A stretch of 64,000 bases of DNA, from the NCBI GenBank assembly GCA_030390025.1, contig JASTWF010000335.1, forward strand, positions 310,001 through 374,000, given 5' to 3'. Made by a program: the position numbers and the translations under genes. The first letter of the stretch is position 1. Each line of letters begins with the position of its first letter. Below the pieces are notes generated by a model. The model saw nothing but the letters and a program-made list of their open reading frames with translations. It was not told the DNA's origin and searched no databases. This DNA is from Squalus acanthias (Eukaryota). Positions 1 to 64,000 of this stretch are shown here, one piece after another.

Positions 1-2875
1 TCTGCTTGCAAAAGCCTTGAACTCCGCTGACGTGAAGGCTGCTCCATTGTCTGAAACCAGCACGTCGGGGACCCCATGTGTGGCAAACAGCAAATGCAAC
101 GTGTTGATCACTGCCCTGGATGTCATGGAGTTCATAATAGCCACCTCCAGCCATTTCGAATGCGAATCAACCACTATTAAAAAGACCTTCCCCTGAAAAG
201 GCCCTGCAAAGTCAACGTGGAGTCTTGACCATTTACGAGTGGTCCACTCCCAGGGGTGAAGGGGAGCCTTGGGTGGGCTATGGCAGGTCAGCTGACATGT
301 CTCACAGCTCTTTACCACCTCCTCCACGTCTTGGTCCAACCCCGGCCACCAGACGTAGCTTCTCGCCAACGCCTTCATGTGCACAATCCCAGGGTGTGAG
401 TCATGCAGCATTTTCAGCACCTCCTCTCTTGCGGCGGCAGGAACCACCACATGGCTTCCCCAGAGCACACAGTTCCTGTGTGCAGACATTTCATGGCACC
501 TCTGAACGAAGGGCTTGAAACGCTCCTCCTGGACCTCGGAGGGCCAGCCGTGCAGCAGCCAGCGTAGCACCCGTGATAAGACTGGATCCTTCTGTGTGAG
601 GCTGCCAATCCGCTGGGCATGGAGTGGGGCCTCCGGGACCTGCTCCAGTAGCAGCACCTCCAGGGGTGGTGGCGTCTCAGCCATCGGCCGGTTCAAAGGC
701 AAGCGACTCAGAGCATCAGCATTAGCCAGCATCTTCCCAGGCCTGTAGCAAAGTTCATAACTGTAGGCCCCCAACATCAGACTCCACCGAAGCATACGCG
801 GTGATATGATCAGGGGCATGGGCTTGGAGTGATGCAGGAGCCCCAAGAGTGGCTTGTGGTCCGTGTAGATGACGAACTGTCTCCCTAACAGGTACTGGCT
901 GAACTTCTTTACCCCAAATATGATGGCTAAGGCCTCCTTGTCAATCTGGGCGTAGTTACGTTCTGTTGTTGAGAGTGTTCTTGAGGCAAAACTGATAGGC
1001 GCCTCCCGGCCATCTGGCTCTATGTGACCCAATAGAGCTCCCAGCCCGTATGGTGAGGCATCACACACCAACACCAATGGTTTGTTTTCATCATAGTGTG
1101 CCAGAACCTTATCTGCTTGTAGCAGTTCCTTTGCCTGTCTGTAGGCTGTTTCATGATCTGAGGTCCAGTTCCACACTGTTGCTTGGTCTAACAGCCTGTG
1201 CAGTGGCTCTAAGATTGTGGCTTTGCCCTTGAGAAAACAACTGTAGAAGTTTAACAGTCCGAGGAATGCCTTCAGTTCGGTCTTGTTCTTGGGGTTGGGA
1301 GCGCTCCTGATAGCCTCCACCTTATCCGTAGTCGGATGCACACCGTCTTTGTCCACTCGGAATCCCAAGAACTCCACCCCATTGGCAGCGAACACACATT
1401 TCTCCTTCTGAAGGCGTAGTCCTACCTCAGCCAGCCGGCGTAGTACTTCCTGCAGCCGCTCATCATGGGCTTCCTGTGTCTTGCCTGTAATTAGTATGTC
1501 ATCCAGGTAAGGCTGAATCCCGGAACACCAGCCAACAGGGTGTCCATGAACCTCTGAAAGATTGCCACAGCCGTCGACACCCCAAACTGCAGCCTTGCGG
1601 CTCGGAAAAGTCCTCTGTGGGTGTTGATTGTCAATAGCTCGGCTGACTTTTCATCCAGGACCAGTTGCTGGTATGCTTGCTTGAGATCCAGCTTGGTGAA
1701 CAGGGTGCCTCCAGCCAGTGTTGAGAACAGCTCTGTAACTGTTGGTAAGGGATACACATCTGGTAGCACAGCAGTATTAACCGTACATCTGTAATCTCCA
1801 CAGATTCGCAGGCCCCCATCCTTCTTTGCAATGGGCACGATAGGGGTGGCCCAACGGGAGTTCTTCACTGGTATAAGAACCCCTTGGTTCACCAGCTTAT
1901 CCAGGGTCTCATCCACCTTCTTGCGCAACGCAAAAGGAACTGGTCGCGCCTTGAAGAACTTAGGCGCTACCCCTGGGTCCACTTCGATTGAGACTGGCGG
2001 TCCCCGACAGGCCCCGAGCTCACCAAAAACCTCTTCATAGTTCTCCAACATAGGCATTATGGGCTGTCGCTGTACCGTGTGTACTCCTGTCACTCCAATA
2101 CCAAGGGGCTCAAACCAATCTCTGCCCAGCAGGCTTGTGCCCTGCCCCGCCACCACATAAAGCGGAAGTGTGTCCTTGACTGCCCGATACTTAACTTTCA
2201 CATGAATCATACCCAGCACTTGGAGTTGGGCTTGGGACCACTGCCGTAGCACGCCACTGACCTGAGCCATCACCGGGGGTTCACTTGGCCACAGCCTATT
2301 GTAAGTCTCTTCACTTATCAACGAACACGCTGAGCCTGAATCCACCTCCATGCCGAGTGGTGCCCCATTCACGATCACATTTGCTGTGTATCCCCACCGT
2401 CTGTGGTGTCGCTGCTCAGCCTCCGTGGTATACACTGTATACTCATCGTTGTCCTCCCGTGTCAGGGTGTGTGTCTGCGATGCTTGTGTTGGCTCTGCTG
2501 CAGCAGCCTGAGCTTTCTTCATGCAGACACGAGCTATGTGTCCTCTTTTCTTACAGAAATGACATACCGCTGACACAAATTTGCATGTAGTGGCACCATG
2601 GAGAGCCCCACAGCGGAAACATTTTCTTCCTGTCTGTTTAGTTGCCTCCTTGTCACTCGCAGCATCAGCTGCGTGTGTGGTCTTGTGCACACCCTCGGCG
2701 GCCCGAGGTGGCGCTGCTTCTATACGTAGCATACCTGTGTTCATCGACGCAGCCTCTGCTGCTAAAGCCTTCTCCTCGGCCAGTCGGAACGTCAGGGCCT
2801 TGTCCGCTAACAGCTGTTTCTGCAATGCCGAGTCCAGCACTCCACACACAATCCGATCACGGAGCATATTGTCTA
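1..2875 (-). mobile_element. Ty3/Gypsy LTR retrotransposon gag-pol remnant (zinc knuckle, protease, RT, RNase H, integrase), frameshifted, runs off the window
   Basis: ORF 1491-2954 has the CCHC knuckle CHFCKKRGHIARVC, protease EVDSGS and RT LRICGDYR/FTKLDL. YLDD lies in a shifted frame near 1500. Manual minus-strand translation of 1-400 gives integrase motifs HPGIVHMKALARSYVWWP, RLHVDFAGPF and LVSDNG. No LTR seen. Confidence 0.93.
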
Positions 2876-2949
2876 AATGGCCCCTGCAGGCTCCAGCCCC
2901 TCCCTCTCTGTATGGCCGGGGGACTGGGTCAAAAGCAATCTCAAAACAC

Positions 2950-3416
2950 AACACTGAGCCCCCCCCTCACACAGAGCAGGAAAGGCCCAGGCTCCATCCC
3001 CGGCCTGTGCTGAGTGAGCTGATCTCACACCCGGTGTGGTACTGAGCCTCCCACACACAGAGCAGGAAAGGCCCAGGCTCCATCCCCGGCCTGTGCTGAG
3101 TGAGCTGATCTCATACCCGGTCTGGTACTCAGCTCCCAACACAGAGAACAGGAAAGGCCCAGGCTCCATCCCCGGCCTGTGCTGAGTGAGCTGATCTCAC
3201 ACCTGGTCTGGTACTCAGCTCCCAACACAGAGAACAGGAAAGGCCCAGGCTCCATCCTCGGCCTGTGCTGAGTTAGCCTGATCTCACACCCGGTCTGGTA
3301 CTGAACCCCCCCCACACACACACACACACAGAGCAGGAAAGGCCCAGGCTCCATCCCCGGCCTGTGCTGAGTTAGCCTGATCTCACACCCAGTGTAGTAC
3401 TGAGCCCACACACACA
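2950..3416. repeat. about 86-bp tandem repeat, left part (about 5.5 units)
   Basis: Unit ACAGAGCAGGAAAGGCCCAGGCTCCATCCCCGGCCTGTGCTGAGTGAGCTGATCTCACACCCGGTGTGGTACTGAGCC.. recurs at 2971, 3057, about 3143, 3229 and 3328. Confidence 0.9.
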
Positions 3417-6400
3417 CTGATTACACCTGTGGGAAGTGCACCCATCTCCAGCTCCTCGAAAACCGTGTTAGGGAACTGTAGCTGGAGCTGGATGAACTTC
3501 GGATCATTCGGGAGGCAGAGGAGGTCATAGATAGAAGCTTCAGGGATGTAATTACTCCAAAGCATGAAGATAGATGGGTGACGGTGAGAGGGGCTAGGAG
3601 GAAGCAGTCAGTGCAGGGATCCTCTGTGGTCGTTCCCCTCAGTAACAGGTATACCGCTTTGAATACTGTTGAGGGGGACGACTTACCAGTGGTAAGCCAC
3701 GGTGACCGGATCTCCGGCGCTGGGTCCGTCCCTGTGGCTCAGAAGGGAAGGGGGGAGAGCAGGAGAGCAATAGTTATTGGGGACTCAATAGTCAGAGGGA
3801 CAGATAGGAGGTTCTGTGGCAGCAAAAGAGACTCACGGATGGTATGTTGCCTCCCGGGTGACAGGGTCCGTGACGTCTCGGACCGTGTTTTCAGAATCCT
3901 CAAAGGGGAAGGGGAACAATCACAAGTCGTGGTACACATCGGTACCAACGACATAGGTAGGAGAAGGGACGGGGATTTAAAACAGGAATTTAGGGAGCTA
4001 GGTTGGAAGCTGAGAGCCAGTACAAACCATGTTGTAATTTCTGGTTTGTTGCCGGTGCCACGTGCTAGCGAGTTGAGGAACAGGGAGAGAGTGCAGATAA
4101 ACACGTGGCTGCAGGGATGGTGTAGGGGGGAGGGTTTCAGTTATGTGGATAATTGGAGCACATTCTGGGGAAGGTGGGACCTGTACAAACAGGACGGTTT
4201 GCACCTGAACCAGAGGGGCACCAATATCCTGGGAGGGAAATTTGCTACGGCTCTTCGGGGGGGTTTAAACTAATTTGTCAGGGGGATGGGAAAAAGGGCT
4301 GTAGTCCACGAGCCAGTGGTGAGTGTAGGGAGGTACTGAGGAGGGTATCAAGGAATGTACCGGCAGACAGGAAGATGGCTTGAAGTGTGTCTACTTCAAT
4401 GCAAGGAGCATCCGGAATAAGGTAGGAGAACTTGGAGCGTGGATTGGTACTTGGGACTACGATGTGGTGGCCATTACGGAGACATGGTTAGAACAGGGAC
4501 AGGAATGGTTGTTGGAAGTTCCGGGGTATAGATGTTTCAGTAAGAGTAGGGAAGTTGGTAAGAAAGGTGGAGGAGTAGCATTGTTAATCAAGGATAGTTT
4601 AACAGCGGCAGAAAGGCAGTTCGAGGGGATCTGCCGTCTGAGGTAATATGGGCTGAAGTTAGAAATAGGAAAGGAGCGGTCACGTTGTTAGGAGTTTTCT
4701 ACAGGCCCCCAAATAGTAATAAAGATGTGGAGGAAGAAATTGCAAAGCAGATTATGAATAGGTGTGGAGGTCACAGAGTAGTTGTCATGGGTGACTTCAA
4801 CTTTCCAAATATTGATTGGAACCTTTATAGGTCAAACAGTTCGGATGGGATAGTTTTTGCACAGTGTGTGCAGGAGGGTTTCCTGACACAATATGTGGAT
4901 AGGCCGACAAGAGGTGGGGCCACGTTGGATTTGGTACTGGGTAATGAACCGGGCCAAGTGTTTGATTTGTATGTGGGAGAGCACTTTGGAGATAGTGACC
5001 ACAATTCGGTAACTTTCACTATTGCAATGGAGAGGGATAGGGCCATACGGCAGGGCAGGGTTTATAATTGGGGGAGGGGTAATTATGATGCGATTAGGCA
5101 AGAATTAGGGAGTATAAGATGGGAACAGAAACTATCAGGGAACGGCACAAACGAAAAGTGGAGCTTTTTCATGGAGCAATTACTGCGTGTCCTTGATAGG
5201 TATGTCCCTGTCAGGCAGGGAGAAAATGGCCGAGTGAGAGAACCATGGTTCACAAAAGAGGTTGAATGTCTAGTCAAGAGGAAAAAGGAAGCGTATGTAA
5301 GGATGAGAAAACAAGGTTCAGTTGGGTCGATTGAGGGGTACAAGGTAGCAAGGAATGAGCTAAAATAAGAGCTTAGGAGAGCTAGGAGGGGGCATGAGAA
5401 GTCCTTGGCGGGTCGGATCAAGAAAAACCCCAAGGCTTTTTACTCTTATGTGAGAAATAAAAGAATGACCAGGGTGAGGGTAGGGCCGGTCAAGGACAGT
5501 AGTGGGAACTTGTGCATGGAGTCAGAAGAGATAGGAGAGGTGATGAATGAATACTTTTTCGTCAGTGTTCACCGAGGAGAGGGGCCATGTTCTTGAGGAT
5601 GAGAGTGTGATAAAGGTGGATAGGCTGGAGGTGGTAGATGTTCTGAGGGAAGATGTTTTAGCAATTTTGAAGAACCTGAGGGTCGATAAGTCCCCTGGGC
5701 CAGATGGGATATATCCTAGGATTCTTTGGGAGGCAAGGGAGGAGATTGCAGAGCCTCTGGCTTTGATCTTTGGGTCCTCACTGTCCACGGGGATGGTGCC
5801 AGAGGACTGGAGAGTGGCGAATGTTGTTCCTCTCTTCAAGAAAGGAAATAGGAATGACCCTGGTAATTATAGGCCGGTTAGTCTTACTTCGGTGGTTGGT
5901 AAGATAATGGAAAAGGTCCTGAGGGATAGGATTTATGACCATTTGGAAAGGGGCAACTTAATCAGGGATAGTCAACACGGATTCGTGAAGGGTAAGTCTT
6001 GCCTAACAAATTTGATTGAATTCTTTGAGGAGGTAACTAAGTGTGTAGATGAAGGTAGAGCAGTTGATGTCGTATACATGGATTTTAGTAAGGCGTTTGA
6101 TAAGGTTCCCCATGGTCGTCTCATGAAGAAAGTAAGGAGTTGTGGGATAGAGGGAAATTTGGCCGATTGGATAAGTAACTGGCTATCTCATAGAAGGCAG
6201 AGGGTGGTGGTGGATGGAACATTTTCGGACTGGAGACCAGTTACCAGCGGTGTGCCACAGGGGTCGGTGCTGGGTCCTCTGCTGTTTGTGATTTTTATCA
6301 ATGACTTGGAGGAGGGGACTGAAGGGTGGATCAGTAAATTTGCTGATGACACCAAGATTGGTGGAGTAGTGGATGAGGTGGAGGGCAGTTGTAGGCTGCA

Positions 6401-7241
6401 AAGAGACATTGATAGGATGCAGAGCTGGGCCGAAAAATGGCAGATGGAATTTAACCCTGATAAGTGCGAGGTGATTCATTTTGGTAGGGCAAATTTGAAT
6501 AAGGATTACAGGGTCAACGGCAGGGTTCTGAGGAACGTGGAGGAGCAGAGGGATCTGGGGGTTCATATCCACAGATCTCTGAAGGTTGCCACTCAAGTGG
6601 ATAGAGCAGTAAAGAAGGCCTATGGTGTGTTGGCGTTTATTAACAGAGGGTTTGAGTTTAAGAACCGTGAGGTTATGCTGCAACTGTACAGGACCTTGGT
6701 GAGACCACATTTGGAATATTGTGTGCAGTTCTGGTCACCTCACTATAGGAAGGACGTGGAAGCATTGGAAAGAGTGCAAAGGAGATTTACCAGGATGCTG
6801 CCTGGTTTGGGGGGGAGGTCTTATGAGGAAAGATTGAGGGAGTTGGGGCTTTTCTCTTTAGAGCGGAGGAGGATGAGAGGCGACTTAATAGAGGTTTATA
6901 AGATGATGAGGGGGATAGATAGAGTGAATGTTCAGAGACTATTTCCTCGGGTAGAGGCAGCTGTTACAAGGGGGCATAACTATAAGGTGCATGGGGGGAG
7001 ATATAGAAGGGATGTCCGAGGTAGATTCTTTACTCAGAGAGTGGTTGGGGTGTGGAATGGACTGCCTGCTGTGATAGTGGAGTCGGACACTTTAGGAACT
7101 TTCAAGCGGTTATTGGATAAGCACATGGAGCACACCAGAGTGATAGGGAGTGTGATAGCTTGATCTTGGTCTCGGACAATGCTCGGCACAACATCGAGGG
7201 CCGAAGGGCCTGTACTGTGCTGTACTGTTCTATGTTCTATG
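3417..7241 (+). mobile_element. Near full-length CR1 LINE: ORF1 (zinc finger/leucine zipper remnant plus SGNH esterase) and ORF2 (APE endonuclease plus RT), disrupted
   Basis: ORF1 motifs IGDS, HIGTND, DGLH (3578-4273). Endonuclease YFNARS, ITETWL, MGDFN, SDH (4380-5368). [20 protein letters not shown] (5547-7163). Tail GTTCTAT repeats near 7227-7241. Frameshifts near 4640 and 5560, stop at 5366. Confidence 0.96.
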
Positions 7242-7458
7242 AAAGGCCCGGCTCCATCCTCGGCCTGTGTTGAATGAGCTGATCTCACACCCGGTGTGGT
7301 ACTGAGCCCCACACACACACACACAGAGCAGGAAAGGCCCAGGCTCCATCCCCGGCCTAGTGCTGAGTGAGCCTGATCTCACCTGGTGTGGTACTGAGCC
7401 CCCCACACACACACAGAGCAGGAAAGGCCCAGGCTCCATCCCCGGCCTGTGCTCAGTT
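7242..7458. repeat. about 86-bp tandem repeat, right part (about 2.5 units)
   Basis: Same unit as 2950-3416 resumes directly after the CR1 tail. Confidence 0.88.
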
Positions 7459-7857
7459 CGCAGATTTTACATGTAGCATGCTTATGTCACACTTCAAAGC
7501 ATCTAAAGTATATTTCTGACCTTGATAACCTGGCTGATCACCAAGGACAGGAGTGCTCCGGGTAATATCACTCAGCATCTAGTCTCTGACTGACCTCTAG
7601 ACTGACCTATTTACAACCTGACCAGTTGCTTCAAGGGATAGGCCAGGTATAAAACGCAGCACCATCTCAGCGGCTAAACATCACATCTGCTCTCCAGCCC
7701 CCAGGTTACCCGCGGCTAACAGTTTGCATATTTTCAGTTAGTTTGCCCCCTCCTCCCTCACCTACTTTCTCCCCACACTCTAGAGATTCAGTTTCTCTAA
7801 TCTCTGCTTGGCCCTGGGGATCCATCTCTTTTGCTCTTTTCCATATCCTTTGTAATC

Positions 7858-8378
7858 ACATAAAATTTACAGCACAGAAACAGGCCATTGGGCCCAACAG
7901 GTCAAGCTGGTGTTTATGTTCCACATGAGCCTCCTCCCTGCCCTCTTCATATAACACCATCAACTTACCCTTCTATTCCTTTCTCCCTCATGTGCTTATC
8001 TATAGCTTCCCCTTAACTGCATCTCCGCTATTCGCTACACCCACTCCCTGTGGGAGCGAGTTCCACATTCTCCCCACTCTCTGGGTAAGAGTTTCTCCTG
8101 AATTCCCGATTGGATTTATTAGTGACTCTCTTATATTGATGGCCCCCCTAGTCCTGGTCTCCCCCACAAGTGGAAACATCTTCTCTACGTCTACTCTATC
8201 GAACCCTGTCATAATATTAATGACCTCTATCAGGTCACCCCCTCAGTCTTCTCTTTTTTAGAGAAAAGAGCCCCTGCTTGTTTAGCCTTTCCTGATTGTT
8301 ACAACCTCTCAGTTCTGGTGTCATCCTTGTAGATCATTCTTCCATCTTCTCCAGCGCCTCCATATCCTTTTCATAATG
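7858..8378 (-). mobile_element. CR1 LINE 3-prime fragment (left flank of the 39-bp satellite)
   Basis: Minus-strand GFDRVDVEKMFPLVGETRTRG..TQRVGRMWNSLPQ and KDMEALEK. Confidence 0.88.
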
Positions 8379-11300
8379 TAGAGACCGGAACTGGGCACAG
8401 TAACTCCAAGTGTGATATGGAGACCAGAACGGTGCACAGTAACTCCAAGTGTGATATGGAGACCAGAACTGTGCACAGTAACTCCAAGTGTGATATGGAG
8501 ACCAGAACTGTGCACAGTAACTCCAAGTGTGATATGGAGACCAGAACTGTGCACAGTAACTCCAAGTGCGATATGTAGACCAGAACTGTGCACAGTAACT
8601 CCAAGTGTGATATGGAGACCAGAACTGTGCACAGTAACTCCAAGTGAGATATGGAGACCAGAACTGTGCACAGTAACTCCAAGTGTGATATGGAGACCAG
8701 AACTGTACACAGTAACTCCAAGTGTGATATGGAGACCAGAACTGTGCACAGTAACTCCAAGTGTGATAAGGAGACCAGAACTGTGCACAGTAACTCCAAG
8801 TGTGATATGGAGACCAGAACTGTGCACAGTAACTCCAAGTGCGATATGGAGACCAGAACTGTGCACAGTAACTCCAAGTGCGAATGGAGACCAGAACTGT
8901 GCACAGTAACTCCAAGTGTGATATGGAGACCAGAACTGTGCACAGTAACTCCAAGTGCGATATGGAGACCGGAACTGTGCACAGTAACTCCAAGTGTGAT
9001 ATGGAGACCGGAACTGTGCACAGTAACTCCCAGTGTGATATGGAGACCAGAACTGTGCACAGTAACTCCAAGTGTGATATGGAGACCAGAACTGTGCACA
9101 GTAACTCCAAGTATGATATGGAGACCAGAACTGTGCACAGTGCTCCAAGTATGATATGGAGACCAGAACTGTGCACAGTAACTCCAAGTGCGATATGGAG
9201 ACAAGAACTGTGCACAGTAACTCCAAGTGCGATATGGAGACCAGAACTGTGCACAGTAACTCCAAGTGCGATATGGAGACCAGAACTGTGCACAGTAACT
9301 CCAAGTGTGATATGGAGTCCAGAACTGTGCACAGTAACTCCAAGTGTGATATGGAGTCCAGAACTGTGCACAGTAACTCCAAGTGTGATATGGAGTCCAG
9401 AACTGTGCACAGTAACTCCCAGTGTGATATGGAGACCAGAGCTGTGCACAGTAACTCCAAGTGTGATATGGAGTCCAGAACTGTGCTTAGTAACTCCCAG
9501 TGTGATATGGAGACCAGAACTGTGCACAGTAACTCCAAGTGTGATACGGAGACCAGAACTGTGCACAGTAACTCCAAGTGTGATATGGAGTCCAGAACTG
9601 TGCACAGTAACTCCCAGTGTGATATGGAGTCCAGAACTGTGCACAGTACTCCAAGTGTGAGAGACCAGAACTGTGCACAGTAACTCCAAGTGTGATATGG
9701 AGACCAGAACTGTGCACAGTAACTCCAAGTGTGATATGGAGACCAGAACTGTGCACAGTAACTCCAAGTGTAATATGGGGACCAGAACTGTGCACAGTAA
9801 CTCCAAGTGTGATATGGGGACCAGAACTGTGCACAGTAACTCCAAGTGTGATATGGAGTCCAGAACTGTGCACAGTAACTCCAAGTGTGATATGGAGACC
9901 AGAACTGTGCACAGTACTCCAAGTGTGATATGGAGACCAGAACTGTGTACAGTAACTCCAAGTGTGATATTGAGACCAGAACTGTGCACAGTAACTCCAA
10001 GTGTAATATGGAGACCAGAACTGTGCACAGTAACTCCAAGTGTGATATGGGGACCAGTACTGTGCACAGTAACTCCAAGTGTGATATTGAGACCAGAACT
10101 GTGCACAGTAACTCCAAGTGTGGTATGGGGACCAGTACTGTGCACAGTAACTCCAAGTGTGATATGGAGACCAGAACTGTGCACAGTAACTCCAAGTGTG
10201 ATATGGAGACCAGAACTGTGCACAGGACTCCAAGTGTGATATGGAGACCAGAACTGTGTACAGTAACTCCAAGTGTGATATTGAGACCAGAACTGTGCAC
10301 AGTAACTCCAAGTGTAATATGGAGACCAGAACTGTGCACAGTAACTCCAAGTGTGATATGGGGACCAGTACTGTGCACAGTAACTCCAAGTGTGATATTG
10401 AGACCAGAACTGTGCACAGTAACTCCAAGTGTGGTATGGGGACCAGTACTGTGCACAGTAACTCCAAGTGTGATATGGAGACCAGAACTGTGCACAGTAA
10501 CTCCCAGTGTGATATGGGGACCAGAACTGTGCACAGTAACTCCAAGTGTGATATGGAGACCAGAACTGTGCACAGTAACTCCAAGTGCGATATGGAGTCC
10601 AGAACTGTGCACAGTAACTCCAAGTGGGATATGGAGACCAGAACTGTGCACAGTAACTCCAAGTGTGATATGGAGACCAGAACTGTGCACAGTAACTCCA
10701 AGTGCGATATGGAGTCCAGAACTGTGCACAGTAACTCCAAGTGTGATATGGAGACCAGAACTGTGCACAGTAACTCCAAATGTAATATGGAGACCAGAAC
10801 TGTGCACAGTAACTCCAAGTGTGATATGGGGACCAGAACTGTGCACAGTAACTCCAAGTGTGATATGGAGTCCAGAACTGTGCACAGTAACTCCAAGTGC
10901 GATATGGAGTCCAGAACTGTGCACAGTAACTCCCAGCGTGATATGGAGACCAGAACTGTGCACAGTAACTCCAAGTGCGATATGGAGACCAGAACTGTGC
11001 ACAGTAACTCCAAGTGTGATATGGAGACCAGAACTGTGCACAGTAACTCCAAGTGTGATATGGAGACCAGAACTGTGCACAGTAACTCCAAGTGTGATAT
11101 GGAGTCCAGAACTGTGCACAGTAACTCCAAGTGTGATATGGAGTCCAGAACTGTGCACAGTAACTCCCAGTGTGATATGGAGTCCAGAACTGTGCACAGT
11201 ACTCCAAGTGTGAGAGACCAGAACTGTGCACAGTAACTCCAAGTGTGATATGGAGACCAGAACTGTGCACAGTAACTCCAAGTGTGATATGGAGACCAGA

Positions 11301-13891
11301 ACTGTGCACAGTAACTCCAAGTGTAATATGGGGACCAGAACTGTGCACAGTAACTCCAAGTGTGATATGGGGACCAGAACTGTGCACAGTAACTCCAAGT
11401 GTGATATGGAGTCCAGAACTGTGCACAGTAACTCCAAGTGTGATATGGAGACCAGAACTGTGCACAGTACTCCAAGTGTGATATGGAGACCAGAACTGTG
11501 TACAGTAACTCCAAGTGTGATATTGAGACCAGAACTGTGCACAGTAACTCCAAGTGTAATATGGAGACCAGAACTGTGCACAGTAACTCCAAGTGTGATA
11601 TGGGGACCAGTACTGTGCACAGTAACTCCAAGTGTGATATTGAGACCAGAACTGTGCACAGTAACTCCAAGTGTGGTATGGGGACCAGTACTGTGCACAG
11701 TAACTCCAAGTGTGATATGGAGACCAGAACTGTGCACAGTAACTCCAAGTGTGATATGGAGACCAGAACTGTGCACAGGACTCCAAGTGTGATATGGAGA
11801 CCAGAACTGTGTACAGTAACTCCAAGTGTGATATTGAGACCAGAACTGTGCACAGTAACTCCAAGTGTAATATGGAGACCAGAACTGTGCACAGTAACTC
11901 CAAGTGTGATATGGGGACCAGTACTGTGCACAGTAACTCCAAGTGTGATATTGAGACCAGAACTGTGCACAGTAACTCCAAGTGTGGTATGGGGACCAGT
12001 ACTGTGCACAGTAACTCCAAGTGTGATATGGAGACCAGAACTGTGCACAGTAACTCCCAGTGTGATATGGGGACCAGAACTGTGCACAGTAACTCCAAGT
12101 GTGATATGGAGACCAGAACTGTGCACAGTAACTCCAAGTGCGATATGGAGTCCAGAACTGTGCACAGTAACTCCAAGTGGGATATGGAGACCAGAACTGT
12201 GCACAGTAACTCCAAGTGTGATATGGAGACCAGAACTGTGCACAGTAACTCCAAGTGCGATATGGAGTCCAGAACTGTGCACAGTAACTCCAAGTGTGAT
12301 ATGGAGACCAGAACTGTGCACAGTAACTCCAAATGTAATATGGGGACCAGAACTGTGCACAGTAACTCCAAGTGTGATATGGGGACCAGAACTGTGCACA
12401 GTAACTCCAAGTGTGATATGGAGTCCAGAACTGTGCACAGTAACTCCAAGTGCGATATGGAGTCCAGAACTGTGCACAGTAACTCCCAGCGTGATATGGA
12501 GACCAGAACTGTGCACAGTAACTCCAAGTGCGATATGGAGTCCAGAACTGTGCACAGTAACTCCAAGTGTGATATGGAGACCAGAACTGTGCACAGTAAC
12601 TCCAAGTGTGATATGGAGACCAGAACTGTGCACAGTAACTCCAAGTGTGATATGGAGTCCAGAACTGTGCACAGTAACTCCAAGTGCGATATGGAGTCCA
12701 GAACTGTGCACAGTAACTCCAAGTGTGATATGGGGACCAGTACTGTGCACAGTAACTCCAAGTGTGATATGGAGTCCAGAACTGTGCACAGTAACTCCAA
12801 GTGTGATATGGAGTCCAGAACTGTGCACAGTAACTCCAAGTGTGATATGGGGACCAGTACTGTGCACAGTAACTCCAAGTGTGATATGGAGACCAGAACT
12901 GTGCACAGTACTCCAAGTGTGATATGGAGACCAGAACTGTGCACAGTAACTCCAAGTGTGATATGGAGTCCAGAACTGTGCACAGTAACTCCAAGTGTGA
13001 TATGGGGACCAGTACTGTGCACAGTAACTCCCAGTGTGATATGGGGACCAGAACTGTGCACAGTAACTCCAAGTGTGATATGGAGACCAGAACTGTGCAC
13101 AGTAACTCCCAGTGTGATATGGGGACCAGAACTGTGCACAGTAACTCCCAGTGTGATATGGAGACCAGAACTGTGCACAGTAACTCCCAGTGTGATATGG
13201 AGACGAGAACTGTGCACAGTAACTCCAAGTGTGATATGGAGACCAGAACTGTGCACAGTAACTCCAAGTGTGATATGGAGACCAGAACTGTGCACAGTAA
13301 CTCCCAGTGTGATATGGAGACCAGAACTGTGCACAGTAACTCCCAGTGTGATATGGAGACGAGAACTGTGCACAGTAACTCCAAGTGTGATATGGAGACC
13401 AGAACTGTGCACAGTAACTCCAAGTGTGATATGGAGACCAGAACTGTGCACAGTAACTCCAAGTGTGATATGGAGACCAGAACTGTGCACAGTGCTCCAA
13501 GTGTGATATGGAGACCAGAACTGTGCACAGTAACTCCAAGTGTGATATGGAGACCAGAACTGTGCACAGTAACTCCAAGTGTGATATGGAGACCAGAACT
13601 GTGCACAGTAACTCCAAGTGTGATATGGAGACCAGAACTGTACACAGTATTCCAAGTGTGATATGGAGACCAGAACTGTGCACAGCAACTCCAAGTGTGA
13701 TATGGAGACCAGAACTGTGCACAATAACTCCAAGTGTAATATGGAGACCAGAACTGTGCACAGCAACTCCAAGTGTGATATGGAGACCAGAACTGTGCAC
13801 AGTACTCCAAGTGTAATATGGAGACCAGAACTGTGCACAGTACTCCAAGTGTAATATGGAGACCAGAACTGTGCACAGTAACTCCAAGTGT
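8379..13891. repeat. 39-bp minisatellite (about 141 units) derived from the CR1 RT segment PHLEYCAQFWSPY
   Basis: Unit TCCAAGTGTGATATGGAGACCAGAACTGTGCACAGTAAC with 38-bp and 35-bp variants. Both flanks are collinear CR1 sequence. Confidence 0.97.
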
Positions 13892-14065
13892 GGTCTACCC
13901 AAGGTTCTATACAAGTTTAACATAACATCTCTGCTTTTCAATTCTGTCCCTCTAGAAATGAACCCCGTTGCTTTGTTGACATTTTTGGTGGCCTTGTTAA
14001 CCTATGTCGCTACATTTAGAGATATGTAAATCTGTACCCCCCCCCGATCTCTTCGCTCCTCTACC
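13892..14065 (-). mobile_element. CR1 LINE fragment (right flank of the satellite)
   Basis: Minus-strand KSRDVMLNLYRTLGRPHLE reads directly into the first satellite unit. Confidence 0.85.
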
Positions 14066-14236
14066 GCTAGTGACGTGTTCGTTTTTTTATTGTTGACGTT
14101 AATGAGCAAAACCGAATCCCAGAGTTTCGGGGCTGATGGCACACGGCAAGATCTTGTGTGGGGGAAATTCCGGCCCCTTTAGCCCGTTGATCCCACTATT
14201 CGACTGCCCCGGTCGCCTCACTGGTTGCATTCTTAC

Positions 14237-14362
14237 CGTAACGGAGTTGATGTCGCAGCAACGAAACAGATGCCTGCCAATTAGCATGGAGCAGGCGATG
14301 GCTATGACCAACTCCGCCACTGTGTACAACTGTAACAGGATCACCAAGGTGAACGGCGTCAA
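14237..14362 (-). CDS. MS4A: MS4A/CD20-family gene, coding exon 5 (TM4); may extend to a stop at 14099
   Basis: Acceptor ttaatccacag, 126 nt, LTPFTLVILLQLYTVAELVIAIACSMLIGRHLFRCCDINSVT, then GTAAGA donor. Matches the MS4A TM4 pattern (E..IA..S followed by CC). Family-level call only. Confidence 0.83.
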
Positions 14363-15030
14363 CTGTGGATTAAAGCACAACCACATTCACCTCACTTGCA
14401 CTTGTTGCGAACGACACTTAAGAGCACTTGTAGGACAGATGAAGATGAACATGTGCGAGCAGAAATTGGTACCATTTTCGGCCACGATCGCGCCTTCACC
14501 CTCCTCACTCCATTTCCTCTTTCACTATTTTATGGTCATTACTCCTCAGACGTTCTACTCTTGGTCTCCTGTTAATATCCCTTCGCACTCGGCAAGTCTC
14601 ACCCCATTATCTTCCCAGGGATCCCCATTGCGACACAACTTTGTAGTTTCCCCTCCTGCAAGCTTTCAAAACTGCATCTTGGTGTCCATCTAATCTGCTC
14701 CTTGATTACACCTTGCCTTCTCTGGTCTCTGATTGATTGACGGGGCACTATGAATAATACTGCAAGGCCATGGATCTCCCCCGACCCCCCCACTTATTAC
14801 AAACATATGAATAATGATGGACAGGTAATGATCCTCTGGTCCATTCAGCCTGTCCCACACAATTGCGATACCGTGTTTATCTCAAAATATACACTCCACC
14901 CCACCCAAAACCATGTGATCTCCCGGAAGAGGTGAAAAACCAGATTAAAAACCCAGGCCAATTTTGGGTGGGGGGGGGGCGGACCTGGAAAATTCCTCTC
15001 CGACCCATCTAGGTGATCAAAACTAGTCCA

Positions 15031-15359
15031 TGATGTTCCAACTGCCCTTTATCACAGCTCGGCAGAGAGATAATCACGGCAATCAAAGGTGTGGATGGTG
15101 TCCAAACAGGTCAGTCAGGAAAACATGACATCAAAGACAATGAGGTGGGGTCACAAGGGGTCAAATGTGGCAGATGCTGGGGTCTGGATGGAAAACAAAA
15201 AGCTGGAAAGATTAACTGTAATCACCTGGCAGTGTTCTCTGACTATATGCTGTGCCTATATGTATTTCTTCACTTCACCTGACGAAGGAGCAGCGCTCCG
15301 AAAGCTTGTGATTTCAAATAAAGCTGTTGGACTATAACCTGGTGTTGTGCGACTTCTCA
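15031..15359 (+). mobile_element. Short Penelope-like insertion ending in a hammerhead module, 13-bp TSD
   Basis: CAAAACTAGTCCA at 15018-15030 and 15360-15372. The 3-prime end is shared with the 16355 and 20450 insertions. Confidence 0.8.
15275..15311 (+). ncRNA. Minimal type I hammerhead ribozyme motif
   Basis: TCAC-CTGACGA-A-GGAGC-AGC-GCTCC-GAA-AGCT-T-GTGA: stem I TCAC/GTGA, core CUGANGA and GAAA, stem II GGAGC/GCTCC, palindromic AGCT in place of stem III. Confidence 0.8.
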
Positions 15360-16354
15360 CAAAACTAGTCCAGGCAATCAAAACTATTCCAGGAGATCTC
15401 TCTGGCCCTGAATTCCCCGCAGTACCTACCTTCTGTAAGAGGTGATGTCCGCCCCAGCCAGAAACAGGTCCCGCACTCGTTTGAAGGTAGTGAGTGAGTC
15501 GGTGTCCGCCGCATGAGATGGCAGCCTGTTTCAGGGGACCGCTATTCTCTGGGAAAACAACCGCCTCCTGACATCTAACCTCGATCTGTCCTTGTACAAC
15601 GTAAAATTTGAGACCCCTGATCCTCCCTAATCTGTTTCATTGCTAAGTGACGTCCGAGAGGTCGCTGTCCTCGCCATGTCATGCCGTTGTCGTTGTGGCG
15701 TGGCGTCGTACTGCTCATTATAGGCTAGCCTGAAGGCCAAGTAAACCCTGGATAACAGGGCCTCCAGCTTCTTCCAGACAAAACGAATGTAAGCTATTGA
15801 ACAGGGTGGGGGGGTGAAGCATGAGTCGGTGGAGAAGAGACGCAAAACAGGCGGAATCACAATTGCCGCCCATCATAGGACATGGCCTGATATTCAGTTC
15901 TACTGAAGTCAACGGAACTAAGTATCGGGCGGGGCGTATAACGGGCGATCGATGCGATACTGCTTGACGTAAGAAAACTACTAGGCACTTGGTCTAAGCG
16001 TTAAACAAAGCTTTAATCAACTGTTTTACAACATGGAGGTCTAGTTGTGTCCTTCACTAGTTCCTGTTAAAGAATGTCCTGCGCAAGCTGGGCCCGTGCC
16101 CGAGTATTTATACTCTCCCTGGACAGCGCCACCAGCAGGCCACTCAGTATTATTTCATAAGTCTTTCTTTCATGAATGACAGATTCATGTCACTGCCTGT
16201 TTAGCGTCCCCCTTGTGCAATTTCACCCCCCCCTCCAGTGTACTTAATAAAAGCCAGGATGAATGAAACGAGTCAGAAGGATGACAATGCTTCTACTGAT
16301 CTTTTCCCCTTTGATGTCCCCAATCTTCCAAGGACCACTGCTTTTCTTGATATA

Positions 16355-16556
16355 ATGTGGAGATGCCGGTGTTGGACTGGGGTGGACAAATGTGAGAAGT
16401 CGCACAACACCAGGTTATAGTCCAACAGCTTTATTTGAAATCACAGGCTTTCGGAGTGCTGCTCCTTCGTCACCTGACGAAGGAGCAGCGCTCCGAAAGC
16501 TTGTGATTTCAAATAAACCTGTTGGACTATAACCTGGTGTTGTGCGACTTCTCACA
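16355..16556. mobile_element. Fold-back hammerhead-bearing mini element with 12-bp TSD
   Basis: TSD TTTCTTGATATA at 16343-16354 and 16557-16568. Inverted arms of about 85 bp, 16388-16472 and 16475-16559. Confidence 0.85.
16470..16506 (+). ncRNA. Minimal type I hammerhead ribozyme motif
   Basis: TCAC-CTGACGA-A-GGAGCAGCGCTCC-GAAAGCTT-GTGA, same as 15275. Confidence 0.8.
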
Positions 16557-18089
16557 TTTCTTGATATATATTAATGACTTAGACTTGGGTGTACAGGGCA
16601 CTATTTCAAAATTTGCGGATGACACAAAACTTGGAAGTATAGTGACCAGTGAGGAGGAGAGCGATAGACTTCAAGAGGACATAGACAGGCTGGTGAAATG
16701 GGCGAACACGTGGCAGATGAAATTTAACACAGAAAAGTGCGGAGTGATACATTTTGGTTGGAAGAACGAGGAGACGCAATGTAAACTAAAGGGTACAATC
16801 CTAAAGGGGGTGCATGAACAGAGAGACCTGGGGGTATATGTGCACAAATCGTTGAAGGTGGCAGGGCAGGTTGAGAAAGCAGTTAAAAAAGCTTATGGGA
16901 TACTGGGCTTCATAAATAGAGGCATACAAAAGCAAGGAAGCTATGATGAACCTTTATAAAACACTGGTTCGGCCTCAACTGGAGTATTGTGTCCAATTCT
17001 GGGCACTGCACTTTAGGAAGGATGTGAAGGCCTTAGAGAGGGTGCAGAAAAGATTTACAAAAATGGTACCAGGGATGAGGGCCTTCAGTTACGTGGATAG
17101 ACTGGAGAAGCTGGAATTGTTCTCCTTGGAGCAGAGAAGGTTGAGAGGAGATTTGATAGAGGTGTTCAAAATCATGAGGGGTCTGGACAGAGTAGATAGA
17201 GAGAAACTGTCCCCATTGGCGGAAGTGTCGAGAACCAGATGACACAGATTTAAGGTGATTGGCAGAAGATCCAAAGGCGACATGAGGAAAAACTTTTTTA
17301 CGCAGCGAGTGGTTAGGATCTGGAATGTGCTGCCTGCGAGGGTGGTGGAGGCAGATTCAATCGTGGCTTTCAAAAGGGAATTGGATAAATACCTGAAGGA
17401 AAAAAATTTGCAGGGCGATGGAGTAAGGGCGGGGGATTGGGACTAGCTGAAGTGCTCTAGCAGAGAGCCGGCACGGGCTCGACGGGCCGAATGGCCTCCT
17501 TCTGTGCTGTAACCATTCTAGGATTCTATGAAGCCAAAGAAAGATGGAGGCCCAATCCTCCAGGATTCGCCTGGTTTTTTTTTTTAACTTTTTTTTTGTG
17601 AGCGTGATAATCGCCTGTTTCGAAGCGGGAGAATAGCCCCAGGTGAGGTCAGTTGCGCTGCTTCTCCAAGTAAGAAGTTGGAGGCTTCTGGCTTTCTACA
17701 ACACGAGTTTGCGGATCGGGTGTTTCTCAACTCATCCCAAGATTCCGGAGATCTTGTTTGCCTTATGCAGGCACGGCAGGAACGAGATTCCCTTTTGGAG
17801 CTTCTCAGTTGAAGATAAATTCACTGATCCACACTTCTAGGGGGCGGTGGGAGCCATGCTTGAAGGGAGCTCCTGTCTTTGACCAGCACTCCCTGTGAGC
17901 GCAGGTCCCCAGTGGGAGTGCGGAATCGGTCAATTGACTCTGATTCAAAGAAGCTTTAAACTGTGAAAGGGGAGATGGACTGAGGCACTGTCTATGGAAG
18001 CAAGGACGGGGTACTCCATTGTTTTTGTGGTGACCTAGAACTGCCTCTGACGAGATTTTACTCACAGTCTCGCTGGTTTTACTCAGTCA

Positions 18090-19105
18090 AGACTCCAGTG
18101 TTGCTCCTAGTGGGGTACCGCAGGGATCGGTCCTTGGACCCCAGCTATTCACAATATACATTAATGATCTAGATAAGGGAACTAAATGTAATATCTCCAA
18201 GTTTGCAGATGACACAAAGCTGGGTGGGAGTGTGTGCTGTGAGGAGGTTACCGAGAAACTCCAGGATGATTTGGACAGGTTGGGTGAGTGGGCAGAAGCG
18301 TGGCAGATGCAATATAACGTGGATAAATGCGAGGTTATCCACTTTGGTGTCAAAAACAGAAAGGCAGACTATTATCTGAATGGCAATAGATTGGGAGAAG
18401 GGGAAGTGCAACGAGACCTGGGTGTCCTTGTGCACCAGTCGTTGAAGGTAAGGCAAATGGTATGTTGGCCTTCATAGCGAAAGGGTTTGAGTACAGGAAC
18501 AGGGATGTCTTGCTGCAGTTGTACAGGGCCTTGGTGAGACCACACCTTGAGTATTGTGTGCAGTTTTGGTCGCCTTATCTGAGGAAGGATGTTCTTGCCA
18601 TGGAGGGAGTGCAGCGAAGATTCACAAGGCTGATACCTGGGATGGCAGGAATGACATATGAGGAGAGATTGGGTCGATTGGGCTTATACTCGCTGGAGTA
18701 TAGAAGAATGAGAGGGGATCTCATCGAAACATATAAAATTCTGACAGGTCTGGACAAACTAGATGCAGGAAAAATGTTCCCGATGGTCGGAGAGTCCAGA
18801 ACCAGGGGTCATAATCTAAGGATAAGGGGTAAGCCATTTCGGACAGAAATGAGGAAGAATTTCTTCACCCAGAGAGTGGTGAACCTGTGGAATTCTCTAC
18901 CACAGAAGGTAGTTGAGGCCAATTCATTAAATATATTCAAGAATGAGTCAGATATATTTCTTAAAGCTAAAGGGATCAAGGGATATGGGGAGAAGGCAGG
19001 GACAGGGTACTGAGTTTGGATGATCAGCCATGATCTCATTGAATGGCGGAGCAGGCTCGAGGGGCCAAATGGCCTACTCCTGCTCCTATCTTCTATGTTT
19101 CTATG
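18090..19105 (+). mobile_element. CR1 LINE 3-prime 1 kb (young subfamily)
   Basis: [32 protein letters not shown], tail TTCTATG. Confidence 0.93.
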
Positions 19106-19250
19106 GTGGCGCGCTGAAAATCGGGGGGATGCGCAAGAGGCCGAAATTGGAGGAGTGCAGTGATTTCGGGGAGTTAAAATGGAGGCCTAGCTCGGCATGG
19201 TCAGCCTTATCCCTAACCCACTCACCCGGTGGACCCTCTGGTTGGTGGGG

Positions 19251-19500
19251 ATCTTCTATACTCCAGCGAGTATAAGCCCAATCGACCCAATCTCTCCTCA
19301 TATGTCATTCCTGCCCTCCCAGGTATCAGCCTTGTGAATCTTCGCTGAACTCCCTCCATGGCAAGAACATCCTTCCTCAGATAAGGCGACCAAAACTGCA
19401 CACAGTGCTCAAGGTGTGGTCTCACCAAGGCCCTGTACAACTGCAGCAGGACATCCCTGTTCCTGTACTCAAACCCTTTCGCTATGAAGGCCAACATACC
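19251..19500 (-). mobile_element. CR1 fragment, inverted relative to 18460-18710
   Basis: ORF 19222-19497 is almost identical to the start of ORF 18462-19013. Confidence 0.9.
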
Positions 19501-19700
19501 ATTGGCGGCCGTGCCTTCAGCTGCGTAGGTCCTAACCTCTGGAATTCCCTCCCTAAAACTCTCCGTCTCTCTCTCTCTTTCCTCCTTTAAGGCGCTCCTT
19601 AAAACCTGCCTCTTTGTGTCCGAATGTGGCTTGGTGTCAGTTTTTGTCTGATAATCGCTCCTGTGAAGCGCCTTGGGACATTAAAGGCAAGTTGTTGTTG
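19501..19700 (+). mobile_element. L2-like LINE 3-prime end (other half inverted at 19103-19176)
   Basis: IGGRAFSCVGPNLWNSLPKTLRL followed by a TTG repeat tail. Same family as 55160-55550. Confidence 0.7.
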
Positions 19701-19908
19701 ATTTGGGACATTCCTGGCCTCCCCGGCGCATGTGATGGGAGCAATCCCAGGGGATGGACAGGCACAGTGCAACTTTGCAAGAGGGGGCGCAGGAAATTGG
19801 TCTGTTATCATCAAATCGAAAAGTCATAACATAAAGCGATTTTCTTTTAATATATAAATTCGAGACAGTATAATACTATTGCCAATTACATGGAACAGTG
19901 GCACTTAC

Positions 19909-20022
19909 CGGCCGCCACGCTGAATAATAGGCCAGTGGAAAATACAGGGACATGGAGTATGCAATGATCCCGAGTCCTGCCATGACAGCACTGATGATAT
20001 TCGTTATCAGGACAATCTTCAC
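19909..20022 (-). CDS. MS4A: MS4A/CD20-family gene, coding exon 4 (TM3)
   Basis: Acceptor tattgtttgcag, 114 nt, VKIVLITNIISAVMAGLGIIAYSMSLYFPLAYYSAWRP, donor GTAAGT. Contains the MS4A NI.SA..A..GI motif. Confidence 0.9.
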
Positions 20023-20111
20023 CTGCAAACAATACAAGGTGACGTTCAGGATGTCGACCGAAAAACTCACTGAGATAGCGTGAAAGTAAAGAAAGGACTC
20101 CCGTATCTACA

Positions 20112-20426
20112 GCCGTCGCAAAGCGCTTCACAGCCAATGAAGCACTTTTTGAAGTGTAGTCGCTGTTGGAATGTAGGAAACGCAGCAGCCAATTTGCGCA
20201 CAGCAAGCTCCCACAAACAGCAATGTGATAAATGACCAGATCATCTCTTTCAGTTCACTAAAAAAAAATCAGATGATCTGGTCATTAACTCACTGCTGTT
20301 TGTGGGTGCTTGCTGTGCGCAAATTGGCTGTCACCACACTTTCAAAAGCACTTCATTGGCTGTGAAGCGCTTTGGGACGTCCTGAGGTCGTGAAGCGCGC
20401 TGTGTAAATGCAAGTCTTTCTTTCTT
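20112..20426. mobile_element. Two SacSINE1/Deu-like SINE 3-prime fragments in opposite orientation
   Basis: AAAGCGCTTCACAGCCAATGAAG..CAGCAAGCTCCCACAAACAGC (20120-20250) and its reverse complement (20270-20420). Confidence 0.75.
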
Positions 20427-20449
20427 TCGGGCGCTCCACCCACATGATG

Positions 20450-20532
20450 ACCTGACGAGGGAGCAGCGCTCCGAAAGCTTGTGATTTCAAATAAAGCTCT
20501 TGGACTATAACCTGGTGTTGTGCGACTTCTCA
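20450..20532 (+). mobile_element. 83-bp insertion consisting of a hammerhead motif plus tail, probable 6-bp TSD
   Basis: AC-CTGACGA-G-GGAGCAGCGCTCC-GAAAGCTT-GTGA..GTGCGACTTCTCA, with ATGATG at 20444-20449 and 20533-20538. Confidence 0.72.
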
Positions 20533-20739
20533 ATGATGCTTTGTGCCCAAGCACGGAAGAGGAAAACCACACCCTCCCCCCCCCTACCTTGTGTCTACCT
20601 CGTCCAGCACTGTGAGATTGCAAGGCTGAAACTGTGCAGCACCAGCGCACGGAGGGCATACATCGGAGGTACCCCTCCCTCCCTCCATTTGATTTTACGT
20701 GATTGCCAAACCAGTAGCAGTACTGACGCAAATACTAAC

Positions 20740-20796
20740 CTTGAACGTGTTTGATACATCCTTCATTTCAGTTGCCAGTGCTCCAGAAATGATGTA
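20740..20796 (-). CDS. MS4A: MS4A/CD20-family gene, coding exon 3 (TM2)
   Basis: Acceptor ctctcttttgcag, 57 nt, YIISGALATEMKDVSNTFK, donor GTTAGT. The IISG motif in a short exon is typical of MS4A. Confidence 0.92.
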
Positions 20797-20959
20797 CTGC
20801 AAAAGAGAGCGCTGGAGAGGTTAGTATTTGTTCACACACACGCAAAGGTACCTCAGTGAGCTGCACTCTCGGTTATCCGCAAGAGTTGGGGCTTCATCTG
20901 GTTAACGACAACTCAAATATAATAGCGTTTTGAACTGATTTCTCATAGACGGTGCTGTA

Positions 20960-21530
20960 TATCCATCTGGAGTAACTGCGTTCAGTTCTGGGCATGCACC
21001 TCAGGAAGGATATAGTCACCTTGGAGGGGGTGCAGCGCAGATTCACCATAGAAAAGTACAGCACAGAAGGAGGCCATTCAGCCCATCGACTCTGCGCCGG
21101 CTCTTTCAAAGAAATCAGAATGATACCGGGGGGCTAAATGGGTTCAATTATGAGGACAGGTTGCATAGACTAGGCTTGTATTCCCCTGAGTATAGAAGAG
21201 TGATGGGTGGTCTAATTGAGGTGTTTAAAATGTTAAAGGGAATTGATAGCCTAGATAGAAAGAAACTATTTCATCTGCTGGGGGGAGTCCAGAACAAGGG
21301 GAAATAACCTTAAAATTAGAGCCAGGCCGTTCAAGGGGTGATGTCAGGAAGCACTTCTTCACACAAAGGGTAGTGGAAATCTGGAACTCTCTCCCCCAAA
21401 AAGCTGTGGGTCAATTGGAGCTTTCAAGACTGAGATGGATAGATTTTTGTTGGGTGAGAGTATTGAGGAATATGGAGCAAAGGCGGGTAAATGGAGTTGA
21501 AGTACAGATCAGCCATGATCTGATTGAATG
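20960..21530 (+). mobile_element. Degenerate CR1 3-prime fragment
   Basis: HLE..VQFW, RKHFFTQRVVEIWNSLPQK and the 3-prime UTR GATCAGCCATGAT. Confidence 0.85.
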
Positions 21531-23432
21531 GCCTCCTCCTGTTCCTATGGTAACAGGCTCGAGGGTCTGAATGGGCCTCCTCCTGTTCCTATGGTAACAG
21601 GCTCAAGGGGATGAATGGCCTCCTCCTGTTTCTATGGTAACAGGCTCAAGGGGGCTGAATGGCCTACTCCTGTTCCTGTGTAACAGGCTCGAGGGGCAGA
21701 ATGGCCTCCTCCTGTTCCTATGGTAACAGGCTCGAGGGGCAGAATGGCCTCCTCCTGTTCCTATGTAACAGGCTCGAGGGGCTCAATGGCCCCTCCTGTT
21801 CCTATGGTAACAGGCTCAAGGGGATGAATGGCCTCCTACTGTTTCTATGGTAACAGGTTCGAGGGGCTGAATGGCCTCCTCCTGTTCCTGTATAACAGGC
21901 TCGAGGGGCTGAACGGCCTCCTCCTATTCCTAATGTAACAGGCTCGAGGGGCTGAACGGCCTCCTCCTATTCCGAATGTAACGGGTTCGAGGGGCTTAAT
22001 GGGCCTCCTCCTGTTCCTGTGTAACAGGCTCGAGAGGCTGAACGGCCTCCTCCTGTTCCTATGTAACAGGCTCGAGGGGGCTGAATGGCCTCCTCCTGTT
22101 CCTGTGTAACAGGCTCGAGGGGCTGAATGGCCTCCTCCTGTTCCTGTATAACTGGCTCGAGGGGCTGAACTGCCTCCTCCTGCTCCTGTGTAACAGGCTC
22201 GAGGGGCTGAACGGCCTCCTCCTGTTCCTATGGAACAGGCTCGAGGGGCTGAATCACCTCCTCCTGTTCCTACTGTAACAGGCTCAAGGGGGCTGAATGG
22301 CCTCCTCCTGTTCCTGTGTAATAGGCTCGAGGGGGCTGAATGGCCTCCTCCTGTTCCTGTGTAACAGGCTCGAGGGGGCTGAATGGCCTCCTCCTGTTCC
22401 TGTGTAACAGGCTCGAGGGGGCTGAATGGGCTCCTCCTGTTCCTGTGTAACAGGCTCGAGAGGCTGAACGGCCTCCTCCTGTTCCTATGTAACAGGCTCG
22501 AGGGGGCTGAATGGCCTCCTCCTGTTCCTAATGTAACAGGCTCGAGGGGGCTGAATGGCCTCCTCCTGTTCCTGTATAACAGGCTCGAGGGGCTGAACTG
22601 CCTCCTCCTGCTCCTGTGTAACAGGCTCGAGGGGCTGAACGGCCTCCTCCTGTTCCTATGTAACAGGCTCGAGGGGGCTGAATCACCTCCTCCTGTTCCT
22701 ACTGTAACAGGCTCACGGGGGCTGAATGGCCTCCTCCTGTTCCTGTGTAATAGGCTCGAGGGGGCTGAATGGCCTCCTCCTGTTCCTGTGTAACAGGCTC
22801 GAGGGGGCTGAATGGCCTCCTCCTGTTCCTGTGTAACAGGCTCGAGGGGGCTGAATGGCCTCCTCCTGTTCCTGTATAATAGGCTCGAGGGGGCTGAATG
22901 GCCTCCTCCTGTTCCTGTGTAACAGGCTCGAGGGGGCTGAATGGCCTCCTCCTGTTCCTGTGTAATAGGCTCGAGGGGGCTGAACGGCCTCCTCCTGTTC
23001 CTGTGTAACAGGCTCGAGGGGGCTGAATGGCCTCCTCCTGTTCCTGTGTAATAGGCTCGAGGGGGCTGAACGGCCTCCTCCTGTTCCTGTGTAACAGGCT
23101 CGAGGGGGCTGAATGGCCTCCTCCTGTTCCTGTGTAACAGGCTCGAGGGGGCTGAATGGCCTCCTCCTGTTCCTGTGTAATAGGCTCGAGGGGGCTGAAT
23201 GACCTCCTCCTGTTCCTGTGTAACAGGCTCGAGGGGGCTGAATGGCCTCCTCCTGTTCCTGTGTAATAGGCTCGAGGGGGCTGAACGGCCTCCTCCTGTT
23301 CCTGTGTTACAGGCTCGAGGGGGCTGAACGGCCTCCTCCTGTTCCTATGTTACAGGCTCGAGGGGCTGAACGGCCTCCTCCTGTTCCTATGTTACAGGCT
23401 CGAGGGGCTGAACGGCCTCCTCCTCTTCCTAC
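21523..23432. repeat. 42-43-bp minisatellite (about 44 units) of the CR1 3-prime terminal stem-loop
   Basis: Unit GTAACAGGCTCGAGGGGGCTGAATGGCCTCCTCCTGTTCCTGT matches single-copy CR1 tails such as 25547-25587. Confidence 0.95.
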
Positions 23433-23794
23433 AATCAGCTGTTATCTGGATGTCTTTCATGGTGTATCAGACTGTCAGAAACCCTTGCTGTGCCAACTCT
23501 CCCCAAGACACCCCAGGGCTAATTTCTGAGCGCGCACACTGGTGGTGAGGAACCTCACCCACTGGCAACGCCCATTGGCAATGCGGGCACGCACTTGCCC
23601 ACGAATCTCTGATGTAATTATCTGAGGTAAAATGGCGGGCACCCGAATTTCCGATTTGCTCTGGTGACGTGCAAAGGTCCTTAAACGCCAACATGCACTT
23701 GAAAAGTGAGCCCCTCTGTGTTAGAACATAAGCTTAAAGGAAGAGTTCATTTACCCCAACAATCCATTATCCCTCACAGTTCATATGCAATTTT

Positions 23795-24530
23795 ACATAG
23801 AATATACAGCACAGAAACAGGCCATTCGGCCCAACCAGTCCATGCCAGCCTTTATGCTCCACTCGAGCCTCCTCCCGTCTTTCCTCATCTAACTCTATCA
23901 GCATCACCCTCTATTCCCTTCTCCCTCATGTGCTTATCTAGCCTCCCCTTAAATGCATCGATACTATTCGCCTCAACCAGTCCCTGTGGTAGCGAGTTCC
24001 ACATTCTCACCACTCTCTGGGTAAAGAAGTTTCTTCTGAATTCCCAATTTGATTTCTTGGTGACTATCTTCTATTGATGAGCCTCTAGTTTTGCTCTTCC
24101 CCACAAGTGGAAACACTCTCTCTGTAGCCACTCTATCAAAACCTTTCATCATTTTAAAGACCTCTATTAGGTCACCCCTCGGCCTTCTCTTTTCAAGAGA
24201 AAAGTGACCCAGCTTGTTCATCCTTTCCTGATAGCTATAACCTCGCAGTTCTGGTATCATCCTTGTAAATCTTTTTTGTACCCTCTCCAGTGCCTCTATA
24301 TCCCTTTTATAATATGGCAACCAGAATTGCACGCAGTACTCCAAGTGTGGTCTAACCAAGGTTCGATACACTATTTTTCAATTCTATCCCTCTAGAAATA
24401 AACCCTAGTGCTTGGTTTGCTTTTTTTATGGCCTTTTTGACCTGCGTCTTTACTTTTAGTGATTTGTGTATTTGTACTCCCAGATCCCTTTGCTCCTCTA
24501 CCCCATTTGGATTCTTATTTTCCAAGTAAA
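23795..24530 (-). mobile_element. CR1 LINE 3-prime fragment
   Basis: ORF 23973-24371 YRTLVRPHLEYCVQFW..GDLIEVFK. Confidence 0.9.
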
Positions 24531-24833
24531 AACGAATTTGCTTTTCACATTCACCTTGAAGGTTCTATCCTTGACCCTCTTCTCTTCCTCATCTACATGG
24601 TGCCCCTCGCCAAGATCCTCTGCAGGCATGGGGGGTCAGTCCTGGATGAGTTGCAATTTGGACCCCCGCCACAAACTCTGTACCCCTGTCATCAACTCCA
24701 TCCTCTTCCCTGCCCACTCTCTGAGGCCGAACCAGATGGCTTGCAACCTCGGCCTCCTTGTTTGTTAACACAAGGCAACAGTCAGTTCGACGGTAATGTT
24801 CGAAAAGGCAAATTCGGAGATGCCGCACTCTTA

Positions 24834-25506
24834 GGGCTGGATTTTCATTGACCCGTGGAGGTGGGTTTGGAGGCGTGTGGGGGGTTGAAATTGCGAAAAA
24901 TGGCGGGCGGGCACAAGTCCGCCTCCACGCAATTTTCATTAAATCGTGTCTGCTGGTCCCGACTCCGTCCCGCCTTTAAGAGGCGGGATAGGCTGTTAAG
25001 GCCCTTAGCAAGCACTAAATTGGCTCTATAATGCCATTTTGAAAGGCCTTTGTGATTTTAACCCTTGTTCTACGTGAAGCACGCCTGTTCTGAACCACGA
25101 TTGTGAAACCTGGCGGGAGCACATTCGGATAGTTGACGCTGGCTGGCTGGCTGGATGTGGGGATGCATATATGGATAGCTAGGGATATATATATGGATGG
25201 TGAGGAGACATATCTGGGAGTGGTGGTGTAAAAATATCTGGGAGCAGACTTAGGACTGCTGCTGCTCATTTTGCATCCGGGTCCTCTCACAGCAAAGGCC
25301 AGGCAGTCTCTGAAGACCTTCAATGCAGCAGCAATGATGACATCATCAGAGGCGACTTTCAGACTGAAAACACTAATTGGGTCATGGGTTCCCACATGCT
25401 GGAACTCAATTGCCCAATTAGGTGAAAATTGCATCAATCTCCCACATCCAATTGCGGTCGGGTGGATAACACGACCCCAACCCGCCCCAGTATCAAAATC
25501 CAGCCC
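24834..25506. mobile_element. MITE family A (PIF/Harbinger-like), TIR GGGCTGGATTTT, TSD TTA
   Basis: TTA-GGGCTGGATTTT...AAAATCCAGCCC-TTA. Further copies at 31930 and 41874. Confidence 0.87.
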
Positions 25507-26217
25507 TTAGAATTTACAGCACAGAAACATGATCTCATTGAATGGCGGAACAGGCTCGAGGGGCTGAATGGCCTCCTCCTGTTCCTATCTTACTCTGTTC
25601 CTTCCCTACTTCAATGACCTCCTCCACATCTCATCCGACCCTATCCGCTTCTACCTGCAATTTATCAACTGGCTTTGTGTTTCCCCTTGCTCTGTGCACA
25701 CAACCGTCAACCATCTTGTGTTTATGCTCCACACGAGCCTCCTCCCACTCTATTTACTTCGTCTCGCCCTATCAGCACATCCTTCGATTACTTTCACCCA
25801 CATGTACTGATCCAGCTTCCCCTTTAATGCATCTGTGTCCCAAAGAAGAGAGCGACTTCAATGTGAGGTGTGCTCCATCTACACCTTTAAGGTAACGTTA
25901 GAGAGAGGTGGCGTCGAAGTAAAGCATTGTGGGGCTTTCACTTGCACTCAATGTGTTCGGGTTTGGTCTCTGCAGCAGGATGCTGTCGGCTGAAAGGGGA
26001 AGATTGACCAGCTAACATACTTGGTGGGTTTCGATGACTTCCTGACCGGGACGAAAAGTAAGTCGTCATTGTCTGGCATTGACATTACTGGATCCTCTGC
26101 CACTCTGGAGTCTTTTGTTGCTCCAAGTTTGCCCCGCTTCTTGATTCGGAGGACACAACAGGCAGTGAGGTCAGCACCAGTGAGACTGATCGACCTCAAT
26201 GCTCATAGAAACATATT

Positions 26218-26966
26218 GGGCCAAAACTTCGGCACTTCCCGGGTGAGTACGCGCTGTGTACTCACCCGTAAGGCCTCCTGAAGTGCCGGTTTCCTGCATG
26301 CACTGCGCATGCGCGGGAAACCGGAACTTCCGGTCTGGTGAAGGGAGCGGTTCAGAGGTGAACCACGTGCGCGGTAGAGGCTGCGCGCACGCAGCAAACT
26401 TAGGGTTTTTTTCAGGTTTCTCCGGGAGGGCAAGTACTGAAGAAGCTGCGCTTTTAAAAAGGAGGCGCAGGACCCGTTTTCAACAAGGTAAGTGGTTAAT
26501 TAATTATAATTTAAAAAATTTTTCAACAGGTTTATCTTTTTTAGATACTTTAAAGAAAGGTAAGTTTATTTTTAGCACTGTTAAAAAGTATTTTAAGTTT
26601 TTCAAAAATTTAACTTTTTGTTTAAAGTAGTTAATTTATTCAACTTATAGTTATTTTATAAATGTGATGGTTTTTTAAAAATTTATTTGAAGTTTAGCTG
26701 TTCTTTTGGGGCCGATTTCAATTCATAGATTTGACAGGTCTTCCTGTCAAATCTATGAATGAAAGATGGTCTGCTGCCATTGGCTCTCCATGGCCCACGT
26801 GATCCCAGGGGACGCATCGCACTAACTGCACCCCTGGGCGCCGGCACTTGGAGCAGGCCCAGGAGCTGAAGTTCCCGTGGGCCCAGAGGTCAACGGCAGG
26901 CACGGTAGGTAAGTGCGCGCGCGATCCTTGCCCCCGCGGCAAGCCGGAGAGACGAATTTCAGGGCC
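26218..26966. mobile_element. MITE family B (non-autonomous DNA transposon), imperfect TIRs, ATT flanks
   Basis: ATT-GGGCCAAAACTTCG...CGAATTTCAGGGCC-ATT. Four copies in the window. Confidence 0.83.
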
Positions 26967-26969
26967 ATT

Positions 26970-27905
26970 GGAAGAGGTAAGGGAAAGGCTGCAAAGTTCA
27001 AGAGGATATCGTTGGGTGAACAGCCAAGGAAGAGCTTGAAGAGATGTGCAATCCTCATCGGGGACTCTACCACCAGGCGTACAGACAGCAGCCTGTGTAG
27101 AGGTAAGGCTCTGTCAAGAGCAGTCTGTGGTCTTCCAGGGGCCAAGGTAGCTGATCTCTGGGATCGTGTGGATGATCTGATGGAAAGTGAGTGCCAAGGT
27201 ACTGTAGTAGGTTTACCTATTGGTACCAACGAGATAATGGATAGAAATCCATTTCTTTCGCAGGATTACTGCAAAGGCCTCACTCATAGCTGACCTTCAG
27301 CAAAGGTGGGCAAGGGTAGTAGTCTCCGGGCTACTACCAGTCATGGCCAGGGGAATAGCCGAATCGTAGAATTCAACATCTGGCTTCGGGACCTTTGCAA
27401 AAAGAGGAAGCTCCACTTCACTGACAATTGGGAGGTGTTCGCTGGACAAGGTAAGTTGTTTAGGAGGGACGGCCTCCAGCTTAACTTCCTGGGAGCAGAA
27501 AGGGTGTTGAACTTGCTTTCTGAAAGCATTTAAACGAGATCAGCATGGGGATAGTGCAGATAGGTTCAAAGATAGCTTTACTGACCTTAATCATTCCACA
27601 GATTTTAAGCGTGCACTTAAACCAGGTAGGAAGCGCACAAGAATAAATAACTCTAAGAAGATAGATGAGAGACCATTCAATTGTTGTTATGTAAATGCAA
27701 GGAGTGTTAGAAACAAATAGTTGGAACTGCAGTTGGAGAAATTAGACATTGTGTATATTTCTGAGACATGGCTGGACAAAAGTGACGGGATAGAAATTCA
27801 CCTAAAGGGCTACAAGGGATTTAGAAAGGATAAAGGAGGCCGAAGAGGAGGTGGGGTGGCTATTTTTATCAGTGAGAATCTAACAGCGAGAGAAAGACTC
27901 GATTT
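26970..27905 (+). mobile_element. Old CR1 fragment: ORF1 esterase and endonuclease N-terminus
   Basis: ILIGDS, GLPGAKV, IGTNE, RDGLQLN, then YVNARS and ISETWL. Confidence 0.82.
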
Positions 27906-27906
27906 T

Positions 27907-28385
27907 ACATAAGAACATAAGAACATAAGAAATAGGAGCAGGATTAGGCCAATTGGCCCCTCGAGCCTGCTCCGCCATTCAATAAAGATCATGGCTGATC
28001 TGATCCTAACTGCCAATCTACTATCACAGAACCATCTCCTGAACCTAACAGAATTGGATGCATGAAATAGGAGCAGGATCAGGCTACACAGCCCCTGGGC
28101 CCGCTCCGCTACCCACAGGGCCATGACCGATCCGAAACTAGACTCATGTCCAAATTCCTGCCCGCTCCCCTTTACTTCTAGGAAACTGTCTATTTCTGCT
28201 TTAAATTTATGTAATGATGTAGCTTCTACAGCTTTTTGGGGCAGCATATTCCATGGACCTACCACCCTCTGAGTGAAGTAGTTCCTCCTCATCTCAGTTT
28301 TGAAAGAGCAGCCCCTTATTCTAAGACTATGCCCCCTAGTTCTAGTTTCACCCATCATCGGGAACATCCTCCCCGCATCCACCCT
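27907..28385 (-). mobile_element. CR1 3-prime end, double-tail subfamily (same as 50411-53613)
   Basis: DAGRMFPMMGETRTRGHSL and an extended 3-prime UTR matching 53370-53612. Confidence 0.9.
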
Positions 28386-29145
28386 ATGCTGAGGCTCTCT
28401 GGGAAGTGGCCCAAACTCACGGGCAGGGACTAATTATTGGTAATTGTTATAGATCCCCAGGTCAGATACCTGAACATGATAAGTTATTATGGGAACAGAT
28501 TGCAACTCTTTTGGTTAAAACTTAATTGATGGCAATTGCCATCACCAATTAGGAGGAAGCATGTGCTCCCCCCTTCTTAAAGGGACACAACCAATAAAAC
28601 TGGAACTTAAAACAAAAATTAAAGGAAACTTCACAAATCAAATTCAAATTTGGTTCCCGGGGGTGATGAAGCACTCCAGTCCCTCCGGTGCCCACCTCAA
28701 GCGTACCGGTGGACACAGCGTGCTCCATCTCCGGGGACATCCGGGCGCGAACGTAGCCGGGGAAGAGAGGCAGACAGTCAGGCCGAACGATCCCCTCGAC
28801 TGCCTGGGCCTCTTAATGGCCACCTCGGCCGGGCCCCGGAGCAGTCCTACGAGGAGGTCTTCTGACTTGCCCGCTCGCCACCCCCCAACCCCACCCCACC
28901 CCGCCCCCCAACCGGGTGACCAAAGATCAGGAGCGTGGGACTGAAGTGCAGCCAAAAATTGAGGAGCAGCCCCTTCAAATAGTGGAAGCGGGGTTGCAAT
29001 CTCTCGCGCTCTACGTACATGGAACACGGAATCCTCCAGGCCTCAGAAAATGCAGGTGGCCTGGGAGTCCGTGAACCTACTTAAAACCTTATTGCGCAGG
29101 ATTGCCCCGTGCAACACTGTCCACGCCAAATCCCCAATAGGTAAA

Positions 29146-29684
29146 GGAAACATAGAAACATAGAAGATAGGAGCAGGAGTAGGCCATTCGGCCCCTCGAG
29201 CCTGCTCCGCCATTCGATGAGATCATGGCTGATCATCCAAATTCAGTACCCTGTACCTGCCTTCTCCCCATATCCCTTGATACCTTTAGCTTTAAGAAAT
29301 ATATCTAACTCATTCTTGAATATATTTCATGAATTGGCCTCAACTACCTTCTGTGGTAGAGAATTCCACAGGTTCACCACTCTCTGGGTGAAGAAATTCT
29401 TCCTCATTTCTGTCCTAAATGGCTTACCCCTTATCCTTAGATTATGACACCTGGTTCTGGACTCTCCGACCATCGGGAACATTCTTCCTGCATCTAGTTT
29501 GTCCAGACCTGTCAGAATTTTATATGTTTCGATGAGATCCCCTCTCATTCTTCTAAACTCCAGCGAGTATAAGCCCAATCGACCCAATCTCTCCTCATAT
29601 GTCATTCCTGCCATCCCAGGTATCAGCCTTGTGAATCTTCGCTGAACTCCTTCCATGGCAAGAACATCCTTCCTCAGATAAGGA
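29146..29684 (-). mobile_element. CR1 3-prime fragment (young subfamily)
   Basis: ORF 29327-29656 is nearly identical to the 18.6-19.1 kb copy. Confidence 0.92.
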
Positions 29685-29783
29685 GGGACTCCCGCGTAGA
29701 GAGCCCTCCATTAGGGACCCGGATCCGCCTCCTCCGGACGCAAGTTGGGGAAACACTTTTAATATAAAATGCCACCTTTGTTT

Positions 29784-30155
29784 GATAGAATCATAGAATG
29801 GCTACAGCACAGAAGGAGGCCATTCAGCCCGTCGAGCCCGTGCTGGCTCTCTGCAAGAGCACTTCAGCTAGTCCCACTCCCCCGCCCTTTCCCCGTAGCC
29901 CTGCAAATTATTTTCCTTCAGGTACTTATCCAATTCCCTTTTGAAAGCCACGATTGAGTCTGCCTCCACCACCCTCGCAGGCAGAGCATTCCAGATCCTA
30001 ACCACTCGCTGCGTAAAAAAGTTTTTCCTCATGTCGCCTTTGGTTCTTTTGCCAATCACCTGTCCTCTGGTTCTCGACCCTTCCGCCAATGGGAACAGTT
30101 TCTCTCGATCTACTGTGTCCAGACCCCTCAGGATTTTGAACACCTCGATCAAATT
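29784..30155 (-). mobile_element. CR1 3-prime fragment
   Basis: ORF 29868-30152 RKNFFTQRVVRIWNALP. Confidence 0.9.
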
Positions 30156-30431
30156 CTCCTCTCACCCTTCTCTTTTTTTTTATATTCGTTCACGGGATGT
30201 GGGCATCGCTGGCAAGGCCAGCATTTATTGCCCATCCCTTATTGCCCCTGAGGAGCCGCCTTCTTGAACCGCTGCAGTCCATGCTTCTTTGTAGCAGTTT
30301 GGTACAACTGAGTGACTCGCTAGGCCATTTCAGAGGGCGTCCGTACAATGTTGTGGTCATTGTCGGCCAGATGTTCCCCCACATGGAGGCCTGCTACGAG
30401 GTCAGGCTCACTACTAAACGCTAGATCTAAT

Positions 30432-31184
30432 GGGCCAAAAATTTGGTCCTTGCCGGGTGAGTACGCGCTGTGTACTCACCCGTAAGGCCACCTGAAGTGC
30501 CGGTTTCCTGCATGCACTGCGCATGCGCGGGAAACCGGAACTTCCGGTCTGGTGAAGGGAGGGGTTCAGAGGTCGAACGCGTGCGCGGTAGAGGCTGCGC
30601 GCACGCAGCGAACTTAGTTTTTTTTTCAGGTTTCTCCGGGAGGGTAAGTATTGAAGAGGCTGCGCTTTTAAAAAGGAGGCGCAGGACCCGTTTATAACAA
30701 GGTAAGTGGTTAATTAATTACAATTAAAAAAAAATTTTCAACAGTTTTATCTTTTTTAGATACTTTAAAGAAAGGTAAGTTTATTTTTAGCACTGTTAAA
30801 AAGTATTTTAATTTTTTTTTTAATTTAAATTTTTGCTTAAAGTAGTTAATTTATTTAACTGATAGTTATATTAAAAATGTGATGTTTTTTTTTTAATTAT
30901 TTGAAATATAGGTGTTGTTTTGGGGCTGATTTCAATTCATAGATTTGACAGGTCTATGAATGAAAGATGGTCTGCTGCCATTGGCTCTCCATGGCCCACG
31001 TGATCCCAGGGGACGCATCGCACTAACTACGCCCCTGGGATACGCAAGCACTGCGCGCCGGCAGCTGCAGGAGGCCCAGGAGCTGAAGTCCCCGTGGGCC
31101 CAGAGGTCAACGGCAGGCGCGGTAGGTAGGTGTGCGCGCGATCCTTGCACCCGCGGGAAGCCAGGGAGCCTAATTTCTGGGCCA
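30432..31184. mobile_element. MITE family B copy
   Basis: Collinear with 26218-26966. Confidence 0.85.
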
Positions 31185-31319
31185 TTATATGATCCCGAAT
31201 TACTTCATTAACATGTTGGGTCAGCAAACAGTCTTGTATATTTTCGACAAATTTTCCAGCTGCACTTCCCACCACGACAGAGGGTTAAACCATCGTGCCA
31301 CTGAACTCCAGGAAAATTA

Positions 31320-33102
31320 AATCACCCACTTGATCAAGTGTGGATTAATTAAGGAACGCCAGCACGGATTTGTTATAGGCGTTCGACAAAGTGCCACATA
31401 ATAGGCTTGCCAGCGAAGTTGAAGCCCACGGAATAAAAGGGACAGTGGCAGCATGGATACGGAATTGGCTAAGTGACAGGAAAACAGAGAGTAGTGGTGA
31501 ACGGTTGTTTATCGGACTGGAGGAAGGTATACAGTGGTGTTCCCCAGGGGTCGGTACTAGGGCCACTGATTTTCTTGATAAATATTAATGGGTGTACAGG
31601 GTGCAATTTCAAAATTTGCAGATGACGCAAAACTTGGAAGTATAGTGAACAGTGAGGATGATAGTGATAGACATCAGGAAGACTTAGACAGACTGGTGAA
31701 ATGGGCGGACACGTGGCAGATGAAATTTAACGCAGAAAAGTGCGAAGTGATACATTTTTGTAGGAAGAACGAGGAGAGGCGATCTAAACTAAAGGGTATA
31801 ATTCTAAAGGGGGTGCAGGAACAGAGAGACCTGGGGGTATGTGTGCACAAATCGCTGAAGGTGGCAGGGCAGGTTGAGAAAGCGGTTAAAAAAGCTTACG
31901 GGATCCTGGGCTTCATAAATAGAGGCATCGGGCTGGATTTTGATACTGGGGTGGGTTGGGGTCGTGTTATCCACCCGACTGCAATTGGATGTGGGAGATT
32001 GATGCAATTTTCACCTAATTGGGCAATAGAGAGAGAGAGAGAGAGTCCTCTCACAGCAAAGGCCAGGCAGTCTCTGAAGACCTTCAATGCAGCAGCATCA
32101 GAGGCGACTTTCAGACCTAATACTACTACTACCTTCATCACATCTCCGTTGTAATAGTGGACCTGCAGCTGAGAGTCAGCTATCCAAATGTGCTCCTGCC
32201 AGGTTTCACAATCGTGGTTCAGAACAGGCGTGCTTCACGTAGATCAAGGGTTAAAATCACAAAGGTCTTTCAAAATGGCATTATGGAGCCAATTTAGTGC
32301 TTGTTAAGGGCCTTAACAGCCTATCCCGCCTCTTAAAGGCGGGACGCAGTCGGGACCAGCAGACACAATTTCATGAAAATTGCATGGAGGCGGGATGGAG
32401 GCGGACTTGTGCCCGCCCGCCAGTTTTCGCAATTTTAACCCCCCACACGCCTCCAAACCCGCCTCCACGGGTCAATGAAAATTCAGCACATAGAGTACAA
32501 ATGCAAGGAAGTTATGATGATTCTTTATAAAACATTGGTCCGGCCTCAATTGGAGATTTGTGTCCAATTCTGGGCACTGCACTTTCGGAAGGATGTGAAG
32601 GCCTTAGAGAGGGTGCAGAAAAAATTTACGAGAATGGTTTCAGGGATGAGGGACTTCAGTTACGTGGATAGACTGGAGAAGCTGGGGTTGTTCTCCTTAG
32701 AGCAGAGAAGGTTGAGAGGAGATTTGATCGAGGTGTTCAAAATCATGAGGGGTCTGGACAGAGTAGATAGAGAGAAACTGTTCCCATTGGCGGAAGTGTC
32801 GAGGATCAGAGGACACAGATTTAAGGTGATTGGCAAAAGAGCCAAAGGCGACATGAGGAAAAACTCTTTTACGCAGTGAGTGGTTAGGATCTGGAATGCA
32901 CTGCCTGAGAGGGTGGTGGAGGCAGATTCAATTGTGGTTTTCAAAACGGAATTGGATAAGTACCTGAAGGAAAAAAATTTGCAGGGCTACGGGGAAAGGG
33001 CGGTGGAAGGGGACTAGCTGAAGTGCTCCTGCAGAGAGCCGGCACGGGCTCGACGGGCTGAATGGCCGCCTTCTGTGCTGTAACCAATGATTCAATGATT
33101 CT
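31320..33102 (+). mobile_element. CR1 RT fragment interrupted by MITE A
   Basis: FDKVPH, FADD and GFINRGI / EYKCKEVMM are split by the insertion at 31930-32489. Confidence 0.9.
31930..32489. mobile_element. MITE family A copy (reverse orientation) nested in CR1
   Basis: GGGCTGGATTTTGATAC...AAAATTCAGCAC with flanks ATC/ATA. Confidence 0.85.
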
Positions 33103-33257
33103 AGAGAAAAGGGTCCCCAGCCCAGTCGCAGCTCAGCAGGAGAGTCCATCCGAGAATCGACACGACAGATATTTATTGACGTGCGTCGATGGCAAATGAG
33201 GAACGACTTGAGGAAACTACCCTTGAACTGTCACTGACTATAAAACTATCAACAAAC

Positions 33258-33371
33258 CCATAATCCAGTCCACCAGGGGGTCGCAAGATCTGATCCAAAT
33301 GTATTCCTTGCGGCGAAGTACAGGGGAATGCCAAACGTCACCTGGATTACTCCCAGCATTATCTGTGTGAC
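33258..33371 (-). CDS. MS4A: MS4A/CD20-family gene, coding exon 2 (TM1)
   Basis: Acceptor aacttgcag, 114 nt, VTQIMLGVIQVTFGIPLYFAARNTFGSDLATPWWTGLW, donor GTTTGT. Contains the QIM.G and PW..G MS4A motifs. Confidence 0.92.
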
Positions 33372-33559
33372 CTGCAAGTTTATACAGGCGCCATTAGACG
33401 AGAACTAGCCACAATGGAAAAAAACATCGGCTTTACTTGTACGCTATAATATGAACTTTTTATGAATGAGTTGATTGGCATAAACGTGTAAACAAGAGTA
33501 TTACAATAAAATAAGCGCCTTACGATCTTGAAATTTTTTTGACTGTGCAAACAATGCGT

Positions 33560-35641
33560 GGTATTTCGCTAGACAAGGGTATATTTTGCTAGACAAGGGT
33601 ATTATTTTGCTAGACAAAGGTATATTTAGCTAAACAAGGGTATATTTTGCTAGACAAAGGTATATTTAGCTAAACAAGGGTATATTTTGCTAGACAAAGG
33701 TATATTTAGCTAAACAAGGGTATATTTTGCTAGACAAAGGTATATTTAGCTAAACAAGGGTATATTTTGCTAGACAAAGGTATATTTAGCTAAACAAGGG
33801 TATATTTTGCTAGACAAAGGTATATTTTGCTAAACAAGGGTATATTTTGCTAGACAAGGGTATATTTAGCTAAACAAGGGTATATTTAGCTAAACAAGTG
33901 TATATTTTGCTAGACAAGGGTATATTTAGCTAAACAAGGGTATATTTTGCTAGACAAGGGTATTATTTAGCTAAACAAGTGTATATTTTGCTAGACAAGG
34001 GTATATTTTGCTAGACAAGGGTATATTTTGCTAGACAAGGGTATATTTAGCTAGACAAGGGTATATTTAGCTAAACAAGGGTATATTTTGCTAGACAAGG
34101 GTATTATTTTGCTAGACAAGGGTATATTTAGCTAAACAAGGGTATATTTTGCTAGACAAGGGTATATTTAGCTAAACAAGTGTATATTTTGCTAGACAAA
34201 TGTATATTTTGCTAGACAAGGGTATATTTTGCTAGACAAGGGTATATTTAGCTAAACAAGTGTATATTTTGCTAGACAAGGGTATATTTAGCTAAACAAG
34301 TGTATATTTTGCTAAACAAGGGTATATTTTGCTAGACAAGGGTATATTTTGCTAGACAAGGGTATATTTTGCTAGACAAGGGTATTATTTAGCTAAACAA
34401 GTGTATATTTTGCTAGACAAGGGTATATTTTGCTAGACAAGGGTATATTTTGCTAGACAAGGGTATATTTTGCTAAACAAGGGTATATTTTGCTAGACAA
34501 GGGTATTATTTTGCTAGACAAGGTTATATTTTGCTAGACAAGGGTATATTTTGCTAGACAAGGGTATATTTTGCTAGACAAGGGTATATTTTGCTAGACA
34601 AGGGTATATTTTGCTAAACAAGGGTATATTTTGCTAGACAAGGGTATTATTTTGCTAGACAAGGTTATATTTTGCTAGACAAGGGTATATTTTGCTAGAC
34701 AAGGGTATTATTTTGCTAGACAAAGGTATATTTTGCTAGACAAGTGTATATTTAGCTAAACAAGGGTATATTTTGCTAGACAAGGGTATTATTTTGCTAG
34801 ACAAGGGTATATTTTGCTAGACAAGGGTATTATTTTGCTAGACAAGGGTATTATTTTGCTAGACAAGGGTATATTTTGCTAAACAAGGGTATATTTTGCT
34901 AGACAAGGGTATATTTTGCTAGACAAGTGTATATTTTGCTAGACAAGGGTATATTTTGCTAGACAAGGGTATATTTAGCTAAACAAGGGTATATTTTGCT
35001 AGACAAGGGTATATTTTGCTAGACAAGGGTATTATTTTGCTAGACAAGGGTATTATTTAGCTAAACAACTGTATATTTTGCTAGACAAGGGTATATTTAG
35101 CTAAACAAGGGTATATTTTGCTAGACAAGGGTATTATTTAGCTAAACAAGGGTATATTTTGCTAGACAAGGGTATTATTTAGCTAAACAAGTGTATATTT
35201 TGCTAAACAAGTGTATATTTTGCTAGACAAGGGTATATTTTGCTAGACAAGGGTATATTTTGCTAAACAAGGGTATATTTTGCTAGACAAGGGTATTATT
35301 TAGCTAAACAAGTGTATATTTTGCTAGACAAGGGTATATTTTGCTAGACAAGGGTATATTTTGCTAGACAAGGGTATATTTTGCTAGACAAGGGTATATT
35401 TTGCTAGACAAGGGTATATTTAGTTAGACAAGGGTATATTTTGCTAGACAAGGGTATATTTTGCTAGACAAGGGTATATTTTGCTAGACAAGGGTATATT
35501 TTGCTAGACAAGGGTATATTTTGCTAGACAAGGGTATATTTTGCTAGACAAGGGTATATTTTGCTAGACAAGGGTATTATTTTGCTAGACAAGGGTATAT
35601 TTTGCTAGACAAGGGTATATTTTGCTAGACAAGGGTATTAT
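33560..35641. repeat. 20-bp AT-rich minisatellite (about 100 units)
   Basis: Unit TATATTTTGCTAGACAAGGG with variants TATATTTAGCTAAACAAG and a 21-bp TATTATTTT form. Confidence 0.97.
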
Positions 35642-36840
35642 CTTGGAAATACTCAGAATGGTCAGGCAGCATCTGTGGAGAGAGAAACAGAGTTAACGTT
35701 TCAGGTCGATGACCCTTCGTCAGTACTGGAAAAAGCTGGAGATGGAACAGGTTTTTAAGCAAGTGCAGGGGCAGGGAAAGGGGGGAGGGGAGGAAAGAGC
35801 AAAAGGGAAGGTCTGTGATAGGATGGAAGGCAGGAGAGATTAAGAGACAAAAGGGATGATGGTGCAAGGCAAAAAGAGATGGTAATGGGACAAGTTAAGA
35901 AACAAAAGATGGCTCCAGATGAAGTATAAATGGCGATGGCAGAATGAGCGACAGCTGCCATGTGAGAGAGAGAGAAAAAAAATCAAAAATGGAAAAATGA
36001 TAGGGGCAGAGGTTATGGTCTGAAATTGTTGAACTCGATGTTGAGTCCAGAAGGCTGTAAAGTGCCTAATGGAAAGATGAGGTGCTGTTACTCGAGCTTA
36101 CGTTGAGCTTCATTGGAGCAGTGTAAGAGGCCGAGGACGGTGAGGTCAGAGTGGGAGTGGAGCGGAGAATTAAAGTGACAGGCCACCGGAAGCTCGGGGT
36201 CACGCTATCGGACTGAACGGAGGTGTTCCGCAAACCGGTCGCCCAATCTACGTTTGGTCTCCCCAATGTAGAGGAGACCGCATCGTGAGCAGCGAATACA
36301 GTATACTGTACTAAATTGCATGAAGTACAAGTAAATCGCTGTTTCACCTGGAAGGAGTGTTTGGGGCCCTGGACAGTGGGAAGGGAGGAGGTAAAAGGGC
36401 ATGTGTTGCATCTCCTGCGCTTGCACGGGAAGGTGTCGGGCGAAGGGAAAGGTGTGTTGGGGGTGTGGACCAGGGTGTCGTGGAGGGAGCGGTCCCTGCG
36501 GAATGCTGAAAGGGGAGGTGAGGGGAAGATGCGTTTGGTGGTGGGATCACGCTGGAGGTGGCGGAAATGGCGGTGGATGATCCGTTGAATGTGGAGGCTG
36601 GTGGGGTGAAAGGTGAGGACAAGGGGAACCCTATCGTCGTTCCGGGAGGGAGTGGAAGGGGTGAGAGCAGAAGTGCGGGAAATAGAACGGATACAGTCAA
36701 GGGCCGTCTCAACCACAGTAGCGGGGAATCCTCGGTTGAGGAAAAAGGAAAACATGTCGGAAGCACTGGTATGGAAGGTGGCATCGTCAGAGCAGATGCG
36801 GCGGAGACGGAGAAACTGGGCGAATGGAATGGAGTCCTTC
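35642..36840 (-). mobile_element. Penelope-like element 3-prime part (RT thumb, GIY-YIG endonuclease, 3-prime region with hammerhead)
   Basis: KDSIPFAQFLRLRRICSD, PCKRRRCNTC, VYCIRCSRCGLLYIGETKRRLGDRFAEHLRS. Confidence 0.92.
35691..35726 (-). ncRNA. Minimal hammerhead motif (Penelope 3-prime type)
   Basis: Minus strand AGTA-CTGACGA-AG-GGTC-ATC-GACC-T-GAAACGTT-AACT, with one mismatch in stem I. Confidence 0.65.
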
Positions 36841-38407
36841 GAGCTCGGCACGATGCTGAGCTCTTTTTCCGCCGCCTTCGTCTCCGTGCCCACTTCTTTG
36901 GCCAGGAGTCTTCCCCCCGCACGGCTGACCCTTTCTCCCGTTTTCAGAATTCTCGTTCTACCTGGACCCCTCCCTCTGGCCTCTTACCCTCTCTAGATCT
37001 TTTCATTGCAAACTGCCGGCGTGACATTGGCCGTCTCAATTTCTCTGCTCCCCTCACTCACTCCAACCTACCTCCCTCTGAACTTGCAGCACTCCATTCT
37101 CTCAGATCCAACCCCGACATTGTCATTAAACCTGCTGACAAAGGCGGTGCTGTTGTTGTTTGGCGAACCGACCTCTACCTAGCGGACGCTGAACGCCAAC
37201 TCTCTGACACCTCCTCCTACCTCCGCCTGGACCATGACCCCACTACCGAACATCAAGCCACCGTTTCCAAGACTGTCACTGACCTCATCTCCTCTGGAGA
37301 TCTTCCCTCCACGGCCGCCAACCTCATAGTTCCCCAACCCCACACAGCCTACTTCTACCTCCTTCCAAGATCCACAAACAGGACTGCCCTGGTAGACCCA
37401 TCGTTTCAGCCTGTTCTTGCCCCACTGAGCTTATCTCTTCCTATCTCGACTCTATTTTTTCTCCCCTTGTCCAGTCTCTTCCCACCTACATCCGCGACTC
37501 TTCCGACGCCCTCCGCCACTTTAACAGTTTCGAGTTTCCTGGCCCCAACCGTCTCCTTTTCACTATGGACATCCAATCCCTCTACACCTCCATCCCCCCA
37601 CCAGGATGGCCTGAGGGCGCTCCGCTTCTTCTTTGAACAGAGGCCAAACCAGTCCCCATCCACCACCACCCTCCTCCGCCTGGCTGAACTTGTTCTCACA
37701 TTGAACAACTTCTCCTTTGACTCCACTCACTTCCTCCAAATTAAAGGTTTTGCTATGGGAACCCGCATGGGTCCTAGCTATGCCTGCCTTTTTGTGGGAT
37801 ATGTGGAACATTCTTTGTTCCAGTCCTACTCAGGTCCCCTCCTTCACCTCTTTTTCCGGTACACTGATGACTGTATTGGTGCTGTTTCCTGCTCTCGCCC
37901 TGAACTAGAAAATTTCATACACTTTGCTTCCAATTTCCACCCTGGATCCCTCACCTTCACATGGTCCATCTCCGACTCTTCCCTTCCCTTCCTCGACTTC
38001 TCTGTCTCCATCTCTGGGGATAGGCTATTGACAAACATTCACTACAAGCCCACTGACTCCAACAGCTACTTGGACTACACTTCCTCCCACTCCACTTCCC
38101 GAAAGGACTCTATTCCATTCTCCAAGTTTCTCCGTCTCCGCCGCATCTGCTTGACGATGCCACCTTCCATACTAGTGCTTCTGACATGTCTTGCTTTTTC
38201 CTCAACCGAGGATTCCCCTCTACTGTGGTTGAGACGGCCCTTGACCGTGTCCGTTCTATTTCCCGCACTTCTGCTCTCACCCCTTCCCCTCCCTCCCGGA
38301 ACAACGATAGAGTTCCCCTTGTCCTCACCTTTCACCCCACCAGCCTCCACATTCAACGGATCATCCACCGCCATCTCCAGTGTGATCCCACCACCAAACA
38401 CATCTTT
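36841..38407 (+). mobile_element. Penelope-like element RT region, frameshifted
   Basis: ELFFRRLRL, IKPADKGGAVVVW, GFAMGTRMGPSYACLF, FRYTDD, LPFLD, YKPTD. Confidence 0.93.
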
Positions 38408-38668
38408 GTAAATGACGCCGCGAGTTTTAAACTCCATGCATTGGGAGACAAGGTGAGGACGGTGAGTGACGGGCGAGCAGGACTTAGTTGCGAGGCAGGA
38501 TTCAAGCCACGTGGTTTGGATCAGGTTGGAGTTTGTGCAGTGTGGAGCTTTGGGGAGTCGGGGGGAAACAGGCCTTTGGAGAGTTCAATCTGCAGGTAAG
38601 AAAAACATTTCATGCCATTTATCTGGTGTGTATCTCAAGTGATTGAACAGAAGACAATATATCCTTAC

Positions 38669-38710
38669 TCCTAGAGCACCCAGTTCTCTACTTAAACCTT
38701 TTGACGACAT
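38669..38710 (-). CDS. MS4A: MS4A/CD20-family gene, first coding exon (exon 38669-38743 including 5-prime UTR)
   Basis: Acceptor ccttctccttttgcccgtgcag, gccATG, MSSKGLSRELGALG, donor GTAAGG. Joins to give the family motif ALG-VTQIM. In-frame stop upstream. Confidence 0.85.
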
Positions 38711-38944
38711 GGCAGATTCTCTTGGTCTGGAACTTCACATGGACTGCACGGGCAAAAGGAGAAGGTGGTCACAATAACGATTAGGCAAGCACAGTGTTTA
38801 TGAATGAAAACATTCAGAAAAGCAACAGACCCATTTCAATGCCCATTTTCTCTCTCCCTCTTTTACCAGCCTGGAGGTTGACCCCGAGCTCTGCAGTTCT
38901 GGACAGGTACACGACTGATGGGCACTGTGGACACTCAGTCAGTG

Positions 38945-39708
38945 GAAACATAGAAGATAGGAGCAGGAGTAGGCCATTCGGCCCCTCGAACCTGCTCCGC
39001 CATTCAATGCGATCATGGCTGATCATCCAAATTCAGTACCCTGTACCTGCCTTCTCCCCATATCCCTTGATCCCTTTAGCTTTAAGAAATATATCTAACT
39101 CATTCTTGAATATATTTAATGAATTGGCCTCAACTACCTTCTGTGGTAGAGAATTCCACAGGTTCACCACTCTCTGGGTGAAGAAATTCCTCCTCATCTC
39201 AGTCCTAAATGGCTTACCCCTTATCCTTAGATTCTGACCCCTGGTTCTGGACTCTTCGACCATCGGGAACATTCTTCCTGCATCTAGTTTGTCCAGACCT
39301 GTCAGAATTTTATATGTTTCGATGAGATCCCCTCTCATTCTTCTAAACTCCAATGAGTATAAGCCCAATCGACCCAATCTCTCCTCATATGTCATTCCTG
39401 CCATCCCAGGTATCAGCCTTGTGAATCTTCGCTGAACTCCTTCCATGGCAAGAACATCCTTCCACAGATAAGGCGACCAAAACTGCACACAGTACTCAAG
39501 GTGTGGTCTCACCAAGGCCCTGTACAACTGCAGCAGGACATCCCTGTTCCTCTACTCAAACCCTCTCGCTATGAAGGCCAACATACCATTTGCCTTCTTC
39601 ACCGCCTGCTGCACCTGCATGCTTACCTTCAGCGACTGGTGCACAAGGACACCCAGGTCTCGTTGCACTTCCCCTTCTCCCAATCTATTGCCATTCAGAT
39701 AATAGTCT
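38945..39708 (-). mobile_element. CR1 3-prime fragment (young subfamily)
   Basis: ORF 39033-39527. Confidence 0.92.
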
Positions 39709-40307
39709 GCATGGTCTACATGGAATTACATAGCATCTTACAGCACGCAAACAGGCCTTTTGGCCCAACTGGCCTATGCCGGTGTTTATGCTCCACACGA
39801 GCCTCCTCCCATTCTAATTACAGGAAACTCTCGTTTGAACGGCACCTAAATATCCGGAAATCTCTAATAACCGGCAGAATTCATACTCCGAAAACTACAG
39901 TATGCAGTCGTTTGTAAGTTTTGTTTTACTGTTAAGTAATTAAAGAGTTAAGGATTACCCTCAACTGGCATTACTGTACTTAATCAAGCATCTTCCATCA
40001 TCCATTTAACACAACATTCTGGAGGGGAGTACCCAATTACACTGCACATTTCTTGATTTTTTTTATTTTTGTTTGTTAAAAATAGCCTCGGTCGATATAC
40101 CTCTCCGTTATCCGGAATTTTTAATCAACCGGCACCATCCCGGTCCCGTCGATGCCGGATACGAAAGAGTTTCCTGTACCTCTTTCTACTCTGCCCCCAT
40201 AAGTCTCTATTCCCTTCTGCCTCACGTACCACTCCACATGGCAGTGAGTTCCATATTCTCACCACTCACTGTGTAATGAAATTCCTCCTATGTTCTTTAT
40301 TTATATT

Positions 40308-41074
40308 GGGCCAAAAATTCGGCACTTGCCGGGTGAGTACGCACTGTGTACTCACCCGTAAGGCCTCCTGAAGTGCCGGTTTCCTGCATGCACTGCGCAT
40401 GCGCGGGAAACTGGAACTTTCGGTCTCGTGAAGGGAGCGGTTCAGAGGTGAACCGCGTGCGCGGTAGAGGCTGCGCGCACGCAGCGAACTTAGTTTTTTT
40501 TTCAGGTTTCTCCGGGAAGGTAAGTATTGAAGAACCTACGCTTTTAAAAAGGAGGCGCCGGACCCGTTTTCAACAAGGTAAGTGGTTAATTAATTATAAT
40601 TTTAAAAAATTTTCAACAGGTTTATCTTTGTTCGACACTTTAAAGAAAGGTAAGTTTATTTTTAGCACTGTTAAAAAGTATTTACATTTTTTCAAAAATT
40701 TAAATTTTTGTTTAAAGTAGTTAATTTATTTAACTTATAGTTATTTTAAAAATATGATAGTTTTTTTTTAAATGTATTTGAAGTTTAGGTGTTGTTTTGG
40801 GGCCGATTTCAATTCATAGATTTGACAGGTCTTCCTGTCAAATCTATGAATGAAAGATGGTCTGCTGCCATTGGCTCTCCATGGCCCACGTGATCCCAGG
40901 GGACGCATCGCTCTAACTACGCCCCTGGGATACACAAGCACTGCGTGCCGGCAGCTGCAGGAGGCCCAGGAGCTGAAGTCCCCGTGGGCCCAGAGGTCAA
41001 CGGCAGGCGTGGTAGGTAGGTGCGCGCGGGATCCTTGCACCCGCGGGAAGCCAGGGAGCCGAATTTCTGGACCC
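40308..41074. mobile_element. MITE family B copy
   Basis: Collinear with 26218-26966. Confidence 0.85.
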
Positions 41075-41873
41075 TTATATTTATGCTTCTTTGTTCTGGA
41101 CTCCCCCCCCCACAAGTGGAAACATCTTCTCCACGCCCACCCGATCGAACCCCTTCCTCATTTTGAAGACATAAAAGCAGATGAAATCGGAGCAGAGTCG
41201 GCCCTTCGAGCCTGCTCCGCCATTCAATAAGATCACGGCTGATCTTCTGACTCAACTCCACCTTCCCGCACTATCCCCACATCCCTTGGTCAATCTTCCT
41301 TGTAAATTTTTTTTTGGGGGGGGGACTGCGCGCCCCAGTCAAAATACTGCGCGTGCGGGTTTTTTCCCCGTTTAAAAGCCGGCTCGCTGGCTGCGCGGGA
41401 CCTCCGCAGCGCTGCGCGCCCTCGCAGCTTAAAGGGAACATTGCCCTCGATTCCTGCAGTGTCCAAAAATCGAGCGATCTCGGACTTAAATATACTCGAA
41501 GACTGAGCCTCCGCAGATAGACCGCTATCGGGTCATCTCTCAACCCTCTCTTTTCCAGAAAAAAGAGCCCCAGCCTGCTCAATCTTTCCTGATAGCTGCA
41601 TTCTTCTTAATTCTGGTTAATATCTGAATAAATCTTTCTGTCTGCACTTTCTCCGGTGCTTCAATATCCTTCTCGTAGTAGGGAGAACGGAACTGCACAC
41701 AGTAACTCCAAGCGCAGTCTAACGAAGCCTCTTTATCAACGGAACATTCCCCCCGTTTTCAGAGTAGCTCCAGGCCAGCGACCTGGCTGGCTCTAAGCGT
41801 CATCCTTCACCATATGGTCACACTCCAATTTTCGGTGACCTAGTAATCGCCGCTATTTATAAAAGGACAGCAA

Positions 41874-42288
41874 GGGCTGGATTTTCATTGACCCGTGGAG
41901 GCGGGTTTGGGGTTAAAATTGCGAAAACTGGCGGGCGGGCCCAAGTCCGCCTCCATCCCGCCTCCACTCAATTTTCATTAAATCGTGTCTGCTGGTCCCG
42001 ACTCCGTCCCGCCTTTAAGGGGCGGGATAGGCTGTTAAGGCCCTTAACAAGCACTAAATTGGCTCTATAATGCCATTTTGAAAGGCCTTTGTGATTTTAA
42101 CCCTTGATCTACGTGAAGCACGCTTGTTCTGAACCACGAATGTGAAACCTGGCGGTAACACATTTCAAAAGCTGACTATCAGCTGCAGGTCCACTATTAC
42201 AACGGAGTAGTAGTAGTAGTAGGAAAAATATCTGGGAGCAGACCTAGGGGGGCTGCTGCTCATTTTGCCTTCAGGTCCTCTCACAGCA

Positions 42289-42319
<31 letters not shown>

Positions 42320-42583
42320 AGGGCTGCTGCTGCAAATCCAGGTCCTCTCACAGCAAAGGCCAGGCAGTCTCTGAAGACCTTCAATGCAGCAGCAATGATG
42401 ACATCATCAAAGGTGACTTTCAGACTGAAACCTCTAATTGGTTCATGGGTTCCCACATGCTGGAACTCAATTGCCCAATTAAGTGAAAATTGCATCAATT
42501 TCCCACATCCAATTGCAGTCGGGTGGATAACATGAAAAGTGGATGACACGACCCCAACCCGCCCCAGTATCAAAATCCAGCCC
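41874..42583. mobile_element. MITE family A copy, TSD CAA
   Basis: CAA-GGGCTGGATTTT...AAAATCCAGCCC-CAA. Confidence 0.88.
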
Positions 42584-42932
42584 CAAATGTCTGATAACTG
42601 CAGGCAGAGACAGGGAGCTGTGAAAGGAAGGGCGATTTTACAATCATGGGGACAGTCAGCCAGGTGTGGGCAGTGGAACTTCTGGAGGCTAGTGAGGAGC
42701 CATACGCGAGCTGCCTCTCAGCCCCAATCTGAACCCGGTTCAGGCTAATAGATTGGTTAAAATGGCGGGTGGAGTTCAATTCGGGAGCGAGCTGTTACCC
42801 TTAATCACGCGCATTTACATGTCCCATACTAACATCATATGGTGTGATTTAGGTAGATGTGAAATGTTGCCCTTTTTAAAGTAAAATTTGAACGAAGGAT
42901 TGTGAGGGCAGCAGTGCGATATCATTCCAGGA

Positions 42933-43765
42933 GAACATAAGAACATAAGGAATAGGAGCAGGAGTCGGCCATACGGCCCCTCAAGCCTGCTCCGCCATTC
43001 AATAAGATCATAGCTGATCATCGACCTCAACTCCACTTTCCTGCCTGATCTCCATATCCCTTGATTCCCCTAGAGTCCAATAAGCTATCTATCTCAGCCT
43101 TGAATATACTCAAAGACTCAGCATTCACAGCCCTCTGGGGCAGAGAATTCCAAAGATTCACAACCCTCAGAGTGAAGAAATTCCTCCGCATCTCAGTCTT
43201 AAATGGCCTACCCCTTATCCTGAGACTATGCCCCCTAGTTCTAGACACTCCAGCCAGGGGAAACAACCTCTCAGCATCTACCCTGTCAATGCCCCTCAGA
43301 ATCTTGTATGTTTCAATGAGATCACCTCTCATTCTTCTAAACTCCAGAGAGTATGGGCCCATTCTACACAATCTCTCATCATAGGACAGCCCTCTCATCC
43401 CAGGAATCAATCTAGTGAACCTTTGTTGCACCGCCTCCAAGGCAAGTATATCCTTCCTTGGATAAGGAGACCAAAACTGTGCACAGTACTCCAGGTGTGG
43501 TCTCACCAAGGCCCTGTACAATTGTAGCAAGACTTCCTTACTCTTATACTCCAACCCCCTTGCAATAAAGGCCAACATGCCATTTGCCTTCCTGATTGCT
43601 TGCTGCACCTGCAATGCTAGCTTTCTGTGTTTCTTGCACGAGGACACCCAAATCTCTCTAAATACCAACATTTGAAAGTTTCTCACCATTTAAAAAATAT
43701 TCTGTTTTTCTATTCTTCCTACCAAAGTGAATAACCCCACATTTCCCTACATTATACTCCATCTG
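42933..43765 (-). mobile_element. CR1 3-prime fragment
   Basis: ORF 43027-43689 and TTCTTATG tail. Confidence 0.92.
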
Positions 43766-43891
43766 ATGGATATGGTCTCTGCTGGGAGTCATGGAATAGC
43801 TCCCTCCGGTAGCCTAGTGAGTACAAGCACTGCTGGGAGGCCGCACCAAGCTATACAAGACCAGAAGGTTCAATTCCTGCTCTGATTAAAA

Positions 43892-44299
43892 TAGAATTAC
43901 ACAGAAGGTACAGCACAGAAACAGGCCATTCGGCCCAACTGGTCCATGCCGGTGTTTATGCTCCACACCAGCCTCCTCCCACCCCACTTCATCTCACCCC
44001 ATCAACATATCCTTCTATTCCTTTCCCCCTCATGTGATTATCCAGCTTCACCTTAAATGCATCAATGCTATTCGCCTCAACCACTCCCTGTGGGAGCAAG
44101 TTCCACATTCTCACCACTCTCTGGGCAAAGACGTTTCTTCCGACCCTTCCATAATCTTAAAGATCTCAGTCTTCTCTTTTCTAGAGAAAAGAGCCCGAGC
44201 CTGTTATATCTTTCTTGACAGGTGTAACCTCTCAGTTCTGGTATCATCCTTATAAATCTATCAAGCACCTTCTCCAGTGCCGCTATATCCACTTTATAA
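43892..44299 (-). mobile_element. CR1 3-prime fragment with internal deletions
   Basis: DIAALEKVLDRFIRMIPELRGY, running into the 39-bp repeat. Confidence 0.82.
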
Positions 44300-45440
44300 T
44301 ATGGAGACCAGAACTGTGCACAGTAACTCCAAGTGTGATATGGAGACTAGAACTGTGCACAGTAACTCCAAGTGTGATATGGAGACCAGAACCTAGAAGG
44401 GCAACACGGTGGCATAGTGGTTAGCACTGGTGCCTCACAGCGCCAGGGACCCGGGTTCGAATCTGACCTCGGGTGACTGTCTGTGTGGAGTTTGCACATT
44501 CTCCCCGTGTCTGCGTGGGTTTCCTCCGGGTGCTCCGGTTTCCTCCCACAGTCCAAAAATGTGCGGGTTAGGTTGATTTAGCTATGATAAATTGACCCTT
44601 AGTGTTAGGGGGGTATTAAATATGTGGGGTTATGGGGATAGGATGGGATATGTTAGGGGGAATTAAATATGTGGGGTTACGGGGGTAGGGTGGGATATGT
44701 GTACTGTGGGGATTAAAGCAGGGACAGGGTACTGGATTTGGATGATCAGCCATGATCGTATTGAATGGTGGAGCAGGCTCGACGGGCCGAATGGCCTACT
44801 CCTGCTCCTAGATTCTATGTTTCTATGTAACTCCAAGTGTGATATGGTGAACAGAACTGTGCACAGTAACTCCAAGTGTGATATGGAGACCAGAACTGTG
44901 CACAGTAACTCCAAGTGTGATATGGAGACCAGAACTGTGCACAGTAACTCCCAGTGTGATATGGAGACCAGAACTGTGCACAGTAACTCCAAGTGTGATA
45001 TGGAGACCACAACTGTGCACAGTAACTCCAAGTGTGATATGGAGACCAGAACTGTGCACAGTAACTCCAAGTGTGATATGGAGACCAGAACTGTGCACAG
45101 TAACTCCCAGTGTGATATGGAGACCAGAACTGTGCACAGTAACTCCAAGTGTGATATGGAGACCAGAATTGTGCACAGTACTCCAAGTGTGATATGGAGA
45201 CTAGAACTGTGCACAGTACTCTTAGTGTGATATGGAGACCAGAACTGTGCACAGTAACTCCAAGTGTGATATGGAGACCAGAACTGTGCACAGTAACTCC
45301 AAGTGTGATATGGAGACTAGAACTGTGCACAGTAACTCCAAGTGTGATATGGAGACCAGAACTGTGCACAGTATTCCAAGTGTGATATGGAGACTAGAAC
45401 TGTACACAATACTCCCGAGTGAGATATGGAGACCAGAACC
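44300..45440. repeat. Second array of the 39-bp CR1-derived minisatellite (about 18 units), interrupted by a SINE
   Basis: Same unit as 8379-13891 at 44300-44392 and 44827-45440. Confidence 0.93.
44398..44827 (+). mobile_element. HE1-like V-SINE: tRNA-derived head, V domain, CR1-derived tail
   Basis: A box GTGGCATAGTGG, B box GGTTCGAATC, V-domain TGTGTGGAGTTTGCACATTCTCCCCGTGTCTGCGTGGGTTTCCTCCGGGTGCTCCGGTTTCCTCCCAC. The tail matches the CR1 3-prime UTR at 18995-19105. Confidence 0.88.
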
Positions 45441-45640
45441 GTTGGATTTATTCGTGACTATTTTATATTAATGGTCCCTAGTTCCACACATAAGTGGAAA
45501 CATCTTCTCTACGTCTACCCTATTGAACCCTTTCATAATCTTAAAGACCTCTATCAGGTCATCCCTCAGCCTTCTCTTTTCTAGAGAAAAGAACCCTAGC
45601 CTGTTCAGCCTTTCCTGATAGGTATAACCACTTAGTTCTT
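45441..45640 (-). mobile_element. CR1 fragment
   Basis: Similar to 8110-8320. Confidence 0.75.
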
Positions 45641-45796
45641 GGGTTAGACTGGGAAGCTGTCATTTGACTCAATACTCCTGTCGGGGGAGAGCACCAGCAT
45701 GCTGTACCGAGCATGTGAGTGTAAATCAGGTGAGGGCAGAATCGAGCATGCCCTGATGCTCAGTGTGTGATTAGACGCTCACTGTCAAAATGACTT

Positions 45797-47613
45797 GAAA
45801 GACTTGCATTTATATAACGCCTATCACAACCTCAGGACGTCCCAAAACGCTTTACAGCCAATGAAATACTTTTTAAAGTGCAGTCACTGTTGTAATGTAA
45901 GACACGCGGCAGCCAATTTGCACAGCAAGCTCCCACAAACAGCACTGTGAAAACAACCAGATCATCTGATTGTAGTGATGTTGATTGAGGGATAAATATT
46001 GACCAGGACACTGGGGAAAACGCCCCTGTTCTTCGAATTGTGCCACGGGACCTTTTATATGAGGAGACAGGGCCTCGGTTTAACATCCGAAAGACAGCAC
46101 CTCCGACAGTGCAGCGCTCCCTCAGTGCAGCACTCCCTCAGTACTGCCCCTCCGACAGTGCAGCACTACCTCAGTACTGCCCCTCCGACAGTGCAGCACT
46201 CCCTCAGTACTGCCCCCTCCGACCGTGCATCGCTCCCTCAGTACTGCCCCTCCGACAGTGCAGCGCTCCCTCAGTACCACCCCTCCGACAATGCAGCGCT
46301 CCCTCAGTACTCCCCCTCCGACAGTGCAGCGCTCCCTCAGTACTGCCCCTCCGACAGTGCAGTGCTCCCTCTGTACTGCCCCTCCGACAGTGCAGCGCTC
46401 CCTCAGTACTGCCCCTCCGACAGTGCAGCTCTCCCTCAGTACTGCCCCTCCGACAGTGCAGCACTCCCTCAGTAGTGCCCCTCCGACAGTGCAGCGCTCC
46501 CTCAGTACTGCCCCTCCGACAGTGCAGCACTCCCTCAGTACTGCCCCATCCGACAGTACAGTGCTCCCTCAGTACTGCCCCTCCGACAGTGCAGCACTCC
46601 CTCAGTAGTGCCCCTCCGACAGTGCAGCGCTCCCTCAGTACTGCCCCATCCGACAGTACAGCGCTCCCTCAGTACTGCCCCTCCGACAGTGCAGCGCTCC
46701 CTCAGTACTGCCCCTCCGACAGTGCAGCGCTCCCTCAGTACTGCCCCTCCGACAGGGCAGCGCTCTCTCAGTACTGCCCCTCCGACAGTGGGGCGCTCCC
46801 TCAGTACTGACCCTCCGACAGTGCAGCGCTCCCTCAGTACTGACCCTCCGACAGTGCGGCGCTCCCTCAGTACTGACCCTCCGACAGTGCAGCGTTCCCT
46901 CAGTACTGCCCCTCCCACAGTGCAGCGCTCCCTCAGTACTGCCCCTCCGACAGTGCAGCGCTCCCTCAGTACTGCCCCTCCGACAGGGCAGCGCTCTCTC
47001 AGTACTGCCCCTCCGACAGTGGGGCGCTCCCTCAGTACTGACCCTCCGACAGTGCAGCGCTCCCTCAGTACTGACCCTCCGACAGTGCAGCGCTCCCTCA
47101 GTACTGCCCCTCCGACAGTGCAGCGCTCCCTCAGTACTGCCCCTCCGACAGTGGGGCGCTCCCTCAGTACTGACCCTCCGACAGTGCTGCGCTCCCTCAG
47201 TACTGACCCTCCGACAGTGCGGCGCTCCCTCAGTACTGACCCTCCGACAGTGCAGCGTTCCCTCAGTACTGCCCCTCCCACAGTGCAGCGCTCCCTCAGT
47301 ACTGACCCTCCGACAGTGCAGTGCTCCCTCAGTACTGCCCCTCCGACAGTGCAGCGCTCCCTCAGTACTGCCCCTCCGACAGTGCAGCGCTCCCTCAGTA
47401 CCGCCCCTCCGACAGTGCAGCGCTCCCTCAGTACTGCCCCTCCGACAGTGCGGCGCTCCCTCAGTACTGCCCGTCCGACAGTGCGGCGCTCCCTCAGTAC
47501 TGCAGTGGAGCAGCAGCTTGGAGTTTTGTGCTCGAGTCCCTGGAGTGGGACTTGAAACCACAACCTTCTGACTCAGAGGTGAGAGAGCTACCCACTGAGC
47601 CACGACTGACACT
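45797..47613 (-). mobile_element. Full-length SacSINE1/DeuSINE-like SINE with internal minisatellite expansion
   Basis: Minus-strand tRNA-like head GTCAGTCGTGGCTCAGTGGGTAG..GGTTTCAAGTCCC at about 47545-47612, Deu-like domain at about 45980-46115, tail to 45797. Confidence 0.82.
46097..47503. repeat. 33-bp GC-rich minisatellite (about 42 units) derived from the SINE
   Basis: Unit CAGTACTGCCCCTCCGACAGTGCAGCGCTCCCT. A single-copy counterpart lies at 61010-61048. Confidence 0.95.
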
Positions 47614-47876
47614 GTCAAGGCACGTGCATGAAAAATTTTAGTCTAAGGCTTTTGGATCCGACAGCCAATTTTTGAAGGCACCCACCTAGTTATTTTGGAT
47701 AGGGTACAGGGAGGAAGTGGGGTGCAGAAAGGAGCATGAACAGCAGATTAAGTGATTAGAAGGGGAAAAACTTGGCAAAAATAATTGCTGTGTAAAAGTG
47801 CGATCACACTGCACAAGGGGAATACTTGTCCTGCTATGTCGTCCAAAGCTCTCTCCAATATTACACTGTGGGGGAA

Positions 47877-48474
47877 CACACTGCCCCCTGAACCTGGTGT
47901 ATATCAGGGGGGAACAGTCACTCTGGGGGCAGTTCCACATTGCTCCAGGATCACACTGCCCCCTGAACCTGGTGTATATCAGCGGGGAACAGTCACTCTG
48001 GGGGCAGTTCCACATTGCTCCAGGATCACACTGCCCCCTGAACCTGGTGTATATCAGGGGGGAACAGTCACTCTGGGGGCAGTTCCACATTGCTCCAGGA
48101 TCACACTGCCCCCTGAACCTGGTGTATATCAGGGGGGGGGGGAACAGTCACTCTGGGGGCAGTTCCACATTGCTCCAGGATCACACTGCCCCCTGAACCT
48201 GGTGTATATCAGGGGGGAACAGTCACTCTGGGGGCAGTTCCACATTGCTCCAGGATCACACTGCCCCCTGAACCTGGTGTATATCAGGGGGGGGGGGAAC
48301 AGTCACTCTGGGGGCAGTTCCACATTGCTCCAGGATCACACTGCCCCCTGAACCTGGTGTATATCAGGGGGGAACAGTCACTCTGGGGGCAGTTCCACAT
48401 TGCTCCAGGATCACACTGCCCCCTGAACCTGGTGTATATCAGGGGCGGAATAGTCACTCTGGGGGCAGTTCCAC
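47877..48474. repeat. 75-bp tandem repeat (8 units)
   Basis: Unit CACACTGCCCCCTGAACCTGGTGTATATCAGGGGGGAACAGTCACTCTGGGGGCAGTTCCACATTGCTCCAGGAT with variable G-run. Confidence 0.95.
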
Positions 48475-48477
48475 GAG

Positions 48478-49295
48478 TGTCCAATAGGGGCAGGCATGCG
48501 CCGTACGCCTCTGGTCGAGCGTGACGTATCTGAGGGCGGGGCGAATGCGGACCGAAAAGGATGATCCTCCCTACGGCCCCGCCCCCCCGCCGCCCTGAGG
48601 CCCAACGCGCCGGCGCAAGCCTCTGCCGACCTCCCGCTTAGGCCGAACGCGCAGGCGCAAGCCTCCCGCTCCCCCCTCTCTCTGGGCGACCGGACTCCTC
48701 TCATTGCCGTCCCCTTTGATATTGGTTCATGTCATTCGCTCATTCTTCTACCCGCCCCCGGTACCTGCCGGCTCTCTCTCTCTCCGCTGCCGCCTCCTTC
48801 CGCGCCCGGGGTGGGGGAGGGCGGAGGGGACTTGGCTCTGTCTTTGTGTTTGAAAAAGCCCGCGCGCCTCGCGTCCTCAACCGCCACTCGCCAACCTCCC
48901 CCGCGTGGCGGACCGGGCCCGGCCGCATGCGCGCACCGGCTAAGAATCACGTGGGTTAGGTGTTGTGTTTGTGGGTCCGGCGCCCGTCACGTGCATCGTC
49001 CCCGACGTCACAAGGACTTGGGGGCTGGTCGTTTGAGAATCACATGGGGGCAAGGAAACTGGGCGTCGCCCGGCCCCCGCGTGGACCGTGCAACGACGTC
49101 ACAAAGAGTAGGGGCGGGCTGTTTTAGCATCACGTGGACGCGTAGCGGGTGCCGCGCCAAGCCGCATGCGCACAAGCTGTTTGCGAATCAGGTGAAGCAG
49201 GAAAGCGGCGGGGAGGGTGGCTACGCGGCCGGCACGTGCATCGCCGATGGCGTCACAATGGCTAAGGGAGGGCGTGCGATTTAGGGACTGCCGTT
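48478..49295. promoter_or_regulatory. CpG island promoter candidate
   Basis: Very CpG-rich. CCAAT 48481, ATTGG 48721, GC box GGGCGGGGC near 48534, NRF1-like GCATGCGC near 48495, 48924 and 49164, several CACGTG and ACGTCA sites, ETS CGGAAG on minus near 48797. Minus-strand donor CAG|GTACCG at 48765. Confidence 0.78.
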
Positions 49296-49299
49296 GGTG

Positions 49300-50410
49300 G
49301 TTCGGGTTAATGGTTAGGGTTAGTAGTTAGGGTTAGTGATTCGGGTTAGTAGTTAGGGTTAGTGATTCGGGTTAGTAGTTAGGGTTAGTGATTCGGGTTA
49401 GTAGTTAGGGTTAGTGATTCGGGTTAGTAGTTAGGGTTAGTGATTCGGGTTAGTAGTTAGGGTTAGTGATTCGGGTTAGTAGTTAGGGTTAGTGATTCGG
49501 GTTAGTAGTTAGGGTTTCGTGATTAGGGTTAATAGTTAGGGTTTAGTGATTAGGGTTAGTAGTTAGGGTTAGTGATTCGGGTTAGTAGTTAGGGTTAGTG
49601 ATTCGGGTTAGTAGTTAGGGTTAGTGATTCGGGTTAGTAGTTAGGGTTAGTGATTAGGGTTAGTAGTTAGGGTTAGTAATTAGGGTTAGTAGTTAGGGTT
49701 AGTAGTTAGGGTTAGTGATTAGGGTTAGTAGTTAGGGTTAGTGATTCGGGTTAGTAGTTAGGGTTAGTGATTAGGGTTAGTAGTTAGGGTTAGTGATTAG
49801 GGTTAGTAGTTATGGTTAGTGATTAGAGTTAGTAATTAGGCTTAGTAGTTAGGGTTAAAAGTTAGGGTTAATGGTTAGGGTTAGTAGTTAGGGTTAATGG
49901 TTAGGGTTAGTAGTTAGGGTTAAAAGTTAGGGTTAGTAGTTAGGGTTAATGGTTAGGGTTAGTAGTTAGGGTTCATGATTAGGGTTAGTAGTCAGGGTTA
50001 AAAGTTAGGGTTAGTAGTTAGGGTTAATGGTTAGGGTTCGTAGTTTGGGTGAATGGTTAGGGTTAGTAGTTAGGGTTAATGGTTAGGGTTAATAGTTAGG
50101 GTTAATAGTTAGGGTTAATGGTTAGGGTTAGTAGTTAGGGTTAATGGTTAGGGTTAATAGTTAGGGTTAGTTGTTAGGGTGAATGGTTAGGGTTAATAGT
50201 TTGGGTTAGTTGTTAGGGTTAATGGTTAGGGTTAGTAGTTAGGGTTAGTTGTTAGGGTTAATGGTTAGTAGTTAGGGTTAATGGTTAAGGTTAGTAGTTA
50301 GGGTTCATGATTAGGGTTAGTAGTTAGGGTTAATGGTTAGGGTTAGTAGTTAGGGTTAAAAGTTAGGGTTAGTAGTTAAGGTTAATGGTTAGGGTTAGTA
50401 GTTAGGGTTC
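49300..50410 (+). repeat. Telomere-like 13-bp-period array, left part
   Basis: Units GGGTTAGTAGTTA, GGGTTAGTGATTC and GGGTTAATGGTTA, alternating as a 26-bp dimer. Confidence 0.95.
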
Positions 50411-53400
50411 GTAGAGAGCAAATAATAAAAATGACAACAGAGAAGGTCATAGACTTAGGTAGCAGTGGGGAAATTAAAAACCAGAGTGTGTCAGGAAGGG
50501 ACAGAAGGTATGGAGTAAAAGGTAAAGTAATAAAAAGGGCAAAAGCAGGAACTAAGTGTTACAAAACATATTTGAAAGTTCTCTATCTGAATGCACGTAG
50601 CATTTGTAACAAAATAGACGAGTCAATGGCACAAATAATTACATATGGGTATGATCTTGTGGCCATTACAGAAACATGGCTGCAGGGTGACAATGCCTGG
50701 GAATTAAACATACCAGGTTATTTAACGATCAGGAAGGACAGGCAAGAAGGAAGGGGAGGTGGGGTGGCTATGTTAATAAAGGAAGGAATCACTGTAATAC
50801 AGAGAAATGATATTGGGTCAAAAGATCAGGATAATGAAACAGTTTGGGTGGAGATAAGGAATAATAAGGGGAAAAAACACTAGTGGGCGTAGTCTACAGG
50901 CCTCCGAACAGTTGCAACTCTGTTGGACGGAGTATCAATCAGGAAATAGTTGAGGCTTGTAATAAGGGAACATCTATAATTATGGGGGATTTTAACTATC
51001 ATATTAATTGGACAAATCAAATGGGGCAGGGCTGCCTTGAGGATGAGTTCATTGAGTGTATTAGGGATGGGTTTCTTGAGCAGTATGTAACTGAACCGAC
51101 CAGGGGGCAAGCAACCTTAGATCTGGTCCTGTGTAACGAGACAGGATTAATTAAAAATGTCCTAGTAAAGGATCCCCTTGGAATGAGTGACCATAACATG
51201 GTTGAATTCCATATTCAATTAGAGGGTGAGAAGGTTGGATCTCAAACAAGCGTGCTAAGCTTGAATAAAGGAGACTATGAAGGTATGCGAGCGGAATTGA
51301 GTAGAGTGGATTGGGAAAATAGATTAAAGGGTAAGATGATACATGATCAGTGGTGTACATTTAAGGGTTATTTTACAACTTCCAAAAAAAATATATTCCA
51401 CTGAGAAGAAAAGGGTGTAAAAGAAAAGACAGTCATCCGTGGCTAAGTAAAGAAATTAAGGATAGTATTCGACTAAAAACAAGGGAGTATAAGGTAGCCA
51501 AATCTAGTGGGAGGATAGAGGATTGGGAAAACTTTAAAAGACAGCAAAAAATAACAAAAAGATTGATTAAGAAAGGGAAGATAGATTATGAAAGTAAATT
51601 AGCAAAAAATATAAAAACAGATAGTAAGAGTTTTTATAGTTATATAAAAAGAAAAAGGGTGGCTAAAGTAAATGTTGGTCCCTTAGAGGATGAGACCGGG
51701 AAATTAATGGTGGGAAATATGGAGATGGCAAATACACTGAATGGATACTTTGTATCAGTCTTTACAGTAGAGGACACTAAGAATATCCCAACACTGGACA
51801 AACAGGGGGCTATAGGGGGGGAGGAGCTAAACACGATCAAAATCACTAAGGAAGTGGTACTCGGTAAAATAATGGGACTCAAGGCGGATAAATCACCTGG
51901 ACCTGATGGCTTACATCCTAGGGTCTTGAGGGAAGTGGCAGTAGGGATTGTGGATGCATTGGTTACAATTTTCCAAAACTCCCTGGACTCAGCAAAGATC
52001 CCGGCAGACTAGAAAACTGCTAATGTAACACCCTTATTTAAAAAGGGCAGTAGACAGAAGGCTGGAAACTATAGACCGGTTAGCCTAATATCTGTGGTAG
52101 GTTAAATTTTGGAGTCCATTATTAAGGAGACAGTAACGGGACATTTGGATAATCATAATTTAATAGGATAAAGTCAGCATGGTTTTATGAAGGGGAAGTC
52201 ATGTTTGACAAATTTGCTGGAGTTCTTTGAGGAAGTAACATACAGGATGGATAAAGGGGAACCAGTGGATGTGTATTTAGACTTCCAAAAGGCATTTGAC
52301 AAGGTGCCACACAAAAGATTATTGCTTAAGATAAAAAATCACGGGATTGGGTGTAATATTCTGGCATGGATAGAGGATTGGCTATCTAACAGAAGGCAGA
52401 GAGTTGGGATAAATGGTTCATTCTCAGACTGGCAATCAGTAACTAGTGGTGTTCCGCAGGCGTCAGTGCTGGGTCCCCAACTCTTTACAATCTATATTAA
52501 TGATTTGGAGGAGGGGACCGAGTGTAACATATCAAAGTTTGCAGATGATACTAAGATGGGAGGGAAAGTAGTGAGTGAGGAGGACATAAAAAATCTGCAA
52601 GGGGACGTAGACAGGCTAAGTAAGTGGGCAGAGATTTGGCAGATGGAATACAATACTGGAAAGTGTGAGGTTATGCACTTTGGCAGGAAAAATAGTAGAG
52701 CAAGTTATTATCTTAATGGCAAGAAACTGGAAAGTACTGAAGTACAAAGGGATCTGGGGGTCCTGGTGCACGAAACTCAAAAGGTTAGTATGCAGGTGCA
52801 GCAAGTGATTAAGAAGGCCAATGGAATGTTGGCTTTCATTGCTAGGGGGATAGAATATAAAAATAGGGAGGTATTGCTTCAGTTGTACAAGGTATTGGTG
52901 AGACCGCACCTGGAATACTGCATACAGTTTTGGTGTCCATACTTAAGAAAAGACATACTTGCTCTTGAGTCAGTACAAAGAAGGTTCACTCGGTTAATCC
53001 CGGGGATGAGGGGATGGACATATGAGGAGAGCTTGGGTAGATTGGGACTCTACTCATTGGAGTTCAGAAGAATGAGAGGCGATCTTATTGAAACATATAA
53101 GATTGTGAAGGGGTTGGATCAGGTGGATGCGGGGAGGATGTTCTCAATGATGGGTGAAACTAGAACTAGGGGGCATAGTCTCAGAATAAGGGGCTGCTCT
53201 TTCAAAACTGAGATGAGAAGGAAGTACTTCACTCAGAGGGTGGTAGGTCCATGGAATATGCTGCCCCAAAAAGCTGTAGAAGCTACATCATTACATAAAT
53301 TTAAAACAGAAATAGACAGTATCCTAGAAGTAAAGGGAATTAAGGGTTACGGGGAGCGGGCAGGAATTTGGACATGAGTCTAGGTTCGGATCGGTCATGG

Positions 53401-53613
53401 CCCTGTGGGTAGCGTAGCGGGCCCAGGGGCCGTGTAGCTTGATCCTGCTCCTATTTTGTGTGTCCAATTCTGTTAGGTTCAGGAGATGGTTCTGTGATAG
53501 TAGATTGGCGGTTAGGATCAGATCAGCCATGATCTTATTGAATGGCGGAGCAGGCTCGAGGGGCCAATTGGCCTACTGCTGCTCCTATTTCTTATGTTCT
53601 TATGTTCTTATGT
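50411..53613 (+). mobile_element. CR1 LINE with near-complete ORF2 (endonuclease plus RT, disrupted) inserted in the telomere-like array
   Basis: LYLNARS, ITETWL, MGDFN, SDH, KSPGPDG, FADD, tail TTCTTATG repeats. Several stops and frameshifts. Confidence 0.95.
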
Positions 53614-54820
53614 TAATGATTAGGGTTAGTAGTTAGGGTTAATGATTAGGGTTAGTAGTTAGGGTTAATAGTTAGGGTTAGTAGTTTGGGTTAATGGTTA
53701 GGGTTAATAGTTAGGGTTAATGGTTAGGGTTAGTAGTTTGGGTTAATGGTTAGGGTTAATAGTTAGGGTTAGTAGTTAGCGTTAATGGTTAGGGTTAGTA
53801 GTTAGGGTTAATGGTTAGGGTTAATAGTTAGGGTTAGTTGTTAGGGTGAATAGTTAGGGTTAATAGTTCGTGTTAGTAGTTAGGGTTAATGGTTAGGGTT
53901 AGTAGTTTGGGTTAATGGTTAAGGTTAATAGTTAGGGTTAATGGTTAGGGTTAGTAGTTAGGGTTAATGGTTAGGGTTAATGGTTAGGGTTAGTAGTTAG
54001 GGTTAGCTGTTATGGTTAATGGTTAGGACTAGTGATCAGGGTTAATGGTTAGGGTTAGTACTTAGGGTTAATGGTAGGGTTAGTAGTTAAGATTAATGGT
54101 TAGGAACAAGTGGTCAGGGTTAATGGCTAGGATTAGTACTTAGGGTTAATGGTTAGGGTTAGTAGTTAGGGTTAATGCTTAGGGTTAGTACTTAGGGTTA
54201 ATGGTTAGGGTTAGAAGTTAGGGTTAATGGTTAGGCTTAATGGTTAGGGTTAGTACTTCGAGTTAATGGTTAGGATTACCAGTTAAGGTTAATGGTTAGG
54301 GACTAGTGGTCAGGGTTAATGGTTAGGGTTAGTACTTAGGGTTAATGGTTAGGGTTGGTACTTAGGGTTAACGGTTAGGATTAGTAGTTAGGGTTAATGG
54401 TTGGGGACTAGTGGTCAAGGTTAATGGTTAGGGTTAGTACTTAGGGTTAATGGTTAGGGTTAGTGGTTAGGGTTAATGGTTAGGGTATGGGTTAGTGGTT
54501 AGGGTTAATGGTTCGGGTATGGGGTTAGTGGTTAGGGACTAGTGGTTAGGGTTAGGCTTGGGTGTTAGATTTGCGATTAGTAGTTGGTGATAGGGTTAAT
54601 GGTTAGGGTATGGGGTTAGTGGTTAGGGACTAATGGTTAGAATTAGGCTTAGGTATTAAGAGTTGGGGTTAGTAGTCGGGGATATGTTTAATGGTTAGGG
54701 TATGGGGCTAATAGTTAGGGTTAGGCTTGGGTCTTAAGAGTTGGAACTAGTGGCTAGGGTTGGGGTTAACGGTCAGGGTTAGGGTTGGTTGTAAAAGTTG
54801 GGTCTAGTGGTTAGGGGAGC
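53614..54820 (+). repeat. Telomere-like 13-bp-period array, right part, progressively degenerate
   Basis: Same units resume after the CR1 tail and decay towards 54820. Confidence 0.92.
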
Positions 54821-54879
54821 CATATTGAGTTAATAGCGGGATGGGTTAACGCATAACGCCTTTGAAAGGCAACAAGTGA

Positions 54880-55690
54880 TATCATACGATATCAAGGAGC
54901 ACTCCGCAATGCCCCTCCACCATCTACAAGCCTCAAGTCAGGAGTGTGGTGGAATACTTATCGCTCGCCTCGACAGGTGTCGCTGCAACAAAACTCAAGC
55001 GCCTTGGCATTGTCCAGGTCAGGGGACTTTGCTTGATAGGCACCACTGTAACTCAATATCCACCCCCTTCCATGACTCCAGCACTGGACTGCAGCGTGCA
55101 GGATGCACTGCAGCAACTCACCAATGTTGCTTTGACGGCATCTCCGTCCATCCGCAACCACTACAACAACAACAATTTGCATTTAAATAGCGCCTTTAAT
55201 GTAGTAAAACATTCCAAGGTGCTTCACAGAAGCGATTATCAGACACAAATTTGACACTGAGCCACATAAGGAGATATTAGGACAGGTGACCAAAAGCTTG
55301 AACAAGGAGAGAGGGGTAGAGAGACGAAGAGGTTTAGGGAAGGAATTACAGAGTTTCGATGCCTTGGTGGCTAAAGGCACAGCCACCAATGGTGGAGCGA
55401 TTAAAATCGGGGGATGCACAAGAGGCCAGCATTGGAGGAGCACAGAGATCTTAGAGGGCTGGAGGAGGTTACAGAGATAGGGAGAGTGAGCGAGGGCTTT
55501 GGAGGGAGTTGAAAAGAAGGATGAGCTTTTTTAAATTGAGGTGTTAGAAAAACTAGGGTAGCAATGTTGTGGGAACACCATCTCCTCAAAGTTCCTCTCC
55601 AAAAGTCATGCACCATCCCGACTTGGACATATATCGCCGTTCCTTCATCGTCGCTGGGTCAATATCCTGGAATGTCCCAACCTAATGCCT
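54880..55690 (+). mobile_element. Old non-CR1 LINE RT C-terminal remnant interrupted by a minus-strand L2-like 3-prime end (55160-55550)
   Basis: TIYKPQVRSVVEYLSLA..KLKRLGIVQ. The inserted piece begins with an AAC repeat tail. Confidence 0.6.
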
Positions 55691-55807
55691 GCTGTAGCTC
55701 AGTGGCAGATACCTGACTGTGAACATCTTCTGTAGAAGCTTTATTGTGAACATCTTCTGTAGATACCTGGCTGTGAACAACCTTTGTAGATACCTGTGAA
55801 TACCTTT

Positions 55808-56181
55808 TACAATAAAAACAGAAAATGCTGAAAATATTCAGGTCAGCCAGCATCTGCGGAGAGAGAAACAGAGATAACGTTTCAGATCAATGACCTTTCG
55901 TCAGAACTGGAAAAAGTTCGAGATATAACAGGTTTTAAGCAAGTGCAGAGGCAGGGAAATGGGAGAGGAGGGGAGGAAAGAACAAAGGGTGTGATAAGGG
56001 TAGAAGGCAGGAGAGAGTAAATGACAAAAGGGATGATGGTACAAAAGATGGGTCTAGAGGAGGTGTAAATGGGAATAGCAGAATCATCAACAGCTGCCGT
56101 CTGAAAAAATAGGACATAGGTTATAGTCTGAAATTGTTGAACTCGATGCTGAGTGTGGAAGGCTGTAAAGTGCCTAATCGA
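55808..56181 (-). mobile_element. Penelope-like 3-prime end with hammerhead motif (about 55874-55908); continues at 57617-57705 after a CR1 insertion
   Basis: Collinear with 35642-36070. Minus strand AGTT-CTGACGA-AAGGTCATTGATCT-GAAACGTT-ATCT. Confidence 0.8.
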
Positions 56182-57616
56182 AACATAGAAACACTGAAAA
56201 ATAGGAGTAGGAGTAGGCCATTCGGACCTTCGCGCCTGCTCTGTCATTCAGTATGATCATGGCTGATCCTCTATCTCAATACCATATTCCCGCTCTCTCC
56301 CTATACCCCTTGATGCCTTTTGTGTCTATCTATCTCCTTCTGAAATATATTCAGTGACTTGGACTCCACAGCCTTCTGTGGTAGAGAATTCCACAGGTTC
56401 ACCACCCTCTGAGTGAAGAAATTTCCCCTCATCTCAGTCAATGTCCTACCCCGTATCCTGAGACTGTGACCCCTCGTTTTAGACCCCCCCAGCCAGGGGA
56501 AACATCCTCGCTGCATCCAGTCTGTCTAGCCCTGTCAGAATTTTATACGTTTCAATGAGATCCCCTATCATTCTTCTAAACTCTAGTGAATACAGGCCTA
56601 GTCAACCCAACCTCTCCTCATACGACAGTCCTGCCATCCCAGGAATCAGTCTGGTGAACCTTCGTTGCACTCCCTCTATGGCAAGTATGTCCTTTCTTAG
56701 GTAAGGAGACCAAAACTGCACACAGTACTCCAGGTGTGGTCTCACCAAGGCCCTGTACAACTGTAATAAGACATCCTTGCTCCTGTACTCAAATCCACTT
56801 GCAATGAAAGCCAACATACCATTTGCCTTCCTAACTGCTTGCTGCACCTGCATGTTTGCTTTCAGTGACTGGTGGACAAGGACACCCAGGTCCCTTTGTA
56901 CATCAGCATTTCCCAATCTAGCACCATTTAAATAATACTCTGCCTTTCTGTTTTTCCTCCCGAAATGGGTAACTTCACATTTATCCACGTTATGCTGCAT
57001 CTGCCATGTATTTGCCCACTCACTCAACTTGTCTAAATCGCCTTGAAGTCTCTGCATCCTCCTCACAACTCACAATCCCACCTAGTTTCGTGTCGTGTCG
57101 TCAGCAAACTTGGAAATATTACATTTGGTTCCCTCATCCAAATCATTGATATATATTGTGAATAGCTGGGGCCCAAGCACTGATCCCTGCGGTACCCCAC
57201 TAGTCACTGCCTGCCACCCCGAAAAAGACCCATTTATTCCTACTCTCTGTTTCCTGTCTGTTTACCAATTTTCAATCCATGCCAGTATATTACCCCCAAT
57301 CCCATGTGCTTTAATTTTGCACACTAACCTCTTATGTGGGACTTTATCAAAGGCCTTCTGAAAATCCAAATACACCACATCTACTGGTTCTCCCTTACCT
57401 ATTCTACCAGTTACATCCTCAAAAAACTCCAGTAGGTTTGTCAAACACGATTACCCTTTCATAAATCCATGTTGACTTTGTCTAAACCCGTTTTCTAAGT
57501 GTCCTGTTATCACATCCTTTATAATAGACTCGAGCATTTTCCCTACTACTGATGTTAGGCTAACTGGTCTGTAGTTCCCTGTTTTCTCTCTCCCTCCTTT
57601 TTTAAATAGTGGGGTT
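56182..57616 (-). mobile_element. CR1 RT fragment nested in a Penelope-like element
   Basis: ORFs 56602-57066, 57262-57444 and 57451-57750 (NYRPVSLTS, QHGF, FDKVPH). Confidence 0.92.
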
Positions 57617-58012
57617 AAAGATGAGGTGCTGTTCCTCGAGCTTACATTGAGCTTCATTGGAACAGTGTAGGAGGCCGAGGACAGAGAGGTCAGAGCGGGC
57701 ATGTGACTGAACACCTCACTGCAAACACCTTCTTCCCGGCTGGTGCTCATTCAGGTGAAGCATGTGAATGTTTTGTGCTGGGTTCTAACCCAGTTCAAGG
57801 ATGGGCTACTGGCTCATTGTATCTCCTAGTTACTTCCATCTTTCAGCTATGTTTACAATCCATCCACTTGTAAATGGTGACTCTGTGTTCTGGAATGAAA
57901 TCCCCCAATTTTACACCCAGCCATCACAACCAAACTGCAAAAAATAGAAACAACAACAGAAAATGCTGGAAAAACTCAGCGGGCCAGGCAACATCCGTGG
58001 AGAGAGAAAGAG

Positions 58013-58048
58013 AGTTAACGTTTCAGGTCGAAACCCTTCGTCAGAACT
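58013..58048 (-). ncRNA. Minimal hammerhead motif with UUCG-capped stem II
   Basis: AGTT-CTGACGA-A-GGGT-TTCG-ACCT-GAAACGTT-AACT. Confidence 0.75.
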
Positions 58049-58128
58049 GAGAAAAGAGCAGGAAATGAAACAGATGAAAATGCAAGGGGGAGGCTGGGTG
58101 GAGGAATAACTATGGTAAGTAGAGACAT

Positions 58129-58893
58129 TGGCCCAGAAATTAAACATCGATGGTTCCCGCGGGGGTAAGGATTCCCCGCGATATCGCACTCCGCGCCTAC
58201 CTTTTTGTTTGGGGCCCACACGAACTTCAGTTTCAGGGCCTCTCCCTGTTGCAACCGTGCAGTGCTTGCGTATCCCAGAGGCGCAATTAGTTCGTGCGAG
58301 CTCTGGGATCACGTGATTCAGTTAGAGCCAATGGCAGCACACCATCTTTCATTCATAGTTTTGACAGCAAGGGCTGTCAAAGCTATGAATACTACAAGCC
58401 CCCAAAAGAACAGCTAAACCTCAATTAAATTAAAAAAGAAGCCATCACATTAATAAAATAAGTATAGTTAAATAAATTAACCACTTTAAACAAAAAATTA
58501 AATTTTTGAAAAAAATTAAAATCTTTTTAAAAGTTATAAAAATAAACTTACCTTTCTTTAAAGTCTCTAAAAAAGATAAACCTGTTGAAATTTTTTTTAA
58601 ATAACACTTAATTAACTACTTACCTTGTTAAAAGGGGGTCCTACGCCTGCTTTCTTTATGTGTAAAATCTTCACCACTTACCTGCGCGTTCAAACCTGAA
58701 AAAAAAACTAAGTGCACTGCGTGTGCACAGCCTGTAGCATGCACGCGGTTCACTTAGGAACTGCCCCCTTTGCAATACACGAAGTGCCGGTTTCCCGCGC
58801 ATGCGCAGTGCATGCAGGAAACCGGCAATTCGGGACCTAATACGCGAAAGTACACAGTGCGTACTCTCGCGTATTAGGTTTAATTTTCGGGCC
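58129..58893. mobile_element. MITE family B copy, reverse orientation, more diverged
   Basis: ATT-GGCCCAGAAATT...AATTTTCGGGCC-ATT, with the internal palindromes retained. Confidence 0.8.
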
Positions 58894-59736
58894 ATTAAGA
58901 GATGCTCAAGGCAAGATGAGATGGTAATAGGACAGGTTAAGAAACAAAAGGTGAAGTGTGAAATGCTGGCAGAATGAGAGACAGCTGCCGTAGGGGGAGA
59001 GAGAGAAAAAAAGGAAAAAAGCACGAACCAAAAGGGTGGATAAAATGTATATTTCTGGTAGGGGCCGGGGTTATGATCTGAAATTGTTGAACTCGATATT
59101 GAGTCCGGAAGGTTGTAAAGTGCCTAATCGGAAGATGAGGTGCTGTTCCTCGAGTTTACGCTGAGCTTCCGTGGAACAATGCACGAGGCTGAGGACGGTG
59201 AGGTCTGAGTGGGAATGGAGAGGTGAATTAAAATGACAAGCGACCGGAAGCTCAGGGTCACCCTTACGGACTGAATGGAGGTGTTCCGCAAAGTGGTCAC
59301 CCAATCTGAGTTTGGTCTCCCCAATGTAAAAAATAGATATGTGTATGTTTTGTATATACCTTCAATGTATTAAAATATGAGGGGGATGGTGGTGAAATTC
59401 TGCTGTATGATTAACGCACATGTATGAAATTCCTACGGGAGTTGTTAACTTTTGACACTAAATATCATTTGATCATGTTTAAAAAAACTTACATTTATAC
59501 AGTGCCTTTCATGACCTCAGGACATCCCAAAGCACTTTACAGCCAATGAAGTACTTTTGAAGTTTTAACCTCTCAGTTCTTGGGTTAGGCTGCTGTAATT
59601 TGACTCAATGCTCCTGTCGGGGGAGAGCACCAGCATGCTGTACCGAGCATGTGAGTGTAAATCAGGTGAGGGCAGAATCGAGCATGCCCTGATGCTCAGT
59701 GTGTGTGATTAGACGCTCACTGTCAAAACGACTTGA

Positions 59737-61072
59737 AAGACTTGCATTTCTTTAACGCCTATCACAACCTCAGGACGTCCCAAAACGCTTTACAGCCAAT
59801 GAAGTACTTTTGCAGTGTAGTCACTAATTTGCACACAGCAAGATCCCACAAACAGCAATTTGATAAATGACCAGATAATCGGTGTTTTTTTTTTAGAGAT
59901 GTTGATTGCGGGATAAATATTGGCCAGGACACTGGGGAGAACTCACCTCTGCTCTTCTTCAAAATAGTGCCATGGGATCTTTTATGTCCACCTGAGAGGG
60001 TGTGGTTTAGCATCTCATCACAATATATATTAATGACCTAGATAAGGGAACTAAATGTAATATCTCCAAGTTTGCAGATGACACAAAGCTGGGTGGGCGT
60101 GTGTGCTGCGAGGAGGATACCGAGAAACTCCAGGATGATTTGGACAGGTTGGGTGAGTGGGCAGAAGCGTGGCAGATGCAATATAACGTGGATAAATGCG
60201 AGGTTATCCACTTTGGTGTCAAAAACAGAAAGGCAGACTATTATCTGAATGGCAATAGATTGGGAGAAGGGGAAGTGCAACGAGACCTGGGTGTCCTTGT
60301 GCACCAGTCGCTGAAGGTAAGCATGCAGGTGCAGCAGGCGGTGAAGAAGGCAAATGGTATGTTGGCCTTCGTAGCGAAAGGGTTTGAGTATAGGAACAGG
60401 GATGTCTTGCTGCAGTTGTACAGGGCCTCGGTGAGACCACACCTTGAGTACTGTGTGCAGTTTTGGTCGCCTTATCTGAGGAAGGATGTTCTTGCCATGG
60501 AAGGAGTTCAGCGAAGATTCACCAGGCTGATACCTCTGGGATGGCAGGAATGACATATGAGGAGAGATTGGGTCGATTGGGCTTATACTCGCTGGAGTAT
60601 AGAAGAATGAGAGGGGATCTCATCGAAACATATAAAATTCTGACAGGTCTGGACAAACTAGATGCAGGAAGAATGTTCCCGATGGTCGGAGAGTCCAGAA
60701 CCAGGGGTCATAATCTAAGGATAAGGGGTAAGCCATTTAGGACAGAAATGAGGAAGAATTTCTTCACCCAGAGAGTGGGGAACCTGTGGAATTCTCTACC
60801 ACAGAAGGTAGTTGAGGCCAAGTCATTAAATATATTCAAGAATGAGTTAGATATATTTCTTAAAGCTAAAGGGATCAAGGGATATGGGGAGAAGGCAGGT
60901 ACAGGGTACTGAGTTTGGATGATCAGCCATGATCTCATCGAATGGTGGAGCAGGCTCGAGGGGCCGAATGGCCTACTCCTGCTCCTATCTTCTATGTTTC
61001 TATGAAAGACGGCACCTTCAACAGTGCAGTACTCCCTCAGCACTGCTCTGGAGTGTCAGCCTCGAGTTTTGT
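59737..61072 (-). mobile_element. SacSINE1/Deu-like SINE split by a CR1 insertion
   Basis: ..GTTTAGCATCTCATC (to about 60019) resumes as GAAAGACGGCACC (61003). Confidence 0.75.
60020..61003 (+). mobile_element. CR1 3-prime 1 kb (young subfamily)
   Basis: ORFs 60101-60553 and 60463-60912, nearly identical to 18150-19105. Confidence 0.93.
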
Positions 61073-61229
61073 TTAGGATTCAGATGGCAGGTTCACACCG
61101 CAAGATTTCAGCCAAGGTGTGTTTCACAGGGGTCTCCCGACATGAATTGTGCGCTAAGTGTTCCTGAACACTTCCCCTCCCCGCGCACGTTTTTAGCAGC
61201 GCCCAGAAATGAAATTCATGAGACTTAAT

Positions 61230-62101
61230 TTTTGTAGCTAGGCAAAGATTTATTGAAATTGCAACCATTACAACAGTAAAAAAAATAAGTGCACAAAATC
61301 ATGAACGATTGCGAAATGGAGTAACCCGTTTGCCATCTGCGTGACATATTAGGGAGTTTTGCTTTGCTGTTGTGTTAAAAACACATACTCCAACAGAGCC
61401 AAGCTAGGCAATAAAATTAACTCGCAAAATGCAATCTGCTGGGTGACTGCAACAAAGTGAAAGGCTGTTTTTTAAACCGAGTAAAAGCTAATTTTTTTTC
61501 CGTGGTTGTCGCGAGCTGGAATGTATTCGTTGCTCCTCTTCACAGCTACACAATAGCATTATTTAGCCAGAAACGCAAGCAACCCCGTAGCGCCCCGAAC
61601 ATTCCCATTCTGCCTCTGGGATGAACCTCTTCTCTGCATGTGAAGCGACCATCACTCAGAAAAGAACGATTTTTTTTTCTTTTTAACACGCCATTTGTTC
61701 ATGCAAAGATTAATTGGCAAGCACGTGAAGATTTACATGTTGCCCCCAACCCACCCCATCCAACCACAGTCTCTAAAACGTAGCACGGTAAGAATCCCTC
61801 CAGTTCCAGGGGGGCACCACCTACCCAAACGCTTCGAACAAGCTTCTAAAACAACGTTGTGCCAAACAGGAGAAGATCCTGAACCATACGGAAAACAGAG
61901 GAATCCTCAGCCAGTCTGTTAAGGAACCGTAACAATTTACTAATCATTTGTGTACCAATGTTATATGCAGCAGAATACGAGCATCCTGCACATCTCTTTC
62001 AGACCGAAGCCCGTACAAAATCCCAAACAAGCAAACTCTGCTCCTAATTTGAGGTTCACATTTCAGCTGGAGTGGGTTGGATGCTTTGCAATCACGTCAT
62101 G
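61230..62101 (-). other. Candidate terminal exon/3-prime UTR of an upstream minus-strand gene
   Basis: Strong acceptor ttttattcttttgcag at 62102, phase-0 reading HDVIAKHPTHSS-stop, about 0.8 kb of non-repetitive sequence, AATAAA at 61249-61254. Confidence 0.35.
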
Positions 62102-62264
62102 CTGCAAAAGAATAAAATATATAATGAGACGTAAGTTGCATAAAAAAGGACAGACTTTCATTTTTATAGTGCCTCTCAAATCGCTCAGAAACAGCTCAAA
62201 GTGCTTCAAAGACAATGTGGGGGACTATAGTGTAAAACTGATGCTATCAGATCAGTCGCCCCTC

Positions 62265-62980
62265 GGAGAAGGTGCAGAGGAGATTGACCAGAATGGTACC
62301 AGGGATGAGGGACTTCAGTTACGTGGAGAGACTGGAGAAGCTGGGATTGTTCTCCTCAGAGCAGAGAAGGTTAAGGGGAGATTGACCAGAATGGTACCAG
62401 GGGATGAGGGACTTCAGTTACGTGGAGAGACTGGAGAAGCTGGGATTGTTCTCCTTACAGCAGAGAAGGTTAAGGGGAGATTGACCAGAATGGTACCAGG
62501 GATGAGGGACTTCAGTTACGTGGAGTGATTTAGAGAAGCTGGGATTGTTCTCCTTACAGCAGAGAAGGTTAAGGGGAGATTTAATAGAGATGTTCAAAAT
62601 TATGACAGGTTTTGATAGAGTAGATAGGGAGAAACTGTTTCCACTGGCAGGAGGGTCGGTAACCAGAGGACACAGATTTAAGATAATTGGCAAAAGAACC
62701 AGAGGGGGAGACGAGGAGAGTTAAAAAAAAAAATTGCAGCGAGTTGTTACGATCTGGAATGCGCTGCCTGAAAGGGCAGTGGAAGCAGATTCAATAGTAA
62801 CTTTCAAAAGCCAATTGGATATGTATGTGAAAAGCAAAAATTTGCAGGGCTATGGGGGAAAGAGCAGGGAGGGGGCGGGGGGAGAGGGACTAATTGGATC
62901 GCTATTTCAAAGAGCCAGCACAGGCACAATGGGCTGAATGGCCTCCTTCTGTGCTGTAAGATTCTATGAATCTATGATTT
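62265..62980 (+). mobile_element. CR1 3-prime fragment with internal triplication of about 100 bp
   Basis: GGAGATTGACCAGAATGGTACCAGGG..GTTAAGG occurs at about 62279, 62377 and 62476. Confidence 0.88.
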
Positions 62981-63134
62981 ATACATCTCTCCTCATTTTT
63001 ATTTCCATTCAATGAATTTTGGGAAAACGGGCGAGTGATCTGATATATCACCAATTTTACACTAGTGTCCAAAGTCAAAATTCCCCCCAATGAAGGACGT
63101 TTGAAGGGCAAGAACTGTTGCTATATAGGCAAAT

Positions 63135-63592
63135 ATTGAGGAAAGGTTGAGTAGGTTGGGCCTCTACTCATTGGAATACAGAAGAATGAGAGGCGATCTT
63201 ATTGAAACATATAAGATTGTGAGGGGGCTTGATCGGGTGGATGCAGGGAGGATGTTTCCACTGATGGGTGAGACTAGAACTAGGGGGCATAATCTTAGAA
63301 TAAGGGGCTGCCGTTTCAAAACTGAGATGAGGAGAAACTTCTTCACTCAGAGGGTAGTAAATCTATGGAATTTGCTCCCTCAGAGAGCTGTGGAAGCTGC
63401 GACATTAAATAAATTTAAAACGGAGATAGACAGTTTCCTAGCTGATTAAGAATTAAGGGTTAAGGGGAGCGGGCAGGGAAGTGGACGTGAGTCTAGGTTC
63501 GGATCAGCCATGATCCTATTGAATGGCGGAGCAGGCCCGAGGGGCCATATGGCCTACTCCTGCTCCTACTTCTTATGTTCTTAGGTTCTTAT
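63135..63592 (+). mobile_element. CR1 3-prime fragment
   Basis: ORF 63147-63449 and TTCTTA tail. Confidence 0.9.
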
Positions 63593-63764
63593 ATGGCAGC
63601 TGCTTTGCGCACAGCAACATTCCACAAACAGCAGTGAGATGAATGTTCAGAAGAACTCCCTTCTCTTCCAACAGAGTGCCATGGGAACTTTATCGCCCAC
63701 CTATACCACCAGTAGACGGGGCCTCGATTTAACTAAAGGACACTCCTCTGGACAGCAAATCACA

Positions 63765-64000
63765 GAAAGACCTGCTTTTATTTAGCGCCGTACATGACCT
63801 CAGGACGTCCCAAAGCACTTCACAGCCATTGAAGTACTTTGGAAGTATTGTAATGTAGGAAACACAGCAGCAAATTTGTGCACAGCAAGCTCCAGCAAGC
63901 AGCAATGTGATCGTGACCAGATGATGACATATTAGTGATGTTGGTTGAGGGATAAATATTGGCCAGGACACCGGGGAGAACTCCCCTGCTCTTCTTCAAA
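63765..64000 (-). mobile_element. SacSINE1/Deu-like SINE 3-prime part
   Basis: ACCTCAGGACGTCCCAAAGCACTTCACAGCC..GGATAAATATTGGCCAGGACACCGGGGAGAACTCCCC. Confidence 0.8.

What the first reader, a model, noticed from the sequence alone, without database searches (positions are those of the whole stretch)
15018..20538. Family of tiny TSD-flanked insertions built around a minimal hammerhead ribozyme
Seen: three insertions (15031-15359, 16355-16556, 20450-20532) share an about 85-nt module and end at the same point (..GTGCGACTTCTCA). Each has its own direct repeat (13, 12 and 6 bp). The module folds as a type I hammerhead: stem I TCAC/GTGA, CUGACGA, stem II GGAGC/GCTCC, GAAA, with palindromic AGCU replacing stem III. 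Known: Penelope-like elements carry minimal hammerheads thought to cleave as dimers through such palindromes. Inference: this is a non-coding, ribozyme-bearing mini-retroelement mobilised in trans by Penelope RT/GIY-YIG, and the smallest copy is little more than the ribozyme.
Basis: partly seen in the sequence, partly recalled or inferred. Interest (0 to 1): 0.8.

Follow-up and report, generated by a model that had tools for sequence, protein, structure and literature searches.

The report
Stub copies of a Penelope retrotransposon
The three tiny ribozyme-bearing insertions are stub-length copies of the end repeat of a protein-coding Penelope-like jumping gene that is very abundant in this genome, which is a known kind of footprint, and they likely record where its RNA starts and where its copying enzyme begins.

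Summary
Three insertions flanked by target-site duplications (TSDs) share a module with a minimal hammerhead ribozyme (HHR): UCAC/GUGA, CUGACGA, GGAGC/GCUCC, GAAA, palindromic AGCU.

The module is the last ~130 nt of the terminal repeat (pLTR) of an autonomous Penelope-like element (PLE). That element has the layout pLTR-ORF-pLTR, with a 920-codon open frame holding a reverse transcriptase (RT) and a GIY-YIG-type nuclease. Many copies are about 93% identical. Copies form a length continuum from 83 nt to full length, so the stubs are not a separate non-coding family.

Truncation is not random. Of 120 arms, 46 begin within 15 nt just 5' of the HHR. The peak falls on the A of an Inr motif 30 nt downstream of a conserved TATATA.

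3' ends fall at two sites about 37 nt apart, matching the published PLE "tail". All 43 mirror-image insertions sampled carry one short and one long end, and 40 of 43 have a TSD of at least 8 bp.

Almost no copy starts at the predicted cleavage site.

All of these traits are published for PLEs. What is added here is a new family member and the counts. Ribozyme activity was not tested.

The parts
15018..15030 (.). Left copy of the 13-bp target-site duplication CAAAACTAGTCCA
   Evidence: Read. It is identical to 15360-15372.
15031..15204 (-). Inverted 5' segment of insertion 1. It is the reverse complement of pLTR positions c-241 to about c-68 (c0 is the C of CUGACGA).
   Evidence: BLAST to the natural full-length copy R109 gives 15204-15036 at 97.6%.
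15201..15359 (+). Direct pLTR end of insertion 1 (c-80 to c+82, short 3' end). It holds a complete min-HHR at 15275-15311, with the core at 15279 and predicted cleavage after 15307.
15360..15372 (.). Right copy of the 13-bp TSD
16343..16354 (.). Left copy of the 12-bp TSD TTTCTTGATATA
16355..16472 (-). Inverted arm of insertion 2 (c+1 to c+120). Its outer end is the long 'tail' end. The HHR copy lacks C3 and the 5' strand of stem I.
16470..16556 (+). Direct arm of insertion 2 (c-4 to about c+83, short end). It holds a complete min-HHR at 16470-16506, with the core at 16474.
16557..16568 (.). Right copy of the 12-bp TSD
20444..20449 (.). Left copy of a 6-bp direct repeat ATGATG. This is weak evidence on its own.
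20450..20532 (+). Insertion 3, an 83-nt single arm (c-2 to c+80, short end). The HHR core is at 20452, only 2 nt of the 5' strand of stem I remain, and the bulged base is G instead of A.
20533..20538 (.). Right copy of ATGATG

Best explanation
The three insertions are short copies of the terminal repeat (pLTR) of an autonomous Penelope-like retrotransposon of this genome, whose 920-codon open frame carries a reverse transcriptase and a GIY-YIG-type nuclease; they are not a separate ribozyme element.

Shown:
- The element is pLTR-ORF-pLTR.
- The minimal hammerhead lies in the pLTR, 91 nt upstream of the ORF's ATG.
- Insertions end at one of two sites, about c+83 or about c+120, and the ATG sits at the latter.
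- Insertions are flanked by AT-rich TSDs, mostly 12-13 bp.
- Many insertions are mirror-image pairs that always combine one short and one long end.

Inferred:
- The two ends are the two adjacent internal start sites of the element's reverse transcriptase, as measured for the anole element PAc.
- The commonest 5' end (c-7) is likely the transcription start of the pLTR promoter, given TATATA at -30 and an Inr at +1. A stub would then be a run-off cDNA of the short leader that lies between the RNA's 5' end and the nearest RT start site.
- Mirror-image stubs would arise when both cut target strands prime on one RNA, each using one of the two start sites.
- The hammerhead is predicted to cleave after AGCUU, probably as a dimer or with protein help. 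Cleaved RNA is rarely the template.
For: 1. Membership of a long coding element.
- 28 of 29 copies that hold pLTR positions ref1-172 share sequence further upstream.
- Homology reaches from 351 nt to more than 1750 nt from the 3' end.
- The upstream sequence encodes YIDDIFFLW and VVYLIRC..YIGET motifs.
- Pfam RVT_1 scores 35.4 bits against a cut-off of 29.6.
- The C-terminus aligns at E 5e-12 to a segment of another PLE that passes the PF01541 cut-off.
- 97 scored genomic matches are 92-95% identical at protein level, with open frames up to 920-921 codons.
- Three loci show pLTR-ORF-pLTR, with repeats of 251-775 nt at 97-99% identity and Met at codon 30, at the end of the long tail.

2. Abundance. 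The exact HHR 44-mer occurs 13,839 times and the exact tail 30-mer 68,929 times. Controls give 0.

3. Ends. 43 of 43 inverted pairs have one short end (c77-100) and one long end (c113-126). Unpaired arms split 23 short and 15 long.

4. TSDs. A TSD of 8 bp or more is found in 40 of 43 pairs, against 0.9% in the null. TSDs are 71% AT, against 52% in the background.

5. 5' ends. 46 of 120 arms start at c-14..0, with 14 at c-7 and 7 at c-6. Only 8 reach the ORF.

6. Promoter motifs. TATATA at -30..-25 and the Inr TCA(+1)CTTC or TTACTTC, with +1 at c-7, are present in 7 of 7 pLTR copies of two subfamilies.

7. Constraint. Between subfamilies the module c-9..c113 is 95-97% identical, while the 223 nt upstream are 70-73% identical.

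8. One template per pair. Both arms share the c44 variant in 28 of 29 pairs, and arm-to-arm mismatch is 1.8%.

9. Literature.
- The tail, the inverted 5'-truncated copy, the pLTR and the HHR are stated PLE traits (passages of PMC8557442; passages of PMC3846280).
- PAc has two adjacent internal RT start sites, extends both target strands, and does not need its HHR in vitro (main text of PMC11167929).
- The min-HHR features are described in PMC4209133 (parts 1-2 of the text).
Against: - No RNA 5' end was measured. The only public runs found are contigs of guessed type, and they cannot show starts.
- The 5' pile-up could instead be an RT stop at the base of the folded ribozyme.
- 23 of 120 arms end inside the HHR (c+1..+25). 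A pure run-off model does not predict this. It needs microhomology joining.
- Pfam GIY-YIG itself did not score on this family's ORF at E<=1.
- Only 10 of 27 unpaired arms gave a TSD of 8 bp or more with my boundaries. Some of these probably have unrecognised inverted 5' parts, as insertion 1 does.
- Ribozyme activity is untested, and conservation covers the whole 123-nt block, not the catalytic boxes specifically.
- The sample is drawn from the first 5.5 Mb of one contig, plus loci anchored on exact words. It therefore favours young copies.
Confidence: 0.8

Rival explanations
1. One reading: the stubs are an independent, non-coding, ribozyme-bearing mini-retroelement family (SINE-like or retrozyme-like) that propagates itself using Penelope RT/EN in trans.
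For: - Stubs vastly outnumber long copies. There are 68,929 exact tails, and only 8 of 120 arms reach the ORF.
- The 5' ends are non-random.
- A leader-only RNA encodes nothing, so it would need protein made from another RNA.
- Non-autonomous pLTR derivatives of PLEs are described in other animals (results section of bioRxiv 10.64898/2026.07.22.740005; passage of PMC8557442 on non-autonomous Chlamys elements).
Against: - The module is 95-97% identical to the pLTR of coding copies.
- Lengths form a continuum.
- The c44 variants A, G and T occur in stubs and in long copies alike.
- Stubs start at c-7, so they lack the TATATA at c-37..-32.
- No tRNA-like head was found.
- There are no short tandem arrays. 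The only head-to-tail case among 124 arms is two long copies.
Confidence: 0.1
2. The stubs are ordinary dead-on-arrival copies. The RT starts at the 3' pLTR of a full transcript and falls off early, and the pile-up at c-7 is a structural stop at the folded hammerhead rather than an RNA 5' end.
For: - A high degree of 5' truncation is a stated PLE trait (PMC8557442).
- Truncation points are spread over the whole element.
- A stable stem I plus stem II fold (-11.6 kcal/mol) lies exactly there.
Against: - The modal end is past the whole ribozyme, not before it.
- The modal end coincides to the base with an Inr A that lies 30 nt downstream of a TATATA, and both are conserved in two subfamilies whose intervening sequence differs.
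- In several pairs both arms stop at c-7/-6 and are joined through 11-28 nt of filler.
Confidence: 0.2
3. The mirror-image pairs arise by snap-back (self-priming) of a single cDNA rather than by priming from both target strands.
For: - Self-priming was proposed for inverted pLTRs with palindromic junctions (discussion passage of PMC3846280).
- The two arms of a pair come from one template (28 of 29 concordant at c44).
- Many junctions overlap by 1-14 nt.
Against: - A copied-back strand should run to the start of the first cDNA, giving equal ends. Instead 43 of 43 pairs differ by the ~37-nt tail.
- Regular direct TSDs of 12-13 bp flank the pairs.
- Some junctions carry 11-48 nt of filler.
- PAc protein cleaves and extends both strands in vitro (PMC11167929).
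Confidence: 0.2
4. The copies derive from circular or tandem ribozyme-processed RNA, that is, a retrozyme-type rolling-circle template.
For: A circular-template idea was proposed for PLEs (discussion of PMC4209133). The motif has the dimer-type palindrome.
Against: - Only 1 of 120 arms starts at the predicted cleavage site. In the first sample it was 3 of 33 rows.
- No short tandem arrays were found.
- Ends lie 55-92 nt 3' of the cleavage site.
Confidence: 0.03

Closest known systems
Endonuclease-positive Penelope-like elements (Penelope/Poseidon/Neptune type), for example Pen2a_Av of Adineta vaga (PMC3846280) and the general description in PMC8557442
   Same: [quoted passage not shown]
- An adjacent inverted 5'-truncated copy, and a 30-40 bp tail at one end only.
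- TSDs and a high degree of 5' truncation.
- A TATA box about 20 bp upstream of an Inr-like TCACT in the pLTR.
- An HHR in the pLTR.
   Different: This is a family in a 3.7-Gb animal genome whose clade I did not determine. Most copies are stubs of 83-260 nt. The pLTR also carries a decayed second HHR module related to another family in the same genome.
PAc (Poseidon of Anolis carolinensis), the in vitro system of Frangieh et al. 2024 (PMC11167929)
   Same: - Two adjacent 3' ends about 37 nt apart, in and beside a stem-loop just 3' of the HHR, match its two internal RT start sites and 'tail'.
- The target is AT-rich.
- Both strands are extended.
- HHR-cleaved RNA is not the main template.
   Different: In PAc the ORF begins inside the HHR and RT starts 111-118 nt into the ORF. 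Here the ATG lies at the distal start site, 91 nt after the cleavage site. Nothing here was measured biochemically.
Minimal hammerheads of metazoan PLEs (Cervera and de la Pena 2014, PMC4209133)
   Same: - The catalytic boxes, and an extra base between positions 9 and 10.1.
- The G10.1-C11.1 pair and palindromic 15.2-16.2 positions, with no helix III.
- A short helix I, and location in the pLTR.
- Pairs of motifs on opposite strands, and mostly solitary truncated copies.
   Different: Helix II is 5 bp rather than the 7-8 bp of the Schistosoma families. The motif is nearly invariant within this family instead of highly variable.
Non-LTR retrozymes of animals (PMC7229834; bioRxiv 10.64898/2026.07.22.740005)
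   Same: A type I HHR, a non-coding repeat related to PLE pLTRs, and likely dependence on PLE enzymes.
   Different: Retrozymes are tandem arrays thought to act through circular RNA. These copies are dispersed single or mirror-image insertions with TSDs, and their ends do not lie at the cleavage site.
L1 twin priming (5' inversions); recalled from memory, no call
   Same: Insertion 1 has a 5' segment inverted next to the direct 3' segment, with an 8-12 nt overlap.
   Different: Most pairs here duplicate the same region in both arms and obey the short-plus-long rule.

Membership tests
Minimal hammerhead of metazoan PLEs (PMC4209133) | Catalytic boxes CUGANGA and GAAA in type I order | tested here: met
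   Three matches in the window against 0.00 expected. The exact 44-mer occurs 13,839 times in the genome.
Minimal hammerhead of metazoan PLEs (PMC4209133) | One unpaired base between positions 9 and 10.1, and a G10.1-C11.1 pair | tested here: met
   CUGACGA-A-GGAGC..GCUCC-GAAA, read. The base is G in the copy at 20452.
Minimal hammerhead of metazoan PLEs (PMC4209133) | Palindromic 15.2-16.2 positions with no helix III (dimer type), and a short helix I | tested here: met
   A-GC-U, then U17, then GUGA pairing with UCAC. The minimum-free-energy fold is stems I and II only.
Minimal hammerhead of metazoan PLEs (PMC4209133) | Lies in the pLTR of a PLE | tested here: met
   Present in both pLTRs of L109, L110 and L111.
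Minimal hammerhead of metazoan PLEs (PMC4209133) | Self-cleavage after H17 | not testable with these tools
   No assay was possible. Only 1 of 120 arms starts at the predicted site.
Rfam Hammerhead families (type I, II, III, HH9, HH10) | Score to the covariance model | tested here: not met
   No hammerhead hit at gathering threshold or at E<=10 on 14900-20700. This is expected for a motif that lacks helix III.
EN+ Penelope-like element | Single ORF with a reverse transcriptase | tested here: met
   RVT_1 at E 1.2e-8, 35.4 bits against a cut-off of 29.6, on P0002. Open frames reach 920-921 codons.
EN+ Penelope-like element | C-terminal GIY-YIG endonuclease | tested here: inconclusive
   Pfam PF01541 did not score on P0002 at E<=1. 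Residues 818-904 align at E 5e-12 and 40% identity to a segment of another PLE that passes the PF01541 cut-off. Protein-atlas neighbours carry RVT_1, HTH_animal, DUF8422 and GIY-YIG (a lead only).
EN+ Penelope-like element | Pseudo-LTRs from partial tandem structure | tested here: met
   Direct repeats of 251, 775 and 660 nt at 97.6-98.8% identity flank the ORF.
EN+ Penelope-like element | Adjacent inverted 5'-truncated copy, and a 30-40 bp tail at one end only | tested here: met
   43 inverted pairs, all 43 with one short and one long end about 37 nt apart. 4 of 5 long loci have an inverted arm.
EN+ Penelope-like element | Target-site duplication and AT-rich target | tested here: met
   A TSD of 8 bp or more in 40 of 43 pairs. 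TSDs are 71% AT against 52% background.
Non-LTR retrozyme | Head-to-tail tandem arrays of short HHR units | tested here: not met
   One head-to-tail case among 124 arms, and it consists of two long coding copies.
SINE | Internal Pol III promoter (tRNA, 7SL or 5S head) | tested here: not met
   No tRNA-like gene in 14500-21000. 7SL and 5S heads were covered only by the Rfam scans.

The most novel reading that the evidence does not exclude
Each stub is a run-off cDNA of the capped leader of a pLTR transcript, spanning from a transcription start 7 nt before the ribozyme to an internal RT start site. In every mirror-image stub, the two adjacent start sites of one RNA are used once each, one per cut target strand. 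The tens of thousands of stubs would then be a natural, base-resolution record of a dimeric Penelope RT-nuclease priming on both DNA strands.
Probability: 0.4. Interest if true: 0.55.

Novelty: new member of a known kind. Interest (0 to 1): 0.33.

Why it matters
Penelope-like elements are the least understood class of retrotransposons. Only one has been reconstituted in vitro.

This genome holds at least 68,929 copies of one family's 3' module, with regular anatomy:
- two 3' ends;
- a strict short-plus-long rule in mirror-image insertions;
- a sharp 5' end on a predicted promoter start.

These counts turn qualitative textbook traits (tail, inverted copy, truncation) into testable predictions about where the RNA starts, where the enzyme initiates, and how both target strands are used.

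For annotation, the result shows that abundant 'hammerhead mini-elements' in such genomes should be filed as Penelope stubs, not as a new ribozyme element.

Tried and rejected
- **Rfam.** No hammerhead hit was found. The microRNA-like hits at 16434-16513 and 20189-20327 only reflect long inverted repeats.
- **DNA search of the own genome with the 88-nt module.** It returned nothing because very common words are skipped. I replaced it with exact patterns.
- **Pfam GIY-YIG family search of the genome.** Only 150 of 15,241 candidates were scored, giving one locus of another PLE family.
- **The 353-nt unit.** My first guess, that a 353-nt unit (L001) was a complete short element with a fixed 5' end, was wrong. 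28 of 29 copies continue upstream.
- **TSD script.** My first TSD script was faulty, and I replaced it.
- **Generic min-HHR regular expression.** It found nothing because of greedy matching, so I ignored it.
- **RNA evidence.** All 24 runs found are stored as contigs, and most are of guessed type. Laying four of them showed the module at roughly 1000 times the depth of the ORF, with no places where molecules begin or end. This says nothing about transcription or RNA ends.
- **Cofolding of two HHR copies.** It swapped stem II rather than forming an AGCU helix, which is uninformative.
- **Promoter geometry in the other PLE family.** I looked for the same geometry there and saw only a TTTAAA-like box at an unclear distance. 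I did not pursue it.
- **Notes of this scan.** Searches by place and by sequence found nothing.


Full report
**Coordinates.** I use c for position relative to the C of CUGACGA (c0). In the 353-nt natural reference copy (L001 1269-1621), c0 is position 233 and the predicted cleavage is after c28.

**Observation.**
- The three insertions are present as described.
- The hammerhead pattern occurs at 15279, 16474 and 20452, against 0.00 expected.
- A fourth tail copy on the minus strand, at 16403-16423, shows that 16355-16556 is a mirror-image pair.
- The direct repeats of 13, 12 and 6 bp are real. Only the first two exceed the null of mismatched flanks, in which 0.9% of 4814 pairs give 8 bp or more.
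- The fold of c-7..c36 is stem I plus stem II.
- The motif has the four non-trivial features listed for minimal hammerheads of metazoan Penelope-like elements (PLEs): a base between positions 9 and 10.1, the G10.1-C11.1 pair, palindromic 15.2-16.2 positions, and a short helix I (PMC4209133, parts 1-2 read).
- Rfam models do not score it.

**What it belongs to.**
- The module is extremely abundant. The exact 44-mer occurs 13,839 times and the exact tail 30-mer 68,929 times in the 3.7-Gb genome, with 0 for reversed controls.
- In 30 loci anchored on the 44-mer, no copy was longer than about 350 nt. That at first suggested a short element.
- A search with the upstream 172 nt changed this. 28 of 29 copies continue upstream with shared sequence, and homology reaches from 351 nt to more than 1750 nt from the 3' end.
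- That upstream sequence encodes RT and GIY-YIG-like motifs.
- A 431-residue piece has 97 scored genomic matches at 92-95% identity, with open frames up to 921 codons.
- Three loci show pLTR-ORF-pLTR, with repeats of 251-775 nt at 97-99% identity. The first Met is at codon 30, which is the ATG at the very end of the long tail.
- Pfam gives RVT_1 above its cut-off.
- Pfam GIY-YIG does not score. However, the C-terminus aligns at E 5e-12 to a PLE segment that does pass the cut-off.
- The module is therefore the end of the pLTR of an autonomous PLE.

**Anatomy in a wider sample.**
- I fetched the surroundings of the first 100 exact tail matches on contig 1 and aligned two natural full-length copies to them, to 17 of the first 19 HHR-anchored loci (L001-L019 without L010 and L014) and to the window.
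- After dropping 4 duplicate rows, 124 arms remained.
- 43 mirror-image pairs were found. All 43 combine one short outer end (c77-100) with one long outer end (c113-126): 22 in one order, 21 in the other, and none with like ends.
- The 38 unpaired arms are 23 short and 15 long.
- 40 of 43 pairs have a TSD of 8 bp or more, most often 12-13 bp, so each pair is a single insertion event.
- The two arms of a pair share the polymorphic base c44 in 28 of 29 cases and differ at 1.8% of positions. They therefore come from one template.
- Of 120 arms, after 4 badly chained rows were dropped, 5' ends fall as follows:
  - 46 at c-14..0, with 14 at c-7 and 7 at c-6;
  - 23 at c+1..+25;
  - 1 at the cleavage site;
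  - 6 further 3';
  - 36 elsewhere in the pLTR;
  - 8 in the ORF.
- Only one head-to-tail case was seen, and it consists of two long copies.

**Fit to published work.**
- PMC8557442 (passages) and PMC3846280 (passages) state the following as PLE traits: high 5' truncation, partial tandems forming pLTRs, an adjacent inverted 5'-truncated copy, and a 30-40 bp tail often present at only one end.
- PMC3846280 also notes a TATA box about 20 bp upstream of an Inr-like TCACT in a rotifer pLTR.
- PMC11167929 (main text) shows that the anole element's protein:
  - starts reverse transcription at two adjacent internal sites that delimit the tail;
  - prefers AT-rich targets;
  - cleaves and extends both strands;
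  - does not need hammerhead cleavage in vitro.
- The two end classes here (about 37 nt apart), the 71% AT content of the TSDs and the near absence of copies starting at the cleavage site all match.

**Inference on mechanism.**
- The modal 5' end (c-7) is the A of TCACTTC (TTACTTC in the second subfamily).
- TATATA lies at -30..-25 from it in 7 of 7 pLTR copies, although the sequence between the two differs between subfamilies.
- Conservation also begins there. The module c-9..c113 is 95-97% identical between subfamilies, while the preceding 223 nt are 70-73% identical.
- I therefore infer that c-7 is the transcription start of the pLTR promoter. On this reading the stubs are run-off cDNAs of the leader between that start and the nearest RT start site. 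They are not early drop-offs.
- For the pairs, the strict short-plus-long rule, the single template and the regular TSDs fit priming from both cut strands on one RNA, with each of the two start sites used once.
- Snap-back of one cDNA should give equal ends.
- None of these inferred steps was measured. The public runs found are contigs, which cannot show RNA ends.

**The window's copies.**
- Insertion 1 (15031-15359) is a direct arm (c-80..+82) joined to an inverted segment (c-241..-68). The two overlap by 8-12 nt, like a twin-priming inversion.
- Insertion 2 (16355-16556) is a long-plus-short pair.
- Insertion 3 (20450-20532) is a single short-ended arm that starts at c-2.

**Verdict.**
- The hammerhead and the Penelope link are right.
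- The 'separate mini-retroelement' reading is not supported.
- The kind is well described. What is new is this family and the counts.
- Notes from other sessions of this scan reach the same reading in other genomes and in this one. I formed my reading before seeing them, and they are not independent evidence.
- My literature searches found no paper that states the 'leader run-off from the transcription start' idea or a strict short-plus-long count. They cover only the open-access library.

Noticed in passing
window 35644-38406; hammerheads at 35723, 55904 and 58044 (minus strand); loci L044-L061: A second, more divergent PLE family has its own minimal hammerhead: AGUU, CUGAYGA, A, AGGUC..GACCU, GAAA, palindrome ACGU, AACU. 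It has open frames of up to 1004 codons elsewhere in the genome. The window holds one inverted-structure copy and three of its hammerheads.
   Followed up: partly
L111:1907-2014 (minus) and L109:1958-2065 (minus); alignment A1: Right after the ORF stop, the pLTR of the studied family holds a decayed copy of the other family's hammerhead plus tail. It has CUGACGU instead of CUGACGA and GAGU instead of GAAA. Stem II is kept through two compensatory pair changes (GAGUC/GACUC against AGGUC/GACCU). 57 of 119 columns are invariant. The family seems to have stacked a new 3' module onto an old one.
   Followed up: partly
Loci L005, L008, L015, L137, L141 (also L120, L139, L144, L122): 9 of 51 insertions with a clear TSD lie in one LINE-derived repeat, and 5 of them lie at the same 12-bp site, TCTATTTATGAA. 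L008 and L015 have nearly the same structure and may be one event copied along with the LINE. This could be a target hot spot, or simply the commonest AT-rich site in the genome.
   Followed up: partly
window 8321-14001: A tandem array of about 5.6 kb is open in several frames. It is built from a short piece resembling the LEYCAQFWSPY region of a LINE ORF.
   Followed up: no
window 16557-19700: The DNA that hosts insertion 2 consists of LINE reverse-transcriptase fragments (KFADDTKLG, LEYCVQFWSPYLRKDV) in both orientations.
   Followed up: no
window 20189-20327: A long, nearly perfect inverted repeat scores as plant or animal microRNA families well below their thresholds (MIR831 at 50.7 bits against a threshold of 100). 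It is probably a foldback repeat, not a microRNA.
   Followed up: no
L001 5' end; window about 15196-15204; L028: A second recurrent cDNA end lies at or near reference position 1 (about c-232 to c-241), just after an A7-G-T6 run. This is also where the relic tail of the older module ends. It is unexplained.
   Followed up: no
runs X1, X5, X9, X11: Contigs from runs of four differently coded organisms in four studies hold the module at 90% identity or more. In one of them (X11) the upstream pLTR part is the most abundant, rather than the module. This suggests related families with different amplification patterns in related species.
   Followed up: no
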